64,000 bases of DNA. Source: a virus. The stretch is taken from positions 1-64,000 of the IMG/VR virus record IMGVR_UViG_3300020048_000023; one strand, given 5' to 3'. The notes under the pieces were generated by a model, which worked only from the letters and a program-made list of their open reading frames with translations, was not told the DNA's origin and made no database searches. The position numbers and the translations under genes were made by a program. Below, in pieces: positions 1 to 64,000 of the stretch; within the stretch, counting starts at the first letter, position 1; the number at the start of each line of letters is the position of its first letter.

Positions 1-58
1 TCTTCGTTTAAGTTCATTTTTGTATCTTTGTCGGATATTTATAATAAATAATGAGCAA

Positions 59-535
59 ATGAAGAAAAACCTATTATCCGAAGAGCTGAGTAGAATAAAT
101 AAACTCGGCGGCACCCCAGTAGTAAAAGAAGAAAACATAACGTTTGACTCAAATTTTACCACACCCATAGTTGGCAGGGAAATTGACGCGTATAATATCA
201 AAACCGCATTAAACCTACCACCTGAAGCTGAAGTATCGGCTTGGGGTAGCGATCCCCGCACAAAGGGCGTAGTTATATGGAAATTAGACCCAGATATGCG
301 CAACTGGGGTATAAAATCAATGGGAATAAGCGTTGTAAGGGTGCAAGCTACAATTGGCTGGGAACACGATGTTACCGAGGACGATACGCAGGACGGTGTT
401 GTTGAGTTTGACACCCAGTTACCACAGTTCAAAGATTGGAGTATAGAGAGTGAGTTGCAGTTTACCCCAGACGGCGGAATTTACCCGAACGGTATAGATA
501 TTGACTTTATGAGTAAACGCGTAAGGGTTAACTAA
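59..535 (+). CDS. Hypothetical protein with N-terminal LxEELxRI motif (possible virion-packaged protein)
   Basis: ORF; MKKNLLSEELSRINKL start, preceded by TATTTATA motif. Confidence 0.55.
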   Translation: MKKNLLSEELSRINKLGGTPVVKEENITFDSNFTTPIVGREIDAYNIKTALNLPPEAEVSAWGSDPRTKGVVIWKLDPDMRNWGIKSMGISVVRVQATIGWEHDVTEDDTQDGVVEFDTQLPQFKDWSIESELQFTPDGGIYPNGIDIDFMSKRVRVN

Positions 536-603
536 CCTGTGCGGCGAATATAACCGCAAATTTGCGGCGAATAATGGCGCTTCGGCGCCATTTTCATTTT
601 TAT

Positions 604-634
604 TTTGTTATATCAAAACTTTGTTGTATATTTG
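604..634 (+). promoter_or_regulatory. Bacteroidota sigma-70 promoter (-33 TTTG / -7 TAnnTTTG)
   Basis: TTTG(604)-N19-TATATTTG(627); the same pattern recurs before many + strand operons. Confidence 0.75.
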
Positions 635-652
635 CAGTTCAAAATGTAATAT

Positions 653-964
653 ATGAACTTACCAGAGCTAAAATCAATTATCAACTCAGGATTACCCGAC
701 GATATAATTAAGTCCGAGATTATTAACTCTCTTGCAAAAGACGAGAATATAATTCCAGATATTTTGCAAATACTGGAAAAGGAGCGGGCATTCAAGAAAG
801 AGCTTCAAGCCGAAATGAACCTACTTTTATCTAAAGCCCACGTTGGCTTGGACGATAAAAAATTCAATAAGGGTGGATTTATGCAAAAGGAAATCATTGA
901 GTTTTACCGAAAATACAAGGGCTACGTAGGTCATTGCTTTAAAAATCTAAACGAAATAATATGA
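653..964 (+). CDS. Hypothetical protein
   Basis: ORF directly after promoter. Confidence 0.6.
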   Translation: MNLPELKSIINSGLPDDIIKSEIINSLAKDENIIPDILQILEKERAFKKELQAEMNLLLSKAHVGLDDKKFNKGGFMQKEIIEFYRKYKGYVGHCFKNLNEII

Positions 965-1545
965 TCAGAGAAATTGACATTCAGCAGGCTAAAGAAATCA
1001 AGTCGCTTCTACAGAAGCAATTTTTGAGCACAGAAACAGACGACTTCAACTGGGATATAGCAAACAAAATGGAGTTGATTGACCGAATGATCAGCAACCT
1101 ACAGAAAGCGCCGCTCAGTTATCGCCCAGCGCCGCCAGAAGACATAAAAGCAAATTATTATACTGCCATATGCGACAAATGCGGCTGGTGGGGTAGTTCA
1201 AAGCTCTTAGACGGCGGCGGGCAAATAGCAGATACTGGTGATTATGGCGACTGTTTCTGCCCTGTATGCGGTAATGCCAACACTGGTGAAGTGGAAGAAG
1301 ATAAACCAGAACCACCCAAAAATCGTAAAAAGTGTATTATTTCAAGGTATGACGAAACCATTACAGAGCCGCCGTATTTAACCATACCTATCGACAAGGT
1401 AGAAGTTATTGAACCAGAAAATGATGAAGATGGCATACTGTTTGCTGGTATATTAATGCGGGCTTGCATGGAAAAGGGCTATACGTTCCAGTTTTACACA
1501 ATGAGTACAGAAGAAGGTTCCGATTATAACATTGTTGTTTTTTAA
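961..1545 (+). CDS. Hypothetical protein with Zn-ribbon
   Basis: CDKC...CPVC motifs. Confidence 0.55.
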   Translation: MIREIDIQQAKEIKSLLQKQFLSTETDDFNWDIANKMELIDRMISNLQKAPLSYRPAPPEDIKANYYTAICDKCGWWGSSKLLDGGGQIADTGDYGDCFCPVCGNANTGEVEEDKPEPPKNRKKCIISRYDETITEPPYLTIPIDKVEVIEPENDEDGILFAGILMRACMEKGYTFQFYTMSTEEGSDYNIVVF

Positions 1546-1909
1546 TATGGAAGAGGTTAGAAAGGTAAAACAGTTACAGTCCCAGCTTAATGTATTGGCG
1601 GGCGACGCCGAGGCGTTAAAAATGGAAATAGCCAACAAGCAAAGGGACTACAGCTTGAAGCTACAGTCAATTACCCGACTAAAAGAAGAAATAGCCAAGA
1701 TCAAAGATACCAAAGTACCTACTGTATCAGAGCACGCTATACTCAGGTATTTAGAGCGCGTTAAAGGCTTGGACATACCAGAAATCGAGAAGGAGATATT
1801 GAGCGACGAGGTATTAAAGCTTGTGGATTACCTTGGCGGCTCTGGTACTTATCCAAATGGAAATTTTTCAGTTGTAATGAAAAACTACTGTGTAACCACG
1901 GTGGTTTAA
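1532..1909 (+). CDS. Hypothetical coiled-coil phage protein
   Basis: Coiled-coil N-terminus; VSEHAILRYLER motif. Confidence 0.55.
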   Translation: MLFFNMEEVRKVKQLQSQLNVLAGDAEALKMEIANKQRDYSLKLQSITRLKEEIAKIKDTKVPTVSEHAILRYLERVKGLDIPEIEKEILSDEVLKLVDYLGGSGTYPNGNFSVVMKNYCVTTVV

Positions 1910-1968
1910 ATTTTTATTTGGTAGTGTCAAAATTTATATGTATATTTGCAAATCAAAATATGTAATGT

Positions 1969-2379
1969 ATGAAAATTGAAGTTAACGAACACGGAACCAT
2001 AGTACTAAAATCGGTATTCACCCCAATCAAGCTAACCACTGATGCGGGTGAAAACCTTATTATTACTATGCGTGACTCTGGCTTTGAAATTTGCTATCAG
2101 AATGATTTCTATGAGCTTAAAAAGGGTGTAGTTGCACCCTATAAGCATAAGGACGGCGAAACACTAATAAGCGAAAATGAGGAACGCCAGCTGGCAAGTG
2201 GTTTCAATGCTGGCGTTGATTACGAGCTGATCGAAAAGGCTATTCAGTTTGTTTCGGTGTTCGGCGAAGACTCTTTAGAAATTATAGAACAAACACGGGC
2301 TGGGCTGTTATACCACCCTGCTCAGGAGCCGCTATTTCACGCGGTTGAATCAATGGTTAAAACAGAATCAAATGAGTGA
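1969..2379 (+). CDS. Hypothetical protein
   Basis: ORF after promoter near 1941. Confidence 0.55.
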   Translation: MKIEVNEHGTIVLKSVFTPIKLTTDAGENLIITMRDSGFEICYQNDFYELKKGVVAPYKHKDGETLISENEERQLASGFNAGVDYELIEKAIQFVSVFGEDSLEIIEQTRAGLLYHPAQEPLFHAVESMVKTESNE

Positions 2380-2734
2380 AGCACCACAAAAATTTTATCG
2401 CTACGAAGCAGTTGAATACGCTTCTATGGGTATGGACGGCGAATATGAAAGCCCAAGCGTTCCGAACCCTAAAATTGAGCTAAGAACGTACAACTTATTC
2501 AGGGAAACCCCGAAGGGTTACTGGATCGGTTACGGCTTCTTATACCAAGGATTAAAAAGCCACGGTAAATGGGTACCAAAGGAAGCCAAAAAGAGGTATG
2601 CGTACCCGACCAAGCAGGAAGCCATGGTCAATTTCATTAAACGAAATGAATACAGGATTAAAATACTCAAGCGTCAGCTATGGACTTGCGAAATGGCTGT
2701 GAGTAAGGCTAAAGATATGAAAATAGAAGATTAG
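2345..2734 (+). CDS. Hypothetical phage protein
   Basis: ORF; RETPKGYWI motif. Confidence 0.55.
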   Translation: MNQWLKQNQMSEAPQKFYRYEAVEYASMGMDGEYESPSVPNPKIELRTYNLFRETPKGYWIGYGFLYQGLKSHGKWVPKEAKKRYAYPTKQEAMVNFIKRNEYRIKILKRQLWTCEMAVSKAKDMKIED

Positions 2735-2793
2735 TGAAAATACCTTCGCCGCCGACAAGTTGCGGCGAAAATGTGTAACTAAAGTTAACCGTA

Positions 2794-3666
2794 ATGATGG
2801 TAAAAATAAGAATGAGAAAATTCGTTAATAAGGTACTTTGGGATAAGGATGAATTTTACAAGGACGACGAGTTGAAGTCCCGAGTAGAGCTTCATAATTA
2901 TTTGATCGAACAGATTATCGATTTGGAAAAGGCTATTATACCAGCAAAATTGGTGTATTTCTGGCGTAACAAGAAAACGTTTTTATTCCAATTATTTGGT
3001 AAATTAATATTCAAGGTAGCCGCTATCGGTGCTATTCTGTTTGCCGCTTGGTTCTTCGGGTTTAAGTACGACCCTACGCCAGTGGTTAAACACCCAAAGG
3101 TTATATACCGATATTTGGAGTCGGAAGTTAAAGACACCACGTATATTAAAGCACGCATTCCGAATGTTCAGCTGGTAATGATATTCCCGCCCGACCCTAC
3201 AAAAGATTGGGAACGCTATAAGGAAGAAATGCACTTTAGATTTGAAACCACAGGGTTACCAGACTCCGTAGCTTATAAAACACGAAGGATAAACCCAGAT
3301 GGTAACCCGAGTCAATATTGGGGTAAATACCAGATGGGTCAATCCGCTCGCACAGCTTGTGGTATAGGTAATATGAGCTGGGCTGAGTTCTCTTCAAACC
3401 CAGAAATTCAAGAAGGTACGTTTAAAGCTTGGATCAGAATACTTTATCGGGATATGATGCCGTACATCAATAAATACCAAGGTAGATATATGGGCGGACA
3501 CCAACTCACCGCGTCAGGTATAATTTCAATGGCTCACAACGTGGGTGAAGCACCAACAATAACATTCTTAAATAGTAACGGTACAATAATACCTTCGGAT
3601 GCAAACGCCGCCGCGACGAGGTTTCTTTCATTGGGCGGTTATGACCTAACTCCAATACTCAAGTAA
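2794..3666 (+). CDS. Membrane-anchored lysozyme-like / transglycosylase-like protein
   Basis: TM segment, then E...YWGKYQMG...AHNVG lysozyme-fold-like motifs. Confidence 0.5.
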   Translation: MMVKIRMRKFVNKVLWDKDEFYKDDELKSRVELHNYLIEQIIDLEKAIIPAKLVYFWRNKKTFLFQLFGKLIFKVAAIGAILFAAWFFGFKYDPTPVVKHPKVIYRYLESEVKDTTYIKARIPNVQLVMIFPPDPTKDWERYKEEMHFRFETTGLPDSVAYKTRRINPDGNPSQYWGKYQMGQSARTACGIGNMSWAEFSSNPEIQEGTFKAWIRILYRDMMPYINKYQGRYMGGHQLTASGIISMAHNVGEAPTITFLNSNGTIIPSDANAAATRFLSLGGYDLTPILK

Positions 3667-4517
3667 TGGAAAACGAATTTAAGAGTTTTTTAAAGACCGT
3701 CGAAGGTGGCGAGGGTGACCGATGTTTATACCCAACACGGCTTGATCTGTACGGTAAAGGTTGTGAGCATAATTGCTCATACTGCTATGCCAAGAGTCTG
3801 TTGGATTTCCGAAAGCTGTGGGATGAAGATAACCCAGCCGTAGCCGATATCGAAAAGGTATATAAAGCCATTGACAAGTTGGCTAAGGGTGGATTCAAAG
3901 GCGCCGTTCGTTTGGGTGGTATGACCGACTGTTTCCAGAAGAAAAAAGAATATAAGTACCGCAATACGTTGCACGCCATAGAGCGGCTTAACCAGCACCG
4001 CATTCATTACCTGATCGTAACAAAATCTGATCTGGTAGCCAGCCAATCATATATGGCTATTATGGATAAGGAGCTGGCACATATACAGATTTCAGTAACG
4101 TCTACGGACGATGCAACCAGCTGGAAAATGGAAAAAGCTGATTTCGTGTCAGACCGTATTAACGCCGTAGAAATACTGCAAAGAAATGGGTTTGACGTTA
4201 CGCTCAGGCTATCACCGTTTATTCCCGAATACTTCGATTACGACGTATTGAACAAAATAAAGTGCGATAAGGTGCTTATTGAGTTCCTGCGGGTAAACAC
4301 TTGGATAAAAAGGTGGTTTGACATTGATTACAGCCCCTACACGCTCAAATCAGGCGGGTACCAACACTTGCCGTTGGACGTGAAAATAGAAGCCTTAAAA
4401 CGCATTAAATTCGCTCAAATGTCCATATGCGAGGATGTACCTGAACATTACGAGTATTTCAAGGCAAACTTCAACCATAACCAAGTCGATTGTTGTAATT
4501 TAAACATACCACGATGA
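3666..4517 (+). CDS. Radical SAM protein (spore photoproduct lyase-like)
   Basis: GCEHNCSYCY CxxxCxxC motif; RLGGMTD. Confidence 0.8.
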   Translation: MENEFKSFLKTVEGGEGDRCLYPTRLDLYGKGCEHNCSYCYAKSLLDFRKLWDEDNPAVADIEKVYKAIDKLAKGGFKGAVRLGGMTDCFQKKKEYKYRNTLHAIERLNQHRIHYLIVTKSDLVASQSYMAIMDKELAHIQISVTSTDDATSWKMEKADFVSDRINAVEILQRNGFDVTLRLSPFIPEYFDYDVLNKIKCDKVLIEFLRVNTWIKRWFDIDYSPYTLKSGGYQHLPLDVKIEALKRIKFAQMSICEDVPEHYEYFKANFNHNQVDCCNLNIPR

Positions 4518-4903
4518 TACTAATAATCGTAACAATATTGTTCGCCCATTTCTTTGGGGATATGGTGGTTCAGCCGCGCGAATATGCCGTTAACAAGTGG
4601 CATAGCAATAAAGCTTTGCTCGGGCACGTTGCGATATACACTCTCTGCCTGTTTTTATGGACGGGGATGATTCTGGTTCCTATGATCGGACAGCAAACAA
4701 TGATATATTTCGCGGTATGGTCTTTAATCAATGGTGCGTATCACTTTATGGTTGACTACGTAACAGCCCGTTTAATGCGTAAGGCACAGTTTCAAAAGGA
4801 TAAAAAAATGTTCTTTGTTTATTTCGGAATAGACCAGTTTTTACACCACTCAATTTTGGCGATAACCTTTATAATTTTAATGGCAGTAATTATTTTCACT
4901 TAA
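4514..4903 (+). CDS. DUF3307-like membrane protein
   Basis: AHFFGD..Q, H...D and DQFLH motifs; hydrophobic. Confidence 0.7.
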   Translation: MILIIVTILFAHFFGDMVVQPREYAVNKWHSNKALLGHVAIYTLCLFLWTGMILVPMIGQQTMIYFAVWSLINGAYHFMVDYVTARLMRKAQFQKDKKMFFVYFGIDQFLHHSILAITFIILMAVIIFT

Positions 4904-4913
4904 AATAAGATAT

Positions 4914-6173
4914 ATGATAAAAAAGAAAGTTTGGCATCCAGCCGTAACATCACAATTTGCAGTATGCACGATTCCATTCCATATGGACACATACAGGGGT
5001 TGTTCCTACAACTGCGCTTATTGCTTCGCAAGGGATTTTACAACCTTCGCCCGTCGCAACTCGGAAAACAAACAATTCACCTACTTGGAGTGCAACGACC
5101 CAGCCAGTTTCAAACGTTGGGTTGACAGAACGCTGGCGGCTGATATCAACTATGATAAAGCCGAACAGGTAGCTTTCAAAGAGCGTATGCCTTTGAAAAT
5201 AGGCGCAACCGCCGACCCTTTTCCACGTATAGAGAAGATCGAAAGGGTTACCTACGAAATTCTGAAGACACTGCACGAAATTGATTACCCAGTGCAAATG
5301 TCAACCAAGAACCCGCAGGTACTTGCCAGCTACTCGGAAGACTTCAAAAATCCGAACTGGATAGTAAGCGTAAGCATCGTTACAATTAACGAAGAGCACG
5401 CAAAGGTTATAGAACCTGGAGCGATAGAACCTGAACGCCGTTTTCTTGGAATAGAGAAATTGGCACAACAGGGTTTAAACGTATTGGTTCGCATTCAGCC
5501 AACCATATACCCTAACATAATGGACGAATTACCAGAAATGGTAAAACGTATATTTGAGAGCGGCGCCAAAGGCTTCATTATGGAAGGTTTGAAGCTGAGG
5601 GTAACAATGCCTAAGCATGAACAGGAAATATTTCGCAAAATAGGCGACTTCCACGGGTATGACATTCGCCAGTGGTATAAAGACAACGGAAAGCTCACGG
5701 GCTCAGATTGGGAGATACCAGATCACCACAAATTGGAGTATATTACGCTTGCGCAAATGCTGGCAAAGACGTATGGGCTCAAATTTTATTGCGCCGATAA
5801 TATCGAAAAGAAATGCGGCGACAGTGCCGAGTGTTGTGGGACTGAATACCTACGGGACTACAATATTTTTGCTGGCACATTCCGCAATAAGCTTTTCGAT
5901 AACAAGAACCAAGGTAACTACTGTGTACACTTCCCTAAATGCCGCGTCAATTTTGTTCGCTCGAAGAATTTCAAGCATTTAACGGTTGAGGAAGCCGCTG
6001 ACCTTAAAAATAGCCAAGTCAAGAAGGAACCAGTTAAGAAAGTTAAAGCTAAACCAGCGCTGACACCAGCTGAGGAAGCCAAAGGGCGAACCCCTGATTA
6101 CCATTCACTATCGCCACGCGAGCAATGGGCTCAGGATAAACGTCTGGGTATCTTGGATTGGGATGGAAAATAA
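4914..6173 (+). CDS. Radical SAM protein (SPL-like)
   Basis: GCSYNCAYCF motif; GATADPF. Confidence 0.8.
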   Translation: MIKKKVWHPAVTSQFAVCTIPFHMDTYRGCSYNCAYCFARDFTTFARRNSENKQFTYLECNDPASFKRWVDRTLAADINYDKAEQVAFKERMPLKIGATADPFPRIEKIERVTYEILKTLHEIDYPVQMSTKNPQVLASYSEDFKNPNWIVSVSIVTINEEHAKVIEPGAIEPERRFLGIEKLAQQGLNVLVRIQPTIYPNIMDELPEMVKRIFESGAKGFIMEGLKLRVTMPKHEQEIFRKIGDFHGYDIRQWYKDNGKLTGSDWEIPDHHKLEYITLAQMLAKTYGLKFYCADNIEKKCGDSAECCGTEYLRDYNIFAGTFRNKLFDNKNQGNYCVHFPKCRVNFVRSKNFKHLTVEEAADLKNSQVKKEPVKKVKAKPALTPAEEAKGRTPDYHSLSPREQWAQDKRLGILDWDGK

Positions 6174-6195
6174 TAAACTAAACACAATTATACAA

Positions 6196-6630
6196 ATGGA
6201 AATTAACGAAGTACGCGATGCCGTACACAAAACATCAACCGACAAAGGATTTTGGAAAGACTATGACGACGCAAAGGACATTTTACCGTTAGGTGATTTG
6301 AGAAGCGCAGTTCAACGTGCCTTTATATCCCAAAAGATAATGCTTACCGTGTCTGAGCTTAGCGAGGCTATGGAAGCTCAAAGGGTTAACCATAGGGCTG
6401 ACAGGTTAGCATATGAGAAAGCGCTTATCGGCATAGAAGAAGGTAACGAACTTACCCATAAAGTGCTATTTGAAGAATATATAAAAAATAGTATTGAAGA
6501 CGAACTTGCCGACGCATTAATTCGTATTTGCGACTTGGCTGGTAAAATGGGTGTAGACCTTGATTGGCACGTTCAACGCAAAATGGAATACAACGGAGCC
6601 CGCCCGTATAAGCACGGCAAAAATTTCTAA
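6196..6630 (+). CDS. MazG-like nucleotide pyrophosphohydrolase
   Basis: SELSEAMEA...EDELADALIRICD...KMEYN..RPYKHGK. Confidence 0.8.
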   Translation: MEINEVRDAVHKTSTDKGFWKDYDDAKDILPLGDLRSAVQRAFISQKIMLTVSELSEAMEAQRVNHRADRLAYEKALIGIEEGNELTHKVLFEEYIKNSIEDELADALIRICDLAGKMGVDLDWHVQRKMEYNGARPYKHGKNF

Positions 6631-6653
6631 TAAACCAACTAATCTTAACAACA

Positions 6654-7352
6654 ATGAAAAAACTACTTTTAACACTCTTCGGCTTGGCGTTTATGTACAC
6701 CGTAGCAAATGCGCAGGTTATATGCCCGCCAAATGTACCCAATTTTGAATTTAGCTTTACTAAGCCCGTTGTGGTTGATCAAAAAGTTGGCGGGGCTTCC
6801 GTATGTGAACCAGACGCTGGACAAACGCACGTTTGGTCAATAGTTGAAACTGGAACACCTTGGAAAATCGTAAATGGTAATATTCTTGTTGCCGACGCCA
6901 ACGCCATTAATTCGGCTACTACGGCTTTTTATACCATTACCATTAAGGTAACCGATAATGGTGTACCACCATTATCAAATACTTCCATAGTAAAATTAAA
7001 TAACATAAACAGCCCGCCAGTTATCGCACCGCAAACCTTTACAGTTGCCGAAAATGCTCCTAATACAACGCTTGTAGGTACCGTAGTCGCAACAGACCCG
7101 AACGCTGGTCAGACAAAGACGTATTCCATTATATCTGGGAATACCAGTGGCGCTTTCTCCATTAATGCTTCCAATGGGAACATTCTTGTCACCAATATGA
7201 CTGTACTTAATTTTGAGGTTACACCTTCTTTTGCGCTGGTTGTAAAGGTGATGGATAATGGGAATCCGAGCCTTAGTGCGCAGGCTACTATTACGATCAA
7301 TTTAACCGACGTAAACGAAGCCCCTGTGGTTGTTGACCAGACTTTTCAATAA
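6654..7352 (+). CDS. Secreted cadherin-domain protein
   Basis: Signal peptide; ENAP..VGTVVATDP, LNFE, TDVNEAP cadherin motifs, two repeats. Confidence 0.8.
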   Translation: MKKLLLTLFGLAFMYTVANAQVICPPNVPNFEFSFTKPVVVDQKVGGASVCEPDAGQTHVWSIVETGTPWKIVNGNILVADANAINSATTAFYTITIKVTDNGVPPLSNTSIVKLNNINSPPVIAPQTFTVAENAPNTTLVGTVVATDPNAGQTKTYSIISGNTSGAFSINASNGNILVTNMTVLNFEVTPSFALVVKVMDNGNPSLSAQATITINLTDVNEAPVVVDQTFQ

Positions 7353-7419
7353 AATTTGGTTAATTCAAAATTAATGCATATATTTGCATTCTCAATAATT
7401 CACTTAAAACAGTAAAACA

Positions 7420-7641
7420 ATGAAAAGACTATTAAGAAGTAGAAACGGTATGATAGGCGGAGTATGCGCTGGTATAGCAGAATACATGAGCCATAGTGCT
7501 GAAAATTCCGACGATATCACGCCTATGTCATATAATATTGACCCTACTTGGATTCGTTTGATATGGGCTTTATTTGCCGTATTAGGCGGGGTAGGCATAT
7601 TGGCGTATCTGGTATGTTGGATTGTTATTCCTAAAAGATAA
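7420..7641 (+). CDS. pspC: PspC-domain membrane protein
   Basis: RSRNGMIGGVCAGIAEY...DPTWIRL...AYLVCWIVIP. Confidence 0.85.
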   Translation: MKRLLRSRNGMIGGVCAGIAEYMSHSAENSDDITPMSYNIDPTWIRLIWALFAVLGGVGILAYLVCWIVIPKR

Positions 7642-8201
7642 TGGACAAGGAGTTGTGGATAACCAGACTCCGATCAGAGGGCTTCAACGACGGACATATT
7701 CAACTTTTAAAAGGTACGAATAAGTCCGTCGCTATTGAAGTAGGTTGGTATTACTCGCCATGGGGATTTGAAACGAAATTCAAAAATGATAAACCACGTA
7801 TACGTAAATCAACCCTGACCAACTATTACATTAATGGGAAGAACCATTGGGGTTATGCCGTCGATTCTGATGGCGTGGTTGAGCTCAAGTATTTTACGGG
7901 CGAAAGTTTGAAAGATTTTAAATTGGTGCTCTATGAAGTGATTGACACAATAAACCACCCAGATTACCAAGAGTACCACAAAAAATTTGAAAATCAAGAA
8001 CATCTGGCATATGTTGCGCTGGAAGACGTGAATAAAGAATACCTGAGAATAGGCAACTTTGCGGCAAAACGCGAGGGTTCTGCGCTTATTCTTTTTACGT
8101 TTGAAGACGGCTCTAATAACGTTGACCAATTTATTCATATCGGTGCGGAACGGATTCACCTGTTCAAAGATTGGTTTGAAAAAGTAATGTTAAAAAAATA
8201 G
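7641..8201 (+). CDS. Hypothetical protein (paralog of next gene)
   Basis: Shares NYYINGKNHW..YFTG..DYQEY with 8204-8827. Confidence 0.55.
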   Translation: MDKELWITRLRSEGFNDGHIQLLKGTNKSVAIEVGWYYSPWGFETKFKNDKPRIRKSTLTNYYINGKNHWGYAVDSDGVVELKYFTGESLKDFKLVLYEVIDTINHPDYQEYHKKFENQEHLAYVALEDVNKEYLRIGNFAAKREGSALILFTFEDGSNNVDQFIHIGAERIHLFKDWFEKVMLKK

Positions 8202-8203
8202 TT

Positions 8204-8827
8204 ATGTCTGGAATGGTCTACACGGAGCTTAAAGCCGACCCGCAAAGGGCACTTACCACTATGCTTATTGGTAACGGGCACCTACGCAACCTTTTAGGTA
8301 CGCACAAGTCTGTAATGACCGCCCGTAAGAATAAGGACGGTAGAATAACCCGTAGTGCGCTTTTGGTAAACCATTACATTAACGGCGTCAATCACTGGGA
8401 ATATAGGTTCAACGTCGAAGCAACTGATCTATCCTGTTATTATACTGGTGATACATTTGACACATTAAAGCCCGCAAATCTGACCATAGAAACAACTGTC
8501 AGGGATGAAGACTATCAGGATTATATAAAGAAGTTCAAATCGTATACACCAATAAAAACATACGTCTTTGACGAGGTAGTTGGGTACAACATAATGCCTA
8601 AGCCAGATCATAGGGATAATAAAGACATTCATGTTGGCAGCGGTGGTGGCGGTGGTTATCCTAGAGTTAGGTTCCCTAAGAAAGTACGAGGAAAAGCCAC
8701 TTGGGAAAGATTTTGGACGTTATTTCCGCAATACAGAGGGTACAAGTCGCTTATGGAATACCAGAAGGCGATGTATGAGAATCGTAAAATCGAAGTAAAA
8801 AAAAGAGAAAATGAAGAAATCGGATGA
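8204..8827 (+). CDS. Hypothetical protein (paralog of previous gene)
   Basis: NHYINGVNHW..YYTG..DYQDY. Confidence 0.55.
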   Translation: MSGMVYTELKADPQRALTTMLIGNGHLRNLLGTHKSVMTARKNKDGRITRSALLVNHYINGVNHWEYRFNVEATDLSCYYTGDTFDTLKPANLTIETTVRDEDYQDYIKKFKSYTPIKTYVFDEVVGYNIMPKPDHRDNKDIHVGSGGGGGYPRVRFPKKVRGKATWERFWTLFPQYRGYKSLMEYQKAMYENRKIEVKKRENEEIG

Positions 8828-9242
8828 TGAAATACGGGCAATGGCTGGTAGCCATGATGCAACCCCTCCAGTATACGCTGAGCTATTTTTAGCTGGATGG
8901 CGTGCCTGTGAAGCTGGCGAAGCACCCAAATTAAAGCTGGTTGAAGTTCCACCAGAAGTAACCCAGTACATTGAAGAGGTGTACGACAAAGTAAGCGGCG
9001 GGCATAAAGTTAAACGAATTGCAAGATACGGCGGTAGCATTTTTGTGGTATTTGACGACGATCGCACGTACAGGGTTAACATAAACAAGTACGACAGCGT
9101 TATTAAGTTGGACGAAATGGCTAAAGAACAACAAAATTTATTGGATATGGCTGAGTCACTTGAATACGATCATCAACAATCAATGAAGCACGCTATGTTA
9201 CGTAAAGCAGATATTCTCAAATCAATTTTAGACGAAGTATAA
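8811..9242 (+). CDS. Hypothetical protein
   Basis: ORF in operon. Confidence 0.5.
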   Translation: MKKSDDEIRAMAGSHDATPPVYAELFLAGWRACEAGEAPKLKLVEVPPEVTQYIEEVYDKVSGGHKVKRIARYGGSIFVVFDDDRTYRVNINKYDSVIKLDEMAKEQQNLLDMAESLEYDHQQSMKHAMLRKADILKSILDEV

Positions 9243-9326
9243 AAAATATATTATACTGAAACTGCGACGTTTACGTACAGTGGAGTGGGCGAAGAGAAAA
9301 AAAGTTGAAAATATTTTCAATATTTC

Positions 9327-9357
9327 TTTGTTTATTCAAATATTATGTCTACATTTG
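9327..9357 (+). promoter_or_regulatory. Bacteroidota sigma-70 promoter upstream of tRNA group 1
   Basis: TTTG-N19-TACATTTG; about 30 nt identical to the promoter at 38051-38082. Confidence 0.75.
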
Positions 9358-9384
9358 CAGCATAATTCAAAAAACAACATTGAT

Positions 9385-9585
9385 ATGGCAAAAACATTGG
9401 CTCAATTTGACAATAAAATCAGGGTTAAATTCTTGGTAAACGAACAAAAGTACTTTTTGTTTTATGGCAACAGCCATATCATACTTGACGGTAAATTCGC
9501 AACACAATTTGACACACAGCCGCAAGCCGAAAAAGTAGGTAAAAAATTAATTCACAAAGGCGGTATTTATTATTCGTCAAAATAA
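9385..9585 (+). CDS. Small hypothetical protein
   Basis: ATG after promoter. Confidence 0.45.
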   Translation: MAKTLAQFDNKIRVKFLVNEQKYFLFYGNSHIILDGKFATQFDTQPQAEKVGKKLIHKGGIYYSSK

Positions 9586-9636
9586 AATCAGAATAATCTG
9601 AACTTTTTACAACAACAGACTATATATTAAAAGAAA

Positions 9637-9732
9637 ATGAAAACAGTTACAAGCATATTACGACTACGCCAGCGCAGACAAAGGCTGCTTCAACGCTCAC
9701 AAGCGTCTGGACGAGGTACGACTATGATGTAA
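9637..9732 (+). CDS. Putative attenuator leader peptide 1 (Arg/Leu/Gln-rich) MKTVTSILRLRQRRQRLLQRSQASGRGTTMM
   Basis: Manual translation; followed by terminator and Arg/Leu/Gln tRNAs. Confidence 0.8.
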   Translation: MKTVTSILRLRQRRQRLLQRSQASGRGTTMM

Positions 9733-9766
9733 TGTTTCTTAAAAAATAGAATATTATTTTGTGGAT

Positions 9767-9805
9767 AAACCCCCTAAGGACGCCAAGCGACCGAGGGGGT
9801 TTTTT
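9767..9805 (+). terminator. Intrinsic terminator (attenuator 1)
   Basis: AAACCCCCT...AGGGGGTTT hairpin plus T-tract. Confidence 0.8.
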
Positions 9806-9829
9806 ATTTTACACGTTCTTTAACAATAT

Positions 9830-9903
9830 GGCTCTGTAGCACAACTGGATGGTGCAGTGGTTTCCTAAACCAAAGGTTGCAGGTTCAAATCCTGCCTGAG
9901 TCA
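9830..9903 (+). tRNA. tRNA-Arg(CCT)
   Basis: Cloverleaf; loop TTCCTAA. Confidence 0.85.
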
Positions 9904-9911
9904 CACAATAT

Positions 9912-9990
9912 GCCCTCATATCGGCGGCGCCTTCTAAGCGTTAGTACCGTAACGGATAGGAAGATGTGCGTTCGAATCGCACTGGGGGTA
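9912..9990 (+). tRNA. tRNA-Arg(TCT), rearranged D-arm
   Basis: Acceptor GCCCTCA/TGGGGGT; loop CTTCTAA; T-arm GTGCG-TTCGAAT-CGCAC; no canonical D arm. Confidence 0.65.
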
Positions 9991-9995
9991 CATAT

Positions 9996-10069
9996 GGCAC
10001 TGTAGCTCAATGGATTAGAGCGTAGGTCTACGGAACCTGAGGTTGTGAGTTCGACCCTCACCAGTGTCA
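9996..10069 (+). tRNA. tRNA-Arg(ACG)
   Basis: Cloverleaf; loop CTACGGA. Confidence 0.85.
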
Positions 10070-10076
10070 CTTAAAT

Positions 10077-10155
10077 GCGGGATTAGCCCCCCCAGTCTTC
10101 GGAACTGGCAAGGGTAACGGAGCTGAAAATGTAGGTTCGAATCCTATCTCCCGTA
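10077..10155 (+). tRNA. tRNA-Arg(TCG), rearranged D-arm
   Basis: CCAGT-CTTCGGA-ACTGG arm; T-arm TAGG-TTCGAAT-CCTA; no canonical D arm. Confidence 0.6.
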
Positions 10156-10179
10156 CAAGATATGCAGATGCATATAAAT

Positions 10180-10262
10180 GTCGATGTGGTGAAAGTGGTA
10201 AACACGCATCCTTGAGGTGGATGTGCTCGCAAGGCTTGCTGGTTCGAGTCCAGTCATCGATA
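10180..10262 (+). tRNA. tRNA-Leu(GAG)
   Basis: Loop TTGAGGT; long variable arm. Confidence 0.85.
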
Positions 10263-10267
10263 CAAAT

Positions 10268-10352
10268 GCGGATATGGCGAAACTGGTTAGACGCGCCATC
10301 TTCAGACGGTGGTGGGAGTAATCCCGTGCAGATTCGACTTCTGCTATCCGCA
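10268..10352 (+). tRNA. tRNA-Leu(CAG)
   Basis: Loop TTCAGAC; long variable arm. Confidence 0.85.
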
Positions 10353-10357
10353 CAAAT

Positions 10358-10438
10358 GCCCATATGGTGGAACGGTAGACACCTGCGTTTTAGGTGCGCA
10401 CGCTGAAAAGCATATCAGTTCGAGTCTGATTATGGGTA
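10358..10438 (+). tRNA. tRNA-Leu(TAG)
   Basis: Loop TTTAGGT; long variable arm. Confidence 0.85.
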
Positions 10439-10443
10439 CATAT

Positions 10444-10517
10444 TGTCGTATAGCTCAACTGAATAGAGCGTCGGATTTTGGCTCCGAAGGTTGCTGGTTT
10501 GAACCCAGCTACGACAA
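10444..10517 (+). tRNA. tRNA-Gln(TTG)
   Basis: TCGGA-TTTTGGC-TCCGA. Confidence 0.8.
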
Positions 10518-10522
10518 CAAAT

Positions 10523-10593
10523 ACTTCTCTCGTCTAACGGTAGGATAGCAGATTCTGGCTCTGTTGGTGTTGGTTCGATTCCAATGAGAAGCG
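10523..10593 (+). tRNA. tRNA-Gln(CTG)
   Basis: GCAGA-TTCTGGC-TCTGT. Confidence 0.8.
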
Positions 10594-10671
10594 CAAAAAA
10601 AAAATGTCTTATTGAATAAACTTTTGTGTTTTTGCTAATATTTATAGATATAAACGCAAATATCTATACTT

Positions 10672-11481
10672 ATGGACATAAATTACAAGAACATTTCTAC
10701 GGAAGAATTAACCAACGCGGTTATTAATTCAGACTCATTTACTGATGTATTAAAATTTATGAGTTTGAAAATAAATCCAACCACTCGACGCAATATTGAG
10801 CGTTTAGTTAAGAAAAGAGGTATATCTGTGCAGCATTTTAGCACAGTTCAACGTGTAGTTGATTATAAGAAAAGGTATGATAAAGATAAAATATTACAAG
10901 TTATACCAGAATGCCATACGTTTAAAGATATATTAATTCATTTGGACTTACTACCCATTACGTCTAATTATAACACACTTAAAAAATATTTAGACTTATG
11001 GGGCGTGGATTATACCAGATTAACTAAACGGCTCAAAGCTAAATACGATAAGGAAAACTTAATTAAAGCGATAAGCACGTCGGCTACTTACAACGAAGTA
11101 TTATCAAAATTAGATTTGCAAACGGGAAATTCTATGTATTATACAGTATTAAAACACTGCAAATCGTATGGTATAGATACTTCACATTTAAACTCGGTAA
11201 AACGTAATGAAGCTAAAAAATTAGCCGATATTTTAGTGACAGGCGCTTCTTATAGTCGCAAAGATTTAAAAAAACGCTTATACAAAGAGGGGTTAAAACA
11301 ACCTGTATGCGAATTATGCGGTCAGGATGAATGGTGGTATGGCAAAAAAATGAGTCTTATTCTTGATCATATAAACGGAATTAACAATGACAATAGGATC
11401 GAAAACCTGCGTATAGTTTGCCCTAATTGTGAAGGTACACTGGAAACTCATTGTCGTGGGTATAAGCATTTGGATAAATAA
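10672..11481 (+). CDS. HNH homing endonuclease
   Basis: CELC...LDHINGINNDNRIENLRIVCPNC. Confidence 0.85.
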   Translation: MDINYKNISTEELTNAVINSDSFTDVLKFMSLKINPTTRRNIERLVKKRGISVQHFSTVQRVVDYKKRYDKDKILQVIPECHTFKDILIHLDLLPITSNYNTLKKYLDLWGVDYTRLTKRLKAKYDKENLIKAISTSATYNEVLSKLDLQTGNSMYYTVLKHCKSYGIDTSHLNSVKRNEAKKLADILVTGASYSRKDLKKRLYKEGLKQPVCELCGQDEWWYGKKMSLILDHINGINNDNRIENLRIVCPNCEGTLETHCRGYKHLDK

Positions 11482-11757
11482 CACATTTTGTTTTTTCATA
11501 TTTTATGTGTATATTTGCTGAAAATATATAAAATGGAAGGTATTACGATAACCAACGCGGTTAAGGCTCAGTTTGACGAACGAATTGAGTTTCTAAAAAC
11601 AAGAATAGACGCTTTACATAAAGAATTTCCCCAAGTAAAAAAATCAGGGGATACGATACGTAATTTCGATTGGAAAACACAAATGCTGTGCCATAGAAAT
11701 GAATTATCTCTTAGAGAGAACATACTTGAAGGTGCAAAAATTATTGATTAGAAGCTT

Positions 11758-12093
11758 ATGAAACTGTTTTTAGCTTTTTGTTTAGTTGTGCTGTCAACTA
11801 ATATTTTTGGTCAAACTAAGGCTGTAGGGCATATATATGCCGAGGTGGTGGATCATGTATCGGTTGGCATGGAATCAAAATTAAATATTTCAGATGATCG
11901 TATTAATCTTATTAATTTAACTATTAATGATCACTCGTTATCGTATGATGTATCAATAGTTAATAGTAATAATGTTGTAACTGGGTATATTAAAAATAAT
12001 TCGGATATAGGTATTTTTTGCCCTCTTGGAGAGCTGGAGAAATTACAATCAAATGACAGCAACAAATACACTATAATCATACACTATAATTAA
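11758..12093 (+). CDS. Secreted hypothetical protein
   Basis: Signal-peptide-like N-terminus. Confidence 0.5.
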   Translation: MKLFLAFCLVVLSTNIFGQTKAVGHIYAEVVDHVSVGMESKLNISDDRINLINLTINDHSLSYDVSIVNSNNVVTGYIKNNSDIGIFCPLGELEKLQSNDSNKYTIIIHYN

Positions 12094-12100
12094 CAGACGC

Positions 12101-12796
12101 ATGAAATTCTTAATACAGACCTATGGCGGACAAGTCACTCACGACTTCAGTTTTACCCTTATAGAAGCGCTTAAATACAACAACTGGTACTCCAACACAA
12201 AAGATTTTCAGGCTATATTCACAGACGACGAAAAGCCTGATTTTATAGAAGGCATTATTCCATGTGGGTCGGTTGAGTTCGTGACTAATTATATTGGGGA
12301 AGCTTATGGAAAGCATATATTACCACGTAATATTCCGCCCGAGCTTATGGGTGAGGAATTTACCCTGCGTAAGGTTTTTAACGGCGGGTATGAAGATATC
12401 GTTGGTAAAAAATTTGTTAAATCAAATGACCGCATAAAGTTGTTCACAGAAATAGTTACTGGATACGAATCAGTTCCAGTGGGTAATTACCAAATTTCCG
12501 ATCTTATTGACATTGAAAGTGAATGGCGTGGCTTTGTATACAGGAACACGCTGGTTGGCTTGCATAACTACGGCGGGGACTTCACAAAGTTTCCTAATGT
12601 GGAAACTATTCATAAAATGATCGGGGCGTTTAAATCGTCACCAGTAGCTTATACGCTGGACGTCGGCGTTAATAATCAGGGTACGTTTGTTATAGAGGTT
12701 CACGATTTCTTTAGCTGCGGGTTGTATGGATTTGCCGAGCTCAGGATACTTCCGTTTATGTTTGCACGCTGGTTTCAGGAGTATATAAAAGATTAA
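12101..12796 (+). CDS. ATP-grasp domain protein (DUF4343/R2K-like)
   Basis: GSVEFV, FVKS, SEWR.FV, AYTLDVG, VIEVHDFFSCGLYG. Confidence 0.7.
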   Translation: MKFLIQTYGGQVTHDFSFTLIEALKYNNWYSNTKDFQAIFTDDEKPDFIEGIIPCGSVEFVTNYIGEAYGKHILPRNIPPELMGEEFTLRKVFNGGYEDIVGKKFVKSNDRIKLFTEIVTGYESVPVGNYQISDLIDIESEWRGFVYRNTLVGLHNYGGDFTKFPNVETIHKMIGAFKSSPVAYTLDVGVNNQGTFVIEVHDFFSCGLYGFAELRILPFMFARWFQEYIKD

Positions 12797-12837
12797 TTGC
12801 CGTCTATTTATCTGTATAAGAACTAATACTTGGTAAA

Positions 12838-13140
12838 ATGGATTACAGAAAATTTATGGTAAAAAACTTCGTCGGTTTAGGTGGAGTAAAGCTTGCAACA
12901 ATGGGTAAAGATGGTAAGTTTAAACCAGCCAGAACGATAAGTTGGCTGAAAGCAGGCCCGAGAATCTTCCTTGTTTTTTTACTTTATGGCATTCTAAAGC
13001 TAATAACTGGTGTTTTCCTTACCATATGGGATATTCCTATGCTCGCGTTAGTAGCATTCTGTTTATACGCGGGGTTTATTTATGCCCAAAAGTACCCTCT
13101 TGAAGAGTGGGAAAAAAACGACGTTGAAAAGAATTTATAG
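12838..13140 (+). CDS. Membrane protein
   Basis: Two hydrophobic helices. Confidence 0.5.
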   Translation: MDYRKFMVKNFVGLGGVKLATMGKDGKFKPARTISWLKAGPRIFLVFLLYGILKLITGVFLTIWDIPMLALVAFCLYAGFIYAQKYPLEEWEKNDVEKNL

Positions 13141-13427
13141 TAATATTTGGATTTTACAAATACATTGACTATATTTGCAGCCGAAAGGTAAATAGTATGC
13201 TAAATGTTGTTAATGTAATAGACACACCGTATCTCGACATAGGCGGCGGAACGCGCATCCATCTTGGTACTTGGAATGCACCGTTAGCTAAGGTATTGTC
13301 AGATAACAGGAATTGTGATCTTTACGTTTACAGACCAACGTTACATAGCCCGTATATTAGGGGTGTAGCGGTAACAAAATCATTTATTAATAGAGTTAGA
13401 AGAGATTCACGTTAAAACACTAAACAT

Positions 13428-14003
13428 ATGTCAAAATTACTCGTTTACGACCTTGAAACAACAGGTAAAAAACACGAAGAAAACGCCATACACCAAATGT
13501 CTGGTATGATCATTATCAACGGAGAAAAGAAGCAGGATTTCGACTTCCGAATCCAGCCGCACCCAACCGCTATAATCAGTGATGAAGCTTTGGCTGTTTC
13601 AAATGTAACCAGAGAACAGATTATGGCTTATCCTGCCAACGTACTAGTACAAAGGCAGATTGTAGCTATGCTCGGTAAGTATGTGAACAAGTTTGATAAA
13701 CTGGATAAGTTCCACTTGCTCGGGTTCAACAACGTTAAGTTCGACGGCGACTTCCTGCGTGCATTGTGGAGCCTTTGCGGTGACACATATTACGGTTCAT
13801 GGTTTTTTGCCAATGAAATTGACGCTATGGTTCTTGCCTCAGACTACTTGCAGGATGAACGTCATAAACTGGCTAATTTCCAGCTCCGCACGGTTGCCGC
13901 ACATCTTGGCATACCAGTGGACGAAACCAAACTGCACGATGCCCAGTATGACATTTGGCTGACATATGAAATCTATAAAATAGTTACACACAGGAAGGTA
14001 TGA
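13428..14003 (+). CDS. DEDDh 3'-5' exonuclease (DnaQ-like)
   Basis: DLETTG...FNNVKFD...HDAQYD. Confidence 0.85.
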   Translation: MSKLLVYDLETTGKKHEENAIHQMSGMIIINGEKKQDFDFRIQPHPTAIISDEALAVSNVTREQIMAYPANVLVQRQIVAMLGKYVNKFDKLDKFHLLGFNNVKFDGDFLRALWSLCGDTYYGSWFFANEIDAMVLASDYLQDERHKLANFQLRTVAAHLGIPVDETKLHDAQYDIWLTYEIYKIVTHRKV

Positions 14004-14413
14004 TAACTCTAAACCTTAAAAAGGTCTATTTTACCACGCACACCGTAGAAGACCCGTATAGATACGTTGACAGCTACGGTATACCCGCCACGATATCTGG
14101 TGTTGTATCCCACGATTGCGAAGAACAGAAATTTGACCACGTAGGCGATAATGAACAGATTATTGTTACCGTGGATAAGATACCGTTCATCAAATTTGAA
14201 ATCATTTACGCCCCGTTAACCGACAGGTATCTTTTAAGCTCAGTCAGCCCGATCTCGCTGAGAACGTATACTGAACAGGGGTGTAAGGTTGAAAAATGGG
14301 GTGATTATGACAGTGTAGGCAAATGTGTTGATAAATGCATTTCAGTTGTAGCTGGGTTCATCAACGGTATGGGTAAGGAAGAAGTAAACGACGGAAACTA
14401 CTATAAAGACTAA
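14000..14413 (+). CDS. Hypothetical protein
   Basis: ORF in operon. Confidence 0.5.
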   Translation: MITLNLKKVYFTTHTVEDPYRYVDSYGIPATISGVVSHDCEEQKFDHVGDNEQIIVTVDKIPFIKFEIIYAPLTDRYLLSSVSPISLRTYTEQGCKVEKWGDYDSVGKCVDKCISVVAGFINGMGKEEVNDGNYYKD

Positions 14414-14417
14414 CACA

Positions 14418-15089
14418 ATGGGAAAAGTTAAAAAATCACACGGAAATATGTATGAATGGGTAACCCACATGTGGTCGCCGTCAGTAGGATGCCCTCACCA
14501 GTGCATCTATTGTTACATTACGGCTCACAAGGAATTACCAGAAACCGTGACTATGGAATTACCGTTTCCGCACCTTGGAACTGGTAGAACCATATTCGTC
14601 GGATTTGAGTGTGATCTATTTGCCGAAGGTGTGTCTTCAGAAGACATTAGCAGCGTTCTGACGCACTGTAGGTCGTTTGACAACAACTACGTCTTTCAGT
14701 CTAAAAACCCTGCCAGAATCGCTGATTTTAGCTCTGAGCTACCAGCTAATAGTCTTATAGGTACAACCATTGAAACAAACCGTGGCGGTCTTATTAGCGC
14801 CATATCAAAAGCCCCTTCCCCTTGGAAACGTGCTCACGGTCTTCGGTCTGTTAAAGAACTCGGGTTCAAAACATTTGTGACCGTAGAGCCTATTTTGGCT
14901 TGCGATCCATATTTACTACGTAATATGATAGCTACGTGTCAACCAGAGTTCGTTAATATAGGCGCTGACAGCAAAGACAGAGCCTTGAAAGAACCAAGCA
15001 AAGAAGCCGTTTTGGAATTAATTGAGTTCATACAGGCTGATGGTATTGAAATCAGGAATAAAAGCAACTTAGCAAGATTATTAACCTAA
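14418..15089 (+). CDS. Radical-SAM-like protein (DUF5131/gp37-gp68-like)
   Basis: W.P.VGCPHQCIYCY; DLF; QSKNP; VEPI. Confidence 0.7.
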   Translation: MGKVKKSHGNMYEWVTHMWSPSVGCPHQCIYCYITAHKELPETVTMELPFPHLGTGRTIFVGFECDLFAEGVSSEDISSVLTHCRSFDNNYVFQSKNPARIADFSSELPANSLIGTTIETNRGGLISAISKAPSPWKRAHGLRSVKELGFKTFVTVEPILACDPYLLRNMIATCQPEFVNIGADSKDRALKEPSKEAVLELIEFIQADGIEIRNKSNLARLLT

Positions 15090-15099
15090 ATATAGCACT

Positions 15100-15435
15100 A
15101 TGGGACAACTTGAACCAAAAGATATGAAGTTCGGCTTAATTGCCGTTGACCGTCGTGAGCTAGACTCCGACCCTAATTCCGAAGCGGTAATACTCCATTT
15201 CTGTGGATACGGTAGCAAACCAACACAACAGGACATTGACCTGTTCTTTAATACTATGGCTACCACCCCAGAATTCGGTGTAATGGACATAATGGAGCAC
15301 ATTGATGTGTATGAAGCCGAAGACAGTATTATCGAACAGTATAGAAACGACCTATTAAACGGAACAATAACCGAAATAAAATTGGAAGACGATGGAAAAA
15401 CTGTTTCTGGTTCTGACGCTGGCGGTACTATGTGA
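15100..15435 (+). CDS. Hypothetical protein
   Basis: ORF in operon. Confidence 0.5.
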   Translation: MGQLEPKDMKFGLIAVDRRELDSDPNSEAVILHFCGYGSKPTQQDIDLFFNTMATTPEFGVMDIMEHIDVYEAEDSIIEQYRNDLLNGTITEIKLEDDGKTVSGSDAGGTM

Positions 15436-15651
15436 GTACTTTTTACGCCCGAGGCTGGACTACGTGGTTGACACAATAAATAATGAAGGTTGGATTGTCT
15501 TATGGTACGGTAAAGGTAGCAGCAGGCAATACACCAAACTTTTTAAGTACACACCCCAAAATTAATTAAAAAAAGTTTGATTTTTTTATCACTGATAATC
15601 AAACACTTAACGAAAATATGAAAAATATTTTCACTTTTTTTTCAAAAATGT

Positions 15652-15682
15652 TTTGCTAATTCGAAAATTATGCATACATTTG
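15652..15682 (+). promoter_or_regulatory. Bacteroidota sigma-70 promoter for leader 2
   Basis: TTTG-N19-TACATTTG. Confidence 0.75.
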
Positions 15683-15726
15683 CAGAACAATTTCAGAAAC
15701 GAAACTATATATAACAAAACGAAGTA

Positions 15727-15849
15727 ATGGAAAACTTGATTTTAGACATAAGCAAAACGAGCCAATTTTATTGGGGCGTGCCAACAACCAATCCAACCAC
15801 AGACGGTGACGGATCAGGAAGGGGTATACTATGTCGAAAGCAAAGTTAA
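15727..15849 (+). CDS. Putative attenuator leader peptide 2 MENLILDISKTSQFYWGVPTTNPTTDGDGSGRGILCRKQS
   Basis: Manual translation; Y/W/G/P/T/D core; terminator follows. Confidence 0.75.
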   Translation: MENLILDISKTSQFYWGVPTTNPTTDGDGSGRGILCRKQS

Positions 15850-15870
15850 CATTTGCGCTAAAATATAGGA

Positions 15871-15907
15871 AAGCCCCGATCTGAAAACAGTTCGGGGTTT
15901 TTTTTTT
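15871..15907 (+). terminator. Intrinsic terminator (attenuator 2)
   Basis: AAGCCCCGATCTG-AAAA-CAGTTCGGGGTTT plus T-tract. Confidence 0.85.
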
Positions 15908-15936
15908 GAAAGTTCTTTGACATTTTGTAATTAGAA

Positions 15937-16713
15937 TTATGAGCCAATCTTAACTGACGCCCATTTTTTACCGTGTAGTATGTCCGATATTATGGACTCG
16001 GAAATAGCATATTTTTTAGCAATATCTTTTTGAAAAAAGTTACGAGTAGCTAAATCACGTTTTATTTCGGCTACGGTATCTGGTGTTAGTTTTTTAACGG
16101 CGTTTCCGCTGGCATAAGTATGCTGGGCGTTTGATCTACGGGTTAAGAATTCTAAATTAGAAGACCTATTATCGGTTTTAATACCGTTAATATGATTAAC
16201 TTCTAAAGTAGGCTCCCAAGACTCTTTTTTGAACGTGATAGCGACTAAACGATGAACTCGAAAGTTTTTACGTTTACGATCATCGCCAGTTAAAGCAAGA
16301 ACAAGGTATGATTGATTGAAATTTTGACGTATCACTTTACCTGTATCATTTTGTTTAACACGACCATAGTTGGAAACAGAATATTTGGAATACCCAGCGA
16401 TAGTCAACCACTCTTCGCCTTTTAATGATTCTCCGTTTAGATTTTTGTAAAAATTTCTGGCGTAGTTATTGTAATCGTTATCAATTTTAAGTTGGTGTGA
16501 TTGGTTAAAATCAACAACAATACGTTCATTAGGTATAAAACCATCTAAATTTCCGTTTTTAACGTCGTCATAATGATCAACGCTTTCAATGTATGGTGAG
16601 CCAAAATTATTACCAATGTAAATGAACTTATCATTCCACCATTGTGCGATTTTTGTTCTACGTGAGGCGCCTAAATAATAGTCGCCATTCACTAACTCTT
16701 GTTTTTTTATCAT
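15937..16713 (-). CDS. NUMOD4/HNH homing endonuclease
   Basis: EEW..I.GY.KYSVSNYGRV; VHRLVA; VNHINGIKTDNRSSNLE. Confidence 0.85.
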   Translation of the reverse strand: MIKKQELVNGDYYLGASRRTKIAQWWNDKFIYIGNNFGSPYIESVDHYDDVKNGNLDGFIPNERIVVDFNQSHQLKIDNDYNNYARNFYKNLNGESLKGEEWLTIAGYSKYSVSNYGRVKQNDTGKVIRQNFNQSYLVLALTGDDRKRKNFRVHRLVAITFKKESWEPTLEVNHINGIKTDNRSSNLEFLTRRSNAQHTYASGNAVKKLTPDTVAEIKRDLATRNFFQKDIAKKYAISESIISDILHGKKWASVKIGS

Positions 16714-17125
16714 AATTCTTTTTATATAAATATGTCGATAGAGAATAAAAGTACGTACATTGCGAATAAAATAAACAGTTCTTAAAAATATTGAAGATTG
16801 AACGTTCGAGAAACGAAGTTGGTAATCGTAGGAATGTAGGATTTATAGTGTCCATCATTTAGAGAGTAACTAACGGCGAGTCTACTGTGACAGGTTGTAT
16901 GATCATCTTTAGCTATCACGGCTAAGCGTGAGTACAGAAAATACAGAATGGCAGATCAGCGGTTTTTGGTGTAACAACACACCTACGCGGCGGAGTTTCG
17001 AGGATAACCCAGATAGAGGAAGGTGATTCAGCCAAAGGTAAACTTCAGAGCTTCGCGAGCTCTGGCATCAAAGTTCTGCGCGGAATGATGATGTTGCTTT
17101 TTCGAACAGGGCTCTGGGTTCTAAT

Positions 17126-17233
17126 GCGGTGATAGTATAATGGTAGTGCGCCTAACCAAATGCAATAGCCATCCGTTTGAAGGGTGGTGAGGCAAAGTAG
17201 TCGGGAAGTAGGGTTCGATTCCCAGATACCGCT
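17126..17233 (+). ncRNA. tRNA-Gly-like RNA with anticodon loop replaced by a long hairpin
   Basis: GCGGT...ACCGC ends, D-arm-like segment, GGGTTCGATTCCC T-arm; no 7-nt anticodon loop. Confidence 0.5.
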
Positions 17234-17242
17234 CAAATTAAT

Positions 17243-17316
17243 GCGAGGATAGCTCAGTTGGTAGAGTGCCCGCCAGTGGGGTGGGAAGGTCATTGGTTCG
17301 AATCCAATTCCCTGCA
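17243..17316 (+). tRNA. tRNA-like gene, possible His(GTG) with non-canonical loop
   Basis: Canonical D and T arms; CCCGC-CAGTGGG-GTGGG (A33). Confidence 0.5.
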
Positions 17317-17770
17317 CAGAATGTTGTTCTTTGAAAGTGTTTTACGCTGGATTGTAACAAATCTATGCTTAATTTGTTACAAGTTTTGTCGCAAATATAG
17401 CATATATTAGTGACAAGAAAATTAACCAAACTCACGCCAGTAATGGCTTGTAGGCGATTAATTCGCCAAAGGGGGTCGGCTAAATCCAGAGGAAATTAGA
17501 GCCATCATTGCTAATGGTCGGAGCCTTCGGGCGCTTGACGACCTTGATGAAACCCAAAACAGTTTAGACGGTTAGCAAGTCTACGACAACGAGGTAGGGG
17601 ATCAGACAGATGTAAGACGAGAAACAAAAGCCTAATTACGAAACATCGAACGACAAGTTCATTGACATATTGGAAGCCAAAAATAGTACCCAGCACCGTG
17701 AGGTAGCTGGATGATGTTTTATGTGCGGATGGTCAGGTTCATCCTGACTATCTTCACACGAAACATAAAT

Positions 17771-17854
17771 GGGTAGGTGGGTGAGTGGTTAATACCGCCA
17801 GTCTGTAAAACTGGTCGCCTTCGGCGTTCGCTGGTTCGAATCCAGCTCTACCCA
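17771..17854 (+). tRNA. tRNA-Tyr(GTA)
   Basis: CCAGT-CTGTAAA-ACTGG; long variable arm. Confidence 0.9.
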
Positions 17855-17888
17855 CAATTTTTTAATTTTTGCGTAGTATTTATGGTAT

Positions 17889-18539
17889 ATGAACCTAAAC
17901 GAAGAGCTTCAGCGCATCAAAGAGATAATGCAAGTGGATGAAATGGCTTATCCCGCCAACTTCAGCTTTGAAGAGTATGGTAATATAAGATCATTCGCTG
18001 GTAAGCTTAGATACGCTCAGGAACGCTTACTCGGTAAGGTTGGCGCTGGCTCAGGTAGAGCCGTATTTCGTGTTGACGACGAAAAGGTGCTAAAAGTAGC
18101 TATGAATGCTAAAGGCGTTGCTCAGAACGAGGCGGAATCCGATTGGGGCGCCCAAGGTTACGATGTTATTGCTAAGGTTTTCGACTCCGACAAAGATGAT
18201 GCTTGGGTTGAAATGGAACTTGCCAAAAAAGTTAATCCGAATAGATTCAAACAGTTAACGGGTGTTAGCTTGGAAGAGGTGGTAACTTGGCTTGGATACA
18301 TTACGGGAAAAGTACTTTACAGACCGCACCAAACGGTACCGAATGATTTGGGTGAAAATGAATTTGCCGAAGATTTAAGAAGCTTTGCTGCGGATTATAA
18401 TTACCCAGTACCAGGTGATTTCGGTAAGATTAATTCTTACGGTGAAGTACTTAGAAACGGTCAGCCTCGAATCGTTTTAGTTGATTTTGGGTTCAATGAT
18501 GCCACGTCTGATATACTAATTCAAACAAAAATTTATTAA
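17889..18539 (+). CDS. Protein-kinase-like fold protein with LNEELxRI leader
   Basis: GAGSGRAVF..VLKVA...N..E...DF...N.Y...VLVDFG. Confidence 0.6.
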   Translation: MNLNEELQRIKEIMQVDEMAYPANFSFEEYGNIRSFAGKLRYAQERLLGKVGAGSGRAVFRVDDEKVLKVAMNAKGVAQNEAESDWGAQGYDVIAKVFDSDKDDAWVEMELAKKVNPNRFKQLTGVSLEEVVTWLGYITGKVLYRPHQTVPNDLGENEFAEDLRSFAADYNYPVPGDFGKINSYGEVLRNGQPRIVLVDFGFNDATSDILIQTKIY

Positions 18540-18541
18540 CT

Positions 18542-18624
18542 GCCGATTTGGGACAGCGCTCGACTCCGCCCGCCTTGTAAGCGGGACGCTAACGCGCACA
18601 CTGGTTGGAATCCAGTAATCGGCT
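18542..18624 (+). tRNA. tRNA-Thr(TGT), atypical long variable region
   Basis: GCCGATT/AATCGGC acceptor; CCCGC-CTTGTAA-GCGGG. Confidence 0.6.
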
Positions 18625-18628
18625 CAAA

Positions 18629-18702
18629 GGGCGTCTGGTCGCAGGTTCGAGTCCTGCCCCGCACCTTCGGGTGAGGGTAGCTCAGTTGGATAGAGCACGC
18701 CC
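18629..18702 (+). ncRNA. Circularly permuted tRNA-like RNA (YrlA-type topology)
   Basis: GGGCGT-[T arm]-[acceptor closed by TTCG]-[D arm]-ACGCCC. Confidence 0.7.
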
Positions 18703-18719
18703 ATCGTATTTAATGTCAG

Positions 18720-18794
18720 GGGCTCAGGGACTGCTTGGGTGGTTGTCTGACTGTCACTCAGAATATCAGACGGGTTCGAATCCCGTTGGGCCCG
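18720..18794 (+). tRNA. tRNA-Asp(GTC)
   Basis: TCTGA-CTGTCAC-TCAGA; G73. Confidence 0.75.
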
Positions 18795-18960
18795 CTAAAG
18801 AATGAAAATGATCGCCTTGGACGGGCTTTGACTATGTGGCGTGCGCACAAAGCATAGTATGGCACCAGAAGATAGGGAGTAATTACCCGAAAATATGGAA
18901 AATAGGAATCATCCTGTTTGGAAGACTCGACTTCTTCATCACTTTCATTCTTTTTTACAC

Positions 18961-19036
18961 GGTTTATTGAGCCCCACGGCGTGGGAACTTGACTGTCACT
19001 CAAGTAGAACGAAGGGTTCGATCCCCTTATAGACCG
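18961..19036 (+). tRNA. tRNA-Asp(GTC)
   Basis: CTTGA-CTGTCAC-TCAAG; G73. Confidence 0.75.
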
Positions 19037-19045
19037 CTAAACTTT

Positions 19046-19216
19046 TGCGATGTAGAGCAAAGGGTCAATTTGGTTGAAGTTGTTTTATATGTTGCAGGTG
19101 AACGTATCAAGATGTACATTAGATACGGAATCCTAACACAGAAGTTAGCAATGGACAAGTTGCACAGCTCGCTGGGGCGCACCCAGAGGTTGAAGGTTCG
19201 AGTCCTTTCATCGCGA
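19046..19216 (+). ncRNA. Initiator-tRNA-like RNA with 108-nt D-loop insertion and 5-nt anticodon loop
   Basis: TGCGATG/CATCGCG; GAGC..GCTC D stem; CTGGG-GCGCA-CCCAG; T arm. Confidence 0.55.
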
Positions 19217-19221
19217 CAAAT

Positions 19222-19329
19222 GGCAATGTAGGCATAAAGTCTGAGCTTAAAGCGGAAGACGTCAGGGGGTCACCATCCCTTGATAGGAATAATGCCGTGG
19301 TTATCTGGGTTCGAGTCCCTTCAATGCCG
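19222..19329 (+). ncRNA. tRNA-like RNA (acceptor plus T arm, aberrant middle)
   Basis: GGCA..TGCC ends; GGGTTCGAGTCCC. Confidence 0.4.
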
Positions 19330-19803
19330 CAACATATCGGACAGTCCGATAAAATGTCCGTTAAATGTCCGCATAATGACTGAGATATCAGTCATTAAAA
19401 AAAATGGCTAAATACAACGTTGGCTGTGTAAGTGATTATTAATTAGGTTACTTGGGTATTTTATATCGAAAAAGCTAATGTATGAGATATCAGTCATTAT
19501 ACGGACAAATGAAATGTCCGCTTAATGTCCGTATAAGGATTCAAATGTTGGTTCCTGTGTTCGATAATGGGGGTTAACGACGAAAATAATAGCCATATCC
19601 GACATTAAGGAAATAACGTGTCGGGTGGCACGACATTAAATTATGGTTATGTCGTGTAAACGTCTGGATAACGACAGTAGCGCGGAAAAACTGTCAATAA
19701 TACAAATGTCACAAACACCTATAAAAGGCGTTTACTGGCGAATGTGACCAAAACTATAATACGGCAGCTGCGGGTCGGAAGTGCCGTAGATTTGGAAATA
19801 TAT

Positions 19804-19879
19804 AGGGTAGTAGAGGAGCTTGGCTTATCTCGCTTGATTTGGGATCAAGAGCACGCGGGTTCAAATCCCGCTTACCCTA
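19804..19879 (+). tRNA. tRNA-Pro(TGG)
   Basis: CTTGA-TTTGGGA-TCAAG. Confidence 0.85.
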
Positions 19880-19885
19880 CAATAT

Positions 19886-19958
19886 AGAGTAGTAGCGCAG
19901 TTGGTAGCGTACTTGCTTCGGGAGCAAGGGGTCGTCGGTTCGAATCCGCCCTATTCTA
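19886..19958 (+). tRNA. tRNA-Pro(CGG)
   Basis: CTTGC-TTCGGGA-GCAAG. Confidence 0.85.
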
Positions 19959-20058
19959 CAGTGTTCACGTAACGTGAACTAATAAAAATAATGTTCACTA
20001 TATTATTTGTTTTTTCGTAATGTTATATATATTTATATTATGAACAAAACAATTAGCT

Positions 20059-20613
20059 ATGAGAACAAAAATAACGAAAGAACTGGAACAGCAAGTTAAA
20101 GATTTAAGATTGCAAAATTTTACTTATAGACAAATTGCTGGTAAAGTTGGGTGTAGTCTTGGTGTAATTGGTTCCATATTAGACGGTACGCATATTGCCT
20201 ATGGAACAAAAGAAAAAAAGCCACCAAAAAAATATGTATATGTGCATAATGCCACCCCAACAGTAAAAAGAATAATATCCTTACGTTTAGGTAATTTTAG
20301 AGGTAGGCAGAAAGACGGCAGTACTGGTCGTAAAAATAGTTATTTATCCACGCAGGCTGTTTTGGATAAAATAGGTAGTAATCCTATTTGTTATTTATCG
20401 GGGCGTAGTTTAGACTTGAATGATCGCAAATCATTTGCTTTAGACCACATAATTCCAGCTACTAAAGGCGGTGATAATTCTTTGGATAATTTAGATATTG
20501 TCCATTCTGACGTAAATAAAGCTAAAAATAATTTATTGAACGAAGAGTTTATTCGGTTATGCTTAGATGTTGTAACGCATAACGGATATGATTGTATTAA
20601 AAGAATAAAGTGA
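20059..20613 (+). CDS. HTH plus HNH endonuclease
   Basis: CYLSG...LDHIIPATKGGDNSLDNL...N..K. Confidence 0.8.
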   Translation: MRTKITKELEQQVKDLRLQNFTYRQIAGKVGCSLGVIGSILDGTHIAYGTKEKKPPKKYVYVHNATPTVKRIISLRLGNFRGRQKDGSTGRKNSYLSTQAVLDKIGSNPICYLSGRSLDLNDRKSFALDHIIPATKGGDNSLDNLDIVHSDVNKAKNNLLNEEFIRLCLDVVTHNGYDCIKRIK

Positions 20614-20738
20614 TATGGTTAAAACGACGATGGCTGGGTAAGGCATATACGTGTCCAAAGCGTAGAATGACCACCAGAGGTTAACCCCCGATGCAATATC
20701 TGGTAACCTTACCCACCATATCACCGAATAAGAAACAC

Positions 20739-20812
20739 AGGCGTGTAGTTCAGCGAGTTAGAATAGCGCTCTCCAAAAGCGAAGGTCGGCGGTTCGAATC
20801 CGTCCACGTCTG
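20739..20812 (+). tRNA. tRNA-Trp(CCA)
   Basis: Loop CTCCAAA. Confidence 0.9.
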
Positions 20813-20930
20813 CAAAATATAATCAGCTGTTCAATTTTTTTGCGTGTTCATTTTAAATGAAAACCGCTCTACGTTATACAAGACTTCTATAATTAACAGT
20901 AAAACAAAGTATTAACTTAAAACAAGTAAA

Positions 20931-21161
20931 ATGGAAATCGTAAGACACTTCGATTGGTTCCCTTCATTTAAGAACCAACTCGACATTATCGACAAGACCA
21001 TAGAAATCAATATAGACAGGGATCAAGTTGAAATAACCTGTGATTGGGACTATGGCTGGGGCGGAAGGGGTACAGAGCATATGTCTATGCCGCTGGCTCA
21101 ACTCAAAGCCTTAATCAAAGAATTGGAAGATTCAGAAACTGCGGCAGTAGTTCAGGGATAG
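20931..21161 (+). CDS. Hypothetical protein (3' end overlaps tRNA-Gly)
   Basis: ORF with A-rich translation start. Confidence 0.5.
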   Translation: MEIVRHFDWFPSFKNQLDIIDKTIEINIDRDQVEITCDWDYGWGGRGTEHMSMPLAQLKALIKELEDSETAAVVQG

Positions 21162-21212
21162 AATATTACCTTCCCAAGGTAAGGGTCGTGGGTTTGAGCC
21201 CCACTTGCCGCT
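21141..21212 (+). tRNA. tRNA-Gly(CCC)
   Basis: TTACC-TTCCCAA-GGTAA. Confidence 0.8.
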
Positions 21213-21264
21213 CAATATGGCTCAAAATCGGAAGGTTATGGGCTTAAATCGGATGATTGGTGAG

Positions 21265-21519
21265 CTACATCGGTGGATTATCGGTAGATTGTGGTTGAGC
21301 TTCAACCCAGTTTTCGGTGATAAGTTCAATAAGGTACTGCACGCCACCTCTTAAATTTGCCGACATATGCGCAAAATTACCAGAGTTTGCACGTTGCAGG
21401 TCACGGTTCATTGCATTAAGAAACATTAAGGCTTCGGCTTTGGACGAAGTTTCTTCTTCTCTGATAGACGTAAGAGCCTTATACATTTGACCTTCTGTTA
21501 GCTTAATAAGTTTTGGCAT
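21265..21519 (-). CDS. Hypothetical protein (IKLTE N-terminal motif)
   Basis: MPKLIKLTEGQ start after TATTTATA motif. Confidence 0.5.
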   Translation of the reverse strand: MPKLIKLTEGQMYKALTSIREEETSSKAEALMFLNAMNRDLQRANSGNFAHMSANLRGGVQYLIELITENWVEAQPQSTDNPPM

Positions 21520-21547
21520 AGCGTTTGTTTTTATATAAATATAGACA

Positions 21548-21686
21548 TGATGCTGTAAGTGATGCTGTAAGTGATGCTCTAAGTGACGCTGTAATGATGG
21601 TGTAAATGATGGTGTAAATGATGGTGTAAATGAGGGAGCAAGTGAGGGAGTAAATGAGGGAATAAGGGAGCAATTGAGGGAGCAAA
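21548..21686. repeat. Degenerate ~12-nt tandem repeat (TGATGCTGTAAG / TGATGGTGTAAA / TGAGGGAGCAAG)
   Basis: About 11 units read directly. Confidence 0.8.
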
Positions 21687-21695
21687 TAATACAAT

Positions 21696-21767
21696 GCGGG
21701 TGTAGCACAGGGGTTAGTGCGAGAGCCTTCCAAGCTTTAGACGCGGGTTCGATTCCCGCCACCCGCT
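21696..21767 (+). tRNA. tRNA-Gly(TCC)
   Basis: Loop CTTCCAA. Confidence 0.9.
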
Positions 21768-21925
21768 CAGGTGAACAAATAATGGTGAATATTAAAGTGC
21801 CTTGCCGTGCCTTGTATAGGATAAATGGGGTCGCCAGAATATAGTAATCTTGCTATAACTTAGTAACGAAGGTAGCAAGATATCAAAGATAGGGGAAAGT
21901 TGCTGATACCCCTATACCAATTAAT

Positions 21926-21998
21926 GCGGATATAGCACAGTTGGTTAGTGCGGGAGCTTGCCAAGCTTCAGACGCGAGTTCGAATCTCGCTATCCGCT
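21926..21998 (+). tRNA. tRNA-Gly(GCC)
   Basis: Loop TTGCCAA. Confidence 0.9.
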
Positions 21999-22051
21999 CA
22001 AAATAATGACGTCTTAATTTTTATGGATATACATAATATTTATAAAAAACT

Positions 22052-22618
22052 ATGGTTATGTCAATATTAACAGAAATGCGTAGATTGCGGTCTATTATGG
22101 GTTTATCCGAAGAGGTTGAGGTGGGTAATTTATATTTGACAGATGAGGAAGTTACCGAAATAATGAGTGGTTATTTGGAAGCGGCTATTTGGACGGAAGA
22201 AGAACGACTGAAAGACGAGTATGAATCTGATAAGCCATCTGACGAGTACTACAGCCCAGACGACTATGAGGACACAACCGAAAAAATTGTTAAGCAATCT
22301 AATCAACAGCCGTCACAACAATTTCAGGGTTTTAGCGTTGCTGATATTGACCCCGATTCACGAATTCAAGCTTACGTTGATATTAAGAAATTTATCCTGA
22401 CAGTAGGCGACGCAGCGGCAAGCGAAGCGATAGACGACCAAGGTCTTAAAAGGCTAGGTATGGATATTTGGTTAAGCAGAAATAGTCATGGCTCTGGATT
22501 CTTCGACCATTCATACGAAAATGAAGAAATATTGATGGGTACAGCACATAATTTAGGCGGAGTTGATTTGTATTTAGGTGATGATAACAAGTTGTATTTC
22601 AGCAACGGACACAAATAA
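22052..22618 (+). CDS. Hypothetical protein (acidic; RNxHGxGFxD motif)
   Basis: ORF after TATTTATA; ILTEMRRLRSIM leader. Confidence 0.6.
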   Translation: MVMSILTEMRRLRSIMGLSEEVEVGNLYLTDEEVTEIMSGYLEAAIWTEEERLKDEYESDKPSDEYYSPDDYEDTTEKIVKQSNQQPSQQFQGFSVADIDPDSRIQAYVDIKKFILTVGDAAASEAIDDQGLKRLGMDIWLSRNSHGSGFFDHSYENEEILMGTAHNLGGVDLYLGDDNKLYFSNGHK

Positions 22619-22661
22619 ATTTCGATCATAAAAAATTATTTTCACTTTTTTTTCACTAATA

Positions 22662-22693
22662 TTTGGTAGTGTCAAAAATTGTGTGTATATTTG
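22662..22693 (+). promoter_or_regulatory. Bacteroidota sigma-70 promoter for ncRNA/Ro60 locus
   Basis: TTTG-N20-TATATTTG. Confidence 0.75.
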
Positions 22694-22715
22694 CATCGTT
22701 TTAAAGTTTAAAGAT

Positions 22716-22802
22716 GGTTGACGGTGGTGTTAGCTAAGAGTTACATCAAATCTAACTTTTAATTGGACAAAAACGCTCTAAGCGCCAGTTTCCCCGTCAG
22801 CC
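22716..22802 (+). ncRNA. Candidate Y-like RNA 1 with tRNA-Lys(TTT)-like anticodon stem-loop
   Basis: GGTTGACGG/CCGTCAGCC ends; GAGTTAC..AAACGCTC core; TCTAA-CTTTTAA-TTGGA. Confidence 0.65.
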
Positions 22803-22929
22803 GCCTTTTTTAAAGAAATTAAGAAATACCCCAATTATACTAGTAAATAAGCTGCTATCCTAACTCATCACCCAACAGCTTGAAATACGGTCACAAGGTT
22901 AGGAGCTAATTAATAGGGGTAAAAAAATG

Positions 22930-23024
22930 AAATAAACAGTGGTGTTAGTTAAGAGTTACTTCAATCCGACTCGTAAATCAGAAACTGAAACCAAACGCTC
23001 TTGACGCCTTTTCCCTGTTTGTTT
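22930..23024 (+). ncRNA. Candidate Y-like RNA 2
   Basis: AAATAAACAG/CTGTTTGTTT ends; same core; CTCGTAA loop. Confidence 0.65.
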
Positions 23025-23029
23025 TATAT

Positions 23030-23118
23030 GTCTGTGTAGCTCAGTTGGTTAGAGCGACTGCCGAGGGAAAGTAATTTCCCAGAGCGGGGGGTCAGCGGTT
23101 CAAGTCCGTTCAAAGGCA
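23030..23118 (+). ncRNA. tRNA-like RNA lacking a normal anticodon arm
   Basis: TAGCTCAGTTGGTTAGAGC D arm; GGTTCAAGTCC T arm; GGGAAA/TTTCCC hairpin in place of anticodon loop. Confidence 0.55.
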
Positions 23119-23356
23119 CTGGTTCATTGAAACACTTTTGATTGAAGCAAACTAAAAAAGGAATGTGGTTGGTTAACCGACACCGCAGAAGTAATTAGGT
23201 TCCTTTAGACTCCTAAGCAAGGTCGTTGTTTTGTGGATAGGTAAATGTTATCCAGTCGTCACGGCTGGTGAGGCGGTGTACGTGGGTTTGGGCGCGTATA
23301 TTTATTCCGTATGCTAAGCGGACAAAGACTTTTCAATGAACCCACCTATAAAAAAT

Positions 23357-23442
23357 AAACCGATAATGGCGCTTGATAGAGTTACATCAACAAATTTGGA
23401 TTTTGCTAAAAACGCTCTGTCGTCCTTTTCCTTAACGGTTTT
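23357..23442 (+). ncRNA. Candidate Y-like RNA 3
   Basis: AAACCG/CGGTTT ends; same core; CAAA-TTTGGAT-TTTG. Confidence 0.6.
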
Positions 23443-23460
23443 TTATTTACACTACAAACT

Positions 23461-23655
23461 ATGACACCAGAACAAGCGTCACAAAAACAAATGGCAATAG
23501 CATTTGCCGCCGAGTTTGCCTATTACAAGGCAAACCCCGAAACAAGAATGGACGTACCTTCTATGGTGTACGAAAACGCTGAGAAGGCGTTTAACAACTG
23601 GATAGAGCGGCACAATGAAAACCCATCCTATGCGGTAAACCCGTTTCAAAAATAA
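23461..23655 (+). CDS. Small hypothetical protein
   Basis: ORF upstream of TROVE gene. Confidence 0.45.
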   Translation: MTPEQASQKQMAIAFAAEFAYYKANPETRMDVPSMVYENAEKAFNNWIERHNENPSYAVNPFQK

Positions 23656-23689
23656 TTCAATAATAATAACCAATAAAAACCACGTATTT

Positions 23690-25129
23690 ATGTCAAAATT
23701 AAATCCGACCATCAAGCGAGAATCCAAATTCTCAACCCAGCGTTTAGCTGGTGGGTCTGGCGCTTTGGCTGCTAAGCAGGACGCCGAATCCTTGTTACGT
23801 AGGGCTGTTATGGCTTGCCTTTTATGGGAAGACCTGTTCTACAGCTCTGGTACCGATAACTCAGATAACATTGCAAAGTTGATCGCACAGGTTGACCCGC
23901 AGACTGTCGCTGAGATCGCTATTGAGGCTCGCGTTGCCCAGAAATTGAGGCACGTACCTTTGTACATCGCTTCCGAAATGCTCAAGCACCCTAAACATAG
24001 GGAATACGTAGGCGAAGTTCTTCCGCTGGTTATCACACGTGCCGACCAGATCACCGACTTCCTTTCTCTGTACTGGAAGGCTAACGGCAAGAGGAAAGCG
24101 ATTGCCGCACAGGTTAAAAAGGGCTTGGCTGATTCCTTCCATAACTTCAACGAGTACAAGCTCGCTAAGTATGACAGGGATTCCGAAATCAAGTTACGTG
24201 ACGTTATGCGTCTTGTACACCCTAAGCCGAGGAACGCCGCAGAAAGCGAACTGTTCGATAAGGTTATCAAGAGGACTCTGGAAACCCCAGATACTTGGGA
24301 AGTAGCTTTAAGCACAGGACGTGATAAGAAAGCAACTTGGGAACGTCTTATCGTTGAAGGTAAATTGGGTGCGCTTGCGTTCCTGAGGAACCTGAGCAAT
24401 ATGACCAAGGTTGGTGTTGATCACAACATAATCCGTCAGGGTTTTGAATCGATCTACTCAGCAATGTTGCTCCCGTTGAACTTCACCACGGCTGCCGCAC
24501 AGGTACCTGTATTCAAGGCTGATATCGAAAAGATGATGCTGAGGACTTACGCAGGATTACCTAAGCTTACAGGCTACACTATCTTCGTCGTAGACGTATC
24601 GGGTAGTATGAACTCTCGTACCAGCTCAAAGAGCACCGTGAACAGGATTGACGCAGCTTCAGCTATGGCTGTATTAGCAGCAAACCAGTGTGAAAACATT
24701 GATATCTATTGTACAGCAGGTAGTGACAGCTCACGTATCCATCAGACTGCAAAAATCGATTACCCGCAGAAGGGTTTCGGCTTGATCGACCAGATCGCTG
24801 AGTACAAACATATGGGTAAGAAAAGTTTAGGTGGTGGTGGTATCTTCACACGTCAGTGCTTGGAGTTCATCGCTACGCAAACTACAAAAGTGCCTGATAG
24901 GATTATCATCTTCTCAGACTCTCAGGACTGCGATTACCCGCACCTGAGGGTTCCGAAACCGTTCGGTAAGAACAACTACATCGTAGACGTATCGGCTGAA
25001 AAGCACGGCGTAAACTACAAGGGTGTATGGACGGCAGAAATCAGTGGTATGTCGGATCACTTCCTGACCTACATCGCTTCACTGGAAGGGTTGCAAAACA
25101 CTTTCGAAGACGACGATTCACTGCAATAA
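23690..25129 (+). CDS. rsr: Ro60/TROVE RNA-binding protein with vWA domain
   Basis: CLLWEDLFY, LRHVPL, YKLAKY, LRDVMRLVHPKP, PDTWEVALS, LRNL; DVSGSM MIDAS motif. Confidence 0.9.
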   Translation: MSKLNPTIKRESKFSTQRLAGGSGALAAKQDAESLLRRAVMACLLWEDLFYSSGTDNSDNIAKLIAQVDPQTVAEIAIEARVAQKLRHVPLYIASEMLKHPKHREYVGEVLPLVITRADQITDFLSLYWKANGKRKAIAAQVKKGLADSFHNFNEYKLAKYDRDSEIKLRDVMRLVHPKPRNAAESELFDKVIKRTLETPDTWEVALSTGRDKKATWERLIVEGKLGALAFLRNLSNMTKVGVDHNIIRQGFESIYSAMLLPLNFTTAAAQVPVFKADIEKMMLRTYAGLPKLTGYTIFVVDVSGSMNSRTSSKSTVNRIDAASAMAVLAANQCENIDIYCTAGSDSSRIHQTAKIDYPQKGFGLIDQIAEYKHMGKKSLGGGGIFTRQCLEFIATQTTKVPDRIIIFSDSQDCDYPHLRVPKPFGKNNYIVDVSAEKHGVNYKGVWTAEISGMSDHFLTYIASLEGLQNTFEDDDSLQ

Positions 25130-25225
25130 CCCAATCCTGAAAGGGAATAACAATGAAGCCGCTCCATTTCCAAAGTGGTCTTTTTTGCGAAAAGTACCTA
25201 TAAACGGTACTTTTCGCATTTTTAT

Positions 25226-25301
25226 GCCCGCGTAGCTCAGTTGATAGAGCAACGCACCCGTAATGCGTGGGTCGCTGGTTTGAGTCCAGCCGTGGGCTCC
25301 A
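25226..25301 (+). tRNA. tRNA-Thr(CGT)
   Basis: ACGCA-CCCGTAA-TGCGT; encoded CCA. Confidence 0.8.
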
Positions 25302-25304
25302 TTT

Positions 25305-25378
25305 GCCGACATAGCTCAGTTGGTAGCAGCGTTACCTCGGTAAGGTAAAGGTCGCCAGTTCAAGTCTGGCTGTCGGCT
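25305..25378 (+). tRNA. tRNA-Thr(GGT)
   Basis: TTACC-TCGGTAA-GGTAA. Confidence 0.8.
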
Positions 25379-25422
25379 CAAACATTTTGTAATATCCTAA
25401 TATTTATAATAAAATACAAGAT

Positions 25423-25692
25423 ATGGAAGCAGCAAAAATTCACAAGGCGTTGCATTTTCTACGCGATTATGGTATAGTGCTACTAACTGGTTTATTGATA
25501 GTTATATCAATTCAGTTATGCCACCACCAAAATAATGTTACGTATAACATTGAACCAGCTGTAAAGCAAAATGGTATATCCATAGATTCTAACCAACAGA
25601 TGATTAAAGACCTAACTAAGCAGTTAGACTCGTTACGTGTGGAGATTAAGTGGATGGAAAAGGAACACGTCAAAATACTTAAAAAGCGCTAA
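25423..25692 (+). CDS. Membrane-anchored coiled-coil protein
   Basis: TM helix plus coiled coil. Confidence 0.5.
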   Translation: MEAAKIHKALHFLRDYGIVLLTGLLIVISIQLCHHQNNVTYNIEPAVKQNGISIDSNQQMIKDLTKQLDSLRVEIKWMEKEHVKILKKR

Positions 25693-26048
25693 TCTGACTC
25701 TACTTCCTCTTGTATAACTTTTTTGGCTTCCTGTCTGGCTGTCTTTTTACTCTTGACAGTCCCCAGTTCAACTTCCCACCAATTTAACCACCCTTTTTTG
25801 GGGTGATGATCCGTGTAGTCGTACCGAAATTTGTTTCTTAACCCATAAGCTTTCATAGTAAAGTTGTATTTGTATGATAAATCAATCAGGTTTATTGTGC
25901 AAATATAGGTTTATTATTTTGAATAACAATGGATTTGTATTGTTTTACTGACAAACAACCTATTATCATTGTTTTTGCACGATTTACATACCTTATGATA
26001 ATGTGCATTTTTGGTGATAACGGCATATTTATAGTAAATAGTCTATTA

Positions 26049-27437
26049 ATGTTATTTACCAAAAGCCAGCTTATCTCCGAAGTAATACGTTTAGCTGAGT
26101 CTTCTGATTACAGGGATGCTTGGGATACGTTTTCCGAAATATTTGACCGCCAGAAAGAAAAAATAATTGAAGATATTCTGGAAGGTAAAACACATGAATA
26201 TTGGCAACTGATCAAATTCCCTCGTTTAAAGAAAATTTGGGAAGATTATGTCAGGTATGGTTTTGTTCGTGACGAAAAAGGCGTAGAAGAGATTAAATAC
26301 ATATGCATTCGTAATATAGCTAAATTAGTGGCTAATACGCAGTTTGTGGGTCACACTGAGGTGCACCCAGAGGAAATAGTGGATGATTATTTTGAAATCA
26401 ATGGTTTGAAATTTAAAACACATACTACGACACGTAAAAAATTTGTTGACCCAAACCAACTAAAAATACAATTTCCAGATAATACTGAAACTATTAGTAC
26501 GCCAGAGCCCGAAGAAGATTATCGACAAGAAATACAGTATACAAAAGAAGAATTTTTTGACAGGTTAGACGCTTATATAGGTGATGATAAATTTAGCGAT
26601 TACGCTACTGCTCCACTTGTTAAGTTATCATACGATCTGATTGAGGCGGAAGACCCAGTAGAACAACTTTTATTATGCGATCGCATTTTTAACGTTGTTC
26701 ATATGCGTGGCGATATTGCCGCGTTATTTGTTGAAGGTGGGTCACAGGCACTTAGTGCACTATCTGGCGAGCACGCTGATGCACAAGTATACAGACCAAT
26801 GGAAGAGTTATATCACATCTTACAAGCTAATTTACTAATAGAAGGCTTCCAAGGGGGCTCGGATATTGACGCAAGGCTTAAAAACTTAGTTGCGCCGACC
26901 ATAAATAACTTTATACGTAACATTAACGGTAAACAGAGGTGGACGGTAGTTCCATTCGAAATGTGGCGCCGCGTCAGAACTGAGTTTTTCAGGTATGGGT
27001 TTATTCGCAGCGAAAAGGCTCTACAGAACGTAATTGATATTGTTACCCATAATGTTTTACAGATCATAGTCAATACTATGATTGATTATTTCGCCCTATA
27101 TAATAGGTGGCGGGAAGAGCTGAGTATGATGGGGGACGAACACGAACTAAAACAGATATTCCCGTATATTGAGCAAGCCTGCGCCCAGTATAAATTAGAT
27201 AAAGAGGACTTGGATATGTTTGACGAATATGCCCAAGACGAGAAGGGTATTACTCGGGCTACCGACGCGGCACGTGCCGTATTACTATCCAATATTAAAG
27301 AGCTGGCACAGGAATCAGACCCAGTGCAACAGGTGGTTATTCTCGACCATATATTTGACATTAGCCACCAGCGTAATGATCTGGCTTCTTGGTTAATTGA
27401 AGGCGGAACTGCGTCGCTCAGCAAGCTAACTGCATAA
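26049..27437 (+). CDS. Hypothetical protein with internal domain duplication
   Basis: Two copies of RYGF(V/I)R.EK ... D.IF...H.R.D.A...EGG...L. Confidence 0.65.
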   Translation: MLFTKSQLISEVIRLAESSDYRDAWDTFSEIFDRQKEKIIEDILEGKTHEYWQLIKFPRLKKIWEDYVRYGFVRDEKGVEEIKYICIRNIAKLVANTQFVGHTEVHPEEIVDDYFEINGLKFKTHTTTRKKFVDPNQLKIQFPDNTETISTPEPEEDYRQEIQYTKEEFFDRLDAYIGDDKFSDYATAPLVKLSYDLIEAEDPVEQLLLCDRIFNVVHMRGDIAALFVEGGSQALSALSGEHADAQVYRPMEELYHILQANLLIEGFQGGSDIDARLKNLVAPTINNFIRNINGKQRWTVVPFEMWRRVRTEFFRYGFIRSEKALQNVIDIVTHNVLQIIVNTMIDYFALYNRWREELSMMGDEHELKQIFPYIEQACAQYKLDKEDLDMFDEYAQDEKGITRATDAARAVLLSNIKELAQESDPVQQVVILDHIFDISHQRNDLASWLIEGGTASLSKLTA

Positions 27438-27733
27438 TTTTTTTCCTAAGATTTTGTTTTTTCGTTTTTAATGACTATATTTGGGTATAATTTCTAACTA
27501 TGCGTCACGAATTACACGAAATAATAAACGGCACAACGGCTCATTTGGTACATATAGTGAACAGCGTTGCGATGTACCATATCAATGTAAAGGGTACAAT
27601 TTATTCGTGGGAGATAGATACGCGGGAGAATCGGTATTGGAACCACCATTTTACTCCTGAGCTACGACCAGCCGAATATATCACGTGGATAAAGTACGCA
27701 ATGTCAGAAAATCTTTTTCAACAAATAAATTAA

Positions 27734-28258
27734 ATGAGTTACTTTTCAATGGACGTAGAGTCCGACGGTGAATACCCACCCGATTATTCAATGGTATGCT
27801 TTGGGGCAGTCAAGGTAGACGACCCAACAAAAACATTTTACGGCAGAACAGCGCCAATTAGCACATTATGGAAGCCAGCGGCACTGGCTATATCAGGGAT
27901 AAGCCGACAGGAACATTTACTGTTTCCGAGCCCAACTGAAACAATGAACCAGTTCGGTATTTGGCTTAAAAAAAATTCGGATGGTAAACCAACGTTTATT
28001 TCCGACAACCCAGCTTATGACTGGCAGTGGATCAACTACTACTTTCATAAGTTTTATGGTAGCAACCCTTTTGGCTTCAGTGGAAGGCGAATAGGTGACC
28101 TGTACTGCGGTCTTGTTAAGAGCGGGAACGCCAATAAGATTTGGAAGGGAAAGTACCGTAAAACGCGCCATACGCACAATCCAGTGGATGATGCTATGGG
28201 CAACACGGAAGCTTTAATCGCCTTCAGAGATCAATTAGGACTTAAAATAGAATTCTAA
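27734..28258 (+). CDS. DEDDh exonuclease (RNase AS-like)
   Basis: DVESDG...DNPAYDW...HNPVDDA. Confidence 0.8.
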   Translation: MSYFSMDVESDGEYPPDYSMVCFGAVKVDDPTKTFYGRTAPISTLWKPAALAISGISRQEHLLFPSPTETMNQFGIWLKKNSDGKPTFISDNPAYDWQWINYYFHKFYGSNPFGFSGRRIGDLYCGLVKSGNANKIWKGKYRKTRHTHNPVDDAMGNTEALIAFRDQLGLKIEF

Positions 28259-28674
28259 TGCCAAACATACTATATACACCAGTTTCTTTCCTTGAACCAC
28301 AAACAACTCCACCTGATATTCTTGCAAAATGGGATGATCTTGGACTACTTGAAGGATTAGACGCAGAGAAAAAAAATACTTGTGCACAGTATTTTGAAAC
28401 CGCTGTACAGCGTGTTTTATCTACCGATAGCGACAATCAAGATTTACGGCTACAACTAACGCTACCTATTGTTAGGCGTGTTGTAACTGGTAGCGATGAT
28501 TTGGTAGATATACAACATCTTTTGGATGCTACAGACGATTTTATCTTTAACCATTATAAGGAACGTACAAACGCGCTTCAAGCTGAGGTTGATCCAGAAT
28601 TGTCTGCAATAGTCGAATTTTGCGACAATTATAAACCACCATTATTCACCAAGTTAAGACAACTATCATTATGA
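28258..28674 (+). CDS. Short protein resembling the N-terminus of a T4-like major capsid protein
   Basis: LAKWDDLGLLEGL...A..FE...LPIVRRV. Confidence 0.4.
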   Translation: MPNILYTPVSFLEPQTTPPDILAKWDDLGLLEGLDAEKKNTCAQYFETAVQRVLSTDSDNQDLRLQLTLPIVRRVVTGSDDLVDIQHLLDATDDFIFNHYKERTNALQAEVDPELSAIVEFCDNYKPPLFTKLRQLSL

Positions 28675-28872
28675 GAGAAGACGACTACAAACCACTTATC
28701 GTAGACCATTTGAGTCTTATTGGCGATCCGAGCAGAGGCAACTATTATTTCAAACAAGAATTGTTTGATCGCCTAACGGCGCTTTCCAAACTTTATAAGA
28801 TTAGTGTGATTACTGGCTCACAAAAGCCAAAGTTCACTTTAGGTAAACTAAAACCATTAAACATAGTATAGT

Positions 28873-29292
28873 ATGGAATTAGGTGGTTTACGCCAGTTAG
28901 TTTTTACTGCCGAAGGTCTTCGGGAGCAGTGGGATTTTATCGTGGGTGATAGGATGGATAACAAGAGCCAAGATTATAAAGAAAAGGCATACAGGGTACT
29001 TGAAGATATTTTTGACTTTGTTGAAAAGACGCGTGCTACAGAATACTTGGGCAATGAGGATGCTACTGGATTTGTTAACGCGGCATTCTTAATATTCCTG
29101 AGAAGCGGCTGCACTGAACCTGAAATAGTTTATGAAGTATTCAGGGATATTGCCGCTGTTGAACACCTATCAGACGATCAACTTGACGACTACCCAGAAT
29201 TTATTGATAATTTTTCACTTGCCTATTGTAACATGAAAGAAACATTAAACAGGCACCCGAGCTACCAAGAAAAAAAAGTTTTGGTTAATTAA
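28873..29292 (+). CDS. Hypothetical protein
   Basis: ORF in operon. Confidence 0.5.
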   Translation: MELGGLRQLVFTAEGLREQWDFIVGDRMDNKSQDYKEKAYRVLEDIFDFVEKTRATEYLGNEDATGFVNAAFLIFLRSGCTEPEIVYEVFRDIAAVEHLSDDQLDDYPEFIDNFSLAYCNMKETLNRHPSYQEKKVLVN

Positions 29293-29585
29293 AATAATAA
29301 GCGTATATTTGCACCAAATTAATGATATGAGTAACAATAAATCAGATTTCCTTACCATAGTCGGTAAATACGTGGACGGTAAGCTGGAATACTCATATCC
29401 AAGGTGGATGATGATGTATTTTTCGGGCATAGATTTTCTACCGCAGGTTCCCGCCACAGATACGGCACATTACGAAATATTCAACCCATCCCAAATGGAA
29501 TTAGTTGAGAACGTACAATATTCAGCCAGACTCATATCGTTCGACGATGGTGATATTGCTGAAATAATCGATCAATTCGAGCCTA

Positions 29586-30248
29586 ATGGAACTACAGAGT
29601 AAAATCATTAACGATGATTACACCAGTTGGGTGTACGACGCCTACGACATTCAGAATAAAGAATCGGTCGTAACGCACGTAGCCGATTTTACCATACCTA
29701 CTGACCAGTGGAACGTAGGGCTCATTTACGGCAACTCTGGAAGCGGAAAATCTACCCTGCTCAGGAGTTACGACGGCGATATGAATATATCATTTGATAG
29801 CGACAAAGCACTCATTTCTAATTTCACACACCTGCAACCGCAGGAAGCCTGTAAGGTACTGGCAAGCGTAGGGCTGGCATCTGTACCCAGCTGGCTAAAA
29901 CCTTTTGACGTTCTATCCAACGGCGAGAAATTCAGGGCTGAGATCGCAATGCGTATCAGTCAGGCTGATGGTGTTTGCTTCATTGACGAGTTTACCAGTG
30001 TTGTAGACCGTGACGTGGCAAAGGCTATGTCGGTGGCTGTGGCTAAGTGGGTTCGCAGGGAGAATAAACAGGTTGTGCTTGCCAGCTGTCATAAAGACAT
30101 TATAGAATGGTTGCAGCCAGATTGGATTTACTCCACGGAAACGTGCGAGTATCAAAAAAAAAAGTCTGCGACAGACCAACCCTCGATTTACAAGTCTTTC
30201 GTGCAAAGTATGAAGCGTGGGACTTATTTAAACACCATCACTATCTAA
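29586..30248 (+). CDS. ABC-type ATPase (N-terminal part of likely ATPase-GNAT fusion)
   Basis: GNSGSGKS; LSNGEKFR; IDEFTSVVDR; SCH. Confidence 0.85.
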   Translation: MELQSKIINDDYTSWVYDAYDIQNKESVVTHVADFTIPTDQWNVGLIYGNSGSGKSTLLRSYDGDMNISFDSDKALISNFTHLQPQEACKVLASVGLASVPSWLKPFDVLSNGEKFRAEIAMRISQADGVCFIDEFTSVVDRDVAKAMSVAVAKWVRRENKQVVLASCHKDIIEWLQPDWIYSTETCEYQKKKSATDQPSIYKSFVQSMKRGTYLNTITI

Positions 30249-30676
30249 CCGAAAACCTGAATAACAGCGCCAGATTATACGTGGCAACGTTACACGATAA
30301 CCCGATAGCCTGTGTTGCTGTATTAGCCCAGCCGAATGGTTATCTAAAAAACGCATTCAGGGGCTCAAGGACGGTAGTAATGCCAGATTATCAGGGAATG
30401 GGTATAGGTTCATTGTTTAGTAACTTCATTGCGGGCAGTTATGTGCTGGCTGGCAACAGATACTTCACTAAGACCGTAAATCCTGCCCTTGGAGAGTACC
30501 GAAACAACCACCCTGACCTATGGAAGCCTACCAGCAAAAACGGCGTCCTACGCAAGGATATGAAGGGCAGACAGAAAGAACGTATGAAGTGGGATGAACA
30601 GCCGAGGGCTTCCTATTGCCACGAATTTATCGGCAAGAATATAGGGGATATAAACCTACTAAGCGAAAAAATTTAA
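30155..30676 (+). CDS. GNAT/Mom-like acetyltransferase (-1 frame continuation of the ATPase)
   Basis: WDLFKHHHYL; RTVVMPDYQGMGIG acetyl-CoA motif. Confidence 0.75.
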   Translation, partial: KKKVCDRPTLDLQVFRAKYEAWDLFKHHHYLTENLNNSARLYVATLHDNPIACVAVLAQPNGYLKNAFRGSRTVVMPDYQGMGIGSLFSNFIAGSYVLAGNRYFTKTVNPALGEYRNNHPDLWKPTSKNGVLRKDMKGRQKERMKWDEQPRASYCHEFIGKNIGDINLLSEKI

Positions 30677-30682
30677 AATAAA

Positions 30683-30714
30683 TTTGGTGGATTCAAAAAC
30701 TTGTTGTACATTTG
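30683..30714 (+). promoter_or_regulatory. Promoter of cas operon
   Basis: TTTG-N20-TACATTTG; a second promoter at 34178-34209 precedes cas8. Confidence 0.7.
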
Positions 30715-30733
30715 CGGCATAAATTAAAGCCGT

Positions 30734-31420
30734 ATGAGAGTTATACTACATTTAAGTAAAAACAAAGTACCAATTTCAAACCCACGGAGCCACGCACTAA
30801 GCCGTTTACATAAATGGTTTGGGCGAAATAATGAAATACATAACGAGCAATCATTCTATACTTTTTCCGACATTTGGGGTAAAGATAGTACGTCTAAAGA
30901 TGGCGTATTAGACTTTCCAAATGGCGGAAAATTTGTTTTCAGCTCGAATGATACTGGATTAATAAGTAAAATTCTTTTTGCTATTGATCAGGACTCCGAA
31001 TTTATATTTGGTATGAAGGTAATAGGTAGGGATTACGTTGTATTTGACCCATCTGCTGATTTTGGTGACTACTTTTTGTTTCAATCACCAATACACCTTA
31101 CGCAAAAATCCGCTGAAATCGGTTCAAAAAATAAATCTATAACATTCAAAGATACAAATAGCTCGGATGTTATGACCCATATTATGAAGCTGAAAATGGA
31201 TAAAGCTGGTGTCAATTCAGAAGGTTTTAGCATAGCATTCGATACCAAATCTCCAAGCAAAAGAACTCACGTGTGGAAACATAGTGATAATAAAAAACTG
31301 GTATTAAATTATTGCCCCGTAATCATCAACGGCACTAACGAGCAGAAAATATTCTGTCTTGACGTTGGCGTAGGTAAATCAACAGGTACTGGATTAGGTT
31401 GTATTAAACCCACAAAATAA
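30734..31420 (+). CDS. cas6: CRISPR endoribonuclease Cas6
   Basis: C-terminal GVGKSTGTGLG glycine loop; context. Confidence 0.85.
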   Translation: MRVILHLSKNKVPISNPRSHALSRLHKWFGRNNEIHNEQSFYTFSDIWGKDSTSKDGVLDFPNGGKFVFSSNDTGLISKILFAIDQDSEFIFGMKVIGRDYVVFDPSADFGDYFLFQSPIHLTQKSAEIGSKNKSITFKDTNSSDVMTHIMKLKMDKAGVNSEGFSIAFDTKSPSKRTHVWKHSDNKKLVLNYCPVIINGTNEQKIFCLDVGVGKSTGTGLGCIKPTK

Positions 31421-31426
31421 ATTACT

Positions 31427-31981
31427 ATGTATACGATAAAATATTCTGGCGTTTTTGCGTTTATGGCGCCGTACAGTACTGGCAGGAACACCTATATTAA
31501 AAGCAGGTCTTTCGTTATTCCGTCAACACTCAAAGGTATAGAACGATTTCTATTCCCAGAGCTTTTGAGGGATAAGTCCGTAAAACTGCAAAAAATATCA
31601 CGTTGTAAGTTACAATATGAGAGCATACACAATACTCAGGAAGAAGTAACAAGGTGCTCAGTTAAAAAAAACAAGAACAAAGATATAATACAGGAAAAAT
31701 CGGTCATTACCCGAGGCTTGCTTTATAATGTGTCCTGTTTTATTGCTTTTAAAAACGAGGAAGATGCCAAAAGAGCTTATGCTGAAACAATAAGATTATC
31801 CCGCAAAGAGGATATGTTATTGCCAAAGGAGTTTAATGAATGCAGCGACGAAGAGTTTTCAAATCTGAAAGGTATTGAGTTTGTTGAAACCAACGAAGCA
31901 GACTCACAAGCTATACTGGTAGGAAACAATAGGTACGATGATTACAGTAAAACGTATGGAAGAGTTGTTATCACACGTTAG
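31427..31981 (+). CDS. cas5: Cas5
   Basis: YSGVFAF.P...S..F..PSTL.GI N-terminal motif; context. Confidence 0.7.
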   Translation: MYTIKYSGVFAFMAPYSTGRNTYIKSRSFVIPSTLKGIERFLFPELLRDKSVKLQKISRCKLQYESIHNTQEEVTRCSVKKNKNKDIIQEKSVITRGLLYNVSCFIAFKNEEDAKRAYAETIRLSRKEDMLLPKEFNECSDEEFSNLKGIEFVETNEADSQAILVGNNRYDDYSKTYGRVVITR

Positions 31982-34163
31982 AGCTAAAGGTAGTCCTACT
32001 AATACGTCAGTCTTTCAACATTTGAAAGATACTGCGTATATTATGAACATACTATCACGCCACTTTAAGTTTAATAAGTGGGTGAGTAAAAATGGCGCAT
32101 TATTGCACGACATAGGCAAATGCCACCCAGTATTTCAATCAAGGCTCAGTACACCGTATGACGGCTCCGACCTCTGGATAATACCGTTTAGACACGAAAT
32201 ATCATCCATACTTTTTATCTCGTTATTTAAGCCAAAATACTGGGATATACTTATTGAACTTATTATTGGGCACCATAAATCTGTTTATCTACGGGGCGGA
32301 AATGAAATAGGTAGTAACCATAAGGGGCTACTAACTTTAATAGCCAATAACCCAGACGTATTTGAACGCCACGCTGGAACGGAAGAGGAATGGAATGAGT
32401 GGTCAAAAACAGCTTTATCTATACTTGGCTATCTTAAAATTAAAACTAAGCCTATTAGCTACAGCGAAGCCAGAGCCAACTATGATTACGTTGTATCGTA
32501 TTGTAGAGAAATAAGGAAAACAGGTAAGGGTATATCTAAATGGCGCGGAATACTCAATGCCGCCGACCATATATCATCGCACCTTGATCTATTTAGGGAT
32601 TCATTTGAATCAACTAAAAAAAGTATGTTTGTAAAGCCAGACGTTAGTGTTTATGACAAAATGGCTAATTCCTTATATCCTCTTTCGGTTATAGATATGA
32701 AAAAGGAGAAAAAGCATAAGCATACACTTATTATAGCACCTACTGGGGCTGGTAAAACCCAAGCTCTTCTAAGGTGCGCAACTGGTAGAATATTTTATAT
32801 TCTTCCGTTCCAAGCGGCAATTGACGCTATGTTTAGGCGTTTTAAACACGATCTAACAACAACAAACCCAAACTTGGCTATTTCTATACTTCACTCAAAA
32901 TCGGTACCTATTATAGAAAGAGAGGGTACCGTAGCGGAAGCAGTACTGCGGGATAAAATTGGATGCGGACTGAAAGTAGCAACACCATACCAAATATCAA
33001 AAATACTTGTTGGGTCGTCTGGATTTGAGCAGACCATACTTGATATAAGCGGGCAGGATATAATAATGGATGAAATACACTCCTATAATAGAGAGGCTAA
33101 ATCTTTTATATTAACGCTTATTCGTGTTTTACTGCTATTTAATTGTCGTATACACTTCGGAACCGCCACACTTCCAACGGATTTAAAAAATAAGATCATT
33201 AAAATACTTGGCGGAAAAGATAACGTTGATATAATTGAATTAACGAGCGAGCAGCAAGACACATTTGATAGACATATAATTTATAAAAGAGATAGTTTTA
33301 CTGACTGTCTTCCAACTATAGACGAAGCAGTGGCTAATAAGAAAAAAATCTTGATAGTAGCTAATACTGTAGGCGTTGCCCAAAGAATATATAATGATAT
33401 ACTACAAAGGTATCCACATTATAAGTCGTCGCTACTTCACAGCCGATTCAGACGTAAAGATAGGTCTGTTAAAGAAAACGAATTGTTTGATAATAATGCT
33501 TGGAAGGACGGTGGTATTCTCGTAGCAACACAAGTGGTTGAGGTTAGCCTTGACATTAATTACGATGTATTATTTACCTATTGTGCTCCATTTGACGCAC
33601 TCATACAAAGAGGTGGTCGTATTAATAGAGATAGAAATAGACCCCCAGACCGTATTTGCCCCATATACGTAATAAAGACACGAATGAATCATACTAATCG
33701 GGGTGAAGTTATTAGAACCGAGCTTGGCGGTTATAACGAAGGTATAGTAAATGCCACGTGGAATATTTTAAAAGATGGCGAAATACTAAAAGAATCAAGC
33801 ATACAGGGGATGATTGATGCAATATACCCTAATACAGTGGATGATCAAAACCTTATCACAAACTGTATATTTGACGCAGATGGTAACTGTATTATGCAGA
33901 AGCTAACTAATCAAAAAAACGACATACTCGAACAGATATTCACCCAGTCCAATGATATCTTGATTTTGGAAAGCGACGTGGAAGAATATAGGAGAAATTA
34001 TAAATCCAGAGCCGAACTTGAAATACCAGTGTTCTATCTGTCAAGGCATATAGAGAATGTGCTTATACATAATGAGTTAGGTGAGCTAAAGAAAATGGAC
34101 TGCGGGCTCGAACCGTACATTTTACCCAATGCAAACTACAGCTTTGAACGCGGAATTATTTAA
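31956..34163 (+). CDS. cas3: Cas3 HD nuclease-helicase
   Basis: HL..T, LHDIGK, RHE, HH, AD; APTGAGKT, DEIH, TAT, ATQVVEVSLDI, QRGGRINR. Confidence 0.95.
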   Translation: MEELLSHVRAKGSPTNTSVFQHLKDTAYIMNILSRHFKFNKWVSKNGALLHDIGKCHPVFQSRLSTPYDGSDLWIIPFRHEISSILFISLFKPKYWDILIELIIGHHKSVYLRGGNEIGSNHKGLLTLIANNPDVFERHAGTEEEWNEWSKTALSILGYLKIKTKPISYSEARANYDYVVSYCREIRKTGKGISKWRGILNAADHISSHLDLFRDSFESTKKSMFVKPDVSVYDKMANSLYPLSVIDMKKEKKHKHTLIIAPTGAGKTQALLRCATGRIFYILPFQAAIDAMFRRFKHDLTTTNPNLAISILHSKSVPIIEREGTVAEAVLRDKIGCGLKVATPYQISKILVGSSGFEQTILDISGQDIIMDEIHSYNREAKSFILTLIRVLLLFNCRIHFGTATLPTDLKNKIIKILGGKDNVDIIELTSEQQDTFDRHIIYKRDSFTDCLPTIDEAVANKKKILIVANTVGVAQRIYNDILQRYPHYKSSLLHSRFRRKDRSVKENELFDNNAWKDGGILVATQVVEVSLDINYDVLFTYCAPFDALIQRGGRINRDRNRPPDRICPIYVIKTRMNHTNRGEVIRTELGGYNEGIVNATWNILKDGEILKESSIQGMIDAIYPNTVDDQNLITNCIFDADGNCIMQKLTNQKNDILEQIFTQSNDILILESDVEEYRRNYKSRAELEIPVFYLSRHIENVLIHNELGELKKMDCGLEPYILPNANYSFERGII

Positions 34164-34228
34164 CATCTAAAAATAAATTTGGTAGATTCAAAAATTAGTT
34201 ATATATTTGCCACGTTAATCCAAAACAT

Positions 34229-35566
34229 ATGGAAGCCATAAATTTAGGTAGAATACTTTTACGTCAATACAATAAGGTTAATTCAACGAATTACTCAGCA
34301 AAGGAGTTTTTTGAGAATCATTTTGAAGTGTTCCATAGCCCAAAGTCTGAAAAGAATTTTATAAGCATAACAAATAGCCCATTTCATAATAATGGTGGCA
34401 AAAAACCAAAACCATACGAAAAACGTATGGCTGAATATCTGGAAAAAATAGCGTCTGGTAATAGAACTACTTCAATAGGTCGTGATTTTCCAGCGGAAGG
34501 GGAATCACAAGCGACCAGATCACAGGTTGATATGAGAAACATAGACGCATTAACTACGGAAGATATCTATTTGGCTCAGATTGGTGATAATCTATTTGTT
34601 AACATAGAATCATATTCGGTCGGAATAGGGCACCCAGAAGTGTTGTATGAAATCTACCAAGGGTGGTTGGTATACCGAGATAAAATATTGGATAATACGT
34701 TTTACAATTACAAAGGCAACCAGTGTGATACGTGGAACGGTATATGGTTATTGGCTAATACCGAAGACCAATCAGTTGATATGACCGTAAATGATATAGT
34801 AAACAGCTATACGGCAAAGAAAAAAGATAAAAGCGGCAACGAAAAACCTATTGTTGATGAACATAAGTGTTTAAGGTTTGAATCAGTTCGCTGGCACCAA
34901 TTTTTTATTAACCTCGCGGTAAAGTATGCAGATGAATCATTTAACATTAATGTCAAATTATTTAGTGATACAAATAAAGCGTATGGTGATATTACCGTCG
35001 ACCTTAAAGACCTGCGTTACGTGTACGACTTCCTGAAATTGCATACCGAAATAACTGGTAGTAAAAGAGCGTATATTCAAAAGATATTTGAGTCTTGGGA
35101 TATAAAAAGCTTTCGGTATATACTTGAAGGAGATACCTTGGAAAAACATTGCTTTGAACCAAATAATTTTTATGATATCATTCATAATCTCAAACAAGAT
35201 AAAAAAGTTAAACAGAAAGATATAATTAATCTTAAAAACTACTACTTTATGATACTGAGTACCCCAGAAATAATAGCTACAACCGATAGACTATCAACGC
35301 AGTTAATTAATTTCGCCAAAAGTAAGGCTGGTATGAGAAATAGAATAACTGACGTTGAAAAGTTGGTTAATTCTTGGTCAGTGGCTCACTTTAGTAAGAA
35401 CTTAGCTGAAATGGCTAAAACTTATGAAGATGATTTTACAATCGATATATTGGATAATAACACTATTATACAGCTCAATAAGGACTGCTTCAATGTGTTT
35501 ATATCCCAGCTTAAACTTAAATTCTATTTATCCACCTCTAAATCAAACAAAAATGTTAAATTCTAA
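34229..35566 (+). CDS. cas8: Cas8-like large subunit (type I-B-like)
   Basis: Position between cas3 and cas7; size; GR..L..YN...Y.AK.FF N-terminus. Confidence 0.55.
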   Translation: MEAINLGRILLRQYNKVNSTNYSAKEFFENHFEVFHSPKSEKNFISITNSPFHNNGGKKPKPYEKRMAEYLEKIASGNRTTSIGRDFPAEGESQATRSQVDMRNIDALTTEDIYLAQIGDNLFVNIESYSVGIGHPEVLYEIYQGWLVYRDKILDNTFYNYKGNQCDTWNGIWLLANTEDQSVDMTVNDIVNSYTAKKKDKSGNEKPIVDEHKCLRFESVRWHQFFINLAVKYADESFNINVKLFSDTNKAYGDITVDLKDLRYVYDFLKLHTEITGSKRAYIQKIFESWDIKSFRYILEGDTLEKHCFEPNNFYDIIHNLKQDKKVKQKDIINLKNYYFMILSTPEIIATTDRLSTQLINFAKSKAGMRNRITDVEKLVNSWSVAHFSKNLAEMAKTYEDDFTIDILDNNTIIQLNKDCFNVFISQLKLKFYLSTSKSNKNVKF

Positions 35567-36692
35567 AAGATTAAGAATCAAACAGGTTATTTATTACAAT
35601 AACCCAACCCTATTTTGCGTGGGTAAAGAAGGGCAAAAACGAGTATATGATAAAACATATGGAAAATACCTTGCGTATTCGTCTGGGCAGCAACAAAAAA
35701 CTACCCGCGTAAACGAGGTGTGTGAATTGCTTGGTATACCACTTGCGGATTTTGTGTTTTACTACAATGAAAAGCACAAGCAAGCGTCAAAAGGTATTTC
35801 ACAAGACCCGAGGCACGTAGAGGCTATGACACGTGGGTATATGAATGTAACCACTAATAATATTAAACGGGAAAGTCCACTTAATATTAGTACTATGTTT
35901 CCAATACACCCATTATTGGTTGAATCCATCGATGATTTAATTGCCGTAGGTCACGGGGTAAGGGAAAAAAGTTTTACCCTTATACAGGAAAAGAAAAAGA
36001 CCAAAAAAGCTGGCGAGGATGATGATGAATCAGAAAAATCAGACGGCTCAAAGACAGAAGGTAAGTACGAAGAGGTTCCAAAAACAACCGATGAATACAA
36101 AAAATTTCTCGACGAAATGGCTGATACTCGAAAAAAAGGTATAGAACATAGTTTAGCTGGTGGTAAATTATTAACCCGTGGGGTGTTCGAAAGATATATT
36201 GAAATTGACCTAACCAGATTGTTCGCATTTAACAATGATATCTTACTTCCGAGCAAAGAGATTGCCGCTGAATATATGGACGCGATCATTAAGGACGGGT
36301 GGAAAGAAGTAGACACCAAATTGTATGGTAAAATGTTTATCGTACCAAAGTCAATACGCGATAAATATATCCCTGCAATTGCCGAAGCTCTGGTTATGGC
36401 TCTTCCAAACACTAATCAGTCCAGTTCATACTCAGTAGGCGAAATAGTTGCTACGGCGGTTAGTTATGACGCCTCGGAAAATTCATATGCAATTGTGTGC
36501 GAAGAAAATAATGAAACCGCTAATGTTATATTAGACAAGGATGCTGGTTCCAAATTATTCATCACGCCTATTGCCAAAAGTAGCAGGATATTCGCAGGGT
36601 ACGACCGTGAATCAGCTACCTCAAAGGCTAATAAAGAAGCCATTGCGTATATAACTCAGGAATTGCTAAACTTCGACTACGAGGGTATATAA
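35553..36692 (+). CDS. cas7: Cas7 backbone subunit
   Basis: YSSGQQ.K; RGYM; KRESPL.IS; IDL.RLF; context. Confidence 0.7.
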   Translation: MLNSKRLRIKQVIYYNNPTLFCVGKEGQKRVYDKTYGKYLAYSSGQQQKTTRVNEVCELLGIPLADFVFYYNEKHKQASKGISQDPRHVEAMTRGYMNVTTNNIKRESPLNISTMFPIHPLLVESIDDLIAVGHGVREKSFTLIQEKKKTKKAGEDDDESEKSDGSKTEGKYEEVPKTTDEYKKFLDEMADTRKKGIEHSLAGGKLLTRGVFERYIEIDLTRLFAFNNDILLPSKEIAAEYMDAIIKDGWKEVDTKLYGKMFIVPKSIRDKYIPAIAEALVMALPNTNQSSSYSVGEIVATAVSYDASENSYAIVCEENNETANVILDKDAGSKLFITPIAKSSRIFAGYDRESATSKANKEAIAYITQELLNFDYEGI

Positions 36693-36767
36693 ACGTGAAA
36701 TAAGCCATTTTGTTCTTTGACAAATCTGGTGTAGTAAATTAATGTTTAAGGGGTTACACATAGGTAC

Positions 36768-38025
36768 ACTGTGCGTAACCCCATTCTGTAAGGAAATAAC
36801 AACATAATCGGTACATTTCTCTTAAACAATTGTACTGTGCGTAACCCCATTCTGTAAGGAAATAACAACTAACCATCGGGTTCTCCTTACCGTTCCCAAC
36901 TGTGCGTAACCCCATTCTGTAAGGAAATAGTAATACATATGCGGTTGAGTTTGCATTAGTTTTTATTGCGCATAAACCCATTCTGTAAGGAAATAATAAT
37001 CACTGACCAATTACCAGATCAGTCCAGTTAGAGTAACCCCATTCTGTAAGGAAATAACAACGAGTGATTTAAGGTGCCCGCCTCGAATACGACTGTGTGT
37101 AACCTCATTCTGTAAGGAAATAATAATTATGATAATTGAGCAGAGCCAGAGTCTTATACTGTGTGTAATCCCGTTCTGTAAGGAAATAATAAGTAGTAAA
37201 ATAAATGGCGCAATACCTTAAAAACTGCGCGTAACCCCATTCTGTAAGGAAATAATAATACACAAACGAAGGAGTAACCCATAACGTCAACTGTGTGTAA
37301 CCCTATTCTGTAAGGAAATAACAACATCGAAAAGATCAGGCAAATAGAAGCTTCAATTGTGCATAACCCAATTCTGTAAGGAAATAAAAACTTTTCGAAA
37401 GGGTTAAAGGTGTTGAACTATATGTAACCCTATTCTGTAAGGAAATAACAACTACCGACACCCTCGAACAAAGCTATTACCTACTGTGTGTAACCCTATT
37501 CTGTAAGGAAATAACAACTAATCGAAGTTGAACACATAAGCTCTAAAAACTGTGCATAACCCTATTCTGTAAGGAAATAACAACGACGGAATAATAAACC
37601 TCTGGTTGGAAAAACTGTGTGTAGCCCCATTCTGTAAGGAAATAATAATACATCGCAGGTAATCGCATTGCCAACTGTACGTAACCCTATTCTGTAAGGA
37701 AATAAAAATAGTTGTATTTGCACAGCGCCACAACCAGCAATGTGTGTAGCCCCATTCTGTAAGGAAATAACAATCAGAAACTCATTATGCTATGCTTAGC
37801 TAATATAACCTCATTCTGTAAGGAAATAAAAATAAGGAGCAATTCAAGAAGGTTGACTTAGATACGGTGCGTAACCACATTCTGTAAGGAAATAATAATA
37901 TGTACACCAGTGCAGTATCATCAGTGCACTGCGCATAACCCCATTCTGTAAGGAAATAATAATAATCAACACTTTAACCGAAAGATAAAACCATACATAA
38001 CCCTATTCTGTAAGGAAATTAAAAA
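36768..38025. CRISPR. CRISPR array: 20 degenerate 36-nt repeats (consensus ACTGTGYGTAACCCYATTCTGTAAGGAAATAAYAAY), 19 spacers mostly 29-30 nt
   Basis: Repeats at 36768, 36834, 36899, 36965 ... 37990; core TTCTGTAAGGAAAT invariant. Confidence 0.95.
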
Positions 38026-38050
38026 TAATTTAAAGTTTTTTTCACAAAAG

Positions 38051-38082
38051 CTTGTTTTATTCAAATATTATGTCTACATTTG
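38051..38082 (+). promoter_or_regulatory. Bacteroidota sigma-70 promoter for leader 3
   Basis: (C)TTG-N20-TACATTTG. Confidence 0.7.
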
Positions 38083-38123
38083 CAGCACTTTTTGAAACTA
38101 ACAACTATATATAAGAAAATACA

Positions 38124-38249
38124 ATGAAAAAGATCACCTACATAACCAGTTCCAATAACCTTATTCTGAAAGGAAATAACAATAGTTGTTTGGAAGCATC
38201 GTCAGAGGCGTTAGCCACTACGAATGGAATCGGTATGTACGTGAGGTAA
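38124..38249 (+). CDS. Putative attenuator leader peptide 3 MKKITYITSSNNLILKGNNNSCLEASSEALATTNGIGMYVR
   Basis: Manual translation; S/C/L/E/A core; terminator follows. Confidence 0.8.
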   Translation: MKKITYITSSNNLILKGNNNSCLEASSEALATTNGIGMYVR

Positions 38250-38276
38250 AGAATTTTTGATTACCAGAGCTCGATC

Positions 38277-38305
38277 AGCCCGATTCCAAAAGAGTCGGGT
38301 TTTTT
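38277..38305 (+). terminator. Intrinsic terminator (attenuator 3)
   Basis: AGCCCGATTC-CAAAA-GAGTCGGGTT plus T-tract. Confidence 0.85.
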
Positions 38306-38340
38306 GTTTTTTGTTCTTTGAATGTCTGGAAAAATATTGT

Positions 38341-38481
38341 GTGCGTCGTGGCGGAATTGGTATACGCGCTTGTCAGTGTACCCTACAAGGCAGGAATTGG
38401 GGAAAACAGGTGGACAACGGAAACTGCATTCCGTGGGCTTTATAGATTAAATCCGCGCTGGTTCGAGTCCAGCCGCGCACA
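38341..38481 (+). ncRNA. tRNA-Leu-like RNA with large insertion in the anticodon region
   Basis: GTGCG../..CGCAC ends; TGGCGGAATTGGTATACGC D arm; GCTGGTTCGAGTCCAGC T arm. Confidence 0.55.
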
Positions 38482-38488
38482 CAAACAT

Positions 38489-38564
38489 GGGTCGTTAGCT
38501 TAGTCTGGCTTAAAGCGTCTGCCTTGCAAGCAGAAGAGCAAGGGTTCGAATCCCTTACGATCCA
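38489..38564 (+). tRNA. tRNA-Ala(TGC)
   Basis: Loop CTTGCAA; G3:U70. Confidence 0.85.
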
Positions 38565-38593
38565 CAATACCGTCTGGAAATTCCAGACAAAAT

Positions 38594-38663
38594 GGGTCTG
38601 ATCCCGAAGGTAGGGAGCTTCACTTGCAATGAAGACATTTGGGTTCGATTCCCACAGTATCCA
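38594..38663 (+). tRNA. tRNA-Ala(TGC), divergent
   Basis: CTTCA-CTTGCAA-TGAAG. Confidence 0.6.
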
Positions 38664-38668
38664 CAAAC

Positions 38669-38752
38669 GGTGCGTTATACAAGCGGTTCAAAGTAGGCAG
38701 CCCTTCAAGCTGTCCCTGTAAAGGTTCGTGGGTTCGAATCCCACACGCACTA
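38669..38752 (+). tRNA. tRNA-Glu(TTC) with long variable arm
   Basis: GCAGC-CCTTCAA-GCTGT. Confidence 0.65.
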
Positions 38753-39250
38753 CACTAATAAAAATCGTCTGGAATTTCCAGACAAATTAAAAAAAGAAAG
38801 GAAATATTATGCTAAAAGCACTAAACACGAAAGGATAGAAAACCGAAAAAAAGAGATCGGAAGCCGAGAAGAAAGAAGGCGGCAAAAACACTCTAATAAG
38901 TTCATTGAAATTTTTAACTTTTTCTTACATTCATACCGCAAAGGAATACTGGATTTCTGCGGTATGGAAGTAAAAGTCACGTACAACGTGAACGGTAAAG
39001 ATGGTATGGTGTCTTTCAAAGAATACGAAAACGGTGTTATGAAGCTGTATAATTTAAGCACGCGGCACCCAAATATATTGAAAGGGGTTATTATCGGTAA
39101 AAAAAGCTGGGGTCTTTGGTTACAGGAATGGACTGACGGAATATCTGAGGGGTCATTCACAACCAGAGAAATCATATCTCAGTTCGATGGTATAAAAATA
39201 CCTGAATCGCTAATGACGGACTTTTATAACGTGTTACATAAAAAAATAAT

Positions 39251-39322
39251 GGCGCGTTCGTCTAGGGGTTAGGACGTTTGGTTTTCAGCCAAAAGACAGG
39301 GGTTCGATTCCCCTATGCGCTA
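39251..39322 (+). tRNA. tRNA-Glu(TTC)
   Basis: TTTGG-TTTTCAG-CCAAA. Confidence 0.85.
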
Positions 39323-39359
39323 CCTTGAATAAAATCGTCTGGATATTCCAGACAAAACT

Positions 39360-39447
39360 GGAAGATGAAACTGGCGTGGGCTGGTCGCGGTCTTGAAAAC
39401 CGAGGGGACGGGTAAAACTGTCTGGTAATCGTGCTATCCTTCTTCCG
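39360..39447 (+). tRNA. tRNA-Ser(TGA), 8/4 fold
   Basis: Loop CTTGAAA; 8-bp acceptor; 4-bp T stem; T loop ATCGTGC. Confidence 0.7.
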
Positions 39448-39499
39448 CTTAGCCGAAACAACTGCGAATATATAAATAAGCGGTTGTTTTGGACAAAAT

Positions 39500-39585
39500 G
39501 GGGCTGTGCTGTAACTGGTAGCCAAGACGGACTTAAAATCCGTTGTGCCGTAAGGCACGTGTGGGTTCGAATCCCACCAGCCCTA
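39500..39585 (+). tRNA. tRNA-Leu(TAA)
   Basis: ACGGA-CTTAAAA-TCCGT. Confidence 0.9.
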
Positions 39586-39593
39586 CAATAATT

Positions 39594-39679
39594 GGAAGCG
39601 TGGGAGAGTGGTTTAATCCACCAACTTGGAAAGTTGGCAGCCTCGCAAGGGCTCGTAGATTCGAATTCTACCGTTTCCG
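39594..39679 (+). tRNA. tRNA-Ser(GGA)
   Basis: CCAAC-TTGGAAA-GTTGG. Confidence 0.85.
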
Positions 39680-40363
39680 CTAATAGTTCTTTGACATTTT
39701 TATGTTAATAATATTAATAATAATTTGTAGGTATTTGTTGGCTCTATCTGGTTTAAAGTATTTCAAACCAGAAGCATCAACAATACACATTTCAATACCG
39801 CGTTCGATACACGCTTGAAATTTACGTGTATCGTTATTTTGAATTTGAGATAGTTTATCGGTTCCGTAAATGGGCTCATAATGAAATATACCATTCAATT
39901 CAAAAGCCAGTTTAAGTGACGGTATGTAAATATCCAATTCGGAGTTGATTGCGTCTTTTTTGTTGTAGTGTATTTCTAATAACGGAAATTGAATGGGTAA
40001 TTCCTGTTCCAGATAAATTTCGAGTTTTGAACGCCTGTTACCAGTTGTTTTATGCGTATTGTTATACGTAGCCGCGCAGGATTTAGTGCAGAAATCGTTT
40101 CCTTTAGTTGATTTTTGCTGCGAAAGTAGTTTACTAAAATTTTTACCGCAATTAGCACACGTGGTTTGTTTTCTGGTTCTTTCGTATACACCCCAGCATT
40201 TCATTGAGCAAAAATCACCAATATCTAATTTATTAGGATTAAAAACGTCTTGTATTCTCTTTTTAGTTAAATAAAAAGTTTTTTCACATTGTTTACATTG
40301 GCACGGAAGCTTATCATATGATTTTGCCGTACTAAATTCTAATTCGTTAAATAGCGCTTTCAT
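39680..40363 (-). CDS. Zn-finger plus PD-(D/E)XK/Vsr-like endonuclease (homing-type)
   Basis: CxxC/FCS repeats; ELDIYIP...AFELNG.FHY. Confidence 0.7.
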   Translation of the reverse strand: MKALFNELEFSTAKSYDKLPCQCKQCEKTFYLTKKRIQDVFNPNKLDIGDFCSMKCWGVYERTRKQTTCANCGKNFSKLLSQQKSTKGNDFCTKSCAATYNNTHKTTGNRRSKLEIYLEQELPIQFPLLEIHYNKKDAINSELDIYIPSLKLAFELNGIFHYEPIYGTDKLSQIQNNDTRKFQACIERGIEMCIVDASGLKYFKPDRANKYLQIIINIINIKMSKNY

Positions 40364-40440
40364 TAATTGTTTTATTATAAATAGTCTTTGGCGGAGCAAA
40401 ATTCGTATTTTCGAAAAATAAACTTACCGCTAAATAAATT

Positions 40441-40524
40441 GCCTTAGTGGGGGAATTGGTTATACCCAGCAGTTTCAAAAACTGCCGCGCTTAGCGCATA
40501 CAGATTCGACTTCTGTCTGAGGCA
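40441..40524 (+). tRNA. tRNA-Leu(CAA)
   Basis: GCAGT-TTCAAAA-ACTGC. Confidence 0.85.
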
Positions 40525-40531
40525 CATATAG

Positions 40532-40617
40532 GGAAGGTGAAACCGCCGAGGGGTGGTCGATGCCTGCTAAGCATACGGTACCCGTAAGGGTATGGGAATC
40601 GTGCTCTCCGCCTTCCG
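40532..40617 (+). tRNA. tRNA-Ser(GCT), 8/4 fold
   Basis: Loop CTGCTAA; GGAAGGTG/CGCCTTCC; GGGA-ATCGTGC-TCTC. Confidence 0.75.
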
Positions 40618-40625
40618 CAAAAAAT

Positions 40626-40696
40626 GCCGTCTAAGTCAATTGGGTTGGCGCTGGTCTGCAAAACCAGTTTGGTGAGTCCGATTCTCACAGACGGCT
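40626..40696 (+). tRNA. tRNA-Cys(GCA)
   Basis: CTGGT-CTGCAAA-ACCAG; U73. Confidence 0.75.
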
Positions 40697-40795
40697 CAAA
40701 ATTACCGTTGTAACGGTAACATTTAACAATAAAATTACCTATGGGTAGTTTTAGCTCTAATTCAGAGCTTAATGTTCGCTGTAGCTGGAAATTAC

Positions 40796-41053
40796 TTACT
40801 TTACCTGAGATAGGTAAATAGTGTTATTTGAAAGGTTGACAGTCGTATCATTGTAGGATATGAGCGATACGCGGGCTTGTTTGTTTGGTCGGTATTCAAA
40901 TTTACCGTCCATGTCTGTATATACTGTATTTCCATCCACCTTAACGGCAACGCCGCATAGTGTTTCGTGAGTTATTGCGTCTTTTACCTGATAGGTTTTA
41001 GGTGTGGAGAATAGTTGCAAGATGAATGCGAAAATAACGAATGTCTTTACCAT
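40796..41053 (-). CDS. Small secreted CarboxypepD_reg-like domain protein
   Basis: VKDAITHETL.GV.V...YTDMDGKF...ISY. Confidence 0.6.
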   Translation of the reverse strand: MVKTFVIFAFILQLFSTPKTYQVKDAITHETLCGVAVKVDGNTVYTDMDGKFEYRPNKQARVSLISYNDTTVNLSNNTIYLSQVK

Positions 41054-41139
41054 ACTTAATGTTTTAAAATAAGTATGAGTTGAATTAAAGAAAGTCTAAC
41101 TTACAGATTAAGTTACTGTTACCTACAGGTTAAATAATT

Positions 41140-41224
41140 GGAAGATTGACCGAGTGGAAAGGTACCCGCCTCGAAAGCGGTGGTCGGGGTAATTCCCGCG
41201 CAGTTTCGATCACTGCATCTTCCG
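41140..41224 (+). tRNA. tRNA-Ser(CGA)
   Basis: Loop CTCGAAA; long variable arm; G73. Confidence 0.75.
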
Positions 41225-41281
41225 CAAAATTTTATTTGGTTATTACTATTTTTAGTTTTATATTTGCAAAAAAATATTTAT

Positions 41282-41872
41282 ATGATGGCTCGGGAACCTA
41301 TGAAAACCACTAAAAAGCAAATTGTTGCTTATTGGGTAAATAAAGGTATTGACGAATGTGAGTTAAATTTTGACTGGTCTGAAGCTGATGGTGTGTGCTG
41401 GAATTGCGGGCATTTAACAAAACACGCTCAAAGATGCCATATCATACCTGATATGTTAGGTGGTGAAGATACACCAAGTAATTACGTTTTATTATGTGAA
41501 GAATGTCACGAAGAAGCCCCGAATATAAATAATTCGGAAGCTATGTGGGATTGGATTAAACACAATAAAAACGATTTTGGTATGTATAATACTTATAAAG
41601 CGTTTAAAGCGTTTAAAGCATTTAAAAAACGAAATGGATTTGACTTTTTTGAAAAAGCGATATACATCACAAATTTTGCTGAATTATTTGTTAATGGGTT
41701 TAAAAATATTGGACTGCACGGAGCGAAGCTAACCATTAGTACTTATATATATATGTTTGAAGATATAATAAAAAAAGGTATTTATAGTGATATCCCACAG
41801 AATATTGGTTTTTTTGAAATATCTGATTTAGTAGAAAAGTCAAATTTAGTGAAAAAGGAAGTACCGCAATAA
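41282..41872 (+). CDS. HNH endonuclease
   Basis: CWNC...RCHIIP..LGG.D..SN.VLLCEECH. Confidence 0.8.
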   Translation: MMAREPMKTTKKQIVAYWVNKGIDECELNFDWSEADGVCWNCGHLTKHAQRCHIIPDMLGGEDTPSNYVLLCEECHEEAPNINNSEAMWDWIKHNKNDFGMYNTYKAFKAFKAFKKRNGFDFFEKAIYITNFAELFVNGFKNIGLHGAKLTISTYIYMFEDIIKKGIYSDIPQNIGFFEISDLVEKSNLVKKEVPQ

Positions 41873-41876
41873 CCGA

Positions 41877-42203
41877 TTATTTACCTAATAGTTTATTTGC
41901 TTCTTTTTCCCCAGCTTTAAGCTCGGTTTTTTGTTCGCCGTCCAGTTTAAGAAGCATGGCTTCAAATTCACCAACGTGTGTTTTTTCTTCTTTGGCTACG
42001 TCCAGCATAAGTTTTTTAACTTGTGGGTCTGTGGCTTTGCTTGCCATTTGTTCATATAGGCTAACGGCGTCCAGTTCGGAAATAATAGCCATACGCAGCA
42101 CCTGTTTATTAACATCTTTTCCTGATATGTCGGTGGGAACGGCTGAGGTTATCTCATTGAGCTGCCTAAACCTGTTCAGTTCTTCGAATAAAAGCTTATC
42201 CAT
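41877..42203 (-). CDS. Ferritin-like (rubrerythrin/encapsulin-cargo-like) protein
   Basis: ELDAVSLYEQ...EEKTHVGEF. Confidence 0.75.
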   Translation of the reverse strand: MDKLLFEELNRFRQLNEITSAVPTDISGKDVNKQVLRMAIISELDAVSLYEQMASKATDPQVKKLMLDVAKEEKTHVGEFEAMLLKLDGEQKTELKAGEKEANKLLGK

Positions 42204-42284
42204 AATGCGTTATTTTCTATAAATATTACGTAACATTTGGTAGTGTCGAATATTAGTTATATATTTGCAGCTAAATAAAAAAAT

Positions 42285-42752
42285 ATGAAGACCGCAGTAG
42301 TAAACAGAATTATCAACGAGAAGGGCGAAATGCTCTTTCTGCTCAGGACTACCAGACCATTCGGATGGGGTTTAGTGGGTGGTAAAACAGAACCCGATGA
42401 CAAAGATGCTCTTGCGGCTTGCATTCGTGAAACTGAGGAAGAAACAGGTATTATGCTGCAACGAAGTCAGGTGGTATTAATTGGCGAAGAAAAGTCGATT
42501 AATGGCACCCCTATTACCGTGTTTGAAACCGTACTGGATTATACCCCAAGTGTCAAGCGTGACCCAAGGGAGCACCTTAATTACGTTTGGATTAAAACAC
42601 ATACATATAAATATAAACGGAATTATACCACCGATATTTACAGCCGTTCTTTTGCAGGCAAAACGCTTGATTTCGTTGATCTGGGTCGCGAAGATTTTAT
42701 CCCAGAATTTCTAACCCGTCCGTTCGGTCAAAGACCAACCGAAGACGAATAA
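42285..42752 (+). CDS. Nudix hydrolase
   Basis: GGKTE......A.IRETEEETG Nudix box. Confidence 0.85.
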   Translation: MKTAVVNRIINEKGEMLFLLRTTRPFGWGLVGGKTEPDDKDALAACIRETEEETGIMLQRSQVVLIGEEKSINGTPITVFETVLDYTPSVKRDPREHLNYVWIKTHTYKYKRNYTTDIYSRSFAGKTLDFVDLGREDFIPEFLTRPFGQRPTEDE

Positions 42753-42762
42753 TACTAAAAAT

Positions 42763-43137
42763 ATGTCAGAATTACACAAAAAATGGGTTGACGCGCTGGA
42801 CGTAGCGACGTCAAGGCGGTGTTCCAATCATATGGAGTTATCACCGAGAATAGCTAACGCTATGATTGGGGCTTCGGAGTTTCAAAACCGACTACTGAAA
42901 AAGTTGCAAGAAAAAATCGACTTATATCCGCAGTCAGTTTTCGAAGAAAATTCTCCTATTATATCTGCCGACGGCTACAGGGAGATAATAAAAATGGTAC
43001 AAAACTTGGAGCCGCACGTACCAGTTATGGCGCATTCGACTACAATACGTAATGGGTGCCCAAATTGTGGCGGTGATGTTTTTGACGGAACTGGTACTGG
43101 CTGGCGCATATGCCATAAATGCGGATTAATGTTTTAA
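42763..43137 (+). CDS. Hypothetical protein with C-terminal Zn-ribbon
   Basis: CPNC...CHKC. Confidence 0.5.
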   Translation: MSELHKKWVDALDVATSRRCSNHMELSPRIANAMIGASEFQNRLLKKLQEKIDLYPQSVFEENSPIISADGYREIIKMVQNLEPHVPVMAHSTTIRNGCPNCGGDVFDGTGTGWRICHKCGLMF

Positions 43138-43205
43138 GTATTTATTTTTTGTGGGGTGATGTTTATATTTATAGGAAACCAATAAATATTTAAAACCTTA
43201 CAACA

Positions 43206-43283
43206 ATGAATACTTGGGTAACCGTCCGTTTTATGTTGCGCCGTATCGCGCATTGCTCTTCTTGCACACAAGGGGGCTGTTAA
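43206..43283 (+). CDS. Small Cys-rich peptide MNTWVTVRFMLRRIAHCSSCTQGGC
   Basis: A-rich start context; TATTTATA motif upstream; hairpin downstream. Confidence 0.4.
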   Translation: MNTWVTVRFMLRRIAHCSSCTQGGC

Positions 43284-43401
43284 CTCAGGCGGGTAACGCC
43301 CGCTTTCAATGTTCTGTAACTTCGGGATAAAGAATCAATTATTAGGGCTGCGTAACTTCGGGATAAGTAAGCCCTTTTTATTTATACTAATATTTATTAA
43401 T

Positions 43402-44820
43402 ATGGCAAATAGATATGTAATGTATAATAGTACACAGAAGGTCGTACTTAAAAAAGATGTTGAATCGGGGAATATACGTTTAGTACATTTGAATGATGTA
43501 GCCAGTCCGTTTGTACTTCCATTCGAAAATTATTTAAGAATGGCTGTGGTTCGTAACACTCAGTTAGATAATTATAACGTTGCTGGGGAGAATCGTTTCA
43601 CCATTGCATCAATAGACACCACTAATAGAAGGATTGTTCTTAATCAAGCCATTCCAGAAGTGGTAAAAACTGGCGTTGCGGTATATGGAAGCGGTTATAA
43701 ATGGGGATTATGCAAAGATTATGCAAATGCAAAACTTGTTGAGTATTTATCTGGTACAACTTTAACATATTCGGCTACTAAAACTGTTGGTACCTTGGCA
43801 GCTGGAAACACAGTAACATTTTTTAACCCGTTTATTAATTATGCATTTACACAACTTACAGGCATTGCGGCTTTAGGGTCAGCTGGTACTTGGAATTCAC
43901 TTGGTATGCAAACAAATGGTATGTGGCGCGGGGTCGACGGTGTTTATAGAATGATTGTTGGCGGAACCAATACAAATGGAAACCCTATTAGATTAGGCTT
44001 GATGACAAGCAACGACTTAAATACGTGGTCATATGCTAATGGGGGTAATTATATGTATACAGGTGGTGAGGGGGTATTTAATATACCTGGGGTTTCTATA
44101 GCTAATTCCGTTGTTTACCCTATGTCTAATCCTATTAAACTTGCAGATAATTCTTACCTTTCATTTTTTACGACGGTTCCATCAACTGGTCTGGCGGCTA
44201 TAGCGCCAGTATATTTTGATGATAACTTCATAGTTACTTCCGTTGGGGCTAATTTAATTATTCCTGATTATCCCATAGACTACGTTACGATATCTGGCGG
44301 TGCCGTTATGCTTAACGGTGTTTGTCATCTTTATTTTTGCGATAGGTTAAACTCTACTCCATCAACGTGGAAGCTTATTGAGGCAATTATTCCAGATTTA
44401 AGTACAATGGAAGTTACCGATTCTAATATAGTTTTATCAAATAATACCGCGGATGTTTGGCATAATCTTCATACAGACGCTATTGTACCGTTTTTATGGA
44501 ATAACACAATATATTTATGGGCATTTGGAACAGGTATAAACACTACTAATAGTATTTACCAAGGGAATAGGGAGTTAGGTCTTATAAAACGTAATCAAGA
44601 CGGTAGTTTTACCATTGACCCAAGATCGCCATTATACTTAAATCCTATTTTAGGAAACTATTTATGGGACTCTGCAATGTCTATTGCAGCTGACCATACA
44701 GGCGGTGGTTGTTCCATGTGGGCTGACGGTCAAGATATGCATATGTTTTCTACTATGAATGCTTCGTCAAACACATATAAGATTTTTCACACAAAAATAT
44801 TATTAAAAGACCAAACATAA
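43402..44820 (+). CDS. Putative virion protein with beta-propeller/glycosidase-like C-terminus
   Basis: Beta-rich T/G/N composition; SNDLNTW motif. Confidence 0.45.
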   Translation: MANRYVMYNSTQKVVLKKDVESGNIRLVHLNDVASPFVLPFENYLRMAVVRNTQLDNYNVAGENRFTIASIDTTNRRIVLNQAIPEVVKTGVAVYGSGYKWGLCKDYANAKLVEYLSGTTLTYSATKTVGTLAAGNTVTFFNPFINYAFTQLTGIAALGSAGTWNSLGMQTNGMWRGVDGVYRMIVGGTNTNGNPIRLGLMTSNDLNTWSYANGGNYMYTGGEGVFNIPGVSIANSVVYPMSNPIKLADNSYLSFFTTVPSTGLAAIAPVYFDDNFIVTSVGANLIIPDYPIDYVTISGGAVMLNGVCHLYFCDRLNSTPSTWKLIEAIIPDLSTMEVTDSNIVLSNNTADVWHNLHTDAIVPFLWNNTIYLWAFGTGINTTNSIYQGNRELGLIKRNQDGSFTIDPRSPLYLNPILGNYLWDSAMSIAADHTGGGCSMWADGQDMHMFSTMNASSNTYKIFHTKILLKDQT

Positions 44821-44879
44821 TAAACTATTACAATAACCAAACTATTTATTGATATAAGAATTCTTAAACTTACAAAAAA

Positions 44880-45152
44880 ATGACAACAGCAAATTTTGCA
44901 CAGGTAGGTATAGCTAACCAACCAGCTCTTGACCCAATCCCAACAGGTACAACAGTGTCGTTCAATAACGACAAATCAAACGTGTACGGTAGCTTAACTA
45001 TTACCAAGCCATCAATGAAAAAGCAAGTTCAGGCTTCAACTTCGGCTGATATATCAAGCGTTGGTGGAGCATTGACCTACACAGAGGTAACACCAGCAAT
45101 GGTTAGAACCGTGTCGGATCGTGTTGACAACCCAGCACAGGTTCAGGTGTAA
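44880..45152 (+). CDS. Hypothetical protein
   Basis: ORF after TATTTAT motif; terminator-like hairpin at about 45172-45198. Confidence 0.55.
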   Translation: MTTANFAQVGIANQPALDPIPTGTTVSFNNDKSNVYGSLTITKPSMKKQVQASTSADISSVGGALTYTEVTPAMVRTVSDRVDNPAQVQV

Positions 45153-45241
45153 CAACCGCAAGTATCAAACCAAAATACCCCTATTTTAGGGGTTTTTTGG
45201 TTTTTGGATGATTGTTTCGTATATTTAAGTAAAATTATAAT

Positions 45242-45799
45242 ATGGATACAACAACAAAATACCTGATATATGGGTTACATTGCCCAGTAACAAACAATTT
45301 GCATTATGTAGGTAAGAGTACAAGTTATCTAACCAGACCTATGCAACATATGTCAGCGTCACATTCTGATAAAATACGTGAATGGGTTGGTCAATTAAAA
45401 GAATTTGGGCAAGCGCCCATTATTAGAGTTATTGAGTACGTGGAATACCCAGAGGACTTAGACGAGAGAGAAAAATATTGGATATATAAATCGCTTGAAG
45501 ATGGCTGCTATTTACTGAATAAACAACATAATACAGTTAAAGATTTAATAACAGCTAAGTTAGATGCAAAAACTGCGTATGAAGATAATTCATATAAAAT
45601 AATATCAAATTTCGTAAAAGGTAAACGAAAACAGTTTGGGCTTTCCCAGCCAGAATTAGCCCAAAAATCTGGTGTTGGTCTTAGGTTGCTACGGGAAATA
45701 GAGCAAGGTAAGAAATGTACATTAAGAATGGATAAAGTTAACCAAGTTTTACAAATGTTTGGCGTGGAACTATCAATAAAGGTTAAAGATAGAATATAA
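45242..45799 (+). CDS. GIY-YIG nuclease plus XRE HTH
   Basis: IYGL.CP....YVGKS; RKQFGLSQPELAQKSGV.LR.LREIEQG. Confidence 0.75.
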   Translation: MDTTTKYLIYGLHCPVTNNLHYVGKSTSYLTRPMQHMSASHSDKIREWVGQLKEFGQAPIIRVIEYVEYPEDLDEREKYWIYKSLEDGCYLLNKQHNTVKDLITAKLDAKTAYEDNSYKIISNFVKGKRKQFGLSQPELAQKSGVGLRLLREIEQGKKCTLRMDKVNQVLQMFGVELSIKVKDRI

Positions 45800-45800
45800 G

Positions 45801-48800
45801 TTACGTCCTACGAATCTTCCCGTCTTGGCAATTGTATAAATCGTAGGTAATACCCTTCTTACGCAGGGCGTTTCGGACGTCCGTAATATTCTTTTCCTGA
45901 TCATCGTAGAAAGCCACGTAGCGTATGCTCGGGTTTTCTTTTAGTATCTGTAGTATGCGTTCGCCTTTGTTCTGCATCGCATAGGACGCCATATTCAGGG
46001 CGTCAGGGTTTATCCTGTTTAATCTGAGTACCCGTTTAACTTGTCGTTCCAGCGTATCCAGCCTGTTAGTCATAACCACAACCATTGTATCGGATCGGCG
46101 CTGTTCGTCGCGCATTTGGTTGAATACTGGGGCTATAGCTGTAATTTCAAAGACGTTGGTATCTAAGCTTTCAGGCACGCTCCACCAAGCTTTTTCGCTC
46201 GGGAAATCGCCACCTGTTTTTTGTTTGTATTCTTCCCTGCCGAACTCGGGCATAGGGCTATTGATAAGCGTGCTATCCATATCAAACAATACCAATCTCT
46301 TTAGCTGGCTTCTCTGTGCTTCCATAATTGCTTCTTGTAGTTGTTGTTTTGTAAACTTTGTTTTTTTCTCTTCCGCCTGTAGTTTAAACATTTGCTTTAT
46401 CTGGGCAATTTGCTTGGGATAGAAATATTGCTGCAAGGCGTATTCATCATTATTTTTTACAATATATTCGATGAATTGATCAACGCTCCATTGGCGTTTT
46501 TCGAGCTCTGATTTAAGACGATCCATATTCAGATCGTCATTTGGTTGGAATAACTTGTTGATCTTATCGTAATATTTATCACCCTTACGCACCAAATCTT
46601 TGGTATATTTTTGTAAGAAATCCTTACGGCTCATTCTAACCCATTGACCGCCCCATCTATCGTTTAGAAGTAGTGCTTCATTAACCCAAACGGCGCGTAT
46701 CATATTGGGGTTTAAGTTGCCTATGAATAACGCCTGCTTTTCAGCATTTTGGAATAATGTTTGACCAAGTTCTGGTCTTTGGCTTTGTGATATGGCTGGG
46801 TATGGACTTGCCTGATACCTACCCCTGTTTTGTATGCGTTGTGCTTCGCGTTCTTCATCATTTGAAAAACCACTGGTGTAGTCACCCTGTACAAAATAAG
46901 AGCCACCGCCAGCCCATACTGGTGCTTCAAGGTTTGAAACCTTTGTGGCGAATTCTATGATAATACCTGAGCCAGCAAATTCCTTTTTAACTATGTTAAA
47001 ATCAATACTAACGAATAATCCTTTTGGGTTATTAACATTTTCATAACTATAAATTCTACTAACATTTTCCTGACCAGACAGCCCAAACGTTATCGCTAAC
47101 TTGGCGTCAGTTGTGCTATGCCTGCTAAATCCGTGATATACTATCAGAGTTTCATCGTCGTTTATTGGCTCCATTGATTTAACATCGTAGTTTTTGTAGT
47201 TTTCGTGGCGAACTTCTAATATGGTCTTGGTTATATTTTCTACAATATTTTTGGTATAATTCTTTTTAGATTCATTCCAGTATTCGCTATCGTCATATTG
47301 TTCTGGTTTTTCACCGTACAAGAAAAATCGCTTAATAGCTTCGATTATCATATCTGTTGGTGTATCTTCCTCAAATCTAAGGTAAGTTTGTTCATCACCA
47401 TAAACGTCAATTAGGCTTTCACCTCGTTTTTGCTGAAAAAATCTACGTAGTTGGGTAAATTGGTCTTGCGTCGGCATTGAACGCATTTCTATATTACCAG
47501 ATTCTGGTATAACACGAATGAAGCCCATATCGAGAGCGATATATAACCATTTTGAGAACGAGTTCTCATAAGCCTTTCCGTTATATAACCCCCAATCTAT
47601 TGGTAAATTCTCAATAGTACCCATAATATTCCTATGGTCATTTCCACCAGCGCCGCGTATATTAATGCAATACCCACTTGGTGAAATATACCCACATTGG
47701 GTAACATTTGTTTCGCCGTATTCGGCTAATATAGCTTTCTCTACCTTGAGTATGTCGTAGTCCTTGAACTGCTGCTGTGGCGCTTCGTGGAGTTTTTGCT
47801 CGAATATCTCAGTGCGGGTAAAGTTATTAACGTGATCTTCAAACTCAAATGTTTTACGGTTTATTTCGTTTATGATCGCATCAATGTCTGCTTGCTGGTA
47901 GGTAGACGTTTCGGGAACCATTAGTTCCTTATGGTACGAATACTTATCGTTCAGCATATTGAACGCCGTCTGCATAACAAACCGTTCCATATCAGAGCCA
48001 AACGTGTCGGGTATATCAAAGAAAATCTGGTTTTTCAGTGTGAAGTTATACCATTTCTTTTCGTTGAAGTTTCGGTAGCTCATTTTGAACTCAGACATAA
48101 TAGCCACGTTAGTTAGGGTCACCTGCTGGTTATGCCAATATACATCGGCTTTACCAATTCTCTTACTTAGCTGGAAGTGGTCGTAGTTCTCTTCAGGGAA
48201 TTCGTTATACTTAGCCAGCGACGGTACACGCTGTTTAACCTGTTGTACCAGAGCTTCGAAATTACCATCCAGATTACCCTCGGCTTCATTTAACGACTCA
48301 CGGTTTTTGTAAACTGGGTCAGGAATCCTTTGGTGTATAAATTCGATACTTGGATTCTTTTGTCTGGCTAATGTTAAACCGTTTTTTATTTTAGCAAGCA
48401 TTTCACGCCTACCGTTAATATCAGTATCAAAATTATTGGGGTATAATTCACCTAACTTAAATGCGTCAGTATTGCCAGCCCTTTGAACTGGAATCAACAC
48501 ATCGGGGCTTTTATATATTAGACCGTAATCTGTTGGAAAACGCATATTCAATTTATTGTTCACCCATTGAATTATTTCATTATGAAAATATCCAGTGCCA
48601 TTTATAACATATAAATCACCAGTCTTAGCATCAATAAAACCCCTAATATTTTGTATTAAATTTCTGATTGACTTTGGGTTTTTAAATGCTTCTATAGTTT
48701 CAATATCGTCGCCGTTATTGATATAATTAACTACACCCAAAAAATCTTCACGCAATATTTTAGCCGTAAGCTCTTGTATTTTCTGTGGAGTATTAGTTAT

Positions 48801-51800
48801 TTGGTTAGGGTACCTGTTAGCCATTTTTAATTTAACCTCGCCGTCGTCATCGCGGAATTGATCAAAATATTCGATCTGTTGCTTGGCTTCCGACAGCTTC
48901 CCGTCGATCAAGTTAAAAATTAGTTGCAACGCCACCTTTTGCGCTTCTGTTACCACTGGCTGTATTTCATAGGCGTGGCGCAGGGCTTTTAAATTATCAG
49001 CATTCAATATTTTGAGCGTGCTGTACTTGTCGTCGTAATGCAGTCTATTTTCGTTTCCGAAGGCATTAATAAATGATTCGATTTTATTAATCTTTTCGAA
49101 TATATAATTTCCATCCAAAAATTGGTTATGGTATTTACCCAATTCCCGCAATATGTCGCCAGCGTTTTCAAACCTATATCTCCACTGATTACCACCAGCT
49201 CCATTCCAAGATGTATGTATTATTTTTTCGGCGTGTCTGTCTTGAAATTCGTATACGTCTGGTATATTATTGCTATTTTCTTTGAGTATTTTAACCGCAA
49301 TCTCGCGTATTTTCTGCGGGGTTGACTTGTACTTATCGAAGTTTTGCTGTATGTAGCCCATAACGGCATCACGGGTGTTTTCAAGTTTATCACCGTAGAT
49401 AAGATTCAATAAATCGGTGTTTAGCTGACCGTGCTGACCACCAGTAATACCCATAGCGTCAATTTCGCCCCCTGTAACGGCTAAATCAGCCGCTTTGCGG
49501 GGGTATTTTTCTTCTGGATGCATTGATGCGTCTTTTAGCTTATCTTGCACCACAAAGCTTCCTACGGCTTTTGGATCGATTTTATTGACTGCGTTCATTA
49601 GCCATCTTTCCTCAGCTGGCGTATTGATCTCTTTTCGGGTCAATTCAAAGGCTGTAATAATCTTTGACAGGTTGCCCCAGTTGCCGAAACGTTGAACATA
49701 AAAACTTGACGGCGATTCCTTGGAATCCTTTGTAAGTAGGAAGATAAACTCAGCAAGCGTTTTAACCTTAGGGAACTGTTCGTATGTACCCCTAAAATCG
49801 TCGCCGAAAATAGCTCTATATAGCCCAGATGAAACCAACAATTCGGCTGATTGCTTAATGTCGGTTTTGTGAACTATTTTATCAAATTCAATAACGAAAC
49901 GCTCGTCTTTGATATGTTTAATGTCTTCAGCATTTTGCCTGATCATATTCCACGTATTCGGCTCAATGGTAAACCCGAACCGTGCGGCGAACTGTACGGC
50001 ACGCAGCATCCTGAGCGGGTCTTCCGCAAAGGCTTTTGGGCTGACCATTCGTATGATCTTGTTTTTAAGGTCTTCCCGACCGTTAAACGGGTCGTATATC
50101 TGACCGTGTATATCCTTGGCAATAGCGTTGATCGTGAAGTCGCGGCGTTCCAAGTCTTGATTAAGTGTTATACTCGGGTTGGCTGTAACTTCAAATCCGC
50201 CGTACCCCTGACCTACCTTCTTTTCGGTGCGGGCTAATGCTACGTCAATATCTTCTTTATCGCCGAACGGTTTGAACTTGATTACGGCAAAGCTACCGCC
50301 GACAAATCCAGTATCATTCTTTTCGTTCTTGGCTATATTACCAAATTTCGATAATATGTTAATGACAACCTGCGCATCCAAGCCAGCTACCATAATATCC
50401 AAGTCCTTGGAAACTGTGTTTAGGAAGGTATCGCGCACGGCTCCGCCAACCTGATATACCCTACCGCCAGCTTTTTCTATTTCGGTTACGAAAGGTAATT
50501 TTGCTATGTCGGTATGTTCTATCTCTCTAAGGTTTTCATCGCCAGCCCTGTCAGTCCAGCTGTCGTATGTTGCCTGAGCGCTCCCCACGTTGTATGGGAA
50601 GGTACTTACAATTTCTTTAAGTGCTAATTTTTTCACGATATCTTCTGTTACTGAATTTCCGTTGGCAAAGATAAACCATTTTGGTTTATCATACGGAAAT
50701 CTAAAATGATAACTTCCACGGTTTGGTATATCAATGAAAAATTGCGGTGCTGGGTATTTCGCCATAAATGGGTAGTATATTCTAAGTAGAATATTTTTGA
50801 TTCGTTCCTTGTCATTACCTTCAAGACTTAGGTGAGGCCCGCCGCTCAAAAATGCATAACTAAGCCTTATATATCCGTCATTAAATGCGCGTTTATATAG
50901 TTCAGCCAGATACCCATTTGTATCTTTTTCCATTCTTTTTACGTCTATTTTGTAAAGTGGGTCAAACAGGTCAAAGTGCGACCCCACTTTTATAAACTTA
51001 TTATCTGGGGTAATCCAGCAGAAATGCCGTGTTGTTAAATCAGGACTATATTTGTACTCTAATTCTTCTTTAAGTATATTTTCATTTACTTGTTGAACCT
51101 TATTTAAAAAATTATCGAGTGCTTCGACGTATTTGCTCGATAATTGATCACGAAATTTATTTAACAGTGCGCTCACATATATTTTTTGGTGTTCTGGCGT
51201 TAAGTTATGTAAACCGTCAACGGATAAAAATAACCTTAATTTAGGGAACTTTAACATATTCATATAATATGTAAATTTTTCTGGCTCTGTTAATGTGCTG
51301 AATAAAATGCGTGGCACGTTTGTAGAATTATTTAAAAAATATGGCTTTAATGACTGCTGTAATGATGGTGATAAACTATCGTATAGTAAATCTATTAATC
51401 TTTGACTATCAATCCTAAATTTGTTATCCAGTTCTATGATAATAGATGGTTTTTCTTTATCCGAAAACATACTAAATATTTGTAGATAGAAATTATTTTG
51501 TTCAGATAAAGCGCCTCTATCAAAAAATTGTTCATTCTGTTTATCAAAAAAGTCCATAATCTTATATAAGACATTTTTTCTATTTTCAAACGGCACAGCA
51601 TTCCACCTACGCGCTAATAACCTTTGTTCTTGGTCATAAGTATTAGAACGGGTGTCCTGATTTATTATTAATTTTTCTAATATTTTTTCTTTATCTTGGT
51701 CGTTCAGCAAACTAAATAATTTATCATTTTCTAAATGTTTGCGCTCAAACCCCATAAAAAATATTATTTCGTTAGAACTCAGAAATTCCAGTTCATTTGG

Positions 51801-53366
51801 GTTTATTCTAACACCCCAAGCTTCGTGGTTCATTATCTGGTCGGCTTTGATACGAGCCATATGTGCAAAGTATTTTATAAGCTTATCATTGCCGCGTATA
51901 GTATTAAATTTAGCATCAGATAACCCGAGCCCGAGTCCTATATACTTATTTTTTAGATCGTCTGGCAAAACACTAAACTTATAATCAGATATACCGTTAT
52001 TTTGGGTATTTGGGTATATTTCTAAAAATGCTTTTTTTTCTTCGTATGATAATGCGGCGAATTCTGAATCAGGTATATCTTTTTTAAACCGTTCATAATT
52101 ATTCTTTTCGGTGTCAGTTAATGGAACGGCTTTGAATAATTCCTGTAACCCATTAAGTTTAGGTTCAAGCTTAACTATATCATCCCATTTCATTTCTTTA
52201 TCACCGTCGTTATTGGCTGAGGTAACAACGTATCCATTGTATTGAGCCTGTACAACGAATATATGGTATTTATCTTGAAAGGTTCCACCTTTCCATTTTG
52301 CCAACTCAGCATTTGTTCTCTCAATGTTTTTAACAAAGTAGAACGCAGGCTCGTTTCCAGCGTACCTGTAGCTATTGTACATATTAGACGCGTCATTTCT
52401 GGCTATACACCAACCATACGGTATTTTACCCTTATATTGGATGCAAGCTTTCGCACTATCCGCGTAGAAAACTTCGATGCCATTTTGGTTATATATTAAT
52501 TTACCTGAAATTTCGGCGTTTTCTTCTGGATCGGTATCTATGTTAGTAGCAGTAGACCTTTGACCCCTAACATAATCTACTACCTGTTCTAACTCCCTAA
52601 AATCCTTATAAGCGTCTATGTTATTACGTTGGTTAACTGGTACAGATATATGAACATTCTGTGAGTATAATTCTCTCAGGTTTTTATTTTTTATTTCTTT
52701 AAAATAAGTCACATACTGATTTACAATATTTTGATCGAAACCCTGTTTTATGTAGTTAGCTTGTTGACTTTTAAAATCTTCTTCCAGCAACTTCTTTGTT
52801 AATGATTTAACAATAGACTCACTCATAGACCCACTATATTTTACGTGACCTGTTGACGGGTATAGGGCTGATGTTGTGTAGTCGCCACCGTCCAGCTGGT
52901 CATTCCATCGGTCGCCCATAGGAATAACGGTATCCGAGGTTAAATCAATCTCGCCAAGCACTTCACCAGCATCGCCGTTGCCCATAATGGTTCCGTGCAT
53001 AGTGAAACTCTTTATTTTCTTCCAGTTAGTGATTAAATTTGAGTTCTTTGGCGAGCCGCCTTGTGGGGTTGCCAATGTGACGTGAGCCAGTTTACCTTCA
53101 AGCGGGTATCCTTCTACCTTAACGGCAATAGCTTGGTTTGATAAACCGATATGTGTTGCTACTAAAGCTACTTGCTTGCGTGATCGTGCCAGTTCCCCAT
53201 ATGGTTCAGGAAAATCTTCGGAGTACATCGGGTCGTAGGAAAATTTGATGGTCATATGATCACCATACCAAACCCAATCCTTTGGTACAAAGCTCCTTAG
53301 CTTACCGAGAGCACCTTTGGAATTTTGGTCTAAAAATATGGCAATGTAGTTGGATAGGAAGCTCAT
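45801..53366 (-). CDS. 2521-aa polyprotein: 2H phosphoesterase, CCA-adding nucleotidyltransferase, HAD phosphatase and other modules
   Basis: HMTI/HVTL; VGGAVRD..DLDI, DLERRDFTINA, EDPLRMLRAVQFAARF; LFDMDSTL...YDD. Confidence 0.85.
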   Translation of the reverse strand: MSFLSNYIAIFLDQNSKGALGKLRSFVPKDWVWYGDHMTIKFSYDPMYSEDFPEPYGELARSRKQVALVATHIGLSNQAIAVKVEGYPLEGKLAHVTLATPQGGSPKNSNLITNWKKIKSFTMHGTIMGNGDAGEVLGEIDLTSDTVIPMGDRWNDQLDGGDYTTSALYPSTGHVKYSGSMSESIVKSLTKKLLEEDFKSQQANYIKQGFDQNIVNQYVTYFKEIKNKNLRELYSQNVHISVPVNQRNNIDAYKDFRELEQVVDYVRGQRSTATNIDTDPEENAEISGKLIYNQNGIEVFYADSAKACIQYKGKIPYGWCIARNDASNMYNSYRYAGNEPAFYFVKNIERTNAELAKWKGGTFQDKYHIFVVQAQYNGYVVTSANNDGDKEMKWDDIVKLEPKLNGLQELFKAVPLTDTEKNNYERFKKDIPDSEFAALSYEEKKAFLEIYPNTQNNGISDYKFSVLPDDLKNKYIGLGLGLSDAKFNTIRGNDKLIKYFAHMARIKADQIMNHEAWGVRINPNELEFLSSNEIIFFMGFERKHLENDKLFSLLNDQDKEKILEKLIINQDTRSNTYDQEQRLLARRWNAVPFENRKNVLYKIMDFFDKQNEQFFDRGALSEQNNFYLQIFSMFSDKEKPSIIIELDNKFRIDSQRLIDLLYDSLSPSLQQSLKPYFLNNSTNVPRILFSTLTEPEKFTYYMNMLKFPKLRLFLSVDGLHNLTPEHQKIYVSALLNKFRDQLSSKYVEALDNFLNKVQQVNENILKEELEYKYSPDLTTRHFCWITPDNKFIKVGSHFDLFDPLYKIDVKRMEKDTNGYLAELYKRAFNDGYIRLSYAFLSGGPHLSLEGNDKERIKNILLRIYYPFMAKYPAPQFFIDIPNRGSYHFRFPYDKPKWFIFANGNSVTEDIVKKLALKEIVSTFPYNVGSAQATYDSWTDRAGDENLREIEHTDIAKLPFVTEIEKAGGRVYQVGGAVRDTFLNTVSKDLDIMVAGLDAQVVINILSKFGNIAKNEKNDTGFVGGSFAVIKFKPFGDKEDIDVALARTEKKVGQGYGGFEVTANPSITLNQDLERRDFTINAIAKDIHGQIYDPFNGREDLKNKIIRMVSPKAFAEDPLRMLRAVQFAARFGFTIEPNTWNMIRQNAEDIKHIKDERFVIEFDKIVHKTDIKQSAELLVSSGLYRAIFGDDFRGTYEQFPKVKTLAEFIFLLTKDSKESPSSFYVQRFGNWGNLSKIITAFELTRKEINTPAEERWLMNAVNKIDPKAVGSFVVQDKLKDASMHPEEKYPRKAADLAVTGGEIDAMGITGGQHGQLNTDLLNLIYGDKLENTRDAVMGYIQQNFDKYKSTPQKIREIAVKILKENSNNIPDVYEFQDRHAEKIIHTSWNGAGGNQWRYRFENAGDILRELGKYHNQFLDGNYIFEKINKIESFINAFGNENRLHYDDKYSTLKILNADNLKALRHAYEIQPVVTEAQKVALQLIFNLIDGKLSEAKQQIEYFDQFRDDDGEVKLKMANRYPNQITNTPQKIQELTAKILREDFLGVVNYINNGDDIETIEAFKNPKSIRNLIQNIRGFIDAKTGDLYVINGTGYFHNEIIQWVNNKLNMRFPTDYGLIYKSPDVLIPVQRAGNTDAFKLGELYPNNFDTDINGRREMLAKIKNGLTLARQKNPSIEFIHQRIPDPVYKNRESLNEAEGNLDGNFEALVQQVKQRVPSLAKYNEFPEENYDHFQLSKRIGKADVYWHNQQVTLTNVAIMSEFKMSYRNFNEKKWYNFTLKNQIFFDIPDTFGSDMERFVMQTAFNMLNDKYSYHKELMVPETSTYQQADIDAIINEINRKTFEFEDHVNNFTRTEIFEQKLHEAPQQQFKDYDILKVEKAILAEYGETNVTQCGYISPSGYCINIRGAGGNDHRNIMGTIENLPIDWGLYNGKAYENSFSKWLYIALDMGFIRVIPESGNIEMRSMPTQDQFTQLRRFFQQKRGESLIDVYGDEQTYLRFEEDTPTDMIIEAIKRFFLYGEKPEQYDDSEYWNESKKNYTKNIVENITKTILEVRHENYKNYDVKSMEPINDDETLIVYHGFSRHSTTDAKLAITFGLSGQENVSRIYSYENVNNPKGLFVSIDFNIVKKEFAGSGIIIEFATKVSNLEAPVWAGGGSYFVQGDYTSGFSNDEEREAQRIQNRGRYQASPYPAISQSQRPELGQTLFQNAEKQALFIGNLNPNMIRAVWVNEALLLNDRWGGQWVRMSRKDFLQKYTKDLVRKGDKYYDKINKLFQPNDDLNMDRLKSELEKRQWSVDQFIEYIVKNNDEYALQQYFYPKQIAQIKQMFKLQAEEKKTKFTKQQLQEAIMEAQRSQLKRLVLFDMDSTLINSPMPEFGREEYKQKTGGDFPSEKAWWSVPESLDTNVFEITAIAPVFNQMRDEQRRSDTMVVVMTNRLDTLERQVKRVLRLNRINPDALNMASYAMQNKGERILQILKENPSIRYVAFYDDQEKNITDVRNALRKKGITYDLYNCQDGKIRRT

Positions 53367-53749
53367 AAACGATTTTTTTATAAATAGTTTGCAAAGGTCG
53401 AAAAAGAGTTGTACATTTGCAAACGGATTTCTTAATATTTATTGTAAATGGTTCAAGATAAATACATACAGGACTTTACAAACTGGTGCCTTCGGGAACA
53501 CATCAGGGTTACGCCGAATAATGAGATATTCTTTATTAACGAGCGTAAGACGTTGAAACCGATGTTTAAGCTCGGTAATAATGTGTTTGTGCATATAGTA
53601 GACAACGATATTCCGCCCGAAGACGAGTCAATGTATCAGGCATTTGCTCACTCATTCCAGAGTATTATTGTAATACCCAAGGATGATATAGACGATATGA
53701 TCAAGCACATAAGCCGCAAAGATATTACTACTCACTTTAAGATCAGCTT

Positions 53750-54154
53750 ATGATAATGACCGATTTTATTCATAGGTACATCAAAGACCATAATGTAAAG
53801 GATTTTGAAAAGGACGTAACGGCTCAAAAGGGTGTAACAACCACATTTGCGCTTTCTTATTATGATACCTATGTTTTATTAGCTGCAACACAAAAAAATA
53901 TTAAGTACCTAAATGAAGATATTATTAAAGAAGTGAAGGTACACAAAAATAAGCTTTATTTCGTGATTTCATATAACAAACATTCAGACGTATTTGAATT
54001 GGAAAAAATCATATATGACGCCCCGATAGGTAAATGCATCAGGGTAATTACAGCTATAAGGCGGGCGTTAGTTGGTCAGGGTATCGGTACCATTATTGAA
54101 GACGCGAGAAAAGGAAAGACGCAGTACACCAAAATCTTTTTAACGAAATTTTAA
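53750..54154 (+). CDS. Hypothetical protein
   Basis: ORF. Confidence 0.5.
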   Translation: MIMTDFIHRYIKDHNVKDFEKDVTAQKGVTTTFALSYYDTYVLLAATQKNIKYLNEDIIKEVKVHKNKLYFVISYNKHSDVFELEKIIYDAPIGKCIRVITAIRRALVGQGIGTIIEDARKGKTQYTKIFLTKF

Positions 54155-54207
54155 TAATTGTTTGGTTTTTTCGAAAACATTGCATATATTTGCAGAAAAA
54201 TTATACG

Positions 54208-55281
54208 ATGAAATACCAAGACCTCGACCCTAAAAACATTCTCTTCCTGTCAAAATCAGGGAGCCACGCCTATGGGCTGAATACGCCGACTTCAGATGTC
54301 GATCTACGCGGTATTTTCATTGCACCTAAAAACGTGTTCTATGGGCTCAATTTGCCAGATCAGGCTTCCGACGACACCAACGACACCACTCTGTATGAAC
54401 TAAGGCGTTTTATCGACCTATTGTCCAAGCAGAACCCTAATATCGTGGAGTTGCTGGGTGTGCCAGAAGATTGTATCCAGTTTAAGCACCCGTTGTTCGA
54501 CAAAATCTTGGCTCATAAAGACAAGTTTATTACGCGTAACATTCGTAATACATTTGGTGGATATGCTATTGCCCAGATCGGGAAGTCCCGCGGATTGAAC
54601 AAAAAGATTGTTAAGCCGATGGATTTAGCTAAAAAGACCCCTATGGACTTCTGCTACGTTCCAAACCAGAAAGGTGAAACCTACAGCCTTACCGAATGGC
54701 TTGACCGCCGCAACCTGAAAGCCAAATATTGTGGCTTGGCGGCACTCTCACATATTAAGGATGGTTACGGCTTGTTCTATGACTGGTGTTCGCTCGATAG
54801 CGGTACTTCGGTTCTACGCGGTGTCTGCTTCGACGATTCAAACGAAGTTCATTTGAGCTCAATCCCGAAGGATTTTGTGATGATGACTACGATGTTCTAC
54901 AATAAGGACGCGTATTCAACGTATTGCCGAGAGTACAAGGAGTACTGGGAATGGGTTGAAAAGCGTAACCCGCACCGATATGACAAGAATATGGAAGTCG
55001 GCAAAGGGTACGACACCAAAAATATGATGCACTGTATCCGACTTCTCAGAATGGCGGAAGAAATGCTTCGTACTGGTGAGCTTAATGTAAGGCGCCCAGA
55101 CAGGGAATACCTGCTCGATATCCGTAATGGAAAATTCGAACACGCCGAACTATTGGAATACGCCGAAAACAAGATCAAATTGCTGGACGAACTCGTACCA
55201 GTATCACCACTTCCTACAGACGTGGATATCGATTTGCTTAATAATCTATTAATTGAAATACGCGATGAATTCTACGCCTGA
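54208..55281 (+). CDS. Pol-beta-superfamily nucleotidyltransferase (RlaP/YcgL-like)
   Basis: SGSHAYGL.TPTSDVD.RG; NPN..E; YDTKNMMHCIRLL. Confidence 0.85.
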   Translation: MKYQDLDPKNILFLSKSGSHAYGLNTPTSDVDLRGIFIAPKNVFYGLNLPDQASDDTNDTTLYELRRFIDLLSKQNPNIVELLGVPEDCIQFKHPLFDKILAHKDKFITRNIRNTFGGYAIAQIGKSRGLNKKIVKPMDLAKKTPMDFCYVPNQKGETYSLTEWLDRRNLKAKYCGLAALSHIKDGYGLFYDWCSLDSGTSVLRGVCFDDSNEVHLSSIPKDFVMMTTMFYNKDAYSTYCREYKEYWEWVEKRNPHRYDKNMEVGKGYDTKNMMHCIRLLRMAEEMLRTGELNVRRPDREYLLDIRNGKFEHAELLEYAENKIKLLDELVPVSPLPTDVDIDLLNNLLIEIRDEFYA

Positions 55282-55753
55282 TTTACCCGAAGATGCTATT
55301 GATCACTACCTGTATGACGCCACTAAATTACTTCTGGACGACGATAAAAAACGGACTCCCGAAGTAATTTATGGTTATACAAAAAATACCATATATACCT
55401 ACCCTAACTGGGACATAGTGAGAAACTACGACCAGTTTGTTGAGTATATAAAAAATAACCCTATGCCTAAGCTGATAAGTTTCGATCATGACCTTGCAGA
55501 TATTCACTACAAAACATTCTTAACGCCACCGACAGAGGCTGAAAAGCAAGCCGCTTGGACTGCATACCACGAACGTACTGACGAACGTGAAATGACAGGC
55601 TACGACTGCCTGAAGTGGTTGACTGAATATTGCCACGATAATACGATCATATTCCCGCAAATTCTGATTCACACGATGAACGTCGTAGGGTACAATAATA
55701 TGGTGTTCTATTACCGTGCCGCGTTGCGCAATAAGTTTATAAGAATTAACTAA
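55265..55753 (+). CDS. Cyclic-phosphate-processing receiver-domain-like protein
   Basis: LLLDDD.R.P; ISFDHDL; TGYDC.KW; HTMNVVG. Confidence 0.7.
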   Translation: MNSTPDLPEDAIDHYLYDATKLLLDDDKKRTPEVIYGYTKNTIYTYPNWDIVRNYDQFVEYIKNNPMPKLISFDHDLADIHYKTFLTPPTEAEKQAAWTAYHERTDEREMTGYDCLKWLTEYCHDNTIIFPQILIHTMNVVGYNNMVFYYRAALRNKFIRIN

Positions 55754-55916
55754 GTATGAACCCAGTTAAAGTTGAAGAAATTGAAACACTTATAAAACAA
55801 AAGCTTAATATAACTGATCCAATAGAAGAACCAATACAGCTACATATAGCTGAATTACTCGAAGAGCCTATGGACGACCCGCAAATGCCGCTCAAACGCT
55901 ATTCACTCACTGATTA

Positions 55917-56645
55917 ATGGCTGATATATTCCTAGCATCTACTCCGCCTTTTGACGCTGAGATCAATGCCGATCCTCAGCGCCAAAAGGATTATATCAAC
56001 CTTAAATCAATGTTGAGAAATTGGGACGTGGAGTTAACCGAAATGGACGCCTATTTCAGACATGCCGATACTGAGGAAGAAGCCGAAGAGTTTGAATACG
56101 CCAGCCATCGCATACCAGTAAAGAAGTCTATAGCAATAAACAACTATGCTAATATATATGCCAAATTTAAGCTATTTGACGACGTACAGGTTATTGAAAA
56201 CAATAGGGTTTTATATCTGGGTCAGATACGCAGGGTTGTGGTAGCTTTATCTTTCAAAGATATTGAGAAAGCCAGAAACATACAGCCTAGGGATATTCAA
56301 TTTGTTCACCAAACTGACACCATTTATCATATTGAGAATGAATTTATTTATATCATTTACAGCCACAGCAACACTATTAGCAAGAGCGGCTACAATAAAA
56401 GGTCACCACGCATAATAATGAAAGTTCCGCGTGTTATGCACCGTTTTTGCCCCGTATGTATAACATACGATAAACCTTTAATAGACACCGTTATAGGTAA
56501 AGCTGACAAGGTTATATGTCCTGACTGCAATCAACTGCTCAGGGATATGTTCGGCGACGACTACGTGACTAATACAATGAAATTCGATACCATTTCAGAC
56601 CTACCAGAATACGACCGTATCTGGAAAATTTCAAGCAACCTGTAA
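55917..56645 (+). CDS. Hypothetical protein with Zn-ribbon
   Basis: CPVC...CPDC. Confidence 0.5.
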   Translation: MADIFLASTPPFDAEINADPQRQKDYINLKSMLRNWDVELTEMDAYFRHADTEEEAEEFEYASHRIPVKKSIAINNYANIYAKFKLFDDVQVIENNRVLYLGQIRRVVVALSFKDIEKARNIQPRDIQFVHQTDTIYHIENEFIYIIYSHSNTISKSGYNKRSPRIIMKVPRVMHRFCPVCITYDKPLIDTVIGKADKVICPDCNQLLRDMFGDDYVTNTMKFDTISDLPEYDRIWKISSNL

Positions 56646-56648
56646 TGA

Positions 56649-57380
56649 TTATTCGTATTGATACCCAGCGAATTTTTTATTTAAACTCAGAACCCGCCAC
56701 CTAATAGTAACCATAGGTATGTTTAATATTGTGGAAGCATAACTGGCTGATCGGTATTTTACACCGTCAATTATTATTGGTTTATTTTGTTCACCAAAGT
56801 ACTTTCCGATGCGTTGAGCGGCTATTTTATCTTTAGCCTCTTTTGTATGTGTTTTTTCGTAGAAGGGGTTTTTTTCCTTATTACGATCTCTACATTCACG
56901 GCAGGTCTTATTTATTGGTGCTATTTCTTTACCACATTTACAATATTTAACTGAGCTTCCGTTTCTCCAATTTGGGTTTAATTCTTGAGGACGCGAAAAT
57001 TTAAACTTTTTTTCTTCAGCGGTCATAGAGTCAAATGTTAATTTAACCGTAGTTCGAATACGTTCAATTATATCAATTTTATCTGGATTTTTACTTAAAT
57101 TATCCCCGCCGCTGGCTTTCAACCCTATATTATATGCTGGGTTCTTATCTAAATAATGCTGTTCAGTTTGCAGTAATAAGTCGAACGTGCATTCTTCAAC
57201 CAATTCAAATGTGAAGTTTTCGTTACCATATTTATCCCAAGCCCGTTGTAGGTGGGAGTTATGGTGTTTATTATTTTGCAATTCATTGCGGTGTCGAATT
57301 AATCTTTTATCAACATCTTTAGACGAGCCGTAATATGCGTCGCCGTTAGCTGTATTAACTATTCTATATACGCCTATCAT
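56649..57380 (-). CDS. GIY-YIG homing endonuclease (NUMOD3)
   Basis: GVYRI.N...YYGSS...R...H; NPFY.K.HT.E. Confidence 0.85.
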   Translation of the reverse strand: MIGVYRIVNTANGDAYYGSSKDVDKRLIRHRNELQNNKHHNSHLQRAWDKYGNENFTFELVEECTFDLLLQTEQHYLDKNPAYNIGLKASGGDNLSKNPDKIDIIERIRTTVKLTFDSMTAEEKKFKFSRPQELNPNWRNGSSVKYCKCGKEIAPINKTCRECRDRNKEKNPFYEKTHTKEAKDKIAAQRIGKYFGEQNKPIIIDGVKYRSASYASTILNIPMVTIRWRVLSLNKKFAGYQYE

Positions 57381-57492
57381 AGGTCTACCTTTTAATATAA
57401 ATATCAACACAAATAGAAAAAATTCAATATCGCATTTGTTTTTCTAATAATTATTGCATATATTTAAGCCATAAATTATTAAACACACAAAA

Positions 57493-58173
57493 ATGAAGCT
57501 TATTAAACCGTCTTATGAAATCATCAGTAAAATAGATACTGATTACCTACTTCAGCTGATTGAAGAAGCTGGGAGAACTTGTTACAAAAGTGAAGATAAA
57601 ATAACACCTACTTCAGCCAAGGATTTTATTAAAATGATACTTGGAAGACACCACGAATCTGTTATTGAACACGGCGGTATGACCGTAAGATTTATAGTAG
57701 ATCGTGGGGTGTCGCACGAATTAGTCCGCCATAGATTAGCATCATTTTCGCAAGAAAGTACACGTTATTGCAATTATTCAAAGGATAAATTTGACAATCA
57801 GATCACATTTATACTACCTAATTGGATAAATGAAGATGATTTGGGTAAAGCCATAAATTGGAAAGACGGCGACCCGTCATATACGCCAGCAATAGAAGCC
57901 GCTGACATATGGCATTCACATATGTCAATTCTGGAAGGTGCGTATAATGACCTTATAAAATTAGGGTGGCAGCCACAACAAGCACGATCGGTGCTTCCAA
58001 ACTCACTTAAAACTGAAATAGTAGTGACGGCTAATTTCAGGGAGTGGCGCACAATATTCAAACAAAGATGTTCGTCTGCGGCACACCCGCAAATGCGCGA
58101 AGTAATGATACCTTTATTATCAGAGGTAAAAGAACTGGTGCCAGTAATATTTGACGATATTACTACGGACTAA
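57493..58173 (+). CDS. thyX: Flavin-dependent thymidylate synthase
   Basis: HESVIEH; HELVRHR.ASFSQESTRY; ARSVLP; AHPQMR. Confidence 0.95.
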   Translation: MKLIKPSYEIISKIDTDYLLQLIEEAGRTCYKSEDKITPTSAKDFIKMILGRHHESVIEHGGMTVRFIVDRGVSHELVRHRLASFSQESTRYCNYSKDKFDNQITFILPNWINEDDLGKAINWKDGDPSYTPAIEAADIWHSHMSILEGAYNDLIKLGWQPQQARSVLPNSLKTEIVVTANFREWRTIFKQRCSSAAHPQMREVMIPLLSEVKELVPVIFDDITTD

Positions 58174-58350
58174 TAAGTATCTAATACCTACTATTTATGA
58201 AATGCCCACACTGCAACTCGGAGTTAACTTATAAGTTAACCCAGTACAAGAACGAGAAAAATAAACTTGTTAAAATTTACCGTTGCGTGAATTGCCAAGG
58301 AAACATTGTTGTTCCGCCAAAAGAACCAATAAAAACTAAAACAAACTAAT

Positions 58351-59172
58351 ATGTCAACATTAAAACCAACATTTAAAGACTGGGTTATACGAACATGGTT
58401 AGAGTTAAAATCAAACGTTAGGTATATTCTGGGTATTAAAAGGAAAGGCGCTCTTGTAGTACCTACCGAGTATAATCAGGTTTTTTCAGACGACTTTACC
58501 ACGCCATATCAAGCTAATTGGGACACTGGGGCTGAATGGGGTATACCGCCTTATCACACGTCTTACCTCAAACAGTGGTACGATAATGCCCAGATAAATC
58601 AAAATACCGATGGTTTTGTTGGCGCGATATTTAATGCTGTAATGAAGCCACAATATTTCCCAGAGATAGATACTACGATTCCAGTTGCCATTGGGGTAAT
58701 GAGGACAAAGGGTTCTTGGAAATACGGTATATTTACATTTCGCGCAAAATTACCTAAAGGAACGTACTTATGGTGCGCATTATGGCTGAGCGGAAGATGG
58801 AACTGGCCGCCCGAAATTGACCTCAACGAGTCATATTCTGATGATACCGTAGACTACCATAAAAATAAGGAACTAAAATCCAATGTGCATATAAGTGATG
58901 GAACTGGCGGGAGTATTTCAGCTGGTGCAAGAACTCATAGGTTACCGAATAAGGTAACACAGGATTATGTTGATTATACTGTATGGTGGGAAGCCGATTT
59001 CATCAAAATATACTACAATGGATACTTAGTTAGACACATAACTGACAGACGTATTCTTGACGGTATGTTTGAAGAACAGCGTATTATTATTGGAACTGGG
59101 GTACAGGAAGGCTTTGACACCGACAACTTAGAACCTATGGCTGTACGTCACGTGAAAGTGTATCAAAAATAA
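58351..59172 (+). CDS. Glycoside hydrolase family 16
   Basis: KYG....AKLP.G..LW.A.W; WPPEIDLNE catalytic motif. Confidence 0.8.
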   Translation: MSTLKPTFKDWVIRTWLELKSNVRYILGIKRKGALVVPTEYNQVFSDDFTTPYQANWDTGAEWGIPPYHTSYLKQWYDNAQINQNTDGFVGAIFNAVMKPQYFPEIDTTIPVAIGVMRTKGSWKYGIFTFRAKLPKGTYLWCALWLSGRWNWPPEIDLNESYSDDTVDYHKNKELKSNVHISDGTGGSISAGARTHRLPNKVTQDYVDYTVWWEADFIKIYYNGYLVRHITDRRILDGMFEEQRIIIGTGVQEGFDTDNLEPMAVRHVKVYQK

Positions 59173-59669
59173 ATTTGGTTAATCCAAAATTAGGTTGTAT
59201 CTTTGCAAAAAATAAGACAATGACTAAAGCTGAATATTTCAAACAGTTTCGCATTGACGTGATCACCAACACTGTGTTCATTTCAAGCAAAAATTTTCAG
59301 TTCGCCTTCACGCCAGCCGACAGCTTGGTAAAGGAAGAATACATCGGCAAATACCGATATATTGGCGGGCTGCAATGCGATCACGACTCAGAATCAGAAG
59401 AGTATAAACGCTTGGAAAGATGGCTGTGTGAATTAGCAGAACAGACATTGTTAACGATCACAATGCTCAAATGATCAAACTACCAGACCCGCATATTGCC
59501 GCGATAAAAGTTGTCGCTGTTATAGAGAGTTGCACTACAATGACTCAATTTGAGGCAGCCCGAGAAATGTATCGACGATACAACATATTATTCAGAGGCT
59601 CTTGGGATTGGATTTATAATGATGAATTTCACGAAGCATTAAACGAAAAATACTTATATCTTAAACAAA

Positions 59670-60890
59670 ATGTTGACGTACAAGGGAAAATATAACGAAG
59701 CCGTAGTGTATACGGATAACATCGAAGAAACCGCTGCATCGCAGTTAATCGAATTGTGTAGCCAAGAATTTATGTCTGGCTCCAAAGTTCGTGTTATGCC
59801 TGACGTGCACGCTGGTAAAGGCTGTGTTGTCGGTACTACATTGACCATCGGTGAAAAGATTGTCCCGAACTTAGTCGGCGTGGATATAGGGTGTGGTATG
59901 CATACAGTTAAGCTGGATGTACGTGCTCACGAAATTGACTTGGCTAAACTGGATAAGAATATCAAGAAGTTCGTACCGTTGGGAACCAGCGTGCGTAACG
60001 TGCCGTTCTTAAAGTACTACAACCAGATCAAGGACGAAATGGAATCTATGGCTTCGGCTGCCAATGTGGACTTAGTGCGAGCTAAGTTGAGTATGGGTAG
60101 CTTGGGTGGTGGTAACCACTTCATTGAGCTGGACGTTGACGACGACGGGTACGTGTACCTTGTTATCCATACTGGTAGCCGTAAGGCTGGTACCCAAGTA
60201 TGTGAATTTCACCAAGATTTGGCTTACAAGCTGTTAAAGCAGCGAGGTAAGGAAAAGAGCCAGCTTGTTGATTCGTTGAACTCACAGGGTCGTCAGAAGG
60301 AAATTCAGGCTGAGTTGAAGAAACTTGCGCCAGTTACGAATATCCCAAAAGCTCTGGCTTACTTGGAAGGTGATCAACTGAAGGCTTACCTGAATGATAT
60401 GGGCGTAATGCAGAAGTATGCCGACTTGAACCGTAAGGCTATCGCTGAAACGATTATAGTTGGTATGCGTTGGAAGGCGGTGGCATCGTTCACTACAATC
60501 CATAACTACATTGACTTGGATACTATGATTCTGCGTAAGGGTGCTATCTCAGCTCAGAGCGGTGAACTGGTACTTATCCCAATGAACAATGAAGACGGAT
60601 CGTTGATTTGTACAGGTAAGGGTAACCCAGATTGGAACTTCTCGGCGCCTCACGGTGCTGGTCGTTTAATGAGCCGTTCAAAGGCTAAGGCTTCCTTATC
60701 CTTAGAATTGTACCAGCAGGGGTTGAAGGATGCTGGCGTATACAGTACGACTGCCAACCAATCAACCTTAGACGAATCGAAGCAGGCTTACAAGCCAATC
60801 GACGAAATCATGGCTAACATTGGCGATACCGTAAATATCGTCAAGCGTATCAAACCTATTTTTAACATCAAGGCTGGGGACGAAGATTAA
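59670..60890 (+). CDS. rtcB: RtcB RNA ligase
   Basis: MPDVHAG; VGVDIGCG; GSLGGGNHFIE; HTGSR; HNY; RKGA; SAPHGAGR. Confidence 0.95.
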   Translation: MLTYKGKYNEAVVYTDNIEETAASQLIELCSQEFMSGSKVRVMPDVHAGKGCVVGTTLTIGEKIVPNLVGVDIGCGMHTVKLDVRAHEIDLAKLDKNIKKFVPLGTSVRNVPFLKYYNQIKDEMESMASAANVDLVRAKLSMGSLGGGNHFIELDVDDDGYVYLVIHTGSRKAGTQVCEFHQDLAYKLLKQRGKEKSQLVDSLNSQGRQKEIQAELKKLAPVTNIPKALAYLEGDQLKAYLNDMGVMQKYADLNRKAIAETIIVGMRWKAVASFTTIHNYIDLDTMILRKGAISAQSGELVLIPMNNEDGSLICTGKGNPDWNFSAPHGAGRLMSRSKAKASLSLELYQQGLKDAGVYSTTANQSTLDESKQAYKPIDEIMANIGDTVNIVKRIKPIFNIKAGDED

Positions 60891-61196
60891 TCCCCAGCTT
60901 TTTCTTTTCTTATGAAGCTAAAACCGCTTAAAGAGCAGCCTATTGTTGGTGAAATTAAAAAGACCAGCGACGAATGGTATAAAGAATTGTACCCGACAGG
61001 TGAGTTTATTATATATGACCCAGATGGGTGGGATCGCCGAAATTACCATTATTCTTATTTCGAAGAGAAGATTACAGTAATGGAATTTACTGGCAGGGTG
61101 ATGCGCTCAACCTGTTTACATAGCCCTCGCACAATAGAATAAATTTGGTTTTCTCATTTTTATTGTTTATCTTTGCTGAACTTTAATAAAACAAGT

Positions 61197-61694
61197 ATGA
61201 CAAACGTAAGACCTCATGGAGTTATGACTACACGAAGTGGCGATTCCATTGACTTAAATAACCCTAATGTCGATCCAGTTAGTATTGATGATGTAGCGCA
61301 CAATTTATCACATATTTGTCGTTGGGGCGGCAAACCAGAAGATTATTTTTCGGTTGCCGAACACTGCGTAATGGCGGCTGAAAGGGCGCCAAAGCATAAA
61401 AGGCTTGGTATATTGATGCACGATTGTGAAGAGTCAATACTTGGTGATAATATTCAACCGCTTAAAGAAGTTATTCCAGAACTGGTTGAATTAGGTGATA
61501 AAATCCGCCGCCTATTACTGATCAAATTTGAAGTGCCGTATGACCCAGAATTAGTTTTGGTTCTGGACAAACAACAGCTTGAGTGGGAGCGGTTTAATAT
61601 TATAAAACACCAAAACCATGTAGGGTTACCGCCTAAAATAGCTAAGGCGTTATTTTTAGGTAAATTTCAAGAGTATAAAGAGTATGTAAAATAA
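61197..61694 (+). CDS. HD-domain phosphohydrolase (5'-deoxynucleotidase-like)
   Basis: AH.LS..CR; SVAEH; LMHD..E...GD. Confidence 0.8.
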   Translation: MTNVRPHGVMTTRSGDSIDLNNPNVDPVSIDDVAHNLSHICRWGGKPEDYFSVAEHCVMAAERAPKHKRLGILMHDCEESILGDNIQPLKEVIPELVELGDKIRRLLLIKFEVPYDPELVLVLDKQQLEWERFNIIKHQNHVGLPPKIAKALFLGKFQEYKEYVK

Positions 61695-61698
61695 AAAT

Positions 61699-63144
61699 AT
61701 GCCAGCAAGTAAATTTAAGAGTAAACCTAAAAAGGGTGGGGTAAATCATTTAAAAGCGGCGTTTAAGACTACGGAAGTATACGAAGATATACTACTGGAA
61801 TTACAACTAAGTCAATACAAAGCTTTCGACGAGATTATCGAATTTTTCGACCCGAAGAATAAGAACAAATTTATGTTACTTAGTGGTAGTGCTGGAACAG
61901 GTAAAACATACCTATCTGGTAAAATTGCTGACTACCTTAAAAAAGCTTATTTTTGTAATATTCTACTATGTGCCCCGACCAACAAAGCAGTTAAGGTACT
62001 TAGAAAAACGCAGCATATCAAGTCTACTTTAGATTTTATGACTATTCATTCGGCTCTCGGGCGACAGGTCTTCATAGACGATGATGGTAAGGAAATTTTT
62101 ACTAATCAAAAGGTTGAATCTATTAAGATAAACAACTATGATTATGTTATAGTGGACGAGGCTTCTATGATTGACGACGAGCTATTTCATATGTTATTAA
62201 CCGAAATAAAAGATTATCAGATTAAGGTATTATTCGTTGGTGATAAAGTTCAAATACCGCCTGTTAACTATCCTGAAAGTATGGTTTTCAAAGAAGAAAC
62301 CAAGGCTGAGTATAATATCAAGGAAGTTGAGCTTACAGCTATCATACGTCAGCACCACGGCAACCCTATTATCAGCTTTGCTAACAAGATCAAGCATGGA
62401 CTGGAAAACCCAAAGATTATTTCTGAGTTAACCTGTATGCCCGAGTTCCAAAATGTGTCACAGATAACCTTTATGCATAAGCAGAAGGAAGCTCTGGTCA
62501 GCGTAATCCGTAAGTATTTCCTTACGGAAGAGTTTGATCAGGATGCTGACTACTGCAAGGTACTGGCGTGGACGAATACACGTGTCAATAAATTCAATAA
62601 GATTATCCGTAAAATGAAGTACGGCAAGGACGCCGAACAGTTGGTTATTGGCGAAAAGCTTATATTTGACCGCCCGTGGTTGGTACACCGTAAAATGATA
62701 TATGGGACAAACGACGAGATTACTGTACGTGGTTTTGTTGATGGTGAGTTGAATGTATTTGATAAAACCTTTGAGTACTATGATACAAAGGTTAGCAGAG
62801 AGGGCTCCGATACAATTGAAAGTTTAAGCGTACCGATACTCAAAGAAAAGTGCTACCCAGACTATTTTGCGGTTAAGAAATACCTTACTGATCAGGCTTA
62901 CCTGTACCCAAAAGGTTCGCAGGAGTTTAAGGGGTGGTTTGCCACTTGGTATACCTTTCGAGATAAATTTGCCGCAATCAAATACAACTATGCTATTACG
63001 GTACACAAGTCGCAGGGCTCTACGTACACCAACGCCATTGTCGCCAATTACGACATAAACAACAACCCGAATTTGATCGAGCGTAACCGAATAAAATACA
63101 CGGCGGTTACCAGACCCAAAGATAAATTATTCATAATCGTTTAA
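61699..63144 (+). CDS. dda: Dda/RecD-like SF1B helicase
   Basis: GSAGTGKT; APTNKA; TIHS; VDEASM; GD..Q.PPV; YAITVHKSQGS; YTAVTR. Confidence 0.85.
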   Translation: MPASKFKSKPKKGGVNHLKAAFKTTEVYEDILLELQLSQYKAFDEIIEFFDPKNKNKFMLLSGSAGTGKTYLSGKIADYLKKAYFCNILLCAPTNKAVKVLRKTQHIKSTLDFMTIHSALGRQVFIDDDGKEIFTNQKVESIKINNYDYVIVDEASMIDDELFHMLLTEIKDYQIKVLFVGDKVQIPPVNYPESMVFKEETKAEYNIKEVELTAIIRQHHGNPIISFANKIKHGLENPKIISELTCMPEFQNVSQITFMHKQKEALVSVIRKYFLTEEFDQDADYCKVLAWTNTRVNKFNKIIRKMKYGKDAEQLVIGEKLIFDRPWLVHRKMIYGTNDEITVRGFVDGELNVFDKTFEYYDTKVSREGSDTIESLSVPILKEKCYPDYFAVKKYLTDQAYLYPKGSQEFKGWFATWYTFRDKFAAIKYNYAITVHKSQGSTYTNAIVANYDINNNPNLIERNRIKYTAVTRPKDKLFIIV

Positions 63145-63161
63145 TCCTAATCTTAACAACA

Positions 63162-63896
63162 ATGCCTAACAAATTCAGAACCCGACTAAAAGAATCCATT
63201 GTGCACCTATTTGGCGGCACTGTAATTCAGGACTACGGCGCAACGCTAAGTAGTAGCGAGTCGCTAAGTGACAACTTCCTGTTCGACTTCAAACAGGGCT
63301 ACAGAACCAGTTGGAATGGCGGCGGTACCATTGCCGTTAACGGTCAATACAGCAGTGGTGAACCATTTACACCGCCTGCAAAGATCATTATCAAACCTAT
63401 TGACGTGATCAATGAGTTGCAGACCGTACCCACCCCGTTCGATGTAAACTATCTGGACGAGAAAATTTCGGTGTTACAAGCTAAATCTGAGCTTATTCGC
63501 CAGACCTACGCAAAGCAGGAAGTTACAGCTCTTATTGAGCGTTTAACCAACCGCAAGCAGTATGCCGAAAACAAAGCGTTTTTCGACAAATTTGAAAACA
63601 CCACTCAGGAAAAGATCGACGAGTTACTGGCTAAATACGCCTTGGAAATGCACCCGTCCGATATTTTTGTACCAGAGTTCCCAGACGATGCTATCAAAAT
63701 AATGAAGGACTACACCAAGAAGGTAAAAGCCATTTCTGGTAAGAGCCCTGTTTATTACGTGATAGCTGAGCCCGCTGATTTCCGTAAGGCTTACGAGAAA
63801 CGCGATCCGATCTTACTTGCTCAAAGTCCGTTCGGTTTCTACTACCAAATTTTGGGTGCGTGGGATAAAGAAATGCTAATCTTATCAGAGCTATAG
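63162..63896 (+). CDS. Conserved phage hypothetical protein
   Basis: DPILLAQSPFG...ILGAWD. Confidence 0.55.
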   Translation: MPNKFRTRLKESIVHLFGGTVIQDYGATLSSSESLSDNFLFDFKQGYRTSWNGGGTIAVNGQYSSGEPFTPPAKIIIKPIDVINELQTVPTPFDVNYLDEKISVLQAKSELIRQTYAKQEVTALIERLTNRKQYAENKAFFDKFENTTQEKIDELLAKYALEMHPSDIFVPEFPDDAIKIMKDYTKKVKAISGKSPVYYVIAEPADFRKAYEKRDPILLAQSPFGFYYQILGAWDKEMLILSEL

Positions 63897-64000
63897 TAAA
63901 ATATTTTATAGTAAATTTGGTTTTCTAAAAACCGTTTACTATATTTAAGGCAAAATAAATAATATAAACTTAAAAATCAATTACAATGAAAAAATTTGAT

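Follow-up and report, generated by a model that had tools for sequence, protein, structure and literature searches.

Solitary CRISPR repeats in viral genomes often lie just past a promoter, and many of them act as RNA anti-CRISPRs (PMC10651486, Camara-Wilpert et al. 2023, which cites Faure et al. 2019). [quoted passage not shown] The origin of solitary repeats is unsettled. Varble et al. reportedly described, in 2019, recombination between spacers and protospacers of phages and CRISPR loci, leading to integration into arrays and to transduction. Here, we describe a solitary repeat for which a comparison of relatives with and without the unit reveals the site before insertion, the precise extent of the insert, and the sequences on either side, and which we tentatively read as a repeat-spacer junction captured from a CRISPR array.

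The unit lies in a freshwater phage record of 160.9 kb (estimated completeness, 67%), the first 64 kb of which make up the stretch analyzed (the window). The window holds 28 tRNA genes and a type I-B CRISPR-Cas locus that opens with cas6b and runs directly into an array of 20 repeats, and no cas1 was found in the 161 kb of phage DNA examined. The array repeats are almost invariant in their 3' 21 nt and drift in their 5' half. A motif scan of the window retrieved the core motif of the array once more outside the array, at 38163, within the unit referred to below as O1. A Cas13b (type VI-B) identity, as read from the repeat ends, was ruled out by the adjacent genes, which are of type I-B.

Compared with the described solitary repeats, O1 satisfies the SRUFinder definition of a repeat match with no other repeat within 100 bp, as its nearest repeat is 128 nt away, and its repeat coverage of 83% makes it a partial match for that program (PMC10651486). 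It departs from a further SRUFinder criterion (PMC10651486) by lying in a 41-codon open reading frame (ORF), 1.5 kb from cas7b. The pair of repeats flanking a spacer that defines a mini-array is not seen at O1: within 130 nt downstream no second repeat was found, and a terminator stands there instead. The features discussed here are collected in Table 1.

Table 1. Coordinates of the solitary units, the leader, and the type I-B locus within the window
Feature	Position	Strand	Remarks
Solitary repeat unit O2	25125-25154	+	Found with a 30-nt degenerate pattern; 0 expected by chance
30 nt after O2	25155-25184	+	Remnant 3' strand of Y-RNA-like element, from alignment with relatives
Terminator-like hairpin, ancestral	25186-25225	+	Abuts tRNA-Thr
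Type I-B genes	30734-36692	+	Directly upstream of array
cas6b	30734-31420	+	First gene of type I-B locus
cas5b	31427-31981	+	Type I-B locus
cas3	31938-34163	+	Type I-B locus
cas8b	34229-35566	+	Type I-B locus
cas7b	ends 36692	+	Type I-B locus
CRISPR array, 20 repeats	36768-38025	+	Core motif 20 times at 36783-38005, period ~66
Promoter block	38057-38087	+	Exact duplicate at 9332-9362; identical in relatives
Leader ORF 3, 41 codons	38124-38250	+	31-34 codons in relatives without insert; O1 in frame within
Region 1 (CCAGTTCCA), ancestral	38146-38154	+	Pairs with region 2 in lowest-energy fold; insert at 3' edge
Solitary repeat unit O1	38154-38183	+	30-nt in-frame insert, 10 codons (NNLILKGNNN); clean 30-nt gap in pairwise and multiple alignment with leaders lacking the unit
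Predicted 4-bp hairpin, GAAA loop	38164-38175	+	Equivalent hairpin predicted in array repeats
8-nt handle equivalent (repeat 3' end)	38176-38183	+	Ends AAT; un-inserted alleles have TCC there
O1 pseudo-spacer	38184-38216	+	Ser/Cys/Leu/Glu/Ala sensing codons of leader; matches un-inserted leaders
Region 2, antiterminator 5' arm	38225-38233	+	Complementary to 38280-38288
Intrinsic leader terminator	38277-38312	+	

The first-pass annotation had matched a 36-mer (38148-38183, plus strand) to the array repeat. This 36-mer occurs once in the window, with 0 occurrences expected by chance. The match holds for its last 30 nt, whereas its first 6 nt (AGTTCC, 38148-38153) agree with the repeat at 2/6 positions and are ancestral leader sequence, as seen by comparison with six homologous leaders; a full-length match to a resident array repeat was not found. 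The 30 nt of O1 correspond to positions 7-36 of the 36-nt repeat and agree with the array consensus at 25/30 positions, and at 26/30 with repeat 17. Of the 20 positions that are invariant among the array repeats, O1 deviates only at the second base of the loop. It presents the features of a Cas6b substrate, a hairpin and an 8-nt 3' handle, with a different loop base and compensated stem changes, and on type I-B precedent a putative Cas6b cut would fall between 38175 and 38176. Binding or cutting of the leader RNA by Cas6b is possible on the basis of these features. The same annotation was right about the surroundings of the unit, which stands alone 128 nt past the end of the last array repeat (about 120 nt had been given), is read in frame in leader peptide 3, follows a Bacteroidota-type promoter (TAnnTTTG, 38075-38082; predicted transcription) by 70-100 nt, and ends just before the sensing codons, which begin at 38184. 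Among its three reading frames, O1 sits in the one that is stop free; the GTAA loop of the array would give TAA in this frame, and the GAAA-loop variant gives no stop. This shows that the leader ORF was kept open and has no bearing on the function of the unit.

Contigs of close relatives were retrieved through the TROVE protein and a neighboring 220-amino-acid protein. The TROVE gene of the nearest relative, L258, differs from that of the phage by 34 in 1440 nt (97.6% identity). Six homologous leaders (L250, L252, L253, L256, L258, and L260) lack the insert; in these, ...CCAGTTCC is followed directly by AGTTGC, and the phage has exactly 30 nt extra in between. The insert is also missing from a lake DNA contig and a metatranscriptome contig, both of which carry the differences of the L258 allele, and the only RNA contig found represents the allele without the unit. 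The phage differs from L258 by one substitution in 38036-38153 and one in 38184-38224, and the 128 nt between the array and O1 (promoter, 5' untranslated region, and leader start) are phage backbone with small indels relative to L258. Because the insert is missing from the six homologous leaders and from the lake DNA and metatranscriptome contigs, O1, which is known from one phage population only, is a recent, lineage-specific insertion and not part of the design of the attenuator.

The CRISPR-Cas locus itself was found in none of the fetched relative contigs that reach the site. Homology with the relatives stops at ~30.66-30.72 kb and resumes at ~38.02 kb, which makes the cassette a 7.3-kb insertion (~30720-38020). 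Its right junction is inside the last array repeat, which is broken off after GGAAAT where it meets the phage backbone. The relatives have TnpB, a MjaI-like restriction enzyme, two small genes, or nothing at this position, and the site just upstream of leader 3 is thus a recombination hot spot. One lake-water run (X3) yielded both a contig identical to part of the array (37838-37988) and a leader contig without the unit (37979-38491), and armed and un-inserted lineages may co-occur in one lake-water sample.

The leader into which O1 was inserted fits, in modeled folds, a classical four-region switch. In the consensus fold of six alleles, region 2 stays paired with the 5' arm of the terminator, with two compensated pairs, and a single 9-mer recurs as region 1 and as the terminator's 5' arm in both L256 and L250. 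As a separate finding, the conservation of leader ORFs ahead of tRNA clusters, together with the compensated antiterminator pairs, supports the attenuator idea. Leader ORFs lie at 9637-9733 and 38124-38250, with counterparts in L250, L252, L256, L258, and L260. Further downstream, the segment 38343-38485 has tRNA-like ends and an internal insertion of ~60 nt and received no tRNA call from ARAGORN or Rfam, and a tRNA-like gene at 38594-38663 has a weak Rfam tRNA match and is missed by ARAGORN.

A second unit, O2, is present in the phage, and no further copies beyond O1 and O2 were found in the 161 kb. The first 5 nt of O2 overlap the last codon and the stop codon of the Ro60/TROVE gene. No ORF with a start codon was found across O2; the frame-0 ORF that runs through it has no start codon, and O2 is therefore not in a leader peptide. 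The relatives have, after the TROVE stop codon, a Y-RNA-like hairpin element of ~120 nt, and O2 stands in place of ~95 nt that form the 5' part of this element. The ~95-nt deletion, on the 5' side of O2, is at a GTAA-type microhomology with the repeat, and a 16-nt deletion starts ~30 nt past O2 (~position 27-30), which equals one spacer length. The Y-RNA-like element directly after Ro60/TROVE is conserved in relatives (L252:7747-7870 and L258:3447-3560), with a long terminal stem and a GGTTACTTCA loop motif, and Rfam contains no family matching it. Between O2 and the cas genes lie a 502-amino-acid protein with a weak CARF/HEPN-like match (25929-27437) and a DEDDh exonuclease (27734-28258); both belong to the backbone and not to the cassette, because they are also found in relatives without CRISPR-Cas.

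A third unit (L260:757-788) occupies the site equivalent to that of O2 in L260, an 11-kb contig of a more distant relative that has no cas gene at the place of the phage cas locus. Here, 32 nt were cleanly inserted, such that the final codon of TROVE and its stop codon are re-formed and the Y-like element downstream is left intact. O1 and O2 agree at 26/30 positions, and O2 and the L260 unit agree at 27/30. The three units have in common a GAAA loop and an AATAACC start, which occur in no resident array repeat, and all three retain the parts that are conserved in the array, namely, the 4-bp hairpin and the 8-nt handle. The TROVE gene of L260 has 85.8% identity, versus 90-97% in several relatives without a unit; the distribution of the units does not track the gene tree, because L260 is more distant than several of the relatives that lack them. 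The 77 IMG/VR loci with a TROVE homolog and four more distant contigs contain no unit.

A metagenome locus, L246 (with L245 and L248), has the same gene order as the type I-B locus of the phage, with Cas6 and Cas7 only 38% and 41% identical to their phage counterparts. Its array (L246:7084-8494; spacings of 54-61 nt) has repeats whose 3' 21 nt are identical to those of the phage array, and whose 5' half differs and is often shortened. Because the 3' 21 nt are identical despite a Cas identity of 38-41%, selection in these adaptation-less arrays acts on the 4-bp hairpin (with a GNAA-type loop) and the 8-nt 3' handle. No Cas6b relative above 40% identity was found among 1.8 billion representatives, and the Cas8b search retrieved no related viral locus. 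Arrays with GAAA-loop repeats were not found in the IMG/VR scans, in which queries for the unit, GAAA-type arrays, the leader, and the promoter gave nothing or chance matches only. A search of a phage collection gave no match, none of 401 sampled Bacteroidota genomes has an array with the unit core, a scan of species genomes gave, among the matches listed, single chance matches only, and Rfam yielded no matching family.

Our preferred reading, held at less than even confidence, is that O1 is a captured repeat-spacer junction that moved a PAM off its target. We infer the following route. The 30 nt at the 3' end of a type I-B repeat, which make up its functional part, would have landed in a leader ORF that already existed, between TCC and the stretch of sensing codons, when the locus recombined with a CRISPR array carrying a spacer against it. 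One crossover would have taken place within the homology of spacer and protospacer, and the other would have been an illegitimate or microhomology join within the repeat. The product would be a repeat end joined directly to the former protospacer, with the PAM-like TCC pushed 30 nt away and the repeat end in its place. Type I systems read a repeat end beside a target as "self." This would shield the inserted allele from interference, whether it came from relatives armed with I-B systems or from the newly gained cassette of the phage itself. Cutting of the leader RNA by Cas6b, if it occurs, would yield a 3' product that forms a crRNA-like guide against alleles without the insert. In the leader, the unit would have survived because 30 nt keep the frame and the GAAA-loop variant has no stop codon. 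The GAAA loop and the AATAACC start point to a donor array different from the resident one. At O2, the deletions that bracket the repeat part plus ~30 nt, together with the position pattern of its changes described below, fit the capture of a repeat-spacer junction, and we also count the presence of the L260 unit on a contig without a cas gene at the locus in favor of capture.

The sequences that flank the units are consistent with this reading. In all three units, the intact 3' end of the repeat adjoins sequence that is homologous to the relatives. In un-inserted relatives, this adjoining sequence is preceded by TCC (O1), CCC (O2), and TCT (L260 unit), and the un-inserted alleles have a common C at position -2; these trinucleotides are putative PAMs, in a pattern that was noticed after the fact. 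The pseudo-spacer of O1 agrees with L258 at 33/34 positions and with L256 at 32/33, and the one base that disagrees is 38189, at position 6, where a third-codon change is synonymous. In the pseudo-spacer of O2, the changes that are found in the phage only, versus all relatives, are at positions 12, 18, and 24 from the repeat end. The chance of all three changes falling on every-sixth positions is 4/2600, a value that applies to O2 alone and to a pattern noticed after the fact. Type I Cascade flips out every sixth base (6, 12, 18, and 24), and these bases are free to drift in an old spacer. The fold predicted for O2 offers an alternative reason for the same changes: one of them, at position 24, closes a new local hairpin whose loop contains the other two (positions 12 and 18). 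Among spacer bases, C accounts for 13% at every sixth position versus 21% elsewhere, which as a trace of a 6-nt periodicity is suggestive only.

Spacer 5 of the resident array (37062-37091) agrees at 26/30 positions, with mismatches at 6, 23, 27, and 28, with the tRNA-Ser(TGA) gene of L256 and L259. The target is preceded by TCT in this gene, and by TCC in the Ser(CGA) gene of the same relatives. At position 6, the spacer deviates from GAGTGG, which is constant in the ten tRNA-Ser genes compared, and the tRNA-Ser genes of the phage itself differ from the spacer much more than those of the relatives. This suggests an array directed against the tRNA region of sister phages, and a CRISPR family that would target sister phages in this way is counted for capture. 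Against capture stand the lack of a GAAA-loop donor array in the scans, the lack of a matching spacer, the small number of units (only three), and the restriction of O1 to one population. The array spacers do not match either pseudo-spacer, and the other spacers gave no match above shuffled controls in the genome of the phage or in the examined loci of the relatives.

The best placed of the other explanations, possible if on the unlikely side, is that the units act as RNA. They would be bound and cut by Cas6b and serve either as Racr-like repeat decoys or as single-repeat guide genes for the I-B effector. Their setting argues for such a role: by sequence, the units sit within what would be short and abundant transcripts, O1 in the attenuated leader and O2 in the tail that ends the Ro60 mRNA at its 3' side, both precede the two best terminators of the region, and the promoter upstream of O1 is strong. 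Viral solitary repeats of such a layout act as RNA anti-CRISPRs (PMC10651486). The units also retain exactly the hairpin and 8-nt handle that are conserved in the array. From O1 to O2 and the L260 unit, the stem shows a compensated change of U-A to C-G, and pairing is kept in all 52 cells when 13 distinct repeats and units are compared, a weak support given that 39/500 shuffles did equally well. Moreover, O2 and the L260 unit differ at 3/30 positions versus 34% at the fourfold sites of the adjacent gene (P = 0.0026). This closeness reflects purifying selection, a transfer in the recent past, or independent captures from arrays that are themselves conserved, the last of which could explain it with no RNA function. 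A decoy, moreover, would titrate Cas6b and Cas7 of the phage itself, the one RNA contig found has the allele without the unit, and the 30 nt after O2 are predicted to be base paired, which is poor for a guide.

We consider it unlikely that the units are neutral scars, left by the illegitimate insertion of a repeat fragment during the arrival of the cassette at the hot spot and tolerated only since the frame stayed open. The exchange of TnpB, the MjaI-like enzyme, or nothing at the locus among relatives and the occurrence of O1 in a single population are what such an accident would leave, and as one in three frames is stop free, survivorship alone explains the in-frame state. Chance, however, fails to explain why the functional core is complete in all three units, each of which has its repeat end at the junction, and it fails to explain the common C at position -2 and the changes with a 6-nt period.

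A stronger form of the capture reading, in which the unit is both weapon and shield, strikes us as quite unlikely. With a Cas6b site and a handle set before conserved sequence of its own, the phage would turn an abundant leader RNA into a single-repeat guide against sister phages, and its own copy would read as self. Should this hold, the guide would match L258 at 33/34 positions, with TCC as the putative PAM there, a phage without cas1-cas2 would gain a guide without adaptation, and in co-infections the allele with the unit would act as a kind of natural drive.

The first-pass annotation had proposed that Cas6 or another effector can bind or cut the leader of the tRNA operon and thereby couple CRISPR to tRNA expression. 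In the form considered here, Cas6b would act on the leader RNA, by cleavage or binding, at a point between region 1 and the sensing codons and would thereby switch the tRNA attenuator, which we hold to be improbable. The position of the insert gives this proposal some basis: O1 stands precisely where region 1 ends at its 3' edge and has moved region 1 30 nt away from the sensing codons, a shift that by classical attenuation logic should alter the switch. The more specific scheme, in which a cut detaches region 1, frees region 2 for the antiterminator, and turns the tRNA operon on, is equally improbable. The homologs of leader 3 in array-less phages, named by that annotation as a check, lack the repeat in 6/6 cases, as do the two contigs with the L258 allele. 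This absence from every homologous leader found, together with the location of O2 and the L260 unit outside leader ORFs, speaks against a designed coupling of CRISPR to tRNA expression, and no biological logic connects the level of Cas6b with how much tRNA for Ser, Cys, Leu, Glu, and Ala is available. Finally, it is scarcely credible that O1 was once the last repeat of the resident array and decayed where it stands: the array does decay toward its right end and O1 is beyond that end, but the 128 nt in between are ancestral backbone common to array-less relatives, the right junction of the cassette is inside the repeat that ends at 38025, and the anchor spacing of 158 nt is not a multiple of the ~66-nt period and puts O1 out of register.

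Returning to capture as the preferred reading, O1 resembles Varble-type recombination in that homology between a spacer and its target would have joined phage DNA to repeat sequence; it differs in that a stable, PAM-displacing repeat footprint in the phage is what we propose here. If capture is true, such units preserve a readable record of the CRISPR attacks that related phages make on one another, and they mark both the targets and the PAM. A degenerate terminal repeat of an array would likewise be expected beyond a decaying array end, but here ancestral non-array backbone intervenes, the unit is missing in relatives, and it is out of register. Like CreA/CreR and Cracr (bioRxiv 10.1101/2024.10.29.618823), the phage sequence combines a degenerate repeat, a spacer-like stretch, and a terminator. 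Unlike these, in which the RNA is partially complementary to a cas or toxin promoter beside a PAM, the pseudo-spacers have no above-chance match in the 161 kb, whether their first 12, 16, 20, or 30 nt are considered; the best matches of the first 12 nt (11/12 and 10/12) are at chance level, and none is near a cas promoter. A self-regulator of the CreR/CreA type, which would call for such a partial match, is thus unsupported.

Viral mini-arrays (PMC11656645) are similar to the present case in that a repeat is followed by sequence matching close viruses, and a resident spacer of the phage matches the tRNA-Ser genes of its relatives. They differ in that O1 has no second repeat and its "spacer" is the phage's own homologous locus and not an acquired fragment. 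The closest counterparts are the viral SRU/Racr (PMC10651486), with which O1 shares a single phage repeat outside an array, a position just past a promoter, and a retained hairpin. In contrast to these, the phage carries matching cas genes and no matching host array was found in the scans, O1 spans only 30 of 36 nt, O1 lies inside a translated leader ORF, and O2 overlaps a stop codon; SRUFinder masks ORFs (PMC10651486). The case shows that a translated regulatory leader can harbor a repeat, and it provides a simple system for asking whether a single repeat before native sequence makes a working guide. Solitary phage repeats were already known, and what is new here is their combination with matching cas genes in the same phage, with a translated leader, and with empty sites that can be compared.
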